A model generated the notes under the pieces. It saw only the letters and a program-made list of their open reading frames with translations. It had not been told where the DNA came from and ran no database searches. Of a DNA stretch of 64,000 nucleotides, positions 1-64,000 are shown piece by piece. A program made the position numbers and the translations under genes. Source of the stretch: Prorocentrum cordatum (lineage: Eukaryota); contig CAUYUJ010000033.1 of assembly GCA_963575745.1 (NCBI GenBank), positions 1 to 64,000 on the forward strand. The letters run 5' to 3'. Positions within the stretch are counted from its first letter, which is position 1; each line of letters begins with the position of its first letter.

Positions 1-310
1 CCTCCTCCTCCTCCCTCCTCCTCCTCAAGTCTGGTACATGGGGCGCCTCCTCCTCCTCCTCCTCCTCCTCCTCCTGCTTCTCCTCCCCCCCCGCCCCTCC
101 AGACCTCAGGCAACTCGAGCAGGTTGTGCTGGAGAACAGTCGGCGTTTTCGGCGAACCAGGGCACTGTCAGGGCACCATTGACGGTCAGGGAGCTACCTG
201 AGGATGCCGTTCTCCACAGGGAGGAGCTTCGAGGAGGAGGGGGTGGAGAAGGAGGAGGAGGAGGACCTCCTCGAACCTCCTCCTCCTCCTTTTCCTCCTC
301 CTCCTCATCG

Positions 311-358
<48 letters not shown>

Positions 359-470
359 GCATCAGCATCAGCATCAGCATCATCATCAGCATCAGCATCA
401 TCATCAGCATCAGCATCATCATCGAACCTCGAACCTCCTCGTCGTCGTCGTCCTCCTCCTCCTCGAACCC
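1..470. repeat. (CCT)n and (CAT/CAG)n microsatellites
   Basis: Visible trinucleotide runs; source of the poly-L/S/H ORFs. Confidence 0.95.
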
Positions 471-1699
471 ACTCGAGGTCCTGAGGCTCGAATGGTATGT
501 TCCCTTATGCCCTTGCCCCTCTTCCTGCCTGTCTTGCATGTGTGGGTCCCTTGGCATTTGTCTCAAGGGATCCCTTTTCCGCGCCCGCTGTTATTCCCGC
601 CTTATATACGCTTTCTCTTAACGTCATCTCCCGTATACGTCTCATGCTCCAGTTGGTACCGGAGCTCCGGCTCCGTTATCCGCGATGTTTTTTCTCGCCT
701 TCGTCGCGACTCGGCGTCGCCGATTTCTCACCGCCCTCGGCACGTACATCGTGCTCACCGCTTTCAACACCGTGGCTCACCACCGCCTCTCTCGTCGCCT
801 TCTCGCACACCCCTTGTCGCCCATTGGGGCAGTATTCTCACCGCCTGCAGGTTGGGCGAGCGACACCATGCACAGCGCGCCCGACTTCAACCCGTACAAG
901 GGCAACGACACCGAGCACTTCGAGGGCCGCGGGCGCCCTGCGGCCCCCGCCTGCTCTCCATCCCGGGCTCGCGCAGACTATGTCGAGACATCTCGTGGAT
1001 CTTGGGGCCACGTCTCCCCCGAGCGTGGAGATGCCCACAGAACGGGGATTCGACCGCGCAGAATGGCAGAGGGAACAACCCAGCGTTCACATCCGCGGCT
1101 GCGGCCAAGGGCCCCGAGCTACTCGCAACTATCTTGCGAGTGCTTTGGGAGGAGCAGCAGAAAAAGGTGGGAAGTCCGTGGAGGGTCTGGCGACTGTGTC
1201 GTCCGCATCCCAAGGGACAGCGAAGCAGACCTGGGACTATCTGTATTCGGACCTGTGGAACATGACTTATCGCGCCACACCTTTCAGTCTGGCAGGATGA
1301 GATTCCGATGCGCACTCCTTCTGGACCATCGGGCAGCTGATGGTACTCAGCACGGTGACGACACGACGCGCGAAGGGCCTTCCCGCAACTATGCTGCGGG
1401 ATGCCCCGAGTGCCGAGATCGCCACAGCGACGGGAAGGAAGATTACGCCCAGAACGCTGACGAGGAGGAGCCCATTCGAGGCAGGAGCCCACGACGGCTC
1501 CGAGGCTCATGGTTAGAGCAGCGCCGCCATTGGGCCCCCGGTCCCCAGAAACCCCTTAAGTAATGGAGGGGCCGCCATTCCGGATGGAAGGCCATCGGAG
1601 TGGGCATGACTGCCGTGGCCAGCTGCCTCACTTGCATGGATGCAAGCGGCGGCGGCGACGGCAACGAGCGACACCTCAGCACCTGGGGGCCCGAGCAAC

Positions 1700-2640
1700 A
1701 ATCTCGAGTGCCTCTCCAGTGATGGGTGCAGGGGGCGATGATCTGGTCAGTGGCGAATTCAGACTTCAATGAGTTTTGCCAGGCAGCCTTCGCTTCATCA
1801 CGGCTGACTGGCATGGCGCGTGAGTTCGTGGATGGGTGGCCGCCAGCTCTCCTGACCCACGGAGGGCACATCCGCGGCAACCCAGTGCCACTGATGGCCC
1901 TCCCATTGTACAGTTTGGCCGAATGATGGGGCCAACTGGGCGTGGAGGGGCGAGCCCGGCAGTTTCGGCACTCATATGAGCTTCAACAGATTGCCACTGG
2001 GGCGCATGGACAACCTCCTCGCGCGTTTTGACATCCTCCGCAACCGCGCACAGCAAGCTGGTCAACTCATGATCGGCTACGATGGTCTCAGCTACCTCCT
2101 CTTGCGCGCGGTCGGAGTGTCAGACGTCCAATTGACCGTCAGCTTGCAGCACTACAACATGGCCTACCCGACCAGCGCAGCACAGCTTTCACACATGCCT
2201 GGGCAGCTGCGACGCTTTGGGCACGTGACGGGTGCACCCGCGCAAGTTCAGGCGCAGAGTGTCTATGACATGTCGGCCAGATCGAGCTGGCGACGCCGTC
2301 TGCACACCCCGAACAACGCGACGCTCCCGTGAACAGCGCGGCGCGTACCTACTCTAGGCTTACGAGCGCCAAAGCACGCTGGCGACGCCGCAGCAACCGC
2401 AAGCGCCATCGAACGGAAGGTCAAGGGCCATGGCAAAGGTTACCGCGCCTCCCTGGCCGATTTGTTCGAAAGTGACCTCCGAGAAACGTTCGCGGGTTTC
2501 GGGGAGGTAAGGCGAATGGGAGATTCAGGACCAGCGGCGCGGGTTCGGGCCGACGAGGCAACCCTATGGCCCCCGACGGGGTGCGCCTCAAATGCCGCGA
2601 GTGCGAGTCGGAAGGACACCTCGTGCGCGACTGCCCCCGG
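1700..2640 (+). pseudogene. gag-like pseudogene with CCHC zinc knuckle
   Basis: Frameshifted ORFs 1726-1926 and 1976-2332 (MDNLLARFDILRNRA...QLRRFGH), then a basic/Gly-rich stretch and CRECESEGHLVRDC (C-x2-C-x4-H-x4-C) at 2593-2634. Confidence 0.7.
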
Positions 2641-4147
2641 CGCCGCGAGCGAGGGCGCGCTCTCTTCCTCGGCGCCGACGCCTCGCCGCTGGCACCCACG
2701 CCGCTCGCGCGCCTCGGGCGGCAGGGGCCGCCGAGCCCGACTGTGCGGCAGTCTCTGGCAGGCGCGCCCGCGGTCTGGTCGGCCGCGGGCCCTGGCGAGA
2801 GCAGTCCCGCGCCGAGCGCTGATCTCTGGAATGGCATCCATCCAGCGCCAGCATCAGCGGCCAGCAGCGGCAGCCACTCCTCCAAGTTCGTCGTCCGACG
2901 GCTCGCGGCCGCATGCCGGCCGCAGCCAGCGGTCACGATGGGCCGGGACAGCGCCGTCGGCATCGTCATCGCTCAACCCGCCCGACGCTGAATTACGCCG
3001 TCGGGCCCTGCGACTACGTGACAAGCCCGCGCGAGGGCAGCGGGCAGAGCTGCGCCAGCCGCGCCCTCGGCGACTACAGCTCCAGTGGCGCCGCCGGCAC
3101 CGCCGCGCTGGACACGAGCGGGCGGCGCCTCCCCTCTGGGGCAGGCCCAAGGGCGCGAATGGTTAGGCAGCCTCAACGCACGAGCCGCCGCTCCCACGCC
3201 GCCAGCTGCCGACGCGCGGTTGCCTAGCTGGGCATGCATGTCCTCCGTGGCCTCACTCGGCATCGGCGCGCCATGTAGATCATGCTCCGCGTGGCCACCG
3301 CAATCCGCGCCAGCGTCAGCGCCAGTGCCGGAGTCCCCCTTTGGATTGGCCGCGTTCGATTCAGACGTGCCAGTAGACGCGAGCCAACCATCTGGAAGGG
3401 TGGCCATGCGTTTCGCCGGCAGCGAACCTGGGATGTCCGGCGCTGGCCGATGCCCAGCGCGGCGCCCGCGCTACTCTCGACCGCGCCCAACGACGACACC
3501 TCGACGAACCCCGCAGCTCGCAACTAAGCGTTGGAGCTGCTGCGACAGACGAGCAGTAGCGCCGAGCCGCGCGGAGTTGGATCGAAACCTTCGTTAATCC
3601 TCCACTTATGCCGCCCGCGGCGCCCACTGCGCCCCCCTCCTTCGCCGCCGTCGCTGGCGACGACGGGGGGCGCCCCATCTGTCTCGAGGCCCTCGTGCGC
3701 GGCCAGAGAGGGGTGCGCCTGCAGCGCCGCTGCATTTTGCGCCGCGCATGCCACCTGCAACTTATGCAGAATATCGACGCCAGCGTGGTCAACTGCCCGG
3801 CGCGCCGCGGACCAGCCGACGTCGTCGCCGATTTGTGGCGCGCGACGCCTATGGCGCCGGCCCGCGCGGCGGATTGCGACCCGACGGGCCCGGCGCCAAT
3901 GGCGCCGGTTCGCGCGGCGCCAGGGGGGCGCGCTCCAGAAGAGACGCTGCCGCAACAGGGCGCCGCCCAGTCACCCCGGGCCCCCCCCCGCCCCCGCGAC
4001 GCCGCGCCCAGGTCCCGTGCGACCCTTGGGCAGCTCGTCCAGTTGCGCGTCAGCAGTAGATACGGCACCACCCTATGACGCTCACTTGGACGTGCGCGTG
4101 CCTCCTCATAGGCCGGCCAGCGCCCCCGTGGTGGCCGATTTCGTCAG

Positions 4148-4444
4148 GTGCCGGCTCGAGCCCGCAATTATTCGCCGCGCTGCCTGGCGAGCACTTCGCA
4201 AGCAGGTGGCCAGTTGAGCATCGCCGTCGACGCGGGCGGCCGGCCCAATCTCCGGGGCCCGCGGCTCGCCGCGAGTCTGGTGGAAAGCCCAGCGGGCGAA
4301 GCTGCGGCCCTCGGGGGGAACTTGTCAGCTGCGCGGCGCGCGGCAGGAGCAGGCTTGTGGAAGTCGATCAGTGGAGAGGAAGCATGCTGCCAAATCCCTT
4401 CCAGATGTCTAAGAGACGTTTCACATATTGTTTTAGATATGTAA
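4148..4444 (+). pseudogene. Degenerate retropepsin-like aspartic protease fragment
   Basis: GQLSIAVDAGGRPNL resembles the hydrophobic-D(T/S/P)G active-site motif and lies downstream of gag. Weak on its own. Confidence 0.4.
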
Positions 4445-4989
4445 AAAACATGTTTGGAACAGTTGTACAGAGCATGTTGTGCCCACTTTGAACATTCTTG
4501 AGCTCAACGATAGGATTTCTAGAGTGTCCGTTGTCATGGCATCCGCAAGAGTCGGCGAGGGGCCAGGTAGCGAACTCGGGGATTTGCTGCACCATCGCCA
4601 CGACGTCGCGCGACGGCGCGGCCGGGCAGCGCGGCGCGCGCCGCCCGGCCGCGGAGGGCGACGGCGCTGACCTCCATGTCGCGTTATAGGTCGGCAGCCC
4701 GCGCGGCCCAGCGCAGAGACAGGCGCGAGGCATGAGCGCCTCACCTCCCCCTTCCCAGACCCCCTCGCGCTGTGAAACAATCGCGACGGGAGGTTCTTCT
4801 CCATTTTCGGCCCCCGGGGCCCTTACCGGGCTTCGGGACCGTCAAATCACGACTCGGGATGCCAGGCCGGTTCCAGGGAAGGGGCCCAGACCTCTGGGGG
4901 CCGACGCGGCGAAAACACTTCGACGTCGGGGATCTGGGCTGCCAGGTGGCCACCTCGAGATCACCTGGGGCCCAGGCGCCGTCCATTTC

Positions 4990-5248
4990 GACTCCAGATC
5001 CGCCCTACTTTGGGGAAATTCGTAAGTAGTAGGGCTTGGAATTTCCGCCCTGCTTTTCAGGCCCCGCTGATGCCAGTTTCCGCCTTACTTTTCTGTTGCT
5101 GTTTCCGCCCTGCTTCTCTGGATTTCCGCCCTACTTTTATGCTGGGTGCAGCAATCTCCGCCCTACTTTTTTGGCCTCTCATAGGTGGATTTCCGACGCA
5201 GTTTTAAGTTGGAAAAAAAGCCAAAGTAGGGCGGATCTGGAGTCAGGG
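4990..5248. mobile_element. MITE, CCCTGACTCC...GGAGTCAGGG family (left end eroded)
   Basis: GACTCCAGATCCGCCCTACTTT ... AAAGTAGGGCGGATCTGGAGTCAGGG inverted termini; a further partial copy ends at 5434. Confidence 0.75.
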
Positions 5249-6071
5249 CGATCCCTGCCTCCCGGGCTCCACGCGCACCCAGCATAAAGTAGGGCGGCAA
5301 TCCACAGAAGCATGGCGGAAACAGCAGCAGAAAAGCAGGACGGACATTGGCATCCGCGGGGCCTGAAAAGTAGGGCGGACACTCCAGGCCCTACTTACGA
5401 GCTTCCCCAAAGTAGGGCGGATCCGGAGTCAGGGGGGGGCCGCCCCGCCCGGGTGCGTTTCGAGTCTCGGAGGAGTAGGAGGAGGAGGAGGAGGAGGTGG
5501 AGGAGGAGGAGCAGGAGGAGGAGGAGGAGGAGGAGGGGGAGGAGGAGCACCAGCAGAGGAGGAAGGAGGAGGAGGAGGAGGGAGGAGGGGGAGGAGGATG
5601 GGCAAAGGAGTGAGGAGGAGGAGGAGGAGAGGAGAGGAGGAGCAGGAGGAGGAGGAGGAGGGGGAGGGGGAGGAGGAGGAGGGGCAGGCGCCGCCCACTT
5701 CGACTCGGGGCCGGCGCCGCAAGGGGCACCTGCACCTGCCCGTCTGACGGCTGCGGCGCCCCGGGGCCCCGCCGCCCGATCGGGCCTGGGCGCAGGAGTG
5801 ACCTTTCGCCGGAGGGACCTTCCCAGACATGATGGCGGCGTAGAAAGAATCGGGGCGGGAGGTTTTTCGCCATTTTCGGCCCCTGGGGGCCCTCGCCGGG
5901 CCTCGGGAGCGTCAGAAAGCGAGTCGGGGCGAAAAACCGGCCCCGGGGAAAGGGTCGGGACTTCTGGGGGCGCCGTCCTGAAAAAATCAGGACGTCGCAT
6001 GTCTGGGTTTGGTGCGGGCCCAATGGGGGTTCCCCAGGTCGCGTTTGGTGCGGGCACAATGGGTTCCCCAG

Positions 6072-6330
6072 CCCTGACTCCGGATCCGCCCTACTTTGGG
6101 GAAATTCGTAAGTAGGGCTTGGAATTTCCGCCTTACTTTTCAGGCCCCATTGATGCCAATTTCCGCCCTGCTTTTCTGCTGCTGTTTCTGCCCCACTTCT
6201 GTGGATTTCCGCCCTACTTTATGCTGGGTGCAGGAATTTCCGCCCTACTTTTTCGGCCTTGTATAGGTGGATTTCCGACGCAGTTTTATGTTAGAAAAAA
6301 AGCCAGAGTAGGGCGGATCTGGAGTCAGGG
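6072..6330. mobile_element. MITE, CCC...GGG family, 2-bp TSD AG
   Basis: ~26-bp TIRs; AG on both flanks; internal sequence similar to 4990-5248. Confidence 0.85.
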
Positions 6331-6468
6331 AGGTCGCCAAACGCGATGCGATAGTAGCGTCTTGCGCGCCTGTGTCTGGGTCCCCCCCACCCCGCGGCCC
6401 CCAAGGAGTCGCGCGCCAAGGGTCACGCTTTCTTGCCCGGGGCCACTCGTTGCGCGCAGTCGATTCCT

Positions 6469-6645
6469 CCCTGACTCCTGATCCGCCCTACTTTGGGCGA
6501 TTTCGAAAGTAGGGCGGAAATTTCCGCCCTACTTTTGAGGCCCCTTTGAGCGTCGATTTCCGCCCTTGAGGCTCCTTTGGCGTCGATTTCCGACGCAATT
6601 TTAGGTCGGAAAATCATCCAAAGTACGGCGGATCAGGAGCCAGGG
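6469..6645. mobile_element. MITE, CCC...GGG family short subtype (177 bp)
   Basis: TIRs CCCTGACTCCTGATCCGCCCTACTTTG / CAAAGTACGGCGGATCAGGAGCCAGGG; near-identical inverted copy at 19470-19646. Confidence 0.85.
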
Positions 6646-7249
6646 CATGGCGTCTGGCAGTCGTGACTCCACGCAGCGCGCCCAGGACCGCGCCTCGAGA
6701 TCGTCGGGCCACGCCGAGCAGCGCATCACTCAGAGGGCGCAATTGGTAGGGATCACGGCCGATCCGAGTGCTGATCCCAACCCAAAGCGCGCTTGCTACT
6801 GAGGAGCGCACCCATGACAACGAGCAGCACATTCAGGACGATGGGCACCAGCAGCCACGGGAGGCGTCCGGCAACTACTTTGCCAGCGCCGCCCCCGCTA
6901 CCGAACGGGAGGCATCTGGTGCCTACGTTGCCAGTGCCTACCTTGCGGCAGAGTGCGTGCGTCAGAAGCAGACGATAAACGGAGGGCCATGTGCCCAAGG
7001 CTTGGAAGCAAAACCGTCGAGGACCACTGCGACGACTGCGAATCCGACCTCATGGGACTCCCCCCCGATCTTCCCGGGATTGCAGCCGTTGGCGAGCCGT
7101 GTCACGCCGACGAGTGCGACGAGGATGGGATCCATGGCAACCTCACCTCAGGTTTGCGCGTGGTTCCAGGGACCGTCGGCCCTGGCATCAGATCGCCATC
7201 TGACGAGGGTTCACACGACGTCACGGCACACCGAGTTCGACTCCATGCG

Positions 7250-7655
7250 CCACCTCCTCACCGACCTCGCCTCTCTCGACTACGGCGTCGACATCATCGA
7301 GGTTTGTTGTTGGGAGGTTCGGACTAGACGATTTGCTGTCCGACGCCATCTCAAGACTGTTGAAACTTCGACTGGAACAGATCCCTATCCCTATATTGGG
7401 CATTGCCTCGTCACGATGGCGATCTTACGGATTCTCTCAGTTTCTGAGGATGCGTCCCTAAGATTGTCATCGCCTTTTGGCGTGCCAATCTTAGGGATAG
7501 GTATAAGTTCGAGGCTGGTGAGTTGTGACCTCAACGACAAGGGCCAGCAACGCGCTGGTGAGAGGTGAGAGGTACATACAACAAGACTGGCCCTTAGCGG
7601 CCATCATGGCTTCCACTTGCCAGCCATGTGATCGTTGGGCGACGTTCAATTACGG
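7250..7655 (+). pseudogene. Methyltransferase-like (C5-DNMT motif I/IV-like) remnant in the retroelement
   Basis: VDIIEVCC...RRHLKT...(insert)...SCDLNDKGQQ...LAAIMASTCQP; the spacing is reminiscent of motif I (ELFxG) and motif IV (GxPCQ). Degenerate. Confidence 0.35.
7376..7514. mobile_element. ~140-bp MITE inserted in the MTase-like segment
   Basis: Imperfect inverted ends (CCCTATCCCTA..ATTGG / CCAAT..TAGGGATAGG); CTGG on both flanks (7372-7375, 7515-7518). Confidence 0.6.
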
Positions 7656-7663
7656 CGCTTGCT

Positions 7664-7664
<1 letters not shown>

Positions 7665-7694
<30 letters not shown>

Positions 7695-8045
7695 TCCCCC
7701 TCCTCCTCCTCCTCCTCCTCTCTCCTCCTCCTCCTCCTCCTCCCCCCTCCTCCTCCTCCTCCTCCTCCTCCTCCTCTCCTCCTCCTCCCTCCTCCTCCTC
7801 CTCCTCCTCCTCCTCCTCCTCCTCCTCCTCCTCCTCCTCCTCCTCCTCCCTCCTCCTCCTCCTCCTCCTCCCTCCTCCTCCTCCTCCTCCTCCCCCTCCT
7901 CTCCTCCCTCCCCCCCTCCTCCCTCCCTCCCTCCCTCCCTCCCTCCCTCCCTCCCTCCCCTCCCTCCCTCCTCCATCCCTCCCTCCCCCTCCTCCCTCCC
8001 TCCCTCCCTCCCTCCCTCCTCCCCTCCCCCCTCCCCCCCCCCCCG
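7665..8045. repeat. (CCT)n/(CCCT)n microsatellite
   Basis: Direct observation; similar tracts at 5470-5680, 10850-11120, 11800-11975, 19780-20150, 22835-23260, 23715-24000, 24560-24990, 26030-26520. Confidence 0.95.
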
Positions 8046-9450
8046 GGGCGCGCCCCGTCGCCCCCGAGCGCGCGCGCGCGCGCCCGACCGATGTGCGCGG
8101 CGCTGCCCGGGAGCCAGGCCGCGGGCGAGGCGCGCGGGAGCGGCGGGCCCCGGCTCCGGACCCGCCGCGCGCCCGCGGCGGCTTCCGGAGAATATTCCGG
8201 GGCAGACGAAAGGGGGGGACCTCCAAAAGTTGTGTCTATGCCTCCGGAGACGTGCGGCGCATGCGTCGGGGACGTGGCTTCTGATCGCGCAGAGGCGGGT
8301 GGCCCTCCTGATGGGGAAGCAGGATTCTGGTTGCGAGAAGGACAGGCTCCCCCGGCAGTCTGTGCTGCGGCGAGAAAGGGGGAAGGCGGAGAACTTTTGG
8401 CGCTCCGCGCGGATTTCTTGGATCTGCGTTGGGGCCCCCTGGCGGCGCCTCCGGCGCCGCACCTGGCGCCCTCCGCGCGCCAGGGAGGGGCTTCTAACCG
8501 AGCTCCAAGACATCTGCGCGGACCTCCAAAAGTTTATGTCGATGCCGTTTTTTCTTCCCCTGGGACAGGGAGACCGGGAGCGCGACGCAGGCCGACGTCG
8601 GCGAACGAGCAGCCGGCGGGAGGCCAGGGCCGGCGGGGCGAAGCGGGCGGGCGGGCAGCCGCGACGCCGCCGGAAAACTACAAGCGGGGCAGGGTGATCG
8701 AGGGCCCCAGGTCGGCGGCGGCGTCGTCGGCGGCGTCCGCGCCTGTCCTCTCTTCTGCGTCTGCGCGCTCAAGCCGAGCACCGCTTCTCGGGCTGGACGA
8801 AGCGGGGGGATTGGGAAAGGGGGGGGTTACGAAATCCGCTGCACGGAGCTGGTTTCGGCCCCACCGAGGGGCCCATTCCTCGGTGCATGGCCGCCTCCAG
8901 CGCCGGGAGGCGCCGGGAAAATCAGCTACGTGAGCGTATAGGCATTCAAGAATACAATTTACCCGCCGCGCGCGTCGGTGGGTTCCGGAGAATTTCTGGG
9001 GCAGACCTCCTAGCCTGATGCGTCGCTTGAGGACTTGGCCGTTTGCGGTTCGCGAGGGGGGCGTCGCGGCCGTCATTTTTGCGGGTCCAGGTCCGTCGGT
9101 TTCGGTCCCAGGCCGTTTTCACTAAAGGGGGGGTTTGCTAAAGGGAGGTCTGTCCTCCGCCGAGAATTGCGTAGGCAGTAAAGAATACAATATTTCGCTT
9201 CGGGGGCGATCCAAACAGGAATCAGATCCCTCCCTCTTGGGGTCAAGCCTGGGGTTAGACCTGGGGTCGTCGTCCTCGTCGTCGTCGTTGTCGTCGCCGT
9301 CGTCGGGGTCAAACAGGGTCTCGCCGAGGGCCCGCCGCCGGCCAGCCGTTTCAACAAGTCACTGCCACACCGGATCGTCGCCGCATTCGGTTCCGTCCGA
9401 AAAAATCGGTAACCGGTGAGGGTAGCCCGCCCCGCGTCGGTGGGGACGCC

Positions 9451-9608
9451 CCGGCGTTAAGTCGGGCCCGTCCCTCTACAAAACAGTCAAAAAATAGCCT
9501 GGGGACTCTTTTTTGAGTATTTGTTGACCATTTTGGAGCATTTTTTGAGTATGTTCTAATTTTCATCGAAAATCCCCCTGTAGGGGGACACGCCCGACTT
9601 CACCCCGG
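9451..9608. mobile_element. MITE-like element with ~30-bp imperfect TIRs and AT-rich core
   Basis: AAGTCGGGCCCGTCCCTCTACA (9459-9480) vs reverse complement of 9579-9600 AAGTCGGGCGTGTCCCCCTACA (19/22). Confidence 0.65.
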
Positions 9609-12098
9609 CGGGGCCAGAGGAGGTGCCGCTGCCGCGGCTCGCGCTGGAGGCTGGCGCGCCCTCGTCGCCGCGGCGGGCTTCCCCCCGACATGCTGGGCAG
9701 AACGCCCCCCGGGGGAGGCCCCAGGGAGCTGCGGGGCCCCCTGACGTCGGAGCCGCCGTGCCCTGGTGGATGCTCGCGGCGTCGGCAAGGCACCCGGGCG
9801 GCGAGAAGGCGAGAGAACGGCAGGAGCGGCCGCCCCGGACGAGGTCGGGGTAGGCCGCTCCGCGGGGGCGGGGCGGGAGCAGCGGCGGCGCCGCAACGTG
9901 TGGCGGTCATCGGCGGCAGCCTGGTCCGAGCATGTGCTTCGGGTGGAGGGCAAAGGGTGGAGCCTGAAATGCCGTTCCGATCGACTTCCGAGGCTCGGAT
10001 CTGCAGAAGGTGGATCACAAGACGGATGGGTGTTCGAGGTGCAGGAGTCCATACACCGCACTCACATCTATGCCCCTGGGTGGGTGTATGTGCGGCCGTT
10101 TTCGCGCTGTCATGTGCGCGCATGTGCGCGGCATGTGCCAGTCATGTGCCAGGCCTGTGCGGTCCTTCTTGGATGGACTTCCTGCTGTGCACGTCGTGCC
10201 CGGGCATGTGCGGGGGAATGTGCGCTGTGTTCTGGTGTATCCATCATACGCACATGCACGCACAGTCCGACGCACATGCGCGCACATGCCTGCACATGCG
10301 GGAGGTGTTCGAGAATCCCAGGTCTGTCATCGGCACATGCACGCACATGCTTGCGCAACCTCTCTTCGGGAGGCCGCGCGGGACCGCACATGCACGCACA
10401 TGCGGTGAAACGCGCGGGCGCACATGCGTGCACATCCCAAAGCACATGCACGCACATGCCCCAGGAACTGTCTGGGACCCCTGTGCCTCTAATGCCTCCT
10501 GGCCTTCGCAGAGCTATTGTAACCTGGGGCGTGCCAGGGCTTCCTGAAAGAGTTTTTTGTGCGTTTAGACTCGCCCGCTGCTGGCGGGGGCGGTTCTTCG
10601 CCCAGTTCGTGAGCTGGCGGTGGCGTGCCCTCCTAGTAAAACACTCCCGCGCGCCTTCTCAGTCGGCCGGAGAAGCAGGGGTGGGGGAGCCTTCTGCCCT
10701 GAGAAGATGCTCAGCTGCTTGCGAGTTTGAACCGAAGTCCGGGCGGGGGGCGGGCAGTGCCAGGGCCCCGGGGCGGGCAAGGGGCCAGCCAGGAGCAGCG
10801 TCAGGGGGGGGGGATGGACTCGGAGGGCGCGCGCGTCGAGCTCCGATCGCCCCTCTCTCGCTCCTCTCTCGCTCCTCTCTCGCTCCTCTCTCGCTCCTCT
10901 CTCGCTCCTCCCCCTCCTCCTCCTCCCCTCCTCCTCCTCCTCCTCTCCTCGTCCTCCTCCTCTCTCCTCCTCCTCCTCCTCCTCCTCCTCCTCCTCCCCT
11001 CCTCCCTCCTCCTCCTCCTCCTCCTCCCCTTCCTCCTCCTCCTCTCCTGCTCCTCCTCCTCCTCCTTCTCCTCCCCCTCACCTCCTCCTCCTCCTCCTCC
11101 TTCTCCTCCTCCTCCTCCACAATTATTCAATATGAAAATACTCGCCCTCTTCCCCTGATGGCGTCCGGGTGATGGCCGCGCACCCTCCGCGTACTGTTTT
11201 TTACACACAGGATCCCCGGGAAATCCCGGGAAACGACTCTCGCTGAGGCGCCGGCGTCATTTTTTTCCAAAATGCTGCTCTCGTTGAGGCGCCGGCCTCA
11301 TTTCTGCTCCCGAATCGTTCCGAATCGTGCTCCCGCTGCAGCGTGGGCCTCATTTTCGGATCGGTGTTTGGCCTCCGTCGTTCAGGATGGCGTTCTCGCC
11401 CCAGCGCGGGCCTCTCGCGCGCCCATCCGCCCGCCACCACCGCGCCGCACCGCCACCACCACCACCGCCACCACCACCACCACCACCACCACCACCACCA
11501 CCACCACAACCACCACCAGCACCAGCACCAGTACCAACACCACCACCACCAGCACCACCACCACCACCACCACCAGCACCACCACCATCACCACCACCAC
11601 CACCAGTACCACCACCACCACCACCACAATCACGCACACACGCACGCACGCACGTGCACCACCACCCACTACGCACGCGCGCGCGGAGCCACAGGTCCGC
11701 TACGACACGCGTCCGCGGATAGAGAAAATCAACGCCATGGCAAAGGATGGGAGGGAGGGGTAGGACGTCAGATATGACGCGAGCGCACCTAGCTTGTCCC
11801 CCTCCCCCTCCCCCTCCTCCCCTCCTCCTCCCCCCCTCCTCCTCCCCCTCCTCCTCCTCCTCCTCCTCCTCCTCCTCCTCCTCCTTCACCACCTCCTCCT
11901 CCTCCTTCACCACCTCTTCCTCCTCCTCCTCCTCCTCCTCCTCCTCCTCCTCCTCCTCCTCCTCCTCCTCCTCCTTCTGGCAGGGGAAGCGGTCCGAGCT
12001 GCTTGCGCACAGGGCGCCGCTTGCCGCGCCGCCAGGAGGACAACCGGGTGGAGTCTCCCATTCGTTGGGCGAGGTGGGGCCTTCGGCGGGGGGGTGCA

Positions 12099-15000
12099 AT
12101 GTCTTCTCTCCGCTTCCTGGGCTTCAACCCGCTGTGGGCGATCGGCGATCGTTTGAGTGAGATAATGGGCGAGACCAGAAATTTCGATGCAGTGGCTTTG
12201 GCAGGGACCAAGTGTGTGGATCATCCGCAGCAGGGTTTGCGTGTTCTTAGACAACGATGTGCAGGGCGTTTAGTTCTGGAATCGCCGTATTACAAGTCGC
12301 CGTATAGTAACAAGAGCTGCGGGTGTGCACTGGGATTTGGTAGTTATATTCGAGAGCAGAATATTATGATAACATGGGTCAGCCCCCCTGAGGCCAGAGG
12401 GAGAGCGCTGGCGGCCAGAGCAAAAAACGGTCCAATAGATATATGTCCGATGGTGGTGTAGTTTCCTCCACGCCCGAGGTATCGCGCTCATGGGCCTCAG
12501 TAGTTTGCTACAGTACGTCTCTTGGTGGCATGGATTTCAATGGTGCTGAGCGAACTACCACATAGGTGTACCCCGCTGCTATATTGTGATCTCAACGATG
12601 GTATTGGTCAGTCTCGTGGACCCCATGGGTGGGAAGATGTTGATTCAACGGCGGTCATAGATGTCCCCACGCAGGAGCAGCTCCCTCGAGGTGCAGGACA
12701 ACTTTTCAGATACTGTATGGAGTCCCACTACCTGGTGGCGGGCAACACGGCTGGCCAGCTACGACATTTTTCTTCGGTTCAGATGGCGTTTCGAGTCGCA
12801 TTGCTTACTTTTTTTTATCCGAAGGCTATGCAAAATTTGGTGAGAGGGTGCTACCCGTTGAAAGGGCTGGGGGGGGGGGCAAAATTGCAAGCAGCTCGAG
12901 GACAATCCCCTCGCGATCATATACCAGTCATGTGTACGATGATTTATGATAAAGCGGGCTTGCTTGGAGGACCATCTTCGGCTCGCGTGGGCTGGTTTCG
13001 TGATCTCATGATGGCGTCATTGCGGAGTGGCAAGTGCAGGCGAGATTTTCTTACCGCGGCGAAGGAAGGGATCGAGAAGTTACTTTTCGTCTTCTTGAAA
13101 GATCAGGCATCCCCAGATGAGCTGTTCGAACGGTTGGAGGATGTGGTCACTACTGCCGGGCAACGTATTTTGTTTTGTATCTAGTCGTACCAGTCATGAA
13201 TATAAGAAGAGTGCTGAGCGTCGTCGTCACCTACCGGCGGAGCGAGTTCGACGTCGCGGCTCAAAGCTGGGCGTGTCTGAAGCAGACGCACAGGAGGTGG
13301 ATGATGAGCGTCGCCGCGCTGCGCGATCTCTTCGTTCTCAGTTGATTGAAGAGGCATCGGTGCAACGGCGCAGGAGGTATATTTCTGACGCGCTCTCATT
13401 ATCCAGGCGTGCAGCTCGTTGCAGAACCGGCCCGAAGAATGGAGATGGGCGCCTGGTACAGGGGCCGCCCCCCAGTCGGGAGGAGTGGCTCCAAGCTTGG
13501 CGAGCTCCTGGGGGTGAAGGAGGTATGATGGTGAAGGAGGCGGACTGGGATGCTTGGCGGGCAGAGAGGGAGGGGGGGGTCTACGACTGGGACGTAACGC
13601 GGGAGGAACAGGAGCTTGCCCAGCAGGATCTGAAGTTGATTAGGTCTTACATCAAGCGGCCCCCGAAGAGGCGGGCTGTTCCAGATGGCACTGCTCCTCT
13701 CGAACTTTGGCATCAGCTACTATTCCCGAACTGGAGGGCCTCACAGCAAAAAGAGGGAGTAGGTTATGACGCGTCCATGCCCATGGTTCCTGGGTTCTGG
13801 TGGATCCTCTCAGTGGGCCTCGCGAAGGTTCGACACTTCCAGGTGGCCCCGCTATATTGGCATCGGAGTCGAGGGGCAGGGCTTCCAAAAAGTGTTCAAT
13901 GTGGTTCCCGAGGGAAAAATGGTACTACACGCGCTGCCTGTTCTGGGAAAAGCGTTCGATTCCAGGATGTTGAAGATTGCGCCCTCTCAACAATATCATG
14001 GCTTCATCGTCCGCAGGAGGCGAGAGGCTGCTATTTTCATCGCCCAGGTGAATTGCTGGCGATTGCGCCGTCTTCGGAGATCTTTCGCGATGAGCCTCAA
14101 GGATATGACAAACGCCTTTGGGAGCTCGGGCTGGTCCGAATTAGAGATCACTATTGCTCACTCCACCTCGGAGGAGAACCGCGCCCTCTGTCAGCAACGT
14201 TACGAGAATAGCATGGTTGAATTAACTGCGGAAGAGGGCCCCCTGTTGGTCAAGCCGTTCCAGGGCGGCGTCATGGGGGGGCCCTTCACTGTGGCCGCGT
14301 TCCTAGGTACTTTTTCTCGGGCCACGCTCCAGTGGGCTTATCAGTGGAGTCGATCAGACTCGATGTCCCGCTTCTTGGTGGCGAAATGGCAGGATTTCCA
14401 GAGTGGCCTCAGTTTGCTAATATACGCAGATGTTGTAAACAAAACAGCAGTGGCCTCCGACGAGATGGCCCTGGGGGACTTAGTCGGGAAGGTTCATGAG
14501 ATGGACGAGATTTTCGATTCGGTGTTGCAGCCGTTCGGGTACGTTCAGAACTTGAGGAAGCAAGAGTTTTTGACGTACTTCGCGTCCCAGGGAAATCGCG
14601 CCCGACAGATGGTTCGGAAAGGTATCTCGGGCATCCAGGGCACAATCAAGGATCGTGTGCGGTACCTGGGGCCCCACATTCGGGTGCGTGACTCTAGTCA
14701 TCAGGAGGTCACTAGGAGATGTTCGGCAGCGCGGACTGCATTCTATAGAGTTGGCGGCATCTGGTCGCTGGCGATCCCTTTTAAGCTGCGCAAGCTCTTG
14801 CTGGTGGGCAATGTGCAGAATGCCCTCCTCTCTGGCTTGGAAGCGTTTGTGCTCAGCAAGGCCGACTACTGTCGCTTGGACAGTTGCTTGGCCTCACTGG
14901 CACGAGTTGCGATGCTTGGTCGCGCCACGCACAAGGGGGGGAACCACGCGAGGTCCCTTTCCCACTCCCAGGTCCTTCTCTATTGGCGACTCTTGGACAG

Positions 15001-15745
15001 CGAGTGTGAGATGAGAATTCGTCGATTGAAGTGGTGCCAGTGTTGGGCTGCGAGACCCGGCCATCATATCCAGCCGTTGTGCGCGATGTTCGGGGACTTA
15101 GAGGGCGATGCAGAGCGTGGTTTCCCACCGCAGTTGCTCGAGGGGGCCCCATCTGAGGCGGCGCCCCCGTGGCTGAGCCAGATGACGCACGATCTCGAGT
15201 GTGCCGCAGGTGTCGTCGATAGCGAGGCGATCGATGTGCTGCTTCATGACATGAACGCGTTCATAATTAAAGAGAAGATGGAGGATTTTTGCATGCTAGA
15301 TATGGCTGTGCTCAGGGCTTCGAGGTCTCGGGTTCAGGCCCCACCAACAGGTTTCCTATTGCCGTCTGAATGGTTTGAGAGACCTCCAGCAGCTCCTGAT
15401 GGGGATCCACAGCTTAGATGTAGAGCAAGTACGGGGACGGGCTTATGTGGGGCTGCTTTTCACACACGTAAAACATTAATGAATCACGACAGGGCTCATC
15501 ATAATGCACGTAGTCTAGCACATGTGATCACACCGACAAACATATGTGTGCACTGCAGGCAGATATTTTCGAGTAAGATCACAGCTTGGAGGCATCTCTG
15601 GGGCTCAATCCTGAGGGGCAGTTGTTGTGCGACTGGGCCGTGGGCACTGAGGGAGTTACTTCAGCCTCGATAATTGAAGTGTCCATTATGTGATTATGAA
15701 ACTGGTGATCTCCCTGATGTATGTAACCATTTTGGCTTCTGAGCA
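12099..15745 (+). pseudogene. LINE-A pol: AP-endonuclease, reverse transcriptase, three C2H2 zinc fingers (frameshifts/stops)
   Basis: APE: MSSLRFLGFN.., YCDLND, PRDHIPV. RT: QYHGF..RRRE, KDMTNAF, QGGVMGG, IYADV (YADD variant), RYLG. Fingers: C..CGAAFHTRKTLMNHDRAHH, CVHCRQIF..RH, CPLC-x12-H-x4-H (last one needs a 1-nt frameshift correction). Confidence 0.9.
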
Positions 15746-15806
15746 TATTCCATGGAAGTTGCCTCCATTCAGTGCCGATCATAGTGCGCGTATAGAGCGG
15801 CCCAAG

Positions 15807-16547
15807 ATGGAGCTTGCGATGCCATCGTGGTTCAGCGGCAAGAAGCGCGAGGGCGACAATGCAGAGCCGCCCAGCGCTGGAGCAGCATGCAGCGCGACGA
15901 GAAGCCGCGCGAAGACGGCCAAGAAGGACGGCGGCAAGGGCGGCGGCAAGGACATGGCGAAGGTCGTGGCCCAGGTCGTGCGCCTGCTGCTCACCGTGAC
16001 GCGCGAGCTCGGGGACGTGGCGAGCGTCGTGTTCCTCAGGTGGGACATCGCCCCCGATCGAGGGCTTCTAGCGTGCCTGGCTGTGCAAGGCAAGAAGTGC
16101 GACGACCAGAGCAAAGACATGAGGGCCAAGCAGGCCGAGGGAGTGGAGCAGGACGTCAAAGCGAGGGGTCCGCCACACATGCACATATTCGTGTCGGCGA
16201 TGCAGTATTGCGCCACGCGAACTCCTACAGCGGGGTCTACGGAGGAGGCCGAGAAGACACTCAATCAGGACAGCAAGGAATGGTGGACACAGTACATGAG
16301 GGAGGAGATTCCGCTGAAGGAGATTGGGAGGGCAGCGCCGTACTTCAGGCGCAAGCCTCTGCGCAAGGAGAACAGGTGTATCATCATGATGAGGACGGAC
16401 TTCAACAAGCCAATGGGAGTGGAAGCGCCTCGAATCCTGGAGGCGGTGATCGAGGCCGAGGGCGGAGAGTTCCTGCTGGGTTCAGCTCCGAGGGGGCCCA
16501 TCGAGCGGGAGCTTCTGGCCTGGGTGAACAAGTCCGACGGAGCTTGA
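15807..16547 (+). CDS. Intact 246-aa ORF of unknown function inside the LINE-A 3' region
   Basis: Open, non-repetitive, GC3-rich coding sequence (MELAMPSWF...KKDGGKGGGK...GPPHMH...GSAPRGPIERELLAW) lying between the RT and the tail/TSD. Confidence 0.7.
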   Translation: MELAMPSWFSGKKREGDNAEPPSAGAACSATRSRAKTAKKDGGKGGGKDMAKVVAQVVRLLLTVTRELGDVASVVFLRWDIAPDRGLLACLAVQGKKCDDQSKDMRAKQAEGVEQDVKARGPPHMHIFVSAMQYCATRTPTAGSTEEAEKTLNQDSKEWWTQYMREEIPLKEIGRAAPYFRRKPLRKENRCIIMMRTDFNKPMGVEAPRILEAVIEAEGGEFLLGSAPRGPIERELLAWVNKSDGA

Positions 16548-17991
16548 GTGCGAGCCCGCGGCTGCAAGAGTTGATTTCGAGAGGATTGGTGGCGCCAGGT
16601 GTGCTGGGCCGACCTGGGCGAACTGCTGCAACATGCAGTGACCCTGGGCTGCCGCCTATCCCGACTGTAGTGCTGGCTCGTAGCCGATCGTTGCTTGATA
16701 GAGGAAAGGGGGGCGGGGTGGTGGGTCGGAGCGGGGGCGGGGGAGGAGAGGAGCTTCCTGAGCCTGTGGGCTGACGGCCTCTTGCGGGCTGCGTGCCCGC
16801 TGGCTTGTCAGACGGGGCCAGTGCCTCTGTTGGGGTGAGCGAAGGTCTCGCCTTAGTGAGTAAAGTGGGGTCCGTAGTGACCCGCCTCAGAGTCCTAGTG
16901 CGTGTCGAATTGCAGCTTGAGTTCAGGCAGTGGTGCAGTGCGGCAGGGTGCACAGTCAGGATTCCATGAGTTGGTCTAAGGTCTAAGGTCTCCTGGCAGG
17001 GGCCCGACGGTACACCCGCCCAAGAGCGCGCGGCTGCGCGGTGGGTCCATCGCCGAGCTAGCGGCGAGGCGTCGCCGATTCGAGCTCGACGCCTCCTCCC
17101 CGAACCTCCTCCTCCTCCTTCTCCCCCTCCTCCTTTTCCTCCTCCTCCTCCTCCTCCTCCTCCTCCTCCTCCCCCTCCTCCTCCTCCAGTCTCCCCCTGT
17201 TGTTGCTCCTCAATCGCAGGCGGGGCCCCCTTTTGGCGCCAGGCGGCGGGCAGGGGGCCGAGGGAGGAGGGCGGAAAGGGGGCGGCCTCATCGCCGCGCG
17301 GATTGGTTCCAGAACGTTACAGCAGCCGCCAGGGTGGAGTGAGGTTGGTTTGCGACATGGGGCTCTCGCTTGAGGCCGCCCTGGAAGTCAAACGGCCAGA
17401 TGGTGGAAGACATGAAACCATTGCACGGTTCAAGGGATGCGCTCTCAAAATGGGGCTCTCGCTTTAGCGTCCTTCAACTCAGCGGTCCGACGCGTGGAAC
17501 AGTTGCACGGATGCGGGGCGGCTCCTTTCCAATGTGGGGCCTCGCTTGACGCCTCGCTGAGCGGTATGATCGTTCCCGTGCGCTCTTTCCAATTCGCCAG
17601 AAGGATGCAAGGCACTGTTTTTTTCAACACGGGGCTCTTGCCCGACTGCCTGGCACACGGGGTGCTCGTCTTTCACGGGGGCGTCTCGTGTGGCGGAAAG
17701 GAACGCGTGCATGGATGTACGAAGAGGGATCTTGGGAAGGAGAGGTGTGCTGCAGCGTCGTTGATGTATCCCCTTTGGTTGACTCCGGTCCTGCTCGTTC
17801 TCCTCCTCCTCCACGCTCCTCCTCCCTGCTCCTCATCCTTCCCCTTTCTCCGTTCCTTCCTTGTATATAATTCTTCCAGTCGCGTCCCGACGCGTGTCGG
17901 TAGGGCGGGCCGGCCGAATCGCCTGAGGTTCTTTCGCCATTTCTATGATTATTCTGTGTTGGTAGGGCCTGCTCTAAGGCTCTCGCCATAG

Positions 17992-18915
17992 CGCCGCGCG
18001 CATTCATCTCAAAAGTGTGCAGGGGCTTCGCGGATGCTTGGCGGGCCGTTTTCAACATGTGGTTCTCGCCTACGCGCCGCGCGCATTCGTCTCAAAAGTT
18101 TGCAGGAGCCTCACGGATGGAGGGCGGGTGGTTGTCATAATGTGGTTCTCGCTTTGGCGCCGCGCACATTGGTCTTAAAAATTGTGCAGGGCGTTCTCGG
18201 ATGAACGGCGTGCAGATTGCAACATCTGGCATTCGCGTAAGAACAGCGCGCATTCGTTATGAAAGTTTGCCATCGTTTCGCGGGAGGAACGCTGGTGATT
18301 TTCAAAATGTGGCTCTCGGTTTAGCGCCGCGCAAATTTGTTGTAAACGGCTTTGCAAGAGTTTCATGGGTGTGTGGTGGGGGGAGGTCAAAATGTGGTTC
18401 TCGCTTCGGCGCCGCGCAGATTCCTTGTAAAAAGGTTCCGCCAGAGTTTCACGGATGGAAGGCGGGTGGTTTTCAAAATGTGATTCTCGCTTCAGCGACG
18501 CGCCCACTTGTTTCAAAAGTTTCCCAGGGCTTCACGGATGGAGGGCGGATGCTTTTCAAGATGTGGATCTTGCTTCGGCGCCGCGCATTTTCGTCCTTGA
18601 AGCTTGCAAGAGTTTTATGGATGGACGGCGGGAGAGACCAAAATGTGGTTCTCGCTTGGTTGTGAAAAGGTTCTGCAAGAGGTTCACGGACGGAAGGCGG
18701 GTGGGTTTCAACATGTGATTCTCTGCTTAGCGCCGCGCCCATTCGTTCCAACCGTTAACAAAAACTTCACGGATGGAGGGTGGGTGTTCTTCAAAATGTG
18801 GATCTTACCTTGGCGCCGCGCACATTCGTCCTTGAAGTTTGCAGGAGCTTCACGGATGGAGGGTTGTTATCAAAATGCGGTTCTCGCCGTAGCGCCGCGC
18901 ATATTCGTTTCGTAA
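17992..18915. repeat. ~83-bp minisatellite, ~11 diverged copies
   Basis: Unit CGCCGCGCGCATTCGTCTCAAAAGTTTGCAGGAGCTTCACGGATGGAGGGCGGGTGGTTTTCAAAATGTGGTTCTCGC...; starts at 17992, 18075, 18158; eroded copies back to ~17290. Confidence 0.85.
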
Positions 18916-19469
18916 ATGTACAACAGTTCTACGTGCTCTTATGGTTGACGTGTCAGAAGTGGTGGTCTGGCACGATTGAGGATTGTCAGGTCTCAGCAGT
19001 CAAGGTGATCCGTGGTGTTGAGGTCGCAGAAACGGTGTTCTGGCGCGACGCAGCATCGTCAGGACGCGACAATGAGGTTGCTTCGCGGCGCTGAAGTCCA
19101 AAGAGTGGTGTCTTGGCACGATGGAGGATTCTCAGCCAGTTGTCTTCCCACGGTGCTCTTTCTGGAGAAACGCGGCGCCCCCAGGGTACTGCCATTCCCT
19201 CCCCTGTTCTCATCCCTGCTCCCTCCTCCTCCTCCTCCTCCTCCTCCTCCTCCTCATCCTACTGGTCACTGCTCCATCCTCCCTGCTCCTCTCCTCGCTG
19301 CTCCCTCCTCGCTGCTCCCTCCTCCCTGCCTCCTCCTCCTCGCTGCCCTTTCCTCCCCCCTCCCTCCGCCTCGCTGCTCCCTCCTCCTCGTTGCTTCCTC
19401 TCCCTCCTCCCTCCGCCCTTGTGATCCGACGTCGCGAAAAAATGCAACATCGCGAAAATTCACGACCAA

Positions 19470-19646
19470 CCCTGGCTCCTGATCCGCCGTACTTTGGATG
19501 ATTTTCCGACCTAAAATTGTGTCGGAAATCGACGCCAAAGGAGCCTCAAGGGCGGAAATCGACGCTCAAAGGGGCCTCAAAAGTAGGGCGGAAATTTCCG
19601 CCCTACTTTCGAAATTGCCCAAAGTAGGGCGGATCAGGAGTCAGGG
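19470..19646. mobile_element. MITE, inverted copy of 6469-6645, 2-bp TSD AA
   Basis: Reverse complement nearly identical to 6469-6645; AA on both flanks. Confidence 0.9.
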
Positions 19647-20469
19647 AAGGCCCTAGACCCATCCTTTAGTGGCATTTCCCAGGCCGCCTCCATGCGCGAT
19701 AGCCGGGGGGAAAAGATTGCAACGCCCAGATCACAGGATCCCTCCCCCCTTTGTTTTTGGGGTCGCAGCTCGGGTCTCCGGCGGCTCCTCCTCCTCCTCC
19801 TCCTCCTCCTCCTCCTTCTCCTCCTCAATCCTCCTCCTCCTTCTCCTCCTCATGTTCCTGCTCCTGCTCCTGCTGCTGCTCCTCCTCCTCCTCCTCTTCT
19901 TCCTCCTCCGCCTGCTCCTGCTCCTCCTCCTCCCCCTCCTCCTCCTCCTCCTCCTCCTCCTCCTCCTCCTGCTCCTGCTCCTCCTCCGCCTGCTCCTCCA
20001 CCTCCTGCGCTTCCCTCCTCCGCCCCCTCCTCCTCCTCCTCCTCCTCCTCCCCTCCTCATCCTCCTCCTCTCCTCATCATACTCCTACGTCCTCCTTCTC
20101 TTCCTCCTCCTCCTCCTCCTCCTCCTCCTCCTCCTCCTCCTCCCCCTCATCCCCTCACCAGTTCGGGACCCGAAGTTCGGGAGTGGGGGATCTGGCGGGG
20201 GTGGATGGGCGGGGGGGGGGTGCGGTCCTCACTCTCCCCTGTTCCTTCCCCTCGCCTCCCGCCCCGCGGGCGGCGGGCTTTCTGGGTAGCGGGCCACGGT
20301 TGCGCACGGGCGGCGTGTTGCGTGGCCTCGTCGCGCGCGGGCTTTGGTGGTTGCTCCTCCTCCTCCTCCTCCTCCTCCTCCTCCTCCTCCCTCCTCCGTT
20401 TCCTCCTCCTCCCCCTCCTCCTCCTCCTCCCCCTCCTCCTCCTCCTCCTCCTTCTCCTTCTCCTCCTCC

Positions 20470-21760
20470 AACGTCCGCACCTACGCCGGCGCCGACGTCG
20501 GCACCAATTCCAGCGCCTTCGTCGGTACCAACGGCAGCGCCTACACCGGCACCGACGCCAGCGCCTGCGCTGAAGTTTGCGCCGGCCCGGCACCATCACC
20601 GACGCCAGCATCAACGCTGGCGATTACGCGGGCACTAACGCCAGCGCCTGCCCCAGCACCGACGACAGCACCGACTCCAGCGCCAACGCCTGCGCCTACG
20701 CTGACACTGTCGCCAGCGCCTACATCAGCACCGACATAAGCACCGTCGCCAGCACAGGCGCCAGCACCAATGCCGGCGCCTACGCCGACACCGACGCCAG
20801 CGCCGACGACAGCATCAACGCCTGCGCCTACGCCGGCACCATTGCCGGAGTCTACACCAGCACCGACGTCAGCACCGACGCCAGCTCCTACGTCGGCGCC
20901 TGCGCCGGCACTGACGCCAGCGCCTTCACCCGCACCGACGCCAGCTCCGACGCCAGCACCAACGCCGGCGCCTATGCCAGCGCCGACGTCAGCACCGACG
21001 CCAGCAGCAACACCTGCGCCTACGCCGGCACCAAGCACCGATGTCAGCACCAATGCGGCGCCTATGCCGGTGACACCAACGCCTGCGCCTACATCAGCGC
21101 AGGCGCCTACTTCGCGAGGAGCAGTGTGGGCACTGTCTGGACGAGCAGCGCCGTTTCTAATAGCATAGGTACGGCTGTAACGTGCTCGAGCAGCACCGCG
21201 CAGGCCAGCAGTAGCAAGGCGACATCCACGGCCAGTTCCACGAGGGGCTACACGACACCAGCCAGCAGCGAGGTGAGCCCAGGCAGCACGAGCAGCGCGA
21301 CTGCTAATTGCACTGGTATTTCGATGCACTTTTGACTTCTGTCGAGTTGCACCCCAAGTGCCAGTAGCCGCACGGCGACATCCACGACCAGTTCCACGGT
21401 GAGATTCACGACGAAGGTGAGCAGCAGTTTGAGCGTGCGCCGGTCGAGCAGCGCGACTTTCGGTATACACCCGCGCCGACGCCAGCACGGACGCCAGCAC
21501 GTGCGCCTATGCCACTCCAGCGACGGCGCCTCCACCGACGCCAGCGTGCCGGTGTGTTACCCGACTCACCAGTGTTCCAGGCGCTACCGCTGGCGACTAC
21601 GCCAGCGCCGACGCCAGCAACGACGCCAGCACCATCACCTGCGCCTCAGCTGACTCCAACGCAAGCGCCTACACCCGCGCCGACGCCAGGGCCGGCGCCA
21701 GCGCTAGCGCCAGGGCCAACACCAGCGCCGACGCCACCACCGACGCCAGCGCCGCACCCG
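20470..21760 (+). repeat. 12-bp (CCGACGCCAGCG) repeat array encoding PTPA repeats with an S/T-rich insert; possible mucin-like pseudogene
   Basis: Reads (PTPA)n in shifting frames, broken by frameshifts and stops; no flanking globular domain identified. Confidence 0.55.
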
Positions 21761-23279
21761 GGAGCTGCCCGAATCAACAGTGTTCCACGGCGTCCGCCAT
21801 GACGGAGTCAAGCACCACATCGTGGTCAATCAGTACGGAATTGAGCGCTACCACTGACCTCTATGACACACTCGGGCACCACGCCAGCACCTAGCACTAT
21901 GGACTCTAGTATCTGGGCTGGCAGCCTCAGGGATCCCATCACCATGAAACAGCAACAAGACGGGCTCCAGCATTACGACGTTGAGCAGCTCGATGGGCAA
22001 CAGCAGCCCGTTCCAGGTGGGTAACGTCGCTCACCATGATGGGGTCCACCACGGCGGAGTCGCGCCGCCACCTCAACTTCGGCGAGTGGTTCCAGTACCA
22101 ACGACAGGTCGACGCTGGGCGCCGCCGAGTGGTCCCTCCAGGCCGACTCCTGCGTGATTCTGTGAGGCCGCCGCGGCTTTTTGCGTCGGGCGGCGCTGCG
22201 GTTCCTTCGCGTGTCCGCGCCTCCTTTTTTTTTTTTCTCTCTCTCTCTCTCTCTCTTTCTCTTCCTTTCTCTCGTGCATGCCTTAGTGGTCAGAGTTATT
22301 TTTTTCGTCTTGGTTTCGCATGACAGCCCGCACGTACTAGGCTCCGCTCCGGGCGTGCATGTCTGCGTGGCGTCGGGGCCCCGCCTTTACAACCATCTCA
22401 TTGACTCTAATGTTTTCGGCGTCTGCGGTTCTGCGCTCCTGGCGGTACCTCGCCTGTCACTGTAGTTGGTTTGCCGACTTGTGGAGCCTTCGGCTGTGAG
22501 CAGGTAGCGGCCAGTATTTTGGTCTGCCTTCTCTCTTCCTTCTCTCTCTCTCTCTTTCTCTTCCTCCCTTGTTCCCCTCCTCGGTCCTCCCTCCTGGCTT
22601 GACGTTGTGTGTGTGTGTGTTTGAATGTTTTTGATCTGGCCGTTTGGGCCATTGGTGATCGGTGCGCAGCGCCCTTGCCCCTTCTTCTCCTCCTCCTCCT
22701 CCTCGTTGGGCCTGCGAATTTTCTGGACACGTTCGGGTCAACGACACTGGACCACGACATCTTGGTGTCCAGCGTTTTGGGGCAGCCGACTCCTTGTAGC
22801 GAGCTCTTGGTGGCGTGTTCGCGGTGGGGGAAAATCCTCCTCCTCCTCCTCCTCCTCCTCCTCCTCCTCCTCCTCCTCCTCCTCCTCCTCCTCCTCCTCC
22901 TCCTCCTCCCCCTCCTCCTCATCCTCCTCTCCTCCTCCTCATCCTCCTCCTCCGCCTCTTCCTCCTCTCCTCCTCCTCCTCCTTCCTGACGCTCTTCCTC
23001 CTCTTCTTCCACGCTCCTCCTCCTCCTCCTCCTCCTCCTCCTCCTCCTCTCCTCTCCTCCTCCTCTCCTCTCGCTCTCCTCTTCTCCTCATCTCCTCCTC
23101 CGCCTCCTCCTGCTCCCGCTCCTCTCCTCCTCCTCCCCCTCCTCCTCCTCCTCCTCCTCCTCCTCCTCCTCCTTCTCGTCTTCCTCCTTCTCCTCTCCCT
23201 CCTCCTTCACTTCCTCCTCATCCTCCTCATCGTCCTCCTCCTCCTCCGCCTCCTCCTCCAACAATAACAACACAACAAA

Positions 23280-23700
23280 GGGTGGTTCACCCCAGTGGTG
23301 CAGACGTGGAGCAAGAGAACATTGTGCGGGCCCGCCGAGGTGCTTTCGGGTCCAGGCCAAGAGTGGGGGAGGCACACTGCCTCGAAAGCGACAGCGACCG
23401 AATGGTTCAAAAATGCTTGCGTTCCCCCCCCCCTCCTTCCACGTGAATGCCAAGTTCCCCCGAGCACCCGACGGACGGAGTTTACATCATTTCGCAGGCG
23501 GCTGGGCGCATCCCTCACACGCCCTTCGGTATCACAAAGACCTTGGAATGTGGTTTTGTGGGTCGTGCGGAGTTGTCGGTCAGACCCAGCTCAGGGGTCT
23601 AGGTTACCCATGCCAACCCCACTTAATCACCAAGGCCAGGCGCGACCTGTTCCCCAAGTGCTGAGCTTAGCCTGTGTTAAACACTACGTGATGGCGGACA
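23280..23700 (+). pseudogene. 3' fragment of an RNase H-type LINE (C-terminal Cys motif)
   Basis: HPSHAL...WFCGSCG....LRGLGYPC parallels FICLRCKCYS...VRGLGGIC at the C-terminus of LINE-B in this window. Confidence 0.55.
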
Positions 23701-24033
23701 TCCTGGAAGTCCTACTCCTCCTCCTCCTCCTCCTCCTCTTCCTCCTCCTCCTCCTCCTTTTCCTTCTCATCCTCCTCCTCTTCCTCCTCCTCCGCCTCCT
23801 CCTCCTCCTCCTCCTCCTCCTCCTCCCTCTCCTCCTCCTCCCCCTCCTCGTTCTTCCTCCCCCTCGTCCTCGTTCTTCCTCCTGCGTGTCCTCTGCTTCC
23901 TCCCTCTCCTCCTCCTCCTCCTCCTCCTCCCCTTCCTCCTCATCCTTCTCCTCCGCCTTCTCCTCCTCCTTCTCCTCCTCCTCCTCCCCTCCTCCATCCG
24001 CCTGCTTCCCCCTCCTTCCGACGCCTCCTCTCG

Positions 24034-24149
24034 ATGACGACGACGACGGCGGCGACGACGACGGCCACGGCCACGGCCACGGTCACGGACGGCCACGGTC
24101 ACGGCCACGGCGACGCCGACGACGCCGAACGCGACGGCGACGGCGACGA

Positions 24150-24180
<31 letters not shown>

Positions 24181-24356
24181 AACGACGACAACGACGACGA
24201 CGGCGACGACGACGGCCACGACGACGGCCACGGCCACGGCCACGGTCACGGCCACGGTCACGGCCACGGCGGCGGCGACGACGCCGAACGCGACGGCGAC
24301 GGCGACGGTTGTAGCCACGGCGACGGCCACGGCCACGGCCACGGCGGCGGCGGCGA

Positions 24357-24409
<53 letters not shown>

Positions 24410-24412
24410 ACG
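24034..24412. repeat. (GAC)n/(GGCCAC)n microsatellite
   Basis: Direct observation. Confidence 0.9.
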
Positions 24413-25029
24413 TGCTTCGAGAGACGGGCGCCCGAGTGTTGGCGCGCAGGGGCTGCTCCTGGATTTCCCCCGCGCGCGCTTGGCCTCCCGCGGGGAGCGG
24501 CCGCCGCCGAGGCCGCCGCGCCGCAGCCGCGCGGTCCCCCTCTCTGCAGGTTTGTGGTCGTCGTCCTCCTCCTCCTCCTCCTCCTCCTCCTCCTCCTGCC
24601 CCTCATCCTCCTCCTACTCCTCTATTATCCTCCTCCTCCTCCTCCTCCTCCTCCTCCTCCTTCCCCTCCTCCTCCTCATCTTCCTGTTCCGTACATCCTC
24701 CTTCTTCCCTCCTCCATCCTCCCTCCTCCCTCCTCCTCTTCTTCCCTTTTTCCCCCCCCCTCCTCCTCCTGCTCCTCCTCCTCTCCTCCTCCTCCTCCTC
24801 CCTCCTCCCTCCTCACTCCTCCTCCTCCTCCTCCTCCTCCTCCTCCTCCTCCCCGTCCCCCCGCCCTCATGTTCCCTCCCTCTCGTGTTCCTACCTCCTC
24901 CTCCTCCTCCTCCTCCCTTCCCTCCCTCCTCCTCCTCCTCCTCCTCCGCCTCCTTACCTCCCCTCTTCGCCCTCTTCCTCCTCTTCGTGACCCACGTTCC
25001 TCCTCCTCCCCTCCTCCCTCACCATCCCA

Positions 25030-25459
25030 TCACTCATCACCAGCATTACATCATCATCATCATCTCGCAGCATCAATCATCAATCATCATCATCATCATC
25101 ATCATCATCAGCATCATCATCATCATCAGCATCATCAGCATCTCAGCATCATCATCAGCAATATCATCATCATCACATCTTCATCCTCCGCCTCCTCATC
25201 CCCTCCGCCTTCATCCTCCCTCCTCTCGTCCTCTTGCTTCCTCCGCTCTCCCGTCCTCCGTATGCAATCCCTCCCTGCCTCATCCCGCTTCCCTTCTCTC
25301 CTTCTCTTCTCCGTCTGATCTCCGCTCCTCTTTCCTACTCCCCTTCTTCTCCTCCTCTCTCCTCCTCCTCCTCCTCCTTCCCTTTCCTTCTTCGTCCTCC
25401 TCCTCCTCCTCCTCCCTCCTTGCTCCCCCTCCGCTTCCCCCCCTAATCATCCTGATCAC

Positions 25460-25512
<53 letters not shown>

Positions 25513-25513
25513 A

Positions 25514-25554
<41 letters not shown>

Positions 25555-25801
25555 GCATCATCATCATCATCAGCAGCAGCAGCATCATCATTGACATCAT
25601 CATCACCAGCATCAGCATCAGGATCGGCATCATCATCATCATCCTCATCATCAGCATCATCATCACCATCATCAGCATCATCATCAGCAGCATCATCATC
25701 AGCAGCATCATCAGCATCATCATCATCATCATCATCATCATCATTATCATCATCATTATCGTCATCATCCTCATCATCATCATCATCATCATCATCTTCA
25801 T

Positions 25802-25832
<31 letters not shown>

Positions 25833-26030
25833 AGCAGCGGTATCATCAGCATCGCCAGGATCACCATCACCATCATCAGCATCATCAGCATCATCGGCAC
25901 CATCATAATCAGCAGCATCATCATCAGCAGCCTCAGCCTCAGCATCATCCTCATCATCGTCGCCATCAGCATCAGCATCAGCACCATCATCATCAGCATC
26001 ATCATAATCAGCAGCATCATCATTATCATG
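25030..26030. repeat. (CAT/CAG)n microsatellite
   Basis: Direct observation; source of the poly-I/M/D ORFs. Confidence 0.95.
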
Positions 26031-27159
26031 CTTTTCCTCCCTCCTCCTCCTCCTCCTCCTCCTCCTCCTGCTCGCTCCTCCTCTTCCTTCTCCTTCTCCC
26101 TCCTCCCTCCTCCCTCCTCCCAACTCCCTCCTTCCTCCTCCTCCTCCTCCTCCCTCCCTCCCTCCTCTCCTACTCTCCTCCTCCTCCTCCTCCTCCAAAT
26201 CCTCCAATCCTCCCCCATCCTATCACTTCTCCATCCTCCTTACTTGCGCTCTCTCCTCATTCATCCCCCTCAGCCCCGTCCTCCTCCTCCTCCTCCTCCT
26301 CCCTACCTTCTCCTCCCCCTCCTCCTCCCCTCCTCCGCCTGCCCCTCCTTCCTCTTTCCCCTTCTCCTCCTCCCTCTCCTCCGCCTCCTCCTTCCTCCTC
26401 TCCTCCTGCTCCTCCTCCTCCTCCTCCTCCGCCTCCGTCCTCCGCCTCCTCCTCCTCCTCCTCCTCTTTCTCCTCCTCCTTCTCCTTCTCCTTCTCCTTC
26501 TCCTCCACCTACTCCCTCTCCACTCCCAGACGTGCTCGCGTCGTGAGAACATCAGGACGGGCGATTGCTGGGCCCTCCCTGCGGTGCTCTGCAGCTGAGA
26601 CGCTGAGGTGAGGACCGCTGGGGGTTCGCAGGGGCTCGATGCTCCTGAGGTCATTATCGTGGCTGCCCCTCTGGCTCTCCTCGTACACCCAGGCCCTCCT
26701 GGTGCCGAAAGGGGGCCTCGTTACTCATCATCCAGCGCTCCTTGTTTCGGCCGCCCGGCTGCGGATCGCCCTCCGCGTCTCCCCCCTCCCCTCCCCAGGC
26801 GAGCTCGCGGCGTGAGCACCTCGGGGCGGGCGGCGTTTGGTCGTTTGCAGCCTCTGGGTGCTCTCACCAGGCCAGGGGGGCCGTCAGAGACGACCCACGG
26901 CTAAAATCCTGCCCTCTCTCTCTTTTCTCCTCCTACCCTATCCTGCCTTCTCCTCGCCTCCCCCTCCCCTCCCCTCCTCCCTCCCCTCCTCCTCGCCCTG
27001 GTGGAAAGAAACCCGTCCCCTCCTCCCCCCTCTTCCGCTCCCCTCCCGTCCCTCCACAGTTGCCCAACACGAACACGGCTTCCCTCTCTTTCCCCCAGAA
27101 GGTGACCGGGGATTTGCCCGCCCGCATATCCGCGTCCAGCTCTCTCTCACACCGTGCGC

Positions 27160-27191
<32 letters not shown>

Positions 27192-27194
<3 letters not shown>

Positions 27195-27669
27195 AGACCG
27201 CATTGGCGCTGCGCGCCATGCACCTTGGTCCTTTGGCATTCGCACGCTAGCGGAGTGCGAGCGTGCGTACATGCGCACACACATGCGTCTACGAATGCAT
27301 AGTACATATGTACATATATGTATACGTTTGTATGGATATGTAAATGTATATGCAAATGGTCAGTGTAGCTATGTGTGCGCATACACATGCGTATATCAGG
27401 CGGTAGTGGCCTGACCAGGTGCTCATATCATCGCGCCACTATAAGGCGCGAGGGTCTCAGGCAAACGTGGTCAGACTACCGTGGGACAGTGCGTCGCCGA
27501 GGTCAGTGTTGCCAGGACGTCCCGGGTGAAAATGGCCTGAACACCTCCGCTCAGAGGAGGGCATATCCGAAGTCAGCCGGGCGAGGAAGTTTCAAGCGAG
27601 GAGTGGTCTGAACACCTCTGCTCAGGGCATCCCTGAACTTAGACTTGCGTGAAGTCGCACGCGAAAGTG
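27192..27669 (+). repeat. ~480-bp direct repeat, copy 1 (copy 2 at 28735-29211)
   Basis: ACAAGAC.GCATTGGCGCTGCGCGCCATG...GCACGCGAAAGTG present twice with few substitutions. Confidence 0.9.
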
Positions 27670-27899
27670 CTCCTCGTTCTATTTGTCCTCGTATTCTCCT
27701 GTGCCCGTTTCTTTCCCACCCTTCCTCCTGCTTCTCCTCCTGTTTCTCCTCCTCAGTCCTGTGCCGATTGAGCTGAACCGGAAGAGCTTGAGAGGATGAG
27801 GAGAAGGAGGAGGGGGGGAAGGAGGAGGAGGAGGAGGAGGAGGAGGAGGAGGAGGAGGAGGAGGAGGAAGACGAGGAAGAGGATGGGGACGAGGACAAC

Positions 27900-28735
27900 G
27901 ACGACGACGAAGAAGGCGACGACGAAGAGAAGGGATAATGAGAGGAGGAGACCGCCGTGTTGGGAACTCGTGGTGCGCCTCTCGGGGGCCTCTGGGAGGC
28001 AGTTTTGAAGCCTCTTGTGGGCTGTTTGTGGGCCTCTTGGGATCTTTTTGGGGCCTCTTGGGGACCTCTTGGGGGCTCCTTGGGGCCTTTGGGGAGCCTC
28101 TTGGGGCCTCATGGGGCCCTCTTGGGGCCTCTCGGGGCCCTCTCGCGGCGGAAAACTCAGTTTTGAATTTTTGGGCGCCCTCTTGGGCCTCTCTTGGGGC
28201 CGTCTTGGTGCTCTCTTGGGCCGCCTTGGGCGCCTCTTTGGCGGTCTTGGAGCCCTCCTGGACCGTGTTGGGGCCTTCTTGGGGGCCTCTTGGGCAGTAC
28301 TGGGGCGATCTAGGGAGCCTCTTGGGCCGTGTTGGAGCGTGGGGAAGCGGAAAAAGCGAGAAGGCCAAAAACATAGAAAAACACATAGGAAAATCAACCA
28401 TTTCAGCCTTTCGGGGCTCTCTTGGGAGGCCTCTTGGGGGTCTCTTGGGGCGTCTTGGAGGCCTGTTGGGCAGTCTTGGGCCCATATTGGGCGTCTTGGG
28501 CCGATATTTGGGTGTCTCGGGGCCCTCTTTGGCCGTCGTGGGGGCTTTTTTTTTCGCGTCGGACTCGCAGGACAGACCTGCCTGGGGGGTCCAGGAGGAC
28601 CGGAGATCCACGGAAGCACTCTGCAGGAGCGCCCCAGAGGCTCGGGGAGGCCGAAATTCGTTGGGGGGGGGGGGGGGGCACCGTGTGCCGCTTTTGTGGG
28701 GTCCCCGGCCCTGTAAAGATATATACATAGGAATA
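27900..28735 (+). repeat. Dispersed CTCTTGGG-rich repeat element (second copy 49080-49880)
   Basis: Colinear homology from GGGA.AATGAGAGG.GGAGACCGC to CCCCGGCCCTGTAAA.ATATAT in both copies. Confidence 0.85.
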
Positions 28736-29211
28736 CAAGACTGCATTGGCGCTGCGCGCCATGCACCTTGGTCCTTTGGCATCCGCACGCTAGCGGAGTG
28801 CGAGCGTGCGTACATGCGCACACACATGCGTCTATGAATGCATAGTACATATGTAAATATATGTATACGTTTGTATGGATATGTACATGTATATGCAAAT
28901 GGTCAGTGTAACTATGTGTGCGCATACACATGCGTATATCAGGCGGTAGTGGCCTGACCAGGTGCTCATATCATCGCGCCACTATAAGGCGCGAGGGTCT
29001 CAGGCAAACGTGGCCAGACTACCGTGGGACAGTGCGTCGCCGAGGTCAGTGTTGCCAGGACGTCCCGGGTGAAAATGGCCTGAACACCTCCGCTCAGGGG
29101 AGGGCATATCCGAAGTCAGCCGTGCGAGGCAGTTTCAAGCGAGGAGTGGTCTGAACACCTCTGCTCAGGGCATCCTTGAACTTAGAGTTGCGAGAAGTCG
29201 CACGCGAAAGT
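28735..29211 (+). repeat. ~480-bp direct repeat, copy 2
   Basis: Matches 27192-27669. Confidence 0.9.
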
Positions 29212-29740
29212 GGCAGAACCACCATGGTGCAAGGCACCTCCGAAGTGAGACTTGCGAGAGTGTCTCAGGCGACAGTGGCTGGAACACCTCAACTGAGAGT
29301 GTCTCGGGCCCCAGAGCTGCGATGATGTCTCAAGCGAAAACGGCGGGACCGATGCGAAGCAAGGCGCTTTTGAGGTCGGAGTTGCGAGCATATCTCTGGC
29401 GAAGCGGATTAGACTACTTCCGTTATCTCCTTTTCTTCCTTCCCCTTTTCCTTTCGTCTTCCTCCTCCTCCCCCTCCTCCTCCGCCTCCTGTTCCTCCTC
29501 CTCTTCCTCTCCTCCCTTTCCGTTTCTTTTATGGCGCTCTGGGCAGCATTTGAGCGCGGGGAGAAGTCGCGCGAGCGTCGTGGCCCCTATTGGCTATCTA
29601 CTTGCTTGTCTCTAATGCTGCGGGACGGCTATTCACGGCTGAGGCGGATCCCCACCCTGCGCGCCCGCGAGCGCGTTCTCGTCGCAGGTGAATGGGATTT
29701 GTCTCACGCGTGGTCGTCCCGCTGGCGGGATGCGTTTTTC

Positions 29741-30640
29741 GCGCGCGTTCGCTTGGCCGCTCCGCCGCCTCTTTCTCCCGTCGCAGGTTCCCCCCCCCCC
29801 CTCCCTCCTCCCGCGCGCGCGTCGCTTGACCGCTCCGCCGCCTCTCTCTCCCGTCGCAGGTTCCCCCCCCCCCCCTCCTCCCGCGCGCGCGTTCGCTTGG
29901 CCGCTCCGCCGCCTCTCTCTCCCGTCGCTGGTTCCCCCCCTCGCCCCTCCTCCCGCGCGCGCGTTCGCTTGGCCGCTCCGCCGCCTCTCTCTCCCGTTGC
30001 AGGTTCCTCCCCTCCCCTCCTCCCCCACAGGTCCGCGCGTCTACTTCGTGGAGAGCACCTACGTCCCTCGTCGGTTTTGCGGCTCGAAGGTCAGGACACA
30101 CATGAGTACGGGCCATCCTGGGCCGAATGCCGACCCAGTGCGCAGTATGCCTGCGGGTGCCGTATGCCGGCCACTTGTCCCCTGCGCTGTACTGCAAGTG
30201 CGCGCCGAATGCTGAACGCAGTATGCCTGCGGATGCCGTACGCCGGCAATCGTTCCTCTGTGCAGTATGCCTGCAGTGTGTGCCGTATGCTGGCCATTGT
30301 GCGCAGCATGCCTGCGAATGCCGAATGCCGGCCCTGTACGCAGTATGCCTGCGATTGCTGCCTGTCAGCCCCTCTCCGCAGTATGCCTGCGCGCGCGGCT
30401 GTATGCCTGCAAGTGGGCGCCGCATGCCGGCCATTAAGCGCAGTATGCCTGCGAGTGCCGTATGCCGGCCCCCCCCCCATAGCGCAGCATGCCTGCGTGC
30501 GTTGCAGTATGCCTGCAAGTGTGTGCCGTATGCCGGCCCTTGTCCGCAGTACGCCTGCGGCTGCCGTATGCCGGCCCAGTGCGCAGTATGCCTGCGGATG
30601 CTGCCTGTCAGCCCCGGTGCGCAGTATGCCTGCGGCGTGC
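29741..30640. repeat. Tandem repeats in the 5' region of the YR element (~65-bp x4; ~35-bp CAGTATGCCTGCG units x~14)
   Basis: CGCGCGCGTTCGCTTGGCCGCTCCGCCGCCTCTCTCTCCCGTCGCAGGTTCCCC units at 29741-30030; GCAGTATGCCTGC units at 30130-30640. Confidence 0.85.
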
Positions 30641-30758
30641 GTTTGCCTGCCCTCTTGCGCTGGGTGCCTGCGGGTCATGTCATGTGCAACCGCCAGCGCG
30701 CGATAAGGACGCCGAGGGGGATACGTGCACGGCGCTTTCCGACGCGCGCGCAGCATCC

Positions 30759-33700
30759 ATGGCGCTGGCTCGCTCAGACATCGTTGAGTTGCTTGGCGAT
30801 CTGCCTGCTGGCGCATTCGGCGCCGACAAAAATGCCATCGGGGCGCGCGCGCGCGTCTCCGTGCGTCTACCGCGGGCATGGGCCCACTCGCAGCGGCGCG
30901 CAAGGCCGATTGGGTCCTCTTCGTCGCAGCGGCCAACGCGGCGGAGGGGGACGCATCGCCAGCTCCCGAGCTTGGATTCCAACGTGGGTCTGTTAGTATA
31001 GAGAGGGTCATGACACAAACGTTGCAACACATATTCTGCGTATCTGCGCATCTGCGGTCTGGCAAATCGGGGCGGCATCATCGCGACGCCATGGGGCGTC
31101 GCGGACTCGAACCTTTGGCCTTGAAGCACGAAGCGCACGATTACCCAAATCATGAAGTTCTGCAACAAGTCACTGTGTTCTGGGGGCGCACGGACACGCA
31201 AAACACTGTTCAGCTAATCGTTAGCTGGCGCCCGCCTCGAACTCATGCCCCACCCCCCGCCTCTTCCAAATATCCTTTCGCTGTGGCCCCACCCTCCTCA
31301 TGCCCCTCCGAACGCCCCGGTCCTCATCGTGCCCTTCATCCACATTGCTCACCCCCCATGTGCCAATTCACGTCGTTCCTCGTCGTCTTCCTGCGCCGGA
31401 TTCGTTCCCCCATCGTCCACATGCCTGCCCTCCTCCCATCCTCTGCGCCCTAGTGCACATCATGCCCCCAACTTCTGCCTCCCCCACCTCCCTCGCCCTC
31501 GCGATGCTGACACCGATGATCCACATCCTCCTGGGCTCATTTCTTCCGCTCTCGTCCAGTCCCGTTCATCCTTGGCCCCTCGGCCACCCCTCCTATCGAA
31601 CCCCTTCCTTCCCACAGCCCACCATCTCCACCCCCCCCGCGCCTTTGCATGCCCAGACCGCGGCCCCCTCCTGGACCAGCCGGGAGACCCGCGGAAACTC
31701 CCGCCCAGAGACCACTCCAGCGAACGGAGCGCAACAAATGCACAGTTGGAGACACGAACTGTGTATTTCGACCGCGCACGACGCCCCCCTGGACCAGCCG
31801 GAAGAGAAACGCGAAAGTTCCCGCCCATTCAACACCACCCGCGAGGGACACACTCCAAATACACAGATGGGAACGAGATCTGTCTACACAGATCACACCA
31901 CGATCTGTGTAAACAGTCGGCCCACACACGAAAATACACAGTTGAAGACACAAACTGTGTACACAGATCACACCTTGATCTGTGTATTTCGAAAAGGTAA
32001 ACGCTCGCCACCTTGAGGGCGCCCCGACTTTGCCGGCCCAGAACCGAGGTTGACATGCCCAGCTGGGGGGGACTGCAAATACACACTTCCCCGGCCCAGG
32101 GCGCCCCGGAGAGAACCGCAAATACACGTTTCCCTGGCCCAGGGCGGCCGCGGTGTAACGCGGCGCCAAAGCGGCCCCCAACGGCCCGAAGACGCCCCAA
32201 AAGGCCTCGAAGGACCCCAAAGAATGCCGCGCGGCAGTCCGAAAACACGAGAGATGTCACATGTCATGGACCTCTTAACAGTCAAAGCTCCACGCGTCGC
32301 CATATAGACCACTGCTCTGGCAGGGGGGCGGACCTTGCCGCCGGCACCTATAATTTACATGTTAGCGATGCGACTGTGCTCGGCGGCCGTGCCGCCCGAA
32401 TTTTGGGTGCGCCCCGAACTCTCGCATTGGCAATCCCCTCTGTTTGGTTGCGCCGCTGTGCGCGGATACCGGAAAAGCATTTACCGCTGACGCGGGCACG
32501 CGGCACCAGGGACTTCACTTTTCGAACAAGGAGGGTGGACGAGGTAGGACGACGGACGGTGGAGCAAGGAGGCAAAGAGGAACGAGGAATAATAAGGGAG
32601 GTGGGAAGGGGCGCCCCCCCGCCCGAGCCGCGGACGCTTTCGACACCATCCAGGGGGGGGAAGAAAGGAAGGGGAACGGAGCAAGGGCGAGGACGACGAC
32701 GGGAAGCAAAGTGTCCCGGGTCCGCATATAGCCATATGTCTGCGATTCGGGTGCGCGCGCTTTCTTCGAGGCACTTCAAGCCCGACCCATGCTGAATTCA
32801 CTAATTCCTTAAAACTGTGTAAACACTGTGTCCTCTGTTCCCTCTCCTATACAACGGCCTCATAACAGAGGGGCAGTGGATTCCAATCCCGAGCTGGTGC
32901 TGTGCACCACGGTCGCGCGCCTGATGGCCGAAGCGATCGGGGCGGTCCGCCCGATTGATTACTCGGATGCGGCCATGCGCGATATGTTGACTGCGGCCCT
33001 GAAGCCAGGCGCGAAGCCGTTTGCGGGCGATTCTTCCGCGGAGTGGCGCGATTTCGCGATTAAGCCGTGCCACATCAATATGGCGCTGCGGACACAGTCG
33101 CGAGCGATGGAAGCCTTCGGGCGGAAGGCCCCCGCCCCGTTGGTGCGCGAGGACGCGGGCCGCCGCACGGCGCGCCGTCAGGAGGGTCAGCAATCGGCCC
33201 CGGCGGAGGCGGCCGCCAAGCCCGCGGAGGAGACGACGCGGATTGCGGCGGCAATGGAAGAAAACGTGAAGGCCAGCAAGGAATTGCTCGAAGAAAAGCG
33301 GGAGAAGCCGCTGGCGTTTGCCATGGAGGCGCGCCGCGTTTTCGCATGCGCGGGCGGCATTGGTCGGGGATACGCGCCTCGGCAGGACCGTGTGCGCGAG
33401 GTCTGGCTCGGCAAGTTCCCCCGTGAGGGATTGCCGACCGAGGAGTCGATGCGCAAATTCGCGGCCGCGGGCCGGACGGCCCAGTCCCATGGCCGCTCAT
33501 ACCTTGGGAGCGCCGAGGGCGAGAGCCTGCAGGCTCCCTGCTCGGCGGCACGCGCAATGACAAGCTTCCGTTTCGCCGATTGCTCCGCGCGCAGGACCAC
33601 TGCAAGCCCCAATGGGCGCGAATGCCGAAGCTGGACTCGGTACCAGCGGGGGCGGGCTCGTGGCGCGATCGCGCGTCGGCCGTCACCGCGGCGAACCGCG

Positions 33701-34473
33701 CGGGTGCGGCCCTGGACCGAATGGAATTTCTCGGTTATGCGCACTTCCAGGTCGCGCGCGACGCAGCGCAGCGCGCGCGCCCACGCGCGCCCCGTGGCGC
33801 GAGGCCCACGTAATGGAGTGGGGGCTTCGCTGCTTCCTGTCCAAAGTGTTTGATCCCGTCGTGCTATTGGGATACATGTACCAGCTCGCGCGCGTGAGCG
33901 AGGAGCACGGGGGCGTCAAGGCGCGTCCGCGGAGCGGCGGGCCCGATGCCCAGGGAGCCGCGCGCGGGAGCCCGCGCCGCGTCCAGGTTTCCTACACGTG
34001 CGATTTGCTTCTCCGCCAGAAAGTGGCGAAAGACTTGGAACACGGCGACGAGGATGCGACGGCCTCGTTCACTGCGTTGTCGTGGGACATTCTGCGCGCC
34101 GCCAAGGAGCGCAGCGCTTTGAGTGGCCGCCGCCCTGGCATCGTGCATCGCGCTGCGCGCTGTAGGAGAGAGTCCAGCAGTCGGACCGCCAGGCGGCGTT
34201 CGCCAAGGGCGGGGGCAAGAAAGGCGGCAACGACCGGCGCGACCAGGCGCGAGCCCGCGCGCGCGCGCCCCGCGAGCACGAGCACGCGTCGCGGCGCGCG
34301 AGGCGGCGAAGCCACGGACCCCGGTGAGCCCTGTCCTCCGCCAGCGCTCGCGCAGCCCCCGCCGCGATACCTTCAGCAAGAAGGGGGGCGGAAAGGCCGG
34401 CAAGGGAGGGGCTCCCAAGGACGCGGGGAGCTCGTGGCACAAGCCTGAGCGAAAGGAGTCCTGGCGGTGGTGA
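30759..34473 (+). pseudogene. YR element ORF1 (gag-like), 7 predicted introns, split by a DNA-transposon insertion
   Basis: PEL codons join across the 30972-32886 insert. Removing introns 33128-33181, 33329-33385, 33533-33594, 33751-33803, 33921-33986, 34107-34165, 34247-34302 gives one frame ending ...KESWRW* at 34473. One frameshift near 30850. Confidence 0.75.
30972..32886. mobile_element. 1.9-kb non-autonomous TIR DNA transposon with 8-bp TSD (hAT/P-like by TSD length)
   Basis: TSD TCCCGAGC at 30964-30971 and 32887-32894; ends TTGGATTCCA-N7-TCTGTTA and (revcomp) TTGGAATCCA-N7-TCTGTTA; no transposase recognised. Confidence 0.85.
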
Positions 34474-34495
34474 AGCCAGGGCGCCGGCGCTGTGC

Positions 34496-37488
34496 ATGCG
34501 AATTATTCGCCCGCCCGAGGCGCGCTCCGCGCGCGCGCGCGCGCCCCCCCGCGGGGGCGCCGCGCCAGCCAGTGATGCAGACGACGGGGCCTCCCCAGTG
34601 CACCCTGCCGACAGCGGCGAGGGCGCAGTGTGGCGCGGGCCGTCGCCCGAGGGGCAGGAGGCGCCGCCAGTGCGCCGCGCGCGAGACCGCCCCGCCCGCG
34701 GCGAGCGCAGCGCAGGACGCGGATGTTGCTTCCGACGACGGCGCCGAAGGCGGGGGCGGCGACCTTTGCCCCCAGCAAATCCACGATGCCGGCTGCGCAT
34801 TTGAAGAGGCCCTTGCCCGCCACTCTACGGGGGCTGAGCCGCGAAGCGCGCGCGCGCAGATCAAAGCCGCCGTGGATGCGTTGCTCGACGACGAAGACAA
34901 GAGGGCGGGCATGAGCCCTCTTTGCCACGCCGCCTGGGCGGCACACTTGCCGCGAGTCCGCGAGATAGCGCCGCTTGCGGGACCTGAGCGCGATGCGGCG
35001 GTGGCGGCGAGCCAGACGAGCGACGCACTCTTGCAAGAGAGGCGCGAGGCGGCGTTGCAATTTTGGCGAGAGCGCAAACGTGTGACGGCTTCAGAATGGA
35101 AGGCGCCGCCCGGCACGCCGCAACCGCGAAGCACCGGCGGAGAGCGCGGTCGGGCGAGGCACGCTATGCGAAGTTACCATGGCATGTGCGCTCCGTCCTT
35201 GGGCCTGACAAGAACTTGTTGCTTTTGGCCGAAATGATGCAAGCTGCTGGGGTGACCGGCGACGCAGCGCGCGCGCGCGACAGCGGGGCGCGGCTCCGTG
35301 CTTGAGGCGTCCGACGAGTATTTGACGCGTGACTTGGAGCGGGGCTTCCCGCTAGTGGGGGTCCTGCCGCGTTCGGGCATGAACGCGCCCGTGACCCCCA
35401 AGGGAGCCGAATGCCCATCCGAGTTGCGCAGCCGAGCGGACACTTTGAACGCCGCCACCCTCGAGCGCGTGTCTCGGGATCTGGGGACCGACGCGGAAGT
35501 CACCCAGATTTTGCATGATAAAGCAGACGAAGAGGCGCGCGCCGCGCAAGCCAGCGGGGACAGTCGCCCATGCTGCGACGTCCGCGAGCGTGCAGGTGGC
35601 CGCGGGCCAGGCAGCGTGGGTCCGGTTGTCCGACCTGCCACGCGGGGCGGTGTTAAACCCGCGATTCCCGGTAGACGAGGGATGGCGCTGGAAGTTGGAA
35701 GAATGGATACGCAAGGAATGGCGCATTCGCCGCGGCATGCACCGTCCCCTCCCCTGGGCGCCGCGCCGGGAGCCAACGCGTCCAGGCACGCGCGATCGAC
35801 GATTTCACTGCCACGGGCGTTAATGACTGCGCCGCCGCAGCCGAGAGGTGCAGGCGGGCCCTTTCCCCCCCCCCCCCGCCCCTCGCGCGCGCTGTCCGCT
35901 CTCCCGTGTCGCCGCGACCGCGCGTAGGGTGGATTTTCTCGATGCTCTGGTCGAGCTGGCGCGGATCGCGGCCGCGGCCGGCACGCCGGTGCTGAGCAAA
36001 GAAGATTTCATCGGTGCTTACAAAACGTTGCCCGTGCGAGGCGCCGACCTCCCGTTGGCCCATTCGGTATGGGCCAAGGGAGCCCGCGAGGGCTACTGTC
36101 TGCAACTCTTGAGCTGCCCCTTCTGCGCCGTGGGCAGCGGATGCGCTTGGGACCGCGTTGGGGCGGCGCTCCAGGCGCGAGGCGCGAGCGCCGCGGCGGC
36201 GCGGCGAGCGCCCCGCGAGCGCGGCAGGCCATCCTTGCCAAGCTGTTCACGCTCGCTTCGGGCCGATTCGTGGACGATCTGTTCCGGGCCGACGCGGACA
36301 GGGGGCCCGGCACGGGCGGCCCCCGCGATGCCGCAGAGGTCCTGAGGGCGGTCGTCGAAGACCTCTTGGGCTGGCGCCTGGACGCCGGCAAACGCGTTGT
36401 TGCCGAGCCGAGGGCCACTGTGCTCGGCGTCGACGCGGAAGTGCGCGGATCGGGCGATGAGCTCTCGTTAGTATTCGCGATCGGTGGCGACAAGCGCCAC
36501 AAATGGATCCAAGAGCTCGAGTGGGTGCTGGAGGCAGGGAGAATGTCGCCGGCGGCGGCATCAAAACTTGCCGGCAGACTCGGATGGGGCTCCTCTGCGG
36601 TGTTCGGCAGAGGCACGCCCAAGCTCCCGCGCGCGAGCGACGCGCGCGCGCGAGAGCGACGGCAGGTGCCCGGGTATACCTCGCCCCGCTGTTCAGGCAC
36701 GCGCAGCAGCGGGGATGGAGGTTGAAGTCGCGGCTCCGCGGGGCATTGGAATGGTGGCTGCGCTTCCTCCGGAGCGCGCCGGAACGAGCGGTGCCCCCGC
36801 GGGTGACCCCGGAGCGGCCACGCTACCTCGTCTATTCCGACGCGACGGGCGGCGGCAGGCGACATACGCGCGCGCCTGTTTGGAACGGCGCCCGCATTGC
36901 CCGGCCCGCCCCGCCTCCGCAGGCTCGCGTGGGTCATCATTGGGCCCAGCGGTAAGCGCTAAGCAGCGGCTGATGTGCCTTCGTCGATCAAGCGGTGGAC
37001 GAAGCACCGCAAGACGCAGGCGGGGGCGCCCCGGCCACGCGTAGCCTGGCGGACAGCCCGCCGTGTTGCGAAAGGTCGCGGCATGGGAACTCGTCGCGGC
37101 CGTTTGCGCCTTGCATCATTTGCTCGCGACGCTGCGCAATGCGGAAATCGTGTTGTTTGTCGATTCGAAGGCGCGGCCGGGCGCGGGTCGCCGAGCTGCC
37201 CGTGCGATGCTCCGCTGACCGCGCCAGGCCGCGCTCGGGGTGCTCCTACGCGGGACCTCGCGCCAGGCAGATTATAACGCGCTCGTGGAAGATATTTGGT
37301 TCGCAGCAGCGACCGCGCGGTGCCTCCTGAGCGCGTGGTATGTGCCATCCGCGCTCAACGTGGCAGACGCCCCTACGCGGCCCGCCACGAAGGCGGCCGC
37401 GATTGCGGCCATGCACCGCGAGGGCTTCACCCGAGTGGCGTGGCCATGGCCCCGCGCGGCGCCCTGGCATTCGCGCGGGCATGCATAG
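34496..37488 (+). pseudogene. YR element ORF2: reverse transcriptase + RNase H, 11 predicted introns, one premature stop
   Basis: Spliced product contains GFPLVG, KARAIDDF, KEDFIGAYKTLP, CPFCAVGS, RFVDDLF, VLGV, YSDATG, WELVAA, FVDSKAALG, VPSALNVADAPTR. TAA at 36960-36962. Start position uncertain. Confidence 0.88.
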
Positions 37489-37581
37489 CAAGTAGCACAG
37501 GGCAATTTGTAGGGGGCGCAACGGCTTGCGCGGCGAGCGCGTGACGACCAGGCCCGCCGCGAGAGGGGGCCCGCGGGCGCC

Positions 37582-39836
<2,255 letters not shown>

Positions 39837-41409
39837 GTCAAGCAGACCAGGCATCTGCGGTCTGCTTAGAGCGCGCTTGGGCGTCGTTCCGCCGAGCATG
39901 CATCGGGAGGCGTCGGCGAGGTTGCTCGGCTCCGCAACGCCGACTCGCGCTCGCCCCACCGCCTGGCCTGGGCCTGCGCCAGTCGACGGTTGTGCCCTGC
40001 GTTAGCGCGGGCCCAGCCTCGACGCGACTTCTCATGGGCGCTCTGGGCAGCATTTGAGCGCGGGGAGAAGTCGCGCGAGCGTTGTGGCCCCTATTGGCTA
40101 TCTTCTTGCTTGTCTCTAATGCTGCGGGACGGCTATTCACGGCTGAGGCGGATCCCCACCCTGCGCGCCCGCGAGCGCGTTCTCGTGGCAGGTGAATGGG
40201 ATTTGTCTCACGCGTGGCCGTCCCGCTGGCGGGATGCGTTTTTCCCCACCCGCCCGACCCTGCTGCGCGAGCGCACTGGCGTCGCAGTGGCTGCTAGTTG
40301 TGTCGAGGCTGGGCTGGCCCAGCGCCAGGCTTGGGGGAGGCGTCGGCGAGGTTGCTCGGCTCCGCGACGCCGACTCGCGCTCGCCCCACCGCCTGGCCTG
40401 GGCCCGCGCCAGTCGACGGTTGTGCCCTGCGTTAGCGCGGGCCCAGCCTCGACGCGACTTCTCTCCCCATTCTCCCCATCCCTGGCGGCGCGGCGCGGCG
40501 CCGCTCGGCCTCTCTGCGAGTCAAGCGGCAAAGGGTGAGAGAACCCCACGAATTAGGAGTGGTTTTTCCCGGGCCGCCAAGGGGGCCCGAAGGTAGTGCA
40601 AGAAACGGCACAAGTTTTGAAATCCCCCAGGGGCTCCTCAGATTCGGCCGGCCCTCTCCGGTAAGGTGGGCAAGGGCGCCAACAGCGCGTCCGGATGAGA
40701 TGGCGTCGTGGCCCCGACGGTTCGTATTGAGTGTTGCGAGAAGCTCAGTCGAGGCGGGAGGAGGAACATGAAGAGGATGAGGATAATTTTTTGACCTCTA
40801 CAGGTCCACCGCAAAGTGCAACCAGCTGGCAGGGCGGGACCTACCAGCTGTGGGAAAGGGGCAAGCAACAGTGCCAAAGTTAAGCACCGTCGCCTGAGAC
40901 CACTCCCCGACAGCGCCGAAGAGGCAGCTCGGGGCCGAGGCCACGCGCAAGTGCCCAAGCACAACGTGCACCTGCCACAACATCTCTAAGAGAGGGGGCA
41001 GGCACACGTGACCAAGGGGACCCCGAGCTGCAAGCGCAAGAAAAAGGCCAGCTGCAGGGAGACTGCAACTGGACGCTATCTCGAGCCGATTGTCGTCGAC
41101 TGTGCAGGAGTACAAAAGGCAAGACAGCGCCCTCCCACAAGGGCCACGACGGCACCGAGACGGGGAGGGCTCAGGCCGTGGGACGCGCAACGCACACACG
41201 CACGAGACGCGCACCCCACGCCAAAAGGAGGATGATGGGGCCCTGAACCTACGCTCAAAGCCACAGCAACATCCGCCTAGCCACGGTCGGGATGGAGTCA
41301 CCCCCGTGCTCGGGCCAAGAAGAGGTGCACCCAAGATGTGCGCGCTCCTTCCCCTAGAAATGGGGTGCCTGACGCTCGTGCACGCTGCAACCACGATACA
41401 TAGAACAAC

Positions 41410-41725
41410 TGGCAAAGAAAGCTCGACCGCCCACCAAAAGGACGACGAGCCCACAGCCCCTGGTGCAGCCAGCGCCAGGATGACCGACGGACTCGCCCCA
41501 GATGTGGGGTGACGCACGGATGCCTGCCAAAAGGGTCAGTCGCATCGGGCCGCGCAAAAGAGAGAGAGGCGAACCCTCGCCACAGGGAAAAACTCGACCA
41601 CCCACAAAAGGACGACGAGCCCACAGCCCCTGGTGCAGCCAGCGCCAGGACGACCGACGGACTCGCCCCAGATGTGGGGGTAAGCACGGATGCCTGCCAA
41701 AGGGGTCAGTCGCATCGGCCGTGCA
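41410..41725. repeat. 170-bp tandem duplication in the LINE-B 3' UTR
   Basis: CAAAAGGACGACGAGCCCACAGCCCCTGGTGCAGCC at 41435 and 41605. Confidence 0.85.
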
Positions 41726-42069
41726 AGAAACAAAGACGAAAGGCGGCCATGCGCCACAGAGAATCAATCCGAGCTGTCCGACTCGTCCTGACGGCGTCTC
41801 GCCAGGAAGGAAGGCGTGAGGAGTGGTCCCTGAGAGGGAGGCTGCGGAGCTGCAACTTCTTTGGGCCCGAGCCAACTCCGCACGCATGCGGGGCCCTCTC
41901 GCTGGGAGGAGCTCGCTGCAGCAGACGGATGGTCCTTGCCATCGCAAGGGCGTTGCGCGCACTCCTCTTCCCCCCCGTCAGTCACACCCCCCGAGTCCCC
42001 TCCCACTTCGGACGGTCTGTCAACGCCCTCAACAAAGACGTATGGATCAAAACAGGCCATACAGTTGTC

Positions 42070-45000
42070 TAGGTCAACTGTGACCCGTTCTTTCCGCTTG
42101 AAGTAGTGGGGGTGGTCGCCGGGAAGCAAATATCGCCAACCATATCTAGCAGCACGCGACGGCGGGGGTGCACATATTCCGCCAAGGCCTCTGACAGAGG
42201 CCCCAGAGGAGTAGCACTTGCATCTTAGGCAGATGAACAAGACTGGGCCGTCGGAGCAATGGAAACCCACCGTGCGGTGCTCCAGCGCTTGCTGCTTAGC
42301 CGCATACAATTTGGAAAACGCAACGCGTCGCCCTGGAGGCGGGCAACTCCTTGCCCCTCTTCGACCCAGGAGACAGACAGCACACCTCCAAATGCCGCTC
42401 CAACGCTCCCACTGGTGAGGCACGGGGGGGGGGGGGGGGGCTCGAAGAGGGAGCGAGATCGCGTGGGGTGCACGGCGCATCGAGGGACAACTTCGGCCAT
42501 AGCGGCAGAAGGTTGGCAGCAATAATGCAATGAGCACGGGCGGCATCCACCAGACGAGTCACTTCCTCCATCTCCACAGGGGCAGGCGGGTGGAGCAAAA
42601 GGCCATGCTTGGCCCCAATGTCAGCATCAGAGTTCCCTTTGCGGAGAAACCTCTCACGGGCAGACAGGCCCTCCCCTTCCAGACTGAGGTGGGCCTTGAC
42701 CTTCACAATGTCATCTACAAGCTGACCTTCAAAGGAGTTGGCCTGAAGCATCATGCCCGAATAGGTGCGCTTCCCCGAGTATCTTTCCGCCTCGGGGAGC
42801 CCACTTTGATGCGCACCATTAACACAATCCGAATAGAGGGCCGAAGGAAAAATCATAAATTGAGCAACTACACACCTAGCTGAGAGCTCAGCGGCTTGTG
42901 GGGTCTGCGGGTAGTGGGCCCAGACAGGGCCTCGAACCTCTCCAAGGCACTCCCCATCGTCCGAATTCATTGAGACAGCCCAAGAGGCCCTCGAGAGCTC
43001 TCTAATGGGGTGGCGCTGGCAGGACCCGTCAATGAAGAGGTGACCCCGCATTTCTCCATTGGCGGGGGCCCTGGGGCCCTCAGGGCTGGTGAGCTCTTTG
43101 CAGTGCCAGATGTACTGAAGGGAGTTCGTACCCTCTTGAGCTGGCCTGGGGAGCCAGTCAGCGGGATGGGCGACAGCCCCTCGAGTGTAAAGGCAAATAT
43201 CCTCATTGTTGGCTTCAGTTGACAGGGGCGCTAGGGCGTCGGCAACAACAGAGGCGGGGACCAACTGAGCTCTCAACTCAGAGACCTCCTCGTCAAGGCC
43301 GCTCCACTGCCTGTGGGCGATGGAGTCGGGGGCGACCCTACACCTGGGGCATAACGGGTCCACTTGGTATCCCGCACTGGGGTCACGATCAGCTGTCCAT
43401 GTGGCGCAGCTGGTGCATGCCCGAATCCAACCTTGCTGGGCAGGGGTAAACTTCTTAGACGAGCAGGCAGATTTGGGGATGTCTAAACACAAACGCTTCC
43501 CAATCCCCCACTTGCCACCCAGGTCCCGCTTCAGACTTCTCAGGTAGGCGTCCTTGCAAAGCGTTTCAAACAACTTGGGGGGAGGTAAGGCCCAGGGAAA
43601 CCTGATAACCCCTATCGTCAACCACAGTCATGAAGTTGGTCATCCCCCACCCAAGACGGAGCAAAGAAAGCCTGAGAGCAGAGTGCGGTCCCTTGACCGT
43701 GGGCCACGTGGCCCTATCCAGCGAGAAAGCGGCATTCCACGCAGCCCGAAGGTCTTCAAAGGAGAGAGAGCCATCAAATATCCTCGTGTGAGTGATCCAT
43801 ATCCCTTTACTCCATCGAAGAATCGGGGCACTGGCCGCTCTCCAACAGGGGTCCTCCGAAAGAATGCTGACAGCCGTGAGAGAGCGGCTCTTGGCGAAAA
43901 GGCGCACGGTCGACAAAGCTTGGCGTCTCATCACGAGAAGCTGTTGGTCGCTGACCCACAAGATCTCCGCTCCATAGGCCCCGCCAGCGAGGGGGCCAGC
44001 AGCGACGATCATGTGGGCCGCCCTACCCGCATGCTCCGACTGCTTCTTGAGACGCCTAGCTTTGCGACACATGAGAGCAGCTCTGGCTTTCATCTTAGAA
44101 TTCCTGCCAGAAACGCGGGCCGATCGGCCCGCGCAAAAATCAACACCGAGGTTGACAGTGGAATCTCGCACACTGCCCCCTAACTGACCAAGAGCCACGG
44201 CTATGTCATTAGCCAACTTCTTGCTGGAGGCAACCGTGCAAACCTTATCAAGAGAAGGCTGGCAACCCATGTCATTGGTGATGACGTGATGTAACATGAT
44301 AGAGGTCGACACGATCTGTTGGACAACTTGCTTATGACTGCCCGTACTCGAAACTCCCGTGTCATCGATGTACGCATCGAACTCTAAATGTTTGTGCCGA
44401 GGGAGCTGGTCAAACGCATCCATCGCAAAAACTCGGATGTGCGACGTCGCAAAGCTGCATCCAGCAACAACCCCATTGATCACGAAAAAGGGACCGTCCA
44501 GCACGCCAGCAACAGAGATGAAACGGCCGCACCTGTAGGCATGGATCGGCAACCTAGTGATGACTTCAGGAGAGTTATGACGACGACATCGATCTTCTAG
44601 CATCTCCAAGTTGATCGTTTCATAGTATTTGAGCATGTCATAAAAAACACTGGCACTGCACTGCTTCCTGGCAGTGCCTGACTCAGCTCGGACTGACTGG
44701 CGCCACACCACATCTGACGCTCCTCTGAAAGCCCCTGCGGCCCAGTACCGACGGGGGCGGTGTCGCTCCCAGTCCAGGGCGTGGGGCCGCCTGAGGCGAC
44801 CCCACACCCTGTGCCAAGAGCAGAACACCCCTATCGGCCTGAAGCCGCCAGTCGGCTTGCTGAGGAGGGCGACCAAGACGGCAGAGACCTGTCTGGGCAG
44901 CACTCCAACCGACTCCATCAGCTCGAAAAGCATAGCCACAGCAGTGAGACCATCGTCGCAAAGCAGGTGGAAGTGCCGGCAGTCAAATCCGTCATAAGTG

Positions 45001-46700
45001 ACGGCCGAGCCCGCCTTGCAACGCTTGGACACGGCTCGAAGCTGGTCAGGAGTCGCCCTAGGAAACGCTTGAGCAAGCGTCACACACTTGGCCTCTCCAG
45101 AGGCCTGGCCCCAGAAACTGCTGAACTTGTCTCCTTCTTTCGCGAGCAAAGACAACGGGTCAGCCACCACCGAACCGTCCGCCGCCAACGTCGTCGTCGG
45201 CCTCCAGGGCGAAGGGTCCTCAGTGATGATGTGGACCCTTTTGGCCCCCTTTTCCAGGCCAGCGGTCAACCAAGAGCGCCAATCCGCATTGGACCTGGCT
45301 CTATACCGCGCGCCCGCCTCGGCCAGGGTCGTCTCAACACCCTCCAGCTGCGCCTCGCCAAGAGCAATCACCTCCATCGACCACTGGGATGAGGGATGCT
45401 GTAGCACGAAGCTCTTGATACGATCGAATGAGCTCTGATACTCCTTCGTGTGGCAAGAGACAGAGGCAGGCCAGCACAGAAAAGAAGCGTGGATGGCCTT
45501 CGCCTGCGCACACGAACCTCGGTTGTCCCTGCGCAGTGATACCAAACTACGAAACTGAGCCCCCGGCCACTTTATTGCCCTGTGGGCAGGATACCTTGGC
45601 TTGCTATCCCGTCCCACCGCCGATCTCCACATGAGCTGAGGCCCCGCACTCCTCGTCCCCTTCCTGATCACGTCGGCACCTAAGATGGGAATCAGCTCCG
45701 CTTCCGCAACATCAGCCCAGGCACCGTAGCCAAGGGTGAGGAGACTAGCAGCCATAGCACCATGCCCGCGTTCAACCTCTCGAAGGCCCTCCTGAGCCAC
45801 GTCCAGAACCTGATTCCAGTCCTGCTGCTGGGGCCTGGGACCAACCGCAGGATCCGAGGGGAGCGGGGGGGGGCTTTCGGAAACTCAAAGCTTTCAACGA
45901 AGCAAGCGCGGGGTGGAACTTGAGATCGACAGGGCGGTGCGGGCTCAGTTCCGTGCTCATAACAACTTCGCAAGAAGCAGCGGCCTTTCCAAGGCCTCCA
46001 CTGCGCAAAAAAAAAAAAACAATCTTGGATGGGGCTCCATCCCCAAAGAAGGTGCAGCCGTCTGGATCAATCAGCTGGCCCTGCAATTCAGAGACAAACT
46101 TGGAAGCAGTAATGTGCGAGGGGGAAAGGTTGAAGTCCCCCCCCCCCAACACGAACGAACCAGGGAACCCCGAACAACGCGCCCCTAAGGAGGCCAACAC
46201 TTCCAAGCTTCGCTCCGACAGGCCTTCCGCGCGGTGCAAATAAACGCTCCCGATCCTGAAAGTGAAGCCCCCTGGGACCTGGACATCGGCCACCATCGCG
46301 TGGCCTTTGGAAACGACAAACCCTTCCACAGGAGAAATGAGGCCGAGCCAATCTCGAACAAGCACGGCGACGCCTCCTGAAGTGTCCGAGTCGGTCTCAC
46401 AGGCGGGACACCAGGGCGACTTCCAACCATTTCGAGCGCACCGCTGAGAAGCCGAGTAAATCTTTTCGGCGTGGAGCAGCCGATGCTCCTGCACCAACGC
46501 GACGTTGGCAGGCGTGTCAGGCAAAAGCTTCTTGAGCGTGCCCCGCGAGTTCACATTCATACTTCGAATCAACAGTTGCACCGAGCTCAGCCCGTCAGGC
46601 CCCTGGACCTGGCCAGGAGAGGGAGGAGTGAGGCACGGGAGAGGGGGGGGGGGGGAGATCCTGGGGCCAGGCACCATCTCCACAGGGCTACCCGCACCTG
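42070..46700 (-). pseudogene. LINE-B ORF2: APE, RT, RNase H, C-terminal Cys motifs (frameshifted)
   Basis: APE: SMNVN, VQEH, SGGVAV, GDFN, SPHRPV. RT: KPTGGFRPIG, DMLKYYE, GVVAGC, YIDD, NLGVD. RNase H: FIDGS, AAEL, YSDC, KVKAH, GNSDAD. Tail: WRCAVC, ICLRC. Confidence 0.92.
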
Positions 46701-46995
46701 GGAAGCCCAGGACGGGGTAAAAAGGCGATCTGTGTCCAAAACTGGCCAGCTTACAAGGGGAGTCAGCTGGCAGGGAAGTGTGGGCCGTCCGTCCTCCATT
46801 CAAAATTCGCGCAGCCCTCCAGGGCGTGCGACGCACGGCCGCTAACAAGCCACGGAACCGACATGTAGGCCGCGACGCGCCGTCCATGTCAGGAGGGGGG
46901 CGACGGGAGAACGGCCGATAGGCCACAGAATAAGAGTTCGACTTATCAGAACAAAAAAGAGCAGGGTTCGCGGCGGCCCTGCTCTTCTCAAGGCC

Positions 46996-47225
<230 letters not shown>

Positions 47226-47388
47226 CAACACCGCTACGGACGCAACGCGGGGACGAGAAGGGGACGCCGCCTCAGGGCCCTCCGAGTGATGAGACTCACG
47301 AGGAGGATTCCAAAAGCAGGTGGGGCCATCCAGGCCCTGGTCCGACGGAAAAGGAAAGCTGGCAGCTGGGCCTGGCGAGGCTGTCAGG

Positions 47389-48614
47389 TCAGCATGTCCA
47401 GCACGACGCTGAGGAGCTTGATGTTGCTGAAATCGCATCCCCCCTGCACGCCGACGCGCCTGGAGGGGGGGAAGCTCGATGAAGCGCGCGGCGAGCTCGG
47501 GCGCGGACATCCTCGGCATCAGCATGGCCCGCGGTCGCGGCTCCAGGAGCAGCGGCTGGCTGCCCAGCAGGCTCACCGCCACCTGCGGGGGTGCCAGGCG
47601 CCGACTCGGGTACAGCAGCTCCATTGCCGTCACCGTCAGCTGCTGGTGCATCTTCTGCCCCTGCATCTTCATCGCCTCCTTCAGCGACGCGACGACGCTC
47701 GCCTGCCAGGCGTTCCAACTGCTTCTTCTGATCCTCGCGAAACTTGGCTGCCTGCTCAGCAGCTGCACCAAGTAGCTGCTGAACTTGCTTGGCACTCGAC
47801 TGCTGCGACGTCTTGAGCCGCATCTCTGCCTCTTTCTTGTCCTCAGGTGAGAGGTCATACTCAGCCTCGGGAGCCAACGGCGAGTCCAAATTGATAGGCA
47901 GCTCTTTGCCCTGGAGAATGTCCTCGATAGGAATCGAAGGAGTTGATGCTTGCTGTTCTCCAGAAACTTCGCCACCCACATGCTCGGCCAGCTGCTGAAC
48001 GAGACCTTTGTGGCGTTGCTCAGCCTTGGACAGCTCCTCCGTGAACGACTGCACCACAATGCGCTGGGCGTCCAGGTCTTTCTGGAGCCTCTCGAAGTAC
48101 GTGACTGCTTTGCTGAGCTTGCCTTCCAGTGCCCGCATGTCGTGGAAGGCCTTACCCACCTGCTGCTGGAGTGGGGGTTCGACCTTCTGCACCACGTGCT
48201 TGGAGTCCAGGGTCTTCTGGTACTTGGCAGCGCCATCGGAGTCACCCACTGAGCGCATGTAGGCGATGACCTCGCTGAGCTTGGCCGACTCCGCCATGGC
48301 CCCTCCAGGGCGCGGGAGGGGCCCTCCTGACTGCTGGAACAACGGGCCTGGCTGCGCAGGAAGCGAGCCATACCAAGAACCAGGAGGAGGCTGAGCACTC
48401 TGAGGCCCTGTTTGCTGCGACTGTCCTTGCCAGACCCCCTGCGGCGAGGGAGGCATGTCGAAGGACGGCGAGCTGCGCCAGGACCAGCAGTGCTTGCACT
48501 GCTGCCACTGCTGCCTGTTCTTCTTGCATCCGCACTGCGAGCACTTCCACGACGACGGAGTGTTCCCGCGGTGCTAGAAGAACGAGCGATCTGGCTCTTG
48601 CCATGGCCAGCCAT
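47389..48614 (-). pseudogene. LINE-B ORF1: RanBP2-type zinc finger + coiled coil
   Basis: WKCSQCGCKKNRQQWQQCKHC (48549-48487) is in frame with ORF 48456-47389 (heptad-like LEGKLSKAVTYFERLQKDL...). The likely ATG at 48614 needs one frameshift. Confidence 0.75.
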
Positions 48615-49079
48615 CGTTCCAGCGCGCAGTTCGAGAGGCAATCGGGGCCATGCTGGCTCTGGGACGACGGCGGGAATCTTGTCGCCACGCAAAATTGGCT
48701 CGCAGGAGCGCGCGCCCCTTTGAAGAACAGTTCCTGCAACGCTACTCGAGCGCAAAGGGGCTAAGAGGATGAGGAGAAGGAGGAGGAGGAAGAGGAGGAG
48801 GAGGAAAAGGAGGAAGAGGATGAAGAGGACAGGTTATGTGGATATCTGGGGCGCAGCCGAGGTGTCGCGGAGGAAATCCGCAGCAGAGACTTGGGAGAGT
48901 GAGGGGAGCTGCTTCTGCTAGACCTTTCGCGGGGCGGAACGTGAAACACCACGGGGAATTAGGAGAAGGAGGAGGAGGAGGTAGAGGAGGAAGAGAATGA
49001 GGAAGAGGAGGAGGAGCTCTTGGGTCCTTCGGTGGTTTGAACGAAGAATGGCCTCGCTGCGCCATTTGATACGACAGCG

Positions 49080-49880
49080 ACGACGTCGACGAAGGCGACG
49101 ACAAAGAGAAGGGAGAATGAGAGGGGGAGACCGCTGTGTTGGGATCTCGTGGTGCGCCTCTCGGGGCCCTCTGGGAGGCAGTTTTGAAGCCTCTTGGGGG
49201 TGTTTTGGGGTTCTTGGGATCTTTTTGGGGCCTCTTGGGGGCCTCTTGGGGGTTCCTTGGGGCCTCTTGGGAGCCTCTTGGGGCCTCATGGGGCTCTCTC
49301 CGGGCGTCTTGGGGCCCTCTCGCGGCGGAAAACATAGTTTTTGAATGTTTGGGCGCCCTCTTGGGTCTCTCTTGGGGCCGTCTTGGTGCTCTCTTGGGCC
49401 GTCTTGGGCGCTTCTTGGGCGGTCTCGGAGCCCTCCTGGACCGTGTTGGGGCCTTCTTGGGGGCCTCTTGGGCAGTACTGGGGCGATCTAGGGAGCCTCT
49501 TGGGCCATTGTGGAGCGTCGGGAAGCGGGAAAAGCGAGAGGGCAAAACACATAGAAAAACACACAGGACAATCAACAATTGTAGCCTCTCGGGGCTCTCT
49601 TGAGAGGCCTCTTGGGGGTCTCTGGGGGCGTCTTGGACGCGTCTTGGGCAGTCTTGGGCCCAGATTGGGCGTCTTGGGCAGATCTTTGGGTGTCTCGGGG
49701 CCCTCTTTGGCCGTCGTGGGGGTTTTTTTCTCGCGTCGCACTCGCAGGACAAACACGGAGCACTCTGCAGGAGCGCCCCAAAGGCTCGGGGAGGCCGAAA
49801 TTCGTTTGGGGGGGGGGGGGGGGGCACCGTGTGCCGCTTTTCCGGGGTCCCCGGCCCTGTAAAAATATATGAACAGGAAT
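49080..49880 (+). repeat. Dispersed CTCTTGGG-rich repeat element, copy 2
   Basis: Homologous to 27900-28735. Confidence 0.85.
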
Positions 49881-50296
49881 ACGCATCCCAAGATTCCCAA
49901 TCTTTTTGAAAATTTTGGATTGGTCGTGTGCATCGCCGCTCTTCCAATATTTTCCCCGATTTCCTGGGGAATATACGATTCATTGTGTCGCTGTGTTTTG
50001 TTCACTCCTGGAAGGTTCCCGACCGTGTGAACTCCTGTGCCGCTTGCCCTCCCGCGAGATCTCCCCGCGCGCACCGGACAAGAGAAAGCGGCATAAGAAG
50101 AAACTTTTGGCGCTCCGCGCGCCAGGGAGGGGGGCCCAGCGCGGATCCAAGAAATCCGCGCGGAGCGCCAACCGTTTAGGCTTATGCCGTTTTTTCTTCT
50201 TCGAGGGCCTGAAGCCTTCTGGGCGCATACCTGCACAAACGCCACCGCCGTGCGAACTCCTGTGCCGCTTTCTCTCTCGCCGCCGCCGCCGCGGGT

Positions 50297-50352
<56 letters not shown>

Positions 50353-50860
50353 TCAGGGTCGGCGGCTCCGGCCGTAGGGCCGCTCCAATCCTCCAAGGTC
50401 TGCAGCCTTCCGGGCGCATCCCTTCACAGACGCCCCCACCGTGTGCACTCCTGCGCCGCATTTTTCTCTCCCTCGAGAGGGGCCTCCCCGCGCGCCGCGG
50501 CGCGGCGCCCGCCCGCCTCTGGAGCCGCCTCCGGCTCGCTGCCTGCATGGGGGCCCTCCAAACCAAGACTTTGCCAGAGCCTGCGTCACGAACCTCTCCT
50601 CAGCCCGAAGGTTGCCATGCCCAGAAGCGAAGCGAGCTTGCCAAGCCCAGGGGCGATGACGATCCTGGTGATGGTGAGGTGATGCCACACATTCGGGGGC
50701 GCGCAAACATGTATTAGCGATCCATGGATTTGGCGCCTCCCCCAAAATGCGGCCTGTGCCGCCTCGTCCGGCGGCGGAAATCCGCGACTTCCTGTGGAAA
50801 CGGGACCCGTCGCTGATCCACGCCCCCTTGATCCATGTCTGCGATCGCCTGACACATGGG

Positions 50861-51061
50861 TAGGGGGACGAAAAATGACATCAACATAAAATCTCGGAAG
50901 TCCGCGCGGATTTCTTTGGTCGGCGCTGGACCCCCCTCCCTGGCGCGCGGAGCGCGCCAGGGGCGGCGCCGGAGGCGCCGTCAGGGGGGTCCAGCGCCGA
51001 TCCGAGAAATCCGCGCGGACCTCCGAGTTTTCATATGTTTATGTCATTCTTCGTCCCCCTA
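50861..51061. mobile_element. Palindromic MITE flanked by TA
   Basis: TAGGGGGACGAAAAATGACATCAACATA ... TATGTTTATGTCATTCTTCGTCCCCCTA; related internal sequence at ~8390-8545 and ~50100-50170. Confidence 0.85.
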
Positions 51062-51969
51062 ATGAGGGATCGGTAAGGATACGCTTCTTTGCCAGACCCT
51101 GCGCCGCCCAATCTCGCGCACCGCTCTCTCCGCGATGCGCACCGCGCGGTTCTCTCCGCGCCGCCGCGCCGCCCCCCCCCCCCCTGGACGAGGGCAGCCG
51201 CTCGGGCCAATGCCCCGACGCGCGGCGCGCGACCGTCTTCGCGCCCCCGTGCGTGCCCCCTGGAAGCCAAGACTGCGGCAAGTCGGGGGCACGACCCGCC
51301 AAAGTCCTGGCTTTGGGCCTGGGCTCGTCGCTTCCCCGACCTGCGAGAGGGTCCTGGCTCGCGAGGCGGAGTCCTGGTCTCGGGGGCCCCGACCTGCGTT
51401 CGCTCCGTCTTCGTTCTCCCTCGTTCTGCCTTCGCTCCGCCGTTGCCGCAAAACGTAACAACAACTCTAGCACGATCCACGAAATTGCCAAAACACAGCT
51501 TGGGACGCCCGAAATGATACGAACACATTGGCACACTAACCAACAACAGATTTTGTCCAAGACCGGCAGCGGCCGCTGTTGGGCAGGCGGCCTTCTACCT
51601 CAAATGGACAGCGTCCGCGGCGACATCGACAGTGGGTCCTGTTCAAATGAGCAGGAACGGCTGTCGGTCTTCGTGCCCATTCCCCATACCCACATCGATC
51701 GCCCCGAACCGGTTATAGGCCGAGAGTGATGTCATGATGAGATTGGCCCAGGATGCGCCAAAGAATCTAGCGGCGCAGCTGGTGCATAATACTAGGGAAT
51801 ATGGGGTATCCTGGACACCCGGGAAATCTTGGAACGTACCATTATCATGGCTTGCTGCTCCTGCCGGGGGTATGGGTGACGGGGGGAGGCTTCTCAGAAG
51901 GAGGCTGCTTCTTAGTGCCGGCCTTAATCTATGGATAGGGCCCGCGCCCTCTGAGAAGCAGGGGCGCTT

Positions 51970-54900
51970 CTAAGAAGCCTCCCCCGCCACCCCTGCCCAT
52001 CGGTCGGAAGAGGTAGGTCGAAACATGAAGTAGGAAGGCGCTGAGAATGGATTGGGCCCCGCCCGCCCCCCAAGGAGGACGGAAAAGGTGACGCCACTCG
52101 ATCCTTGAAGCAGCGAGGCGCCCAAAGCAGACTGGAACCTGGGAACCCAGAAATGCCGACCTTCAACGACCGATGGGCACGCCCCTCTGCGCGCAGCCGA
52201 CTTTCGCCCGAGCCCTGCGCCAGCGGCGCCCGCGCCGAAGGCCGCCGCGCTGCGCGCGCCCTGGGGCGCCCGGGCCCCCGCGCCCTCGGGCGCCGCCGCC
52301 GCAGCGCCGCGGGGCCGCCCCGCGGTGTCCTCGCCGACCCCGCGGGAGCTCGCCCGCGCACTCTCACCCTCGGCCCCTGCTGCCCCGGCCGGCGCCGCCG
52401 CCCAGCGCCCGGCCTCCGCGGGCCCCGCCGCGCCGCCCTCGCCAGCGGGCCTCCCGCCGCCTCGAGGCCCACCTGTGGCACCTGGCCACCGCTGCCGGCC
52501 GGGCCCGCCGCCCTGGGCCCGGGAGCGGTGGGACGCTGCGCCTCCCAGGCTTGGCCAGGGGAGCGCACGCACCGCTCCTCGGCCCAGGACGGGCCCGGCC
52601 CGCGGCGGTGGAGAGGGACAGGTCTCGCCGCCTCGGCCTCCTCGCCAGCCTCGGGCCTCCGGCGCCCCGGCGGCGGCCGCTCGGCAGAGCTGGGCGGCGC
52701 GGCCGCCGCGTCTGCCGTCGAAGCGGCAGATCAGGTCGGCGACGGAGTGGGCCGCACAGCCCGCCGTGGGAGGCTCCGTGGCGTGCAGCGGGCCAGCGGC
52801 CGCCGCCGCCCCGCGGCCAAGCCCCACGGGCTCTGCCGGTCGAGGCTCTGCCGCAGCGTCGGCCGCACCGACGCAACCGTCTCTGCCGAGCCTCTCCTGG
52901 TCCGCCGCCGCCCCGCGGCCACCGTCCGCGGGCGCTGCCGCGGGCTCGGCGAGGGCGCCCGACACCTCTCTGCGGGTCTCCCCGCAGCGCCTCCCCAGGC
53001 CCTCGGGCCCCAGCGCCTCGGCAGCCACGGGCTCACCAGCGGCATCAGCCACCCTGCTGCAGGCTTCTTCGCAGGATGTCCCTCGATCCTCGCTCTCCAG
53101 CCCCGCCGCGAGCTCGGCGGCGGTCTGAGCCGCCTCGCCGCGACCTCCGCCGAGTGCCGCCCACCCACGGCCATCGCCATCGGGCTCGGCGTCGGCGCAC
53201 CCTGCCTCGACATCCAGCGCGATCGGCTCCATGGCAATCGGGCCCAGCGCCATCGGCCGTGGGAGGCTGTCGAGCTGACGGATCAATTGGGCGACAGACT
53301 GGCCGACGCAACCCTCTGCGGGCATCTCGTTGGCATGTAGCGCGCCGGCCACCGCTGCATTGCAAAGGCAGTCCTCCACAGGCTCTGCTGCAACGTCGCC
53401 GTCTGCATCGACGGAAACGTCTCTGCCAAATTTCTCCTGGTCCTCCGCCTCTCCGCGGCCACCGTCCGTGGGGATTGCGGGGTCGGCGACGGCGCACCCG
53501 TCCTCGACATCTGGCGCGCCTGCAGCCGCTGCCGCTTCGCCGTGACGCTTCGGGCTGTCCAAAGCTACGGCCTGCGCCAACAACCAGCATCGACTTCTTC
53601 GGCGTCGGACCGCGGGCTTGCGTAAGCGTCCCCCGCGGGGCGTGGCTGGCGTCGCGCCAGGGCCGAGCGCGATCGGCCGTGGGAGGCTGTCGAGCTGACG
53701 GATCAATTGGGCGACAGACTGGCCGACGCAGCACTCTGCGGGCATCTCGTTGGCATGTAGCGCGCCGGCCACCGCTGCATTGCAAAGGCAGTCCTCCACA
53801 GGCTCTGCTGCAGCGTCGCCGGCATCGTCGGAAACGTCTCTGCCAAGTTTCTCCTGGTCCTCCGCCTCCCCGCGGCCACCGTCCGCGGGGCCTGCCTCGG
53901 CGGCGGTCTGAGCCGCCTCGCCGCAACCTCCGCCGAACGCCGCCCGCCCACGGCCAGTGCAATCGGGCTCGGCGACGGCGCACCCTTCCTCGACATCTGG
54001 CGCGCCTGCAGCCGCTGCCGCTTCGCCGCGACGCCTCGGGCGCTCCTCCACCGCGACGGAGGCGAAGAACCGGCATCGACTTCTTCGGCGTCGGACAGCG
54101 GCTCCACGCAGGCCCTCCTGGCTTGGGCGCACCTGCCGCCCCCCGCGGGGCGCAGCTTGCGTCGCCCCAGGGCCCAGCGCGGTCGGCCGTGGCAGGCTAT
54201 CGAGCTGTCGGATCCAATCGGCGACGGAGTGGGCCGCACAGCCCGCCGTGGGAGTCGGGCCAGCGGCCGCCGCCGCCCCGCGGCCAAGCCCCACGGGCTC
54301 TGCCGGTCGAGGCTCTGCCGCAGCGTCGGCCGCACCGACGCAACCGTCTCTGCCGAGCCTCTCCTGGTCCGCCGCCTCCCCGCGGCCACCGTCCGCGGGC
54401 GCTGCCGCGGGCTCGGCGAGGGCGCCCGACACCTCACCGCGGGCTTCTGCGCCAGCCCTCCCTCGATCCTCGACCCCCAGCTCTGCCGCGGGCTCGGCCG
54501 CGGTCTGAGCCGCCGCGCCGCAGCCTCCGCCGAGTGCCACCAATCTGCGGCCATCGCCATGGGGCTCGGCGACGGCGCACCCTGCCTCGATCTCGGGTGC
54601 CGCTCCGCCGCGCCGCTGCGGCCGCTGCACCGCCGCGGCAGCAGGCGAGACTCGGCACCGGCCCCGCGGGCGCCGCACCCCGGCCTTGCGCGGGTCTTCC
54701 CGCCCAGGGCCCAGCGCGCACGGGTGTGGCAGGCTGTCGAACCTGCGGATCAGGAGGGCGACAGACTGGTTCTCGTGTGCGTGCGAACCCTCGACTGACC
54801 TCGGTGGCCTCCGCGCGGCCGCTGCCCTGCCGTCGCCGTCCCCTGCTGGCTTCGCCGGGGGCAGGACAGCCGCCTCGCGGCTGCCTCCCCCGCAGGGTTC

Positions 54901-57404
54901 CTCCTGGTCCTCGGCCTCCGCCGCGCCAACGGTGGTCGCCTTCTCGAGGCCGTGCTCCTCGTCGACTGCCCCGAGCCTTGCGGCAGCCCGCTGGGCTGCA
55001 GGCCCTGGCAGGACAGCCCGCCTGGCATCGGCGGCGGCACATCTGTCGCCAGACGGAGCCTCCGCCCCAGCCTTGCCGAGAGACACCCGGCCTGGCTCCA
55101 AGCACGACTTGTCCCCGAATGCTGCGTCCGCAGGGCCACGGTCGATGCTCTCAACGGTGTCCTTCTTGAGCTGCAGGCCGTTCTCGTAGCAGGACCGACC
55201 GGCAGCGTCGATGTCGGCCAGGGCCCCGACGATGTCTACGACAGTCCTCCTGTCTTGACTCAGCTGTTGCACCATGGCCTCCATTTTTGAGGTCATGTTG
55301 TCTAGTCTCTTGGCCAGCAGCAACATCTCCCTCTCGGATAGCGCCCCAACGTTTTTCCCAGAAGTTCGTCGGGCGGAGAATCCGCGCTGCCGCAGGTTGC
55401 AAGCCTTGGCGATCTTCTCCATGGACGTGGTGCAACCGCCAGTGGGCCGCTCCTCCTTGGACTGACAGCGCCGGGCCGAGGCTGTTGGACAAGCCTGCTG
55501 CAGAGCACTGCGCCACAGACCCAGGGGCGGTTCCGCTTGCTGCGGCACTGCGTCCAGGGCCGCGGTGTCCTGCTGCGGGGGTATGCGCAACGGTTCCACA
55601 AGGGTCTCGGCCTTCTGCGGCTTTGGGCCCGAAGCCACTGCGTCTTCCTGCGGGAATGTCGGGCGCCGCAGCTCCAAGAACGGTTCCGCCTGCTGCGGCA
55701 GTGAGTCCACAGCCGCCTTGCCCTGCTGAAGTGGCATGCGCAGCTGTTCCAGGGAAGGCTCAGTTTTTTGCAGCTGTGGCGGAGGCTCGGCGCCCTGCTG
55801 CTGAGGCCACAACTCCAGGGGCGGTTCTGCCTGCTGCGGCAGTGTGTCCGCAGCCGCGGTGCGCTGCTTCGGGTGCGCGCACAGCTGTTCAAAAGGGTCG
55901 GCCTCATGTGGCGGTGTGTCTGAAAGCTCGTCGTCCTGCTGCGGAGGCCGCAACTCCAGGGGCGGTTCCGCCTGCTGCGGCGGTGCGTCCGCAGCCGCGG
56001 GGCTCTGCTGCGGATGCACGCACAGCTGTTCCAGTGAAAGGTCGGCCTGCTGTAGCTGTGGGTCCGACGGCTCGGCGCCCTGCTGCGGGGGCCGTAACTC
56101 CAGGAGCACTTCCGCCTGCTGCGGCAGTGCGTCCGCAACCGCGGTGCCCTGCTGCGGGTGCACGCACAGCTGTTGCATGGAGGGGTCGGCCTGCTGTGGC
56201 TGCGGGACCGAAGGCTCGGCGCCCTGCTGCGTGGGCCGCAACTCCACGGGCAGTTCTGCCTGCTGCGGCAGTACGTCCGCAGCCGCGGGCCTCTGCTGCA
56301 GGTGCACGCACAGCTGTTCCAGTAAAGGGTCGGCCTGCTGTGGCTGCGGGGCCGAAGGCTCAGCCTGCTGCGGAGGCCGCAGCCTCAGGGGCAATTCCGC
56401 CTGTTGCGGTAGTGCGTCCGCAGCCGCGGTGCTCTGCAACGAGAGTACGCACAGCTGTTGCATGGAGGGGTCGGCCTGCTGTGGCTGTTGGACTGAAGGC
56501 TCGGCGCCCTGCTGCGGGGGCTGCAACTCCAGGGGCGGTTCCGCCTGCCGCGGCAGTGCGTCCGCAGCCGCGGTGCCCTGCTGCGGGAGCGTGCGCAGCT
56601 GTTCTAAGGGTGTCTCGGCCTGCTGCGACTGCGGGCTCGAGGCGTGCTTGGCCTTCTGCGTCTCTGGGTCCGCGGCCGCGACGTCCTGGCTCGCCTCGGC
56701 TGGGGCGGCGGCCTGCCCCGTGCGGAGGTGCTCTTGCACGTCTGGCGCAAGGGGCACCCGCTGGTCTGGCAGCACGAAAGGCCTCCACCTCAGGGTCGCC
56801 TCTGCCAGCGGCAGCAGCTCCTCGAAGCCCCTCGGCGTTCCGCGCACCGCCTGGCCCAATCTCCTGAAGCCGTCGAACTCGCCGCCGCTGGTGCTGTCGG
56901 GGTGCAGCGTGTGGGCCACCAGGGCAGCGACGTCTCCTGGCCTCGCGACGGGCTTCACGAGCACGTCCTTCCTCCTCCGCAGGCCGTTGATGAACTCGTT
57001 GTCTTCCCAGGTCTCGCGGTCCGGAAAGCGCTGAGCCCTCCAGGCGGCACGGGTGTAGACGTAGGAGAAGCCCCAGCCGTACACCATCTCGTCCAGCCAC
57101 GCGCGCGGCACCCCGCGGTCGACCTTGGGGTTCAGGTACGCAAACGTGCGGTCGAGCAGGTGGAACGTGTGCCACTCCGATAGCGTCACGATCGCCGGGC
57201 GCTCGCCCCGGCGCGCGCCGTCCTCCCACTCCGGGCCCCTCGCCCGCGCCGTGTCCAGCAGCCTGCCCAGCATGAAAGCGAGGTACCCTGGCGCGTACAG
57301 GTCGTCGTCGTCGAAGTGGGCCAGCACCTCCCCCTCCGAGAGGTGCACCGCGATGTTCCGCTTCAGGCCCAGCGACCACCCGATGCCGAGAAGGGGGCCG
57401 ACTC
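51970..57404 (-). CDS. Host gene exon 3: GT2/GT-A glycosyltransferase-like domain (second half) + long repetitive tail
   Basis: WSLGLKRNIAVHLSEGEVLAHFDDDDLYAPGYL (DxD motif), GWGFSYVY, FPDRETWED; 5.4-kb open frame. The last ~700 nt may be mis-framed or intronic. Confidence 0.8.
52700..56630 (-). repeat. Coding tandem repeats: ~144-bp (48-aa, P/Q-rich) x~8 and longer units carrying SVAxLIRxxD x5
   Basis: PQQAEPPLELRPPQQGAEPS.. units at 56630-55510; (Q/H)SVA.(L/W)I.R/Q.D motifs at 54770-52720. Confidence 0.9.
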
Positions 57405-57507
57405 CTCAGAGGAAGGAGAAGTCTGCACCTGCACCGATTGGGCGTCGATTGTCACGGGGGCGATCAGTGGGCGGGGAAGATAGGTGCGCTTTTCGGGCCC
57501 TAGTTCT

Positions 57508-57715
57508 AGGCCTTCCAGATGGGGTCCGATTTGATGGGGTCGGAGGATCGCGCCGCATCGCCCATGCATCGGCGATACGGCTTGATGTGGAGCCCGATTT
57601 TCTCCACGCCGACGTCGGCGATGCATCGCCGACGCATCGCCCATGCATCACCGATGCATCGGCCAGGCGGCGCGATCCTCCGACGTCATCTACTCGGACC
57701 CCATCTGGGAGGCCT
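57508..57715. mobile_element. MITE with ~48-bp TIRs inside host intron 2
   Basis: AGGCCTTCCAGATGGGGTCCGA...GTCGGAGGATCGCGCCGC / GCGGCGCGATCCTCCGAC...TCGGACCCCATCTGGGAGGCCT. Confidence 0.8.
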
Positions 57716-58079
57716 CCACTACAGTCAGCCTGTGTAGTAAGGATGCGCGATAAGGATGCAAGGGCCTTCGAAAGCCGTTTCGGAGATTTCCGAGCGGGGC
57801 GCGGCCAACAAAAGCGGCCAAGGATGGATCGATGAGGCAAGGGTGCAAGGGTACCCTTGGGAAGGTTGCCCATCAATACCATGCAGGTTGACAGTACAGC
57901 AATGGCACCCTTTGGGGCCCTAAAGGGCCCCATTTCTAGAGCTCGCGCCGTCTCCCCTTCTCTTGTCGTCCCCCATCACGCGACGCCCAAACCGACCCTA
58001 GACCCTAGACTGGGCCATCCGGGGCCGGGATCGGGGCATGCGCCCTCCTGGCTCGGCCAGGGATCAAGGGGCCCAGGGA

Positions 58080-58083
58080 CACA

Positions 58084-58173
<90 letters not shown>

Positions 58174-58586
58174 CACACACACACAGCCACACACACACGC
58201 ACGCGCACACGCACACGCACACGCACGCGCACACACACACGCACACGCTCACGCGCACGCGCACGCACACGCACGCGCACACGCACACGCACACGCACAC
58301 GCACACGCACACGCACACGCACACGCACACACACGCGAGCACACACACACACACACCCACACACACGCGAGCACACACACACACACATTCACACACAGAA
58401 CCACACACACCACACACAAACCCACACACACAAACCCCCACACACAAAAACACCCACACACACACACACCCGCGCGCACATACCCGCCCGCGCGGACGCA
58501 CGCACGCACGCACGCACGCACGCATGCACGCACGGACGCACGCACGCACACACGCAAACACACAAACACAAACACACATACAAATA

Positions 58587-58629
<43 letters not shown>

Positions 58630-59400
58630 ACACACACACACACACATTCACACACACATTCACACACATTCGCACACATATATACACACCCGCACACACA
58701 TTCGCACACACACACACACACACGCACACACACTCGCACAAACCCACAAACACACCCGCACAAACCCACGCACACACAAACCCGCACACAAACATATTCA
58801 CACACACACACACGCACGCACGCACGCACGCACGCACGCGCACACGCGCATACACACACACGCACACACACACACACGCACACACGTACACACGCACACA
58901 CACACACACACACACACGCGCACACACACATACACACATACACACACGCACGCGCACACAGCATGAGCTGCATGTAGCGCTTGGCCTGCAGCACCGTGGT
59001 TGTCTTGCGTCGCGTGTGTTTGTGAAAATGCTGGGTCCATCAGTGCGGGGATGGGGCCGGTCCTGGCGGTTGGGTCCTTCCAAGAGCAGCGTGCGGGTTG
59101 TCTATTCTGGTGTTGGGTGGTTGCTCTGCGGACCCTGCCCCACCCACGTACTTCCCCCTCACCCACCGCCGCCTGCATTGTTCACCTTGGCGCGCGGCTT
59201 GGGCTGAGAAGGTGAGAAGATTCGGCGTCCCGCACTAGGCGGGGGAACAAACGAACGAACACACAGACACACACAGACACACAGAGACACACACACAGAC
59301 ACACACACACACACACGCATTCACACACACACACACACGAACACACCTACACACACGCATTCACACACAGACACACACATTCACACACACACACGCATAT
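58080..59400. repeat. (CA)n/(CACG)n microsatellite tracts in intron 2
   Basis: Direct observation (58080-58960, 59255-59400). Confidence 0.95.
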
Positions 59401-59618
59401 ACAAATCCCAAGATTTTTGAATTGTTCCTGGGTTTTCGTCGCCCCTCCCACTTCCCATATTTTCAGATATTCCTCGGAATCGACGATGAATTGTGTCTGT
59501 GCGATTTATTTCCCCTCCTCAGAGGACAGTGGCACACGCACCGATCCTGGGCCCAGGACGGGGACTGGCTGGGAGCGGTGCGCTCGTGCATAACTAGAGA
59601 TAGCTCACCGCCCGACTC

Positions 59619-59815
59619 CTTGCAGCCCGCGCGACAGCTCCAGCTTCTCCTCGGTGGCGTCGGTGACCTGGAAGAAGCGGTACAGGACGCGCGCGTCTGC
59701 GGACGCCTCGCGCGAGTCTGCCGTCGGCTCGTGGCCGCGGAAGAACGGGGACGGCCGCGACCCCGTGTCCACGACCACGAGCTGCTTGGGCTCGTGGGTC
59801 TGCCGGACGAAATTC
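59619..59815 (-). CDS. Host gene exon 2 (GT2 N-terminal part)
   Basis: RNFVRQTHEPKQLVVVDTG...; CAG|G acceptor, AG|GA donor; phases join exons 1 and 3 in frame. Confidence 0.8.
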
Positions 59816-59989
59816 CTGCAGCCCGTTACCGGCCCCACCCCCCTCCTCTTGTCACGTCACCATGACGGCCGGCGCCGTCTGGGAATGAGCCATCCCTGAA
59901 TATTCGCATACGGCGCCGGCGCGAATCGTGTCGTGGTCTTCCTCCTCCCCCACCCTCGGTCACGCGCCAGGGGATGAAACCACGGTCTC

Positions 59990-60810
59990 CTGTAGACCAG
60001 CCGGTGAAATCGATGGCGCCGGGTGCTGGTCGGCACGCACACTGAGATCAGCGGGCCAGCCTGGATGCCGCGGCTCTCTGCGCACGGTGCCGGGTCGGGC
60101 GGCGTGCCCGCAGCACGCGGATCGAGCAAGCTGCCGGTGAGGACGAAGAGCGCCACGTCCTCGAGGCGCCACCCTTGGTACGCGTCGGTTGGAAGATGGC
60201 ACCTGGCTGGGAGATGCCTCCGTACGCCGTTGGCCCCGAAGCGCCGGAACTCGTGGAGGCAGTCGAAGACGCTCTGGAGCCACGGCGTGAGGTCCGCGTG
60301 CAAGTGCGCGTGGCAACCGCAAGCCTCGCACCGCTCCCAGCGCCCCGCATCGTCCTCTGCAGCGCAGCCACACGGCCGAGGGCCGGCCGCTCGCCTGCGC
60401 GGCGCGCCCCGTGACCACTGCACGCCGACGGAGGTGCTGCAGCGCCAGAAGCTGCAGCCGCCACAGCCGACGCAGTGGCCTCGCAGCACGCCGTCCGAGT
60501 CGGTGTGCATGTGGCGGTCGCCTGGCACAGTGCCAGCGGCGAGACGCGGCAGAGGCGGTGGCGGTGGCTCCGCCCCCTCGGGCTCCAGCAAGACCTCTCC
60601 GCTGCCCAAGGCGACCGTGACCCAGCCCAGGCGTGGGCCACACCCGACGTCCTCGCCGCCGATTTCGTACTGCAGCCGGAGGCCACGCAACTCCAGCTCG
60701 CGAACGACCGCGCCGTGGCACAACTTCGCGTCGATGGCGGGGGACGCCAAATTCGCCTCGCGGCGCACGACCACGCCTCCCGGCTTGACCACCCTCCAGC
60801 GCCGGGACAT
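59990..60810 (-). CDS. Host gene exon 1: SH3-like beta domain, Cys/His-rich region, start of the GT2 domain
   Basis: MSRRWRVVKPGGVVVRR...GWVTV; HCVGCGGC..CEACGCHAHLH; LISVCVPT (GT2 first strand). Donor AG|GAGACC. Confidence 0.75.
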
Positions 60811-60887
60811 CCGCGCGGGCCCGCTAGCCGCCCGCCATCTCCCAGACGCGCCCCCAACGCCCAAGCGGCGACGGCGGGCTGCGGTAA

Positions 60888-60904
60888 CGTGAGCAACAGT
60901 GGCT
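60888..60904 (-). promoter_or_regulatory. Possible relic dinoflagellate spliced leader / trans-splice acceptor
   Basis: AGCCACTGTTGCTCACG vs DinoSL 3' part AGCCATTTTGGCTCAAG (13/17), 77 nt upstream of the ATG, same strand. Confidence 0.5.
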
Positions 60905-62214
60905 GAGTGCGGCCGGGCACGCGCATTTCGGCGCCAGTGTCCCCCTTCGTCCTCCTCCGCTTCCTCCTCGTCTGCCTTCTCCTCCCCTTGCTCCTCCTTG
61001 TCCTCTGCTCTCAGGCAAGCCTCACATCGAAGTCGGACCCGCCAACGCGGGCTCCTCGTCGCCAACCGGGTGAACAACCATTCAGACATATAGGGTATCA
61101 GAGCCCTCGCTTACTTCTCCGATGCTGGGCCTACTATCGCTTCCTCGCTTTACCGTCATTGTGTTGCACGCTAGCTGCAGCTTGAATAATCTGCAAAAGT
61201 CTGGGCTCAAGTGTCAGCCAAAAAGGCCCTAACGTGCGTGCACAGAATGAGTGTTGCTTCCTCCCCAAACAATGCTTGAACAATGCTTGTACTTTGTGCG
61301 TCTTACTTGCGCTCTCAGAAGCTCGCTCTGTCTGCTGCACGCACTCCGGTGATTGGTTGGTCTTGGCTTCCCGCCCACTCGACTGACACTGCCTGTTGGA
61401 CCTGTTCTCGTTGGTTGCTTGGACTCCTATGGTTTAGCCTCGTATGTCTCCCTGCTTCCCGCTTAACTGACCCTGTCTGTTGCGTGTGTGTCGGTGGCTG
61501 TTTGGCCTCTTATGGTTCGGACATGTTCCACACTCAGGGCTCCGCGCACGTAGAGCTCCACACACTGGCATCCAACTCTGAGAAAATACTCCTGGTTGTC
61601 GGCAATTTCGCTGACTGGTCAATGACATCTCATACCGTACTGCCTCGCCCAAGCCTTTCCCGATAATCCGGCAACGCACAATCCTCCCACTCAACTCTCA
61701 CAACACATAGCGTCCCTTGTCAAACCATCATCCGCAACACGTGGGCCCATTGTCCTGGTCACTTGTGGCAGATTATTGGGTACGTCGCCCGTTTTGTGTT
61801 GTTGGTGCGCGTGTTATGCTCTTCCGCGACACCCAGCTGTCAGGGTCTAGGGCGACACGGGCGACACGGTGGATTGGGGTCGAAGGCTGCCCAGGCCGCC
61901 GCCTCCCTTGCCTACGTCCCACGGGTCCAAGCGACCATCTGAAGCTCCAGGCCGCCAAACTTCACGCTCAGCGCCCGCGCGAGGCGCGCCCCGCGGTTGC
62001 AGCGTTGCCCTCGCGCGGCCACGCGGGCGAAGGTCGGTGGCGAGCTGGGGGGGAAGGTGAGTGGGGGCGGATCTGCTGAGAGGGCGGCGGGGCTTCTCTG
62101 AAGCCCTTGCGCCCTCCCGGGAAGTCGTCTGCGCCGTCTCCGAAGCCGCAGACGGCTCGTCTGGCCCCTCTGGCCAGCCCCGCTCCCTCGTCTGGTCGTC
62201 TGGTCGGTCGTCTG

Positions 62215-62245
<31 letters not shown>

Positions 62246-63589
62246 GCCTTTCCTGCTCCGGCTCCTGCTGGTCACCGCCGCCGGGGCCATAGGTGGAGCC
62301 TCATTCGGCGGCGGGAGACGTGTGAGGGGTGCGCAAAAGTGGTCGGGGGGGACGCTATGTGGTCACCTCCGCTGGGGTCATAAGTGGAGCCTCCGATAAG
62401 GGCAGGAGGAAGGAGGAGGATGGGGCAGGGGGAGGGGGAGGAGAAAGGAGACGCGCGGCGCTGCAGATTCAACACGAGGATCCAACACACAGGAAGGCGG
62501 GCGAAAAAATGCAAAGCATGTTCGAAGACCTTGTTCCCAGACTTCCTCGCGCCGCCCAGGAAAACAAGGTGGACGGTTTTTGGCCCCCCGGCGTGGCGAT
62601 GCGGCTGGCCCCGCAAAGGTGCAAGAGCGAGGAGCGAGGCTGGGCACGAGGAGGCGCGGGGTCTGCGTAGAGCCGCGCCGAGCCGTGGCGACGAGGGACC
62701 CCTCCCAAAAGGCCTGAGAGTGACCAGGGAGGCGGCGCAAACATCTTTGGCACGAGAACATGGCCGCAGGTTGGAAGACGGGCCCCTACTGCGGCAAGAG
62801 CGACCTGCTCCCAGCGTAAGTTGCATGCATCGCGTGCGCAGTTTGTTCGTTCGCCGCTACAATCGCAATGAGATGCGTAACGCGAGGGAAACCGACCTAA
62901 TGGACGACACGGACAAAACGTGAAGACCAATGCCAATGACCAGGGCGGGCTGCCTACAATGCACCCGCGCGTGCTGCTTAATCCCACCAGCCCCTTCGGG
63001 CGTAAGTGGTCTGGTGTGTTGTCTTCCATCTGCCCCTCATCTCCTTATTAATATACACCCCCTCCCCACCCGGCAGGCGGCCAACCCAGAACCATGCCAA
63101 CCCCATGCGGGCCACCCCCCACCATCCCTGTCAACAACAACCATGCAAAACGCACTCTGCGTCCACATTTGGAATTTGCGCGGCCAACCCGATGCGCCCC
63201 CCCAACATCCCTGTCAGAAAACTATACAATGTACACTTTGGGGCAAAATCTCGAGTCCTGTTCGTAAGGCCCGCGAGCATTTTGTTTTGATTTTGACAAA
63301 GACGGCGGGGGGGCAGCATACCCCCTGCTGCGAGCAGGGCTACCATCCCTGACAACAAACAATACAACATGCACTTCGAGGCTAAATCTGGATCATGCGC
63401 GGCCACCCCCCCGATCACTGCCAAGTGGTTTTTGACAGGAACGACAGGGGTGGTGGCGCGTGGCCTGCTGTGCGCAAGCCCACCAAACACAATGATGGGC
63501 ACTGGCTTTAAACAAGGATGGTGGGGGCCGACATGTTTCCCGATGTGTGCTGTCGCGTGCGCAGGCGCGCCTGACGCATTCTCCACGTG

Positions 63590-63770
63590 CCCCGAACGTG
63601 GCGCACCTGGCGCGGCTGGAGTGCGCGGCGCACCTAGCGCACTCGGAGCACGTGGCGCATCTGGCGCACCAGGCGTGCCTGGCACGCTCGGGCCCCAGGG
63701 GTGCCTGGCGCGCGTGGCGCCCCTGGCACGAGTGGCGCACCTCGCCCAAGCGTCGCGCACCTGGGGCCTG
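63590..63770. repeat. 9-bp GGCGCACCT-type tandem repeat
   Basis: Direct observation. Confidence 0.75.
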
Positions 63771-64000
63771 CTTTGGTTCCCAGTAGCTGTCCATCCAAAG
63801 ACCACCGCTGAACATGCTCAGGCTCGGGTGCTACGTATGTGTTTGGAGGGCGGGTGGGGGTGAGCTAGACGGTTTGCGGGCGGGTTGGTAGCTTGATCCC
63901 GCCATCCTAATTGACAACAAACAATGCGAACTCAACTTTTCCCTCGCCAGCATGTCGTCGAATTACGAAAAATGCAGCAGGAATATGACGGAATGGGCAT

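What the first reader, a model, noticed from the sequence alone, without database searches (positions are those of the whole stretch)
15676..16992. LINE with an extra intact ORF/domain downstream of RT and no upstream ORF1
Seen: within a 10-bp TSD, the APE starts only 112 nt from the 5' end, and a 246-aa open frame (15807-16547) with more GC3-rich codons follows the zinc fingers. The third C2H2 finger (CPLC-x12-H-x4-H) is completed only in the frame of this ORF, so it may ancestrally be fused to pol. Established: LINE accessory ORFs normally lie 5' of pol. Inference: an ORF1-equivalent placed 3', a novel C-terminal domain, or captured cargo. The basic KKDGGKGGGK stretch hints at nucleic-acid binding. 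5' truncation cannot be excluded.
Basis: partly seen in the sequence, partly recalled or inferred. Interest (0 to 1): 0.7.

Follow-up and report, generated by a model that had tools for sequence, protein, structure and literature searches.

The report
LINE with conserved gene behind polymerase
A worn-out copy of a dinoflagellate jumping gene (LINE) has no gene in front of its polymerase but carries behind it a conserved 246-residue protein gene of unknown fold, a layout that is the reverse of the usual one for such elements.

Summary
A 5,006-bp element (11987-16992, + strand) lies between exact 10-bp direct repeats. Its polymerase gene starts 112 nt from the 5' end, and an intact 246-aa ORF (15807-16547) follows three zinc fingers.

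- **Not a one-off.** A DNA run holds the whole element, ORF included, as a multi-copy family with a 5'-truncation gradient.
- **A real, old gene.** The ORF protein belongs to an unannotated family: 84 clusters at 50% identity, no Pfam family, a confident AlphaFold model, and no match in PDB or BFVD.
- **Linked to this polymerase.** Homologues sit directly behind pol sequence of the same kind in six other loci or gene models from several diverged lineages.
- **A separate gene.** A start codon just before a conserved P-x-W motif is kept across distant relatives. That argues for a separate gene, not an ancestral fusion.
- **Possibly nested.** In the window and in a 32%-identical relative, the polymerase frame has no stop across the ORF. 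The gene may therefore be nested in the +1 frame inside an extended pol frame.
- **Still inferred.** Function (most likely an ORF1-like RNA-binding partner) and mode of expression were not tested.
- **This copy is dead.** It has stops, frameshifts and YADV in place of YADD.

Two earlier notes of this scan describe the same layout in this genome.

The parts
11977..11986 (.). Left target-site duplication CTGGCAGGGG
   Evidence: Exact 10-mer shared with 16993-17002. By my estimate about 0.4 such matches are expected by chance in the ranges searched.
11987..16992 (+). Whole LINE copy (5,006 bp), degraded
   Evidence: TSD. 300 contigs of DNA run X1 were laid at 80-100% identity over all 30 bins. 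Depth was 4-14 at the 5' end and 19-57 elsewhere.
11987..12098 (+). 5' UTR (112 nt); no ORF1
   Evidence: No Rfam family, including ribozymes, in 11800-17200.
12099..12461 (+). Start of pol with the endonuclease-like N-terminus (LRFLGFN at 12108-12137), ended by a private TAG at 12459-12461
   Evidence: At 12461 all 3 covering X1 contigs read T, which gives TAT. APE identity is my reading of motifs only; Pfam and PDB gave nothing.
12504..13184 (+). Rest of the endonuclease-like part (CDLND at 12576-12608, RDH at 12906-12929) and linker, same frame as 12099
   Evidence: tblastn of P0003 matches 13023-13136. No Pfam or PDB hit.
13393..13896 (+). Linker and RT N-terminal part in another frame (frameshift between 13137 and 13392); motifs PDGTAPLE at 13669-13710 and LPK at 13873-13893
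   Evidence: tblastn of P0069 residues 1-175, 50.6% identity.
13889..15670 (+). RT core and C-terminal region in a third frame (frameshift in the A-run near 13885-13895). YADV at 14414-14443, RYLGPHI at 14660-14680, finger 1 at 15443-15502, finger 2 at 15545-15595
   Evidence: P0004 has YADD at the same place. Atlas features: 27 of 30 named hits are RVT_1 clusters, top score 0.93. Pfam gives only zf-C2H2_4 at E 0.008.
15671..15673 (+). TAA in the pol frame, probably a premature stop of this copy
   Evidence: It aligns to Thr-Ser of L001, whose frame runs on into finger 3.
15680..15748 (+). Third C2H2 finger, broken by one extra T in the run 15730-15733
   Evidence: The 1-nt deletion at 15730 is in 3 X1 contigs. 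Homologous fingers occur in L001 (CSVCDFDGSSLNDLLDHLRLH) and P0081.
15723..15737 (+). 15-mer matching the dinoflagellate spliced leader at 14 of 15 bases; probably chance
   Evidence: It is the only match in 64 kb at <=2 mismatches, with 0.05 expected. DinoSL sequence from PMC6050394. The 15-mer lies in finger-3 codons that are homologous to L001.
15807..16547 (+). Accessory ORF, 246 aa, pI 9.05. N-terminal MPSWFSG motif at 15819-15839, K/G-rich disordered stretch at 15921-15950, RGPPHMH at 16164-16184, GSAPRGPIERE at 16479-16511
15785..16774 (+). Pol reading frame open for 329 codons across and beyond the ORF (stop TGA at 16772-16774)
   Evidence: Stop depletion shown.
16548..16992 (+). 3' UTR (445 nt) ending in (GGTCTAA)2.7 at 16973-16991
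   Evidence: Folding is no better than shuffles, z 0.36.
16993..17002 (.). Right target-site duplication CTGGCAGGGG

Best explanation
The window holds a dead copy of an endonuclease-type LINE of a Prorocentrum-like dinoflagellate. The family's layout is:
- a short 5' UTR;
- one pol gene (endonuclease, reverse transcriptase, three C2H2-type fingers);
- a second, separately initiated gene of about 246 codons;
- a 0.45-kb 3' UTR and a short heptamer-repeat tail.

The second gene is an old, integral part of this LINE clade and encodes a member of a large unannotated protein family. The protein has a conserved N-terminal P-x-W motif, a disordered K/G-rich basic stretch, and a roughly 200-residue alpha/beta domain with no known fold.

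Inferred, not shown:
- In intact relatives the gene is nested in the +1 frame inside a pol frame that runs on across it.
- It is translated from its own AUG. The most plausible route is a 3'-coterminal mRNA made by spliced-leader trans-splicing.
- The protein binds the element's RNA or RNP as ORF1 proteins of other LINEs do.
For: **Element.** TSD. Heptamer tail. 300 X1 contigs were laid at 80-100% identity: 36, 63, 101 and 100 in the classes >=99, 95-99, 90-95 and <90%. Depth rises from 4-14 at the 5' end to 19-57. RT motifs in LINE order were read. RVT_1 clusters make up 27 of 30 named Atlas hits.

**The ORF belongs to the family.**
- X1 depth over the ORF bins is 19-52.
- P0003 and P0004 hold RT pieces at 84-86% identity followed by the ORF at 85% and 73%.
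- P0069 holds a 50%-identical RT N-terminus plus the ORF domain at 33%.
- L001 and P0038 hold fingers 2 and 3 followed by the ORF.
- P0081 and P0090 hold a finger followed by the ORF domain.
- Pol C-terminus and ORF diverge alike from L001, at 35.8% and 32.4% identity.

**A real protein.**
- 84 representatives at E<=1e-3, 23 at <=1e-10.
- AlphaFold pLDDT 87, pTM 0.78.
- One X1 contig carries insertions summing to 12 nt and a 3-nt deletion in 15893-15944, a net in-frame change of +9.

**Own start codon.** A P-x(1-2)-W pattern was found in 37 of 92 family proteins. Of these, 22 start with M and have the motif within 16 residues. By my reading, 8 more have an internal M within 14 residues upstream.

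**Nesting.** The pol frame has 0 stops across the ORF. Shuffles expect 6.5 in the window (P 0.001) and 3.8 in L001 (P 0.009). In the window that frame has stops only at 15671, 15740, 15782 and 16772.
Against: - No tool recognised the endonuclease. Pfam and PDB sequence searches did not recognise the RT either, and its AlphaFold model failed (pLDDT 31).
- This copy is broken, so its own frames prove little.
- In the 3-T variant, finger 3 and the ORF are in one frame with no stop between them, which fits a fusion.
- Part of the stop depletion is a general codon-junction bias. Control pol pieces show 33 stops against 49 expected. The junction-preserving shuffle gives P 0.009 for the window but only 0.18 for L001.
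- Some family members carry other N-terminal extensions with no recognisable pol part (P0009, P0055, P0080). Host or domesticated copies may therefore exist.
- No RNA data could be examined.
- RNA binding rests only on a pI of 9.05 and a disordered K/G-rich stretch.
Confidence: 0.7

Rival explanations
1. The 246 aa are the C-terminal domain of pol (one long APE-RT-finger-domain protein). The separate ORF is an artefact of decay in this copy.
For: With one T fewer at 15730-15733, finger 3 is completed and reads on without a stop into the ORF: 84 nt from His 15744 to Trp 15828. That variant is in 3 X1 contigs, 13.8 of 29.4 depth. The gene models P0081 and P0090 join a finger to the domain.
Against: A Met just before the P-x-W motif is kept in distant relatives. 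In L001 the finger and the ORF are out of frame, at 82 nt. Copies differ by non-triplet indels between finger and AUG: a different frame in P0003 and one extra nt in an X2 contig. GC3 jumps from 0.48 to 0.81 at the ORF in the window, and from 0.52 to 0.83 in L001. P0081 and P0090-P0092 are alternative spliced models of one locus.
Confidence: 0.12
2. The ORF is a host gene whose spliced-leader-bearing mRNA was joined to a LINE by template switching (a chimeric retrocopy). The chimera then spread.
For: GTAACCATTTTGGCT at 15723-15737 matches DinoSL at 14 of 15 bases. It lies 70-84 nt before the AUG, within the -50 to -100 range reported for relics. The ORF's GC3 is far above that of pol. Some family members have non-LINE extensions.
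Against: The 15-mer lies in finger-3 codons that are homologous to L001 and P0081, where the DNA is not SL-like. The ORF follows pol in several lineages that have diverged to 32-36% identity, with equal divergence of pol and ORF. A capture would therefore have to be ancient, which makes it an integral gene today.
Confidence: 0.08
3. Both frames are translated. The accessory gene is overprinted on a roughly 330-codon C-terminal extension of pol that is itself functional.
For: Zero stops in the pol frame across the ORF in two families. The frame stays open 75 codons beyond the ORF stop, to 16772, and to the end of the contig in L001. An X2 contig has one extra nt before the AUG. Together with the 3-T finger, this would carry pol into that open frame. 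Earlier notes e1-7626129 and e1-7628845 report the same arrangement but are unchecked.
Against: High GC3 alone removes most stops from that frame. Control regions show a general depletion to about two thirds of expectation. With that correction I estimate P of about 0.013 and 0.08. The extension reads as low-complexity R/G/Q-rich sequence. No single copy was seen with all the required states.
Confidence: 0.35

Closest known systems
Two-ORF endonuclease-type LINEs (L1, I, Jockey, CR1; in dinoflagellates SymbioLINE-Dnmt, PMC5890265, passages read)
   Same: Endonuclease-RT pol, TSD, 5'-truncated copies, simple-repeat tail, and a second smaller protein gene on the same transcript.
   Different: In those elements the second gene (ORF1) lies upstream of pol. 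Here nothing lies upstream and the gene lies downstream, possibly nested in pol. The protein has no RRM, CCHC, coiled-coil, esterase or DNMT domain detectable by Pfam or by fold search. The ORF1 domain types are recalled, not taken from a call.
L1Tc/ingi LINEs of trypanosomatids (PMC2805920, start of the abstract seen in the search listing)
   Same: No ORF1. C2H2-type fingers sit at the 3' end of pol, where L1Tc has its nucleic-acid chaperone. The host also trans-splices its mRNAs (recalled).
   Different: No further gene behind the fingers is described for L1Tc. No HDV-like ribozyme or other Rfam family was found here, and Pfam found no RNase H.
Earlier notes of this scan on the same genome: e1-7626129 and e1-7628845
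   Same: A LINE without ORF1 and with a conserved gene of about 240-283 residues of unknown fold behind or inside the 3' end of pol. One of them lies after APE-RT-3xC2H2.
   Different: These are other copies or families, and a look-up by sequence found no look-alike stretch. They are AI notes, and I could not see their sequences.
DinoSL-tagged retrogenes of dinoflagellates (PMC6050394, passages read)
   Same: An SL-like 15-mer lies 70-84 nt before the start codon of a GC3-rich gene.
   Different: The 15-mer is inside conserved zinc-finger codons, and the gene is linked to pol in diverged lineages. A relic is therefore unlikely.

Membership tests
APE-type LINE (non-LTR retrotransposon) | Reverse transcriptase with the non-LTR motif series | tested here: inconclusive
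   Pfam RVT_1 was not hit at E<=10. PDB phmmer and profile searches found nothing. The AlphaFold model failed. In favour: 27 of 30 named Atlas hits are RVT_1, top score 0.93. I also read motifs in the order AF..W, QGG..GP, YADV (YADD in P0004) and YLG; the motif names are recalled.
APE-type LINE (non-LTR retrotransposon) | Apurinic-type endonuclease N-terminal to the RT | tested here: inconclusive
   No Pfam or PDB sequence hit. The only support is my reading of LRFLGFN, CDLND and RDH.
APE-type LINE (non-LTR retrotransposon) | Target-site duplication, simple-repeat or A-rich 3' tail, multi-copy with 5' truncation | tested here: met
   10-bp TSD. (GGTCTAA)2.7 tail. 300 contigs at 80-100% identity with a depth gradient of 4-14 rising to 19-57.
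Two-ORF LINEs (L1, I, Jockey, CR1 type) | ORF1 upstream of pol | tested here: not met
   Only 112 nt lie between the TSD and the pol ATG. A 5'-truncated copy cannot be excluded.
LINE ORF1 proteins | RRM, CCHC knuckle, coiled coil, esterase or PHD domain (types recalled) | tested here: inconclusive
   No Pfam family in the ORF at E<=10, and none shared by more than 1 of 48 members. No PDB sequence hit with the profile. Best fold matches: Foldseek E 0.4 with TM<=0.17; VIA Z 6.8 over 50-60 residues; BFVD E 0.18.
L1Tc/ingi clade | Single ORF with RNase H and C-terminal C2H2 fingers; 5' Pr77/HDV-like ribozyme | tested here: inconclusive
   Fingers are present. No RNase H by Pfam. No ribozyme by Rfam at E<=1. 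No RT phylogeny was made.
DinoSL-tagged retrogene | Relic spliced leader upstream of the start codon | tested here: inconclusive
   14 of 15 bases match at 15723-15737, with 0.05 expected per window. No match to 19 nt at <=3 mismatches. The site is coding sequence of a conserved finger.

The most novel reading that the evidence does not exclude
A LINE clade of dinoflagellates has replaced the usual upstream ORF1 by a new-fold protein gene that is overprinted, in the +1 frame, on a long C-terminal extension of its own polymerase gene. It is expressed from a spliced-leader trans-spliced, 3'-coterminal subgenomic mRNA. This would be a virus-like overlapping, subgenomic gene arrangement in a non-LTR retrotransposon.
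Probability: 0.3. Interest if true: 0.8.

Novelty: new variant of a known kind. Interest (0 to 1): 0.62.

Why it matters
LINEs are taught as either single-ORF elements or as ORF1-then-ORF2 elements. A clade that keeps its accessory gene behind, and possibly inside, the polymerase gene raises two questions: how a downstream cistron is translated in a eukaryote, and what the accessory protein must do.

Dinoflagellates trans-splice their mRNAs and owe much of their huge genomes to retroposition. The machinery that does this copying is therefore of direct interest.

The protein family is large, unannotated and of unknown fold. Many 'uncharacterized protein' models of Prorocentrum cordatum are probably this LINE gene, or chimeras that swallowed LINE pieces (P0003, P0004, P0069). 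That matters for annotation.

Tried and rejected
- **Whole genome.** None is held for this window. The repeat finder found no second copy in the window. An HMM of the family against the six-frame window found only the ORF itself.
- **Metagenome scans.** The first, with the close alignment A1, found nothing. The narrower alignment A4 gave one locus, L001.
- **Protein Atlas for the ORF.** No usable hit.
- **RT structure.** AlphaFold on a 4-row alignment failed (pLDDT 31), so no fold search of the RT was possible.
- **PDB sequence searches.** Nothing relevant for the RT, the APE pieces, the RT profile or the ORF profile.
- **Spliced-leader relic.** I first took the SL-like 15-mer for a relic that would show an SL-capped ORF mRNA. 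I dropped this when L001 showed the stretch to be homologous zinc-finger coding sequence.
- **Sequencing runs.** No RNA holder was listed, so expression could not be examined.
- **Homodimer prediction for the ORF domain.** No verdict.
- **Rfam and RNA folding.** No Rfam family in 11800-17200. The 3' UTR folds no better than shuffles.
- **Earlier-findings look-ups.** By place (near) and by sequence: nothing.
- **Literature.** I found no paper describing a LINE with its accessory gene behind pol. Searches: 3 papers; 53 papers held at least 2 of the 3 terms, 12 listed; 13 papers, 12 listed. I judged them by titles and abstract starts, plus passages of PMC3956500 and PMC5890265. This is not proof that nothing is in print, and supplements were not read.
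- **dN/dS.** It could not be computed, because no DNA of other copies could be fetched.
Full report
**1. What is there**

The window is GC-rich (0.63) and full of (CCT)n-type simple repeats. No whole genome is held for it.

An exact 10-mer, CTGGCAGGGG, occurs at 11977-11986 and at 16993-17002. The 5,006 bp between the two copies behave as one repeat unit. In the contigs of a public DNA run (X1), 300 pieces could be laid on 11900-17100 at 80-100% identity. The identity classes were 36 at >=99%, 63 at 95-99%, 101 at 90-95% and 100 below 90%. All 30 bins were covered.

Summed depth is 4-14 in the first three bins and 19-57 further on. It halves in the two bins that contain the ends. This is the picture of a multi-copy, 5'-truncating retroelement whose ends coincide with the duplicated 10-mer. 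The 3' end is (GGTCTAA)2.7 at 16973-16991.

By my estimate the 10-mer alone would have about 0.4 chance matches in the ranges I searched. It is supportive, not decisive, on its own.

**2. The polymerase gene**

It starts at ATG 12099, 112 nt from the 5' end, and is spread over three frames. The pieces are:
- 12099-12461 and 12504-13184;
- then 13099-14211, matched by relatives over 13393-13917;
- then 13763-15673.

The disruptions I could place are:
- TAG at 12459-12461, where all 3 covering X1 contigs read T at 12461, giving TAT;
- a second in-frame TAG at 12501-12503;
- a frameshift between 13137 and 13392;
- a frameshift in an A-run near 13885-13895 (my reading);
- TAA at 15671-15673;
- one extra T in the run 15730-15733.

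The catalytic box reads YADV, where the related model P0004 has YADD. This copy is dead.

Standard tools did not name the domains:
- Pfam gave only a weak zf-C2H2_4 hit (E 0.008) and no RVT or Exo_endo_phos family, even at E<=10.
- phmmer and a profile against PDB sequences found nothing relevant.
- AlphaFold on a four-row alignment failed (pLDDT 31).

Positive evidence for an RT:
- Language-model features of the protein Atlas: 27 of 30 named hits are RVT_1 clusters, top score 0.93.
- The motif series I read in the translation (SLKDMTNAFGSSGW, FQGGVMGGP, YADV, RYLGPHI), preceded by PDGTAPLE and LPK. The motif nomenclature is recalled.

The endonuclease rests only on my reading of LRFLGFN, CDLND and RDH.

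**3. The fingers**

Three C2H2-type fingers end pol. A diverged relative fetched from a metagenome, L001 (1,326 nt), aligns to the window's pol C-terminus over 162 columns at 35.8% identity.

L001 shows that finger 3 is a real, conserved pol feature. The window has CPLCDYETGDLPDVCNH, and L001 has CSVCDFDGSSLNDLLDHLRLH. P0081 has a similar finger.

The window's TAA at 15671 aligns to Thr-Ser in L001, so it is a premature stop. Finger 3 is completed as H-x4-H only if one T of 15730-15733 is absent. Three X1 contigs (13.8 of 29.4 depth) have exactly that deletion.

**4. The ORF is a real gene**

The ORF 15807-16547 encodes a basic protein (pI 9.05).

Homologues:
- Close homologues are Prorocentrum cordatum models: P0001 (249 aa, 77%), P0003 (85%) and P0004 (73%).
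- A search of 1.84 billion cluster representatives found 84 at E<=1e-3, 23 at <=1e-10 and 4 at <=1e-30. Most are 200-270 residues long and cover the whole query.
- Of 20 representatives looked up, 12 carry the name Prorocentrum cordatum. The other 8 come from unnamed environmental contigs of 0.8-2.3 kb.

No known family or fold:
- No Pfam family matches the ORF, and none matches more than 1 of 48 members.
- The family profile hits no PDB sequence.
- AlphaFold on the 48-row alignment gives a confident model (pLDDT 87, pTM 0.78). Residues 1-45 are disordered, followed by an alpha/beta domain.
- Foldseek against PDB gave a best E of 0.4 with TM<=0.17.
- VIA-align against 48,161 chains gave a best Z of 6.8 over 50-60 residues of helical hairpin.
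- BFVD gave a best E of 0.18.
- The weak Foldseek rows are mostly small ferredoxin-like domains, which I take as no more than a hint.

Conserved features:
- an N-terminal L-P-x-W-F motif;
- a K/G-rich low-complexity stretch;
- R-G-P-P-H-x-H;
- G-x-A-P-R-G-P-L-E-R-E near the C-terminus.

One X1 contig carries insertions summing to 12 nt and a 3-nt deletion within 15893-15944. The net change of +9 nt keeps the frame.

**5. It belongs to the LINE**

X1 depth over the ORF bins (19-52) equals that over the RT.

Six other loci or models place a homologue behind pol sequence of the same kind:
- P0003, P0004 and P0069 contain RT pieces that tblastn maps to the window's RT, followed by the ORF. These are chimeric gene models that also contain KH or CCCH host exons.
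- L001 and P0038 have fingers 2 and 3 followed by the ORF.
- P0081 and P0090 join a finger to the domain.

These lineages are far apart. ORF identity to the window is 33% for P0069 and 32.4% for L001. Pol and ORF have diverged to the same degree from L001. L001's ORF is 57% identical to the 'stand-alone' model P0011, so at least some stand-alone models are probably LINE genes.

Results against this reading: other long members have extensions in which I recognise no pol part (P0009, P0050, P0055, P0080; also P0046, P0056, P0086). Host or domesticated copies cannot be excluded.

**6. Separate gene or fusion?**

For a separate gene:
- A P-x(1-2)-W pattern was found in the first 130 residues of 37 of 92 family proteins. 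Of these, 22 start with Met and have the motif within 16 residues. One of the 22 (P0094) is a spurious match by my reading.
- A further 8 with longer model N-termini have an internal Met within 14 residues before the motif.
- In L001 the last His of finger 3 and the Trp of the motif are 82 nt apart, so they are out of frame.
- Copies differ by non-triplet indels between finger and AUG. P0003 reads 15742-15792 in another frame. An X2 contig has 16 nt where the window has 15 before the ATG.
- GC3 jumps at the ORF in both families: 0.48 to 0.81 in the window, and 0.52 to 0.83 in L001.

For a fusion:
- In the 3-T variant of this family, the finger and the ORF are in one frame (84 nt) with no stop between them.

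I conclude that a separate cistron is the more likely, at about 6 to 1.

**7. A possible nested arrangement**

In the window the pol frame has stops only at 15671, 15740 and 15782. It then stays open to 16772, across the whole ORF and 75 codons beyond it. In L001 the pol frame is open from finger 2 to the end of the contig. In both, the ORF is in the +1 frame relative to pol.

| Test | Window | L001 |
|---|---|---|
| Stops observed in the pol frame across the ORF | 0 | 0 |
| Stops expected from shuffles of codon order or synonymous codons | 6.1-6.5 | 3.6-3.8 |
| P from those shuffles | 0.001 | about 0.009 |
| P from the shuffle that keeps codon-junction dinucleotides | 0.009 | 0.18 |
| My estimate of P(0) after correcting for the general bias (see below) | about 0.013 | about 0.08 |

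The control regions in pol show a general depletion in that frame: 33 stops observed against 49 expected over five pieces. The corrected estimates in the last row rest on that ratio.

The signal is suggestive, not proven. The X2 variant with one extra base, combined with the 3-T finger, would carry pol exactly into the open frame. I did not see both states on one molecule.

Two earlier notes of this scan on the same genome (e1-7626129, e1-7628845) describe a gene 'nested' in a pol frame that stays open across it. They agree with this reading, but they are unchecked AI notes and not independent proof.

**8. How it most likely works (inferred)**

The element is transcribed as one RNA, and pol is translated from AUG 12099. 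The accessory protein is translated from its own AUG.

If the gene is nested, termination-reinitiation is not available. The natural route in a dinoflagellate is a spliced-leader trans-spliced, 3'-coterminal mRNA of about 1.25 kb. The environmental contigs that hold stand-alone homologues are 0.8-2.3 kb long. That is compatible with such an mRNA, but it is no proof.

With its basic disordered stretch and compact domain, the protein would bind the RNA or the RNP, as ORF1 proteins do. None of this was tested. No RNA run was listed, and the homodimer prediction gave no verdict.

**9. A lead that I dropped**

GTAACCATTTTGGCT at 15723-15737 matches the 22-nt dinoflagellate spliced leader (PMC6050394, passages) at 14 of 15 bases. 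It is the only such site in 64 kb, with 0.05 expected. It also sits 70-84 nt before the AUG, where relics are reported.

However, it lies in finger-3 codons (N-H-F/L-G/A) that are homologous to those of L001, whose DNA there is not SL-like. I rate a true relic at about 10%.

**10. Comparison and novelty**

The closest known kinds are two-ORF APE LINEs and single-ORF LINEs with C-terminal C2H2 chaperone fingers.
- Two-ORF LINEs have ORF1 upstream. In dinoflagellates the SymbioLINE-Dnmt elements carry a DNMT ORF1 upstream of the RT ORF (PMC5890265, passages).
- L1Tc represents the second kind (PMC2805920, start of the abstract in the listing).
- The present clade shares the fingers and the lack of ORF1 with L1Tc, and a second gene with the two-ORF elements. 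It places that gene behind or inside pol and uses a protein of unknown fold.

My searches (with passages) found no description of such a layout. Subscription journals and supplements were not covered.

I rate it a new variant of a known kind. Within this scan it is the third sighting in this genome.

Noticed in passing
window 15723-15737: A 15-mer identical at 14 of 15 bases to the dinoflagellate spliced leader, inside the third zinc finger of pol. It is the only such site in the window.
   Followed up: yes
window 18016-18916: Ten tandem copies of an 83-nt unit (61-100% identity to the reference copy) just downstream of the element.
   Followed up: no
window 55521-56661: Tandem array with a period of 141-153 nt: 8 copies of a 115-nt core and 5 copies of a 298-nt unit.
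   Followed up: no
window 37949-38165 and 46993-47243: A poly(A) run of about 200 nt and a poly(T) run of about 200 nt, facing each other as inverted repeats 8.8 kb apart (92-96% complementary). They may be tails of two retrocopies in opposite orientation.
   Followed up: no
P0003, P0004, P0069 (Prorocentrum cordatum gene models): Public gene models are chimeras. They join host-like exons (KH domain, CCCH finger) to pieces of the RT and the accessory ORF of this LINE family, so TE pieces have been swallowed into annotated genes.
   Followed up: partly
P0009 (714 aa): A family member whose first roughly 470 residues are unrelated to pol and contain a Walker-A-like GEPNFGKT stretch. No Pfam family was found; it may be another chimera or a different gene fusion.
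   Followed up: no
P0002, P0089 (EukProt, labelled Pyramimonas sp.): Fragments of this dinoflagellate-type protein are filed under a green alga's transcriptome. P0002 is 65% identical to the window's ORF. P0089 lies in the 90%-identity cluster of the P. cordatum model P0011. Contamination of that data set by a dinoflagellate seems likely.
   Followed up: no
window 16669-16695: The 3' UTR holds CTCGTAGCCGATCGTTGCTTGATAG. It shares CGTAGCC and a loosely similar remainder with the spliced leader, but only when several gaps are allowed. Not significant by the searches made.
   Followed up: partly
L001 270-272: The diverged relative also has an in-frame TGA in pol between fingers 1 and 2, so that copy too is probably decayed.
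   Followed up: partly
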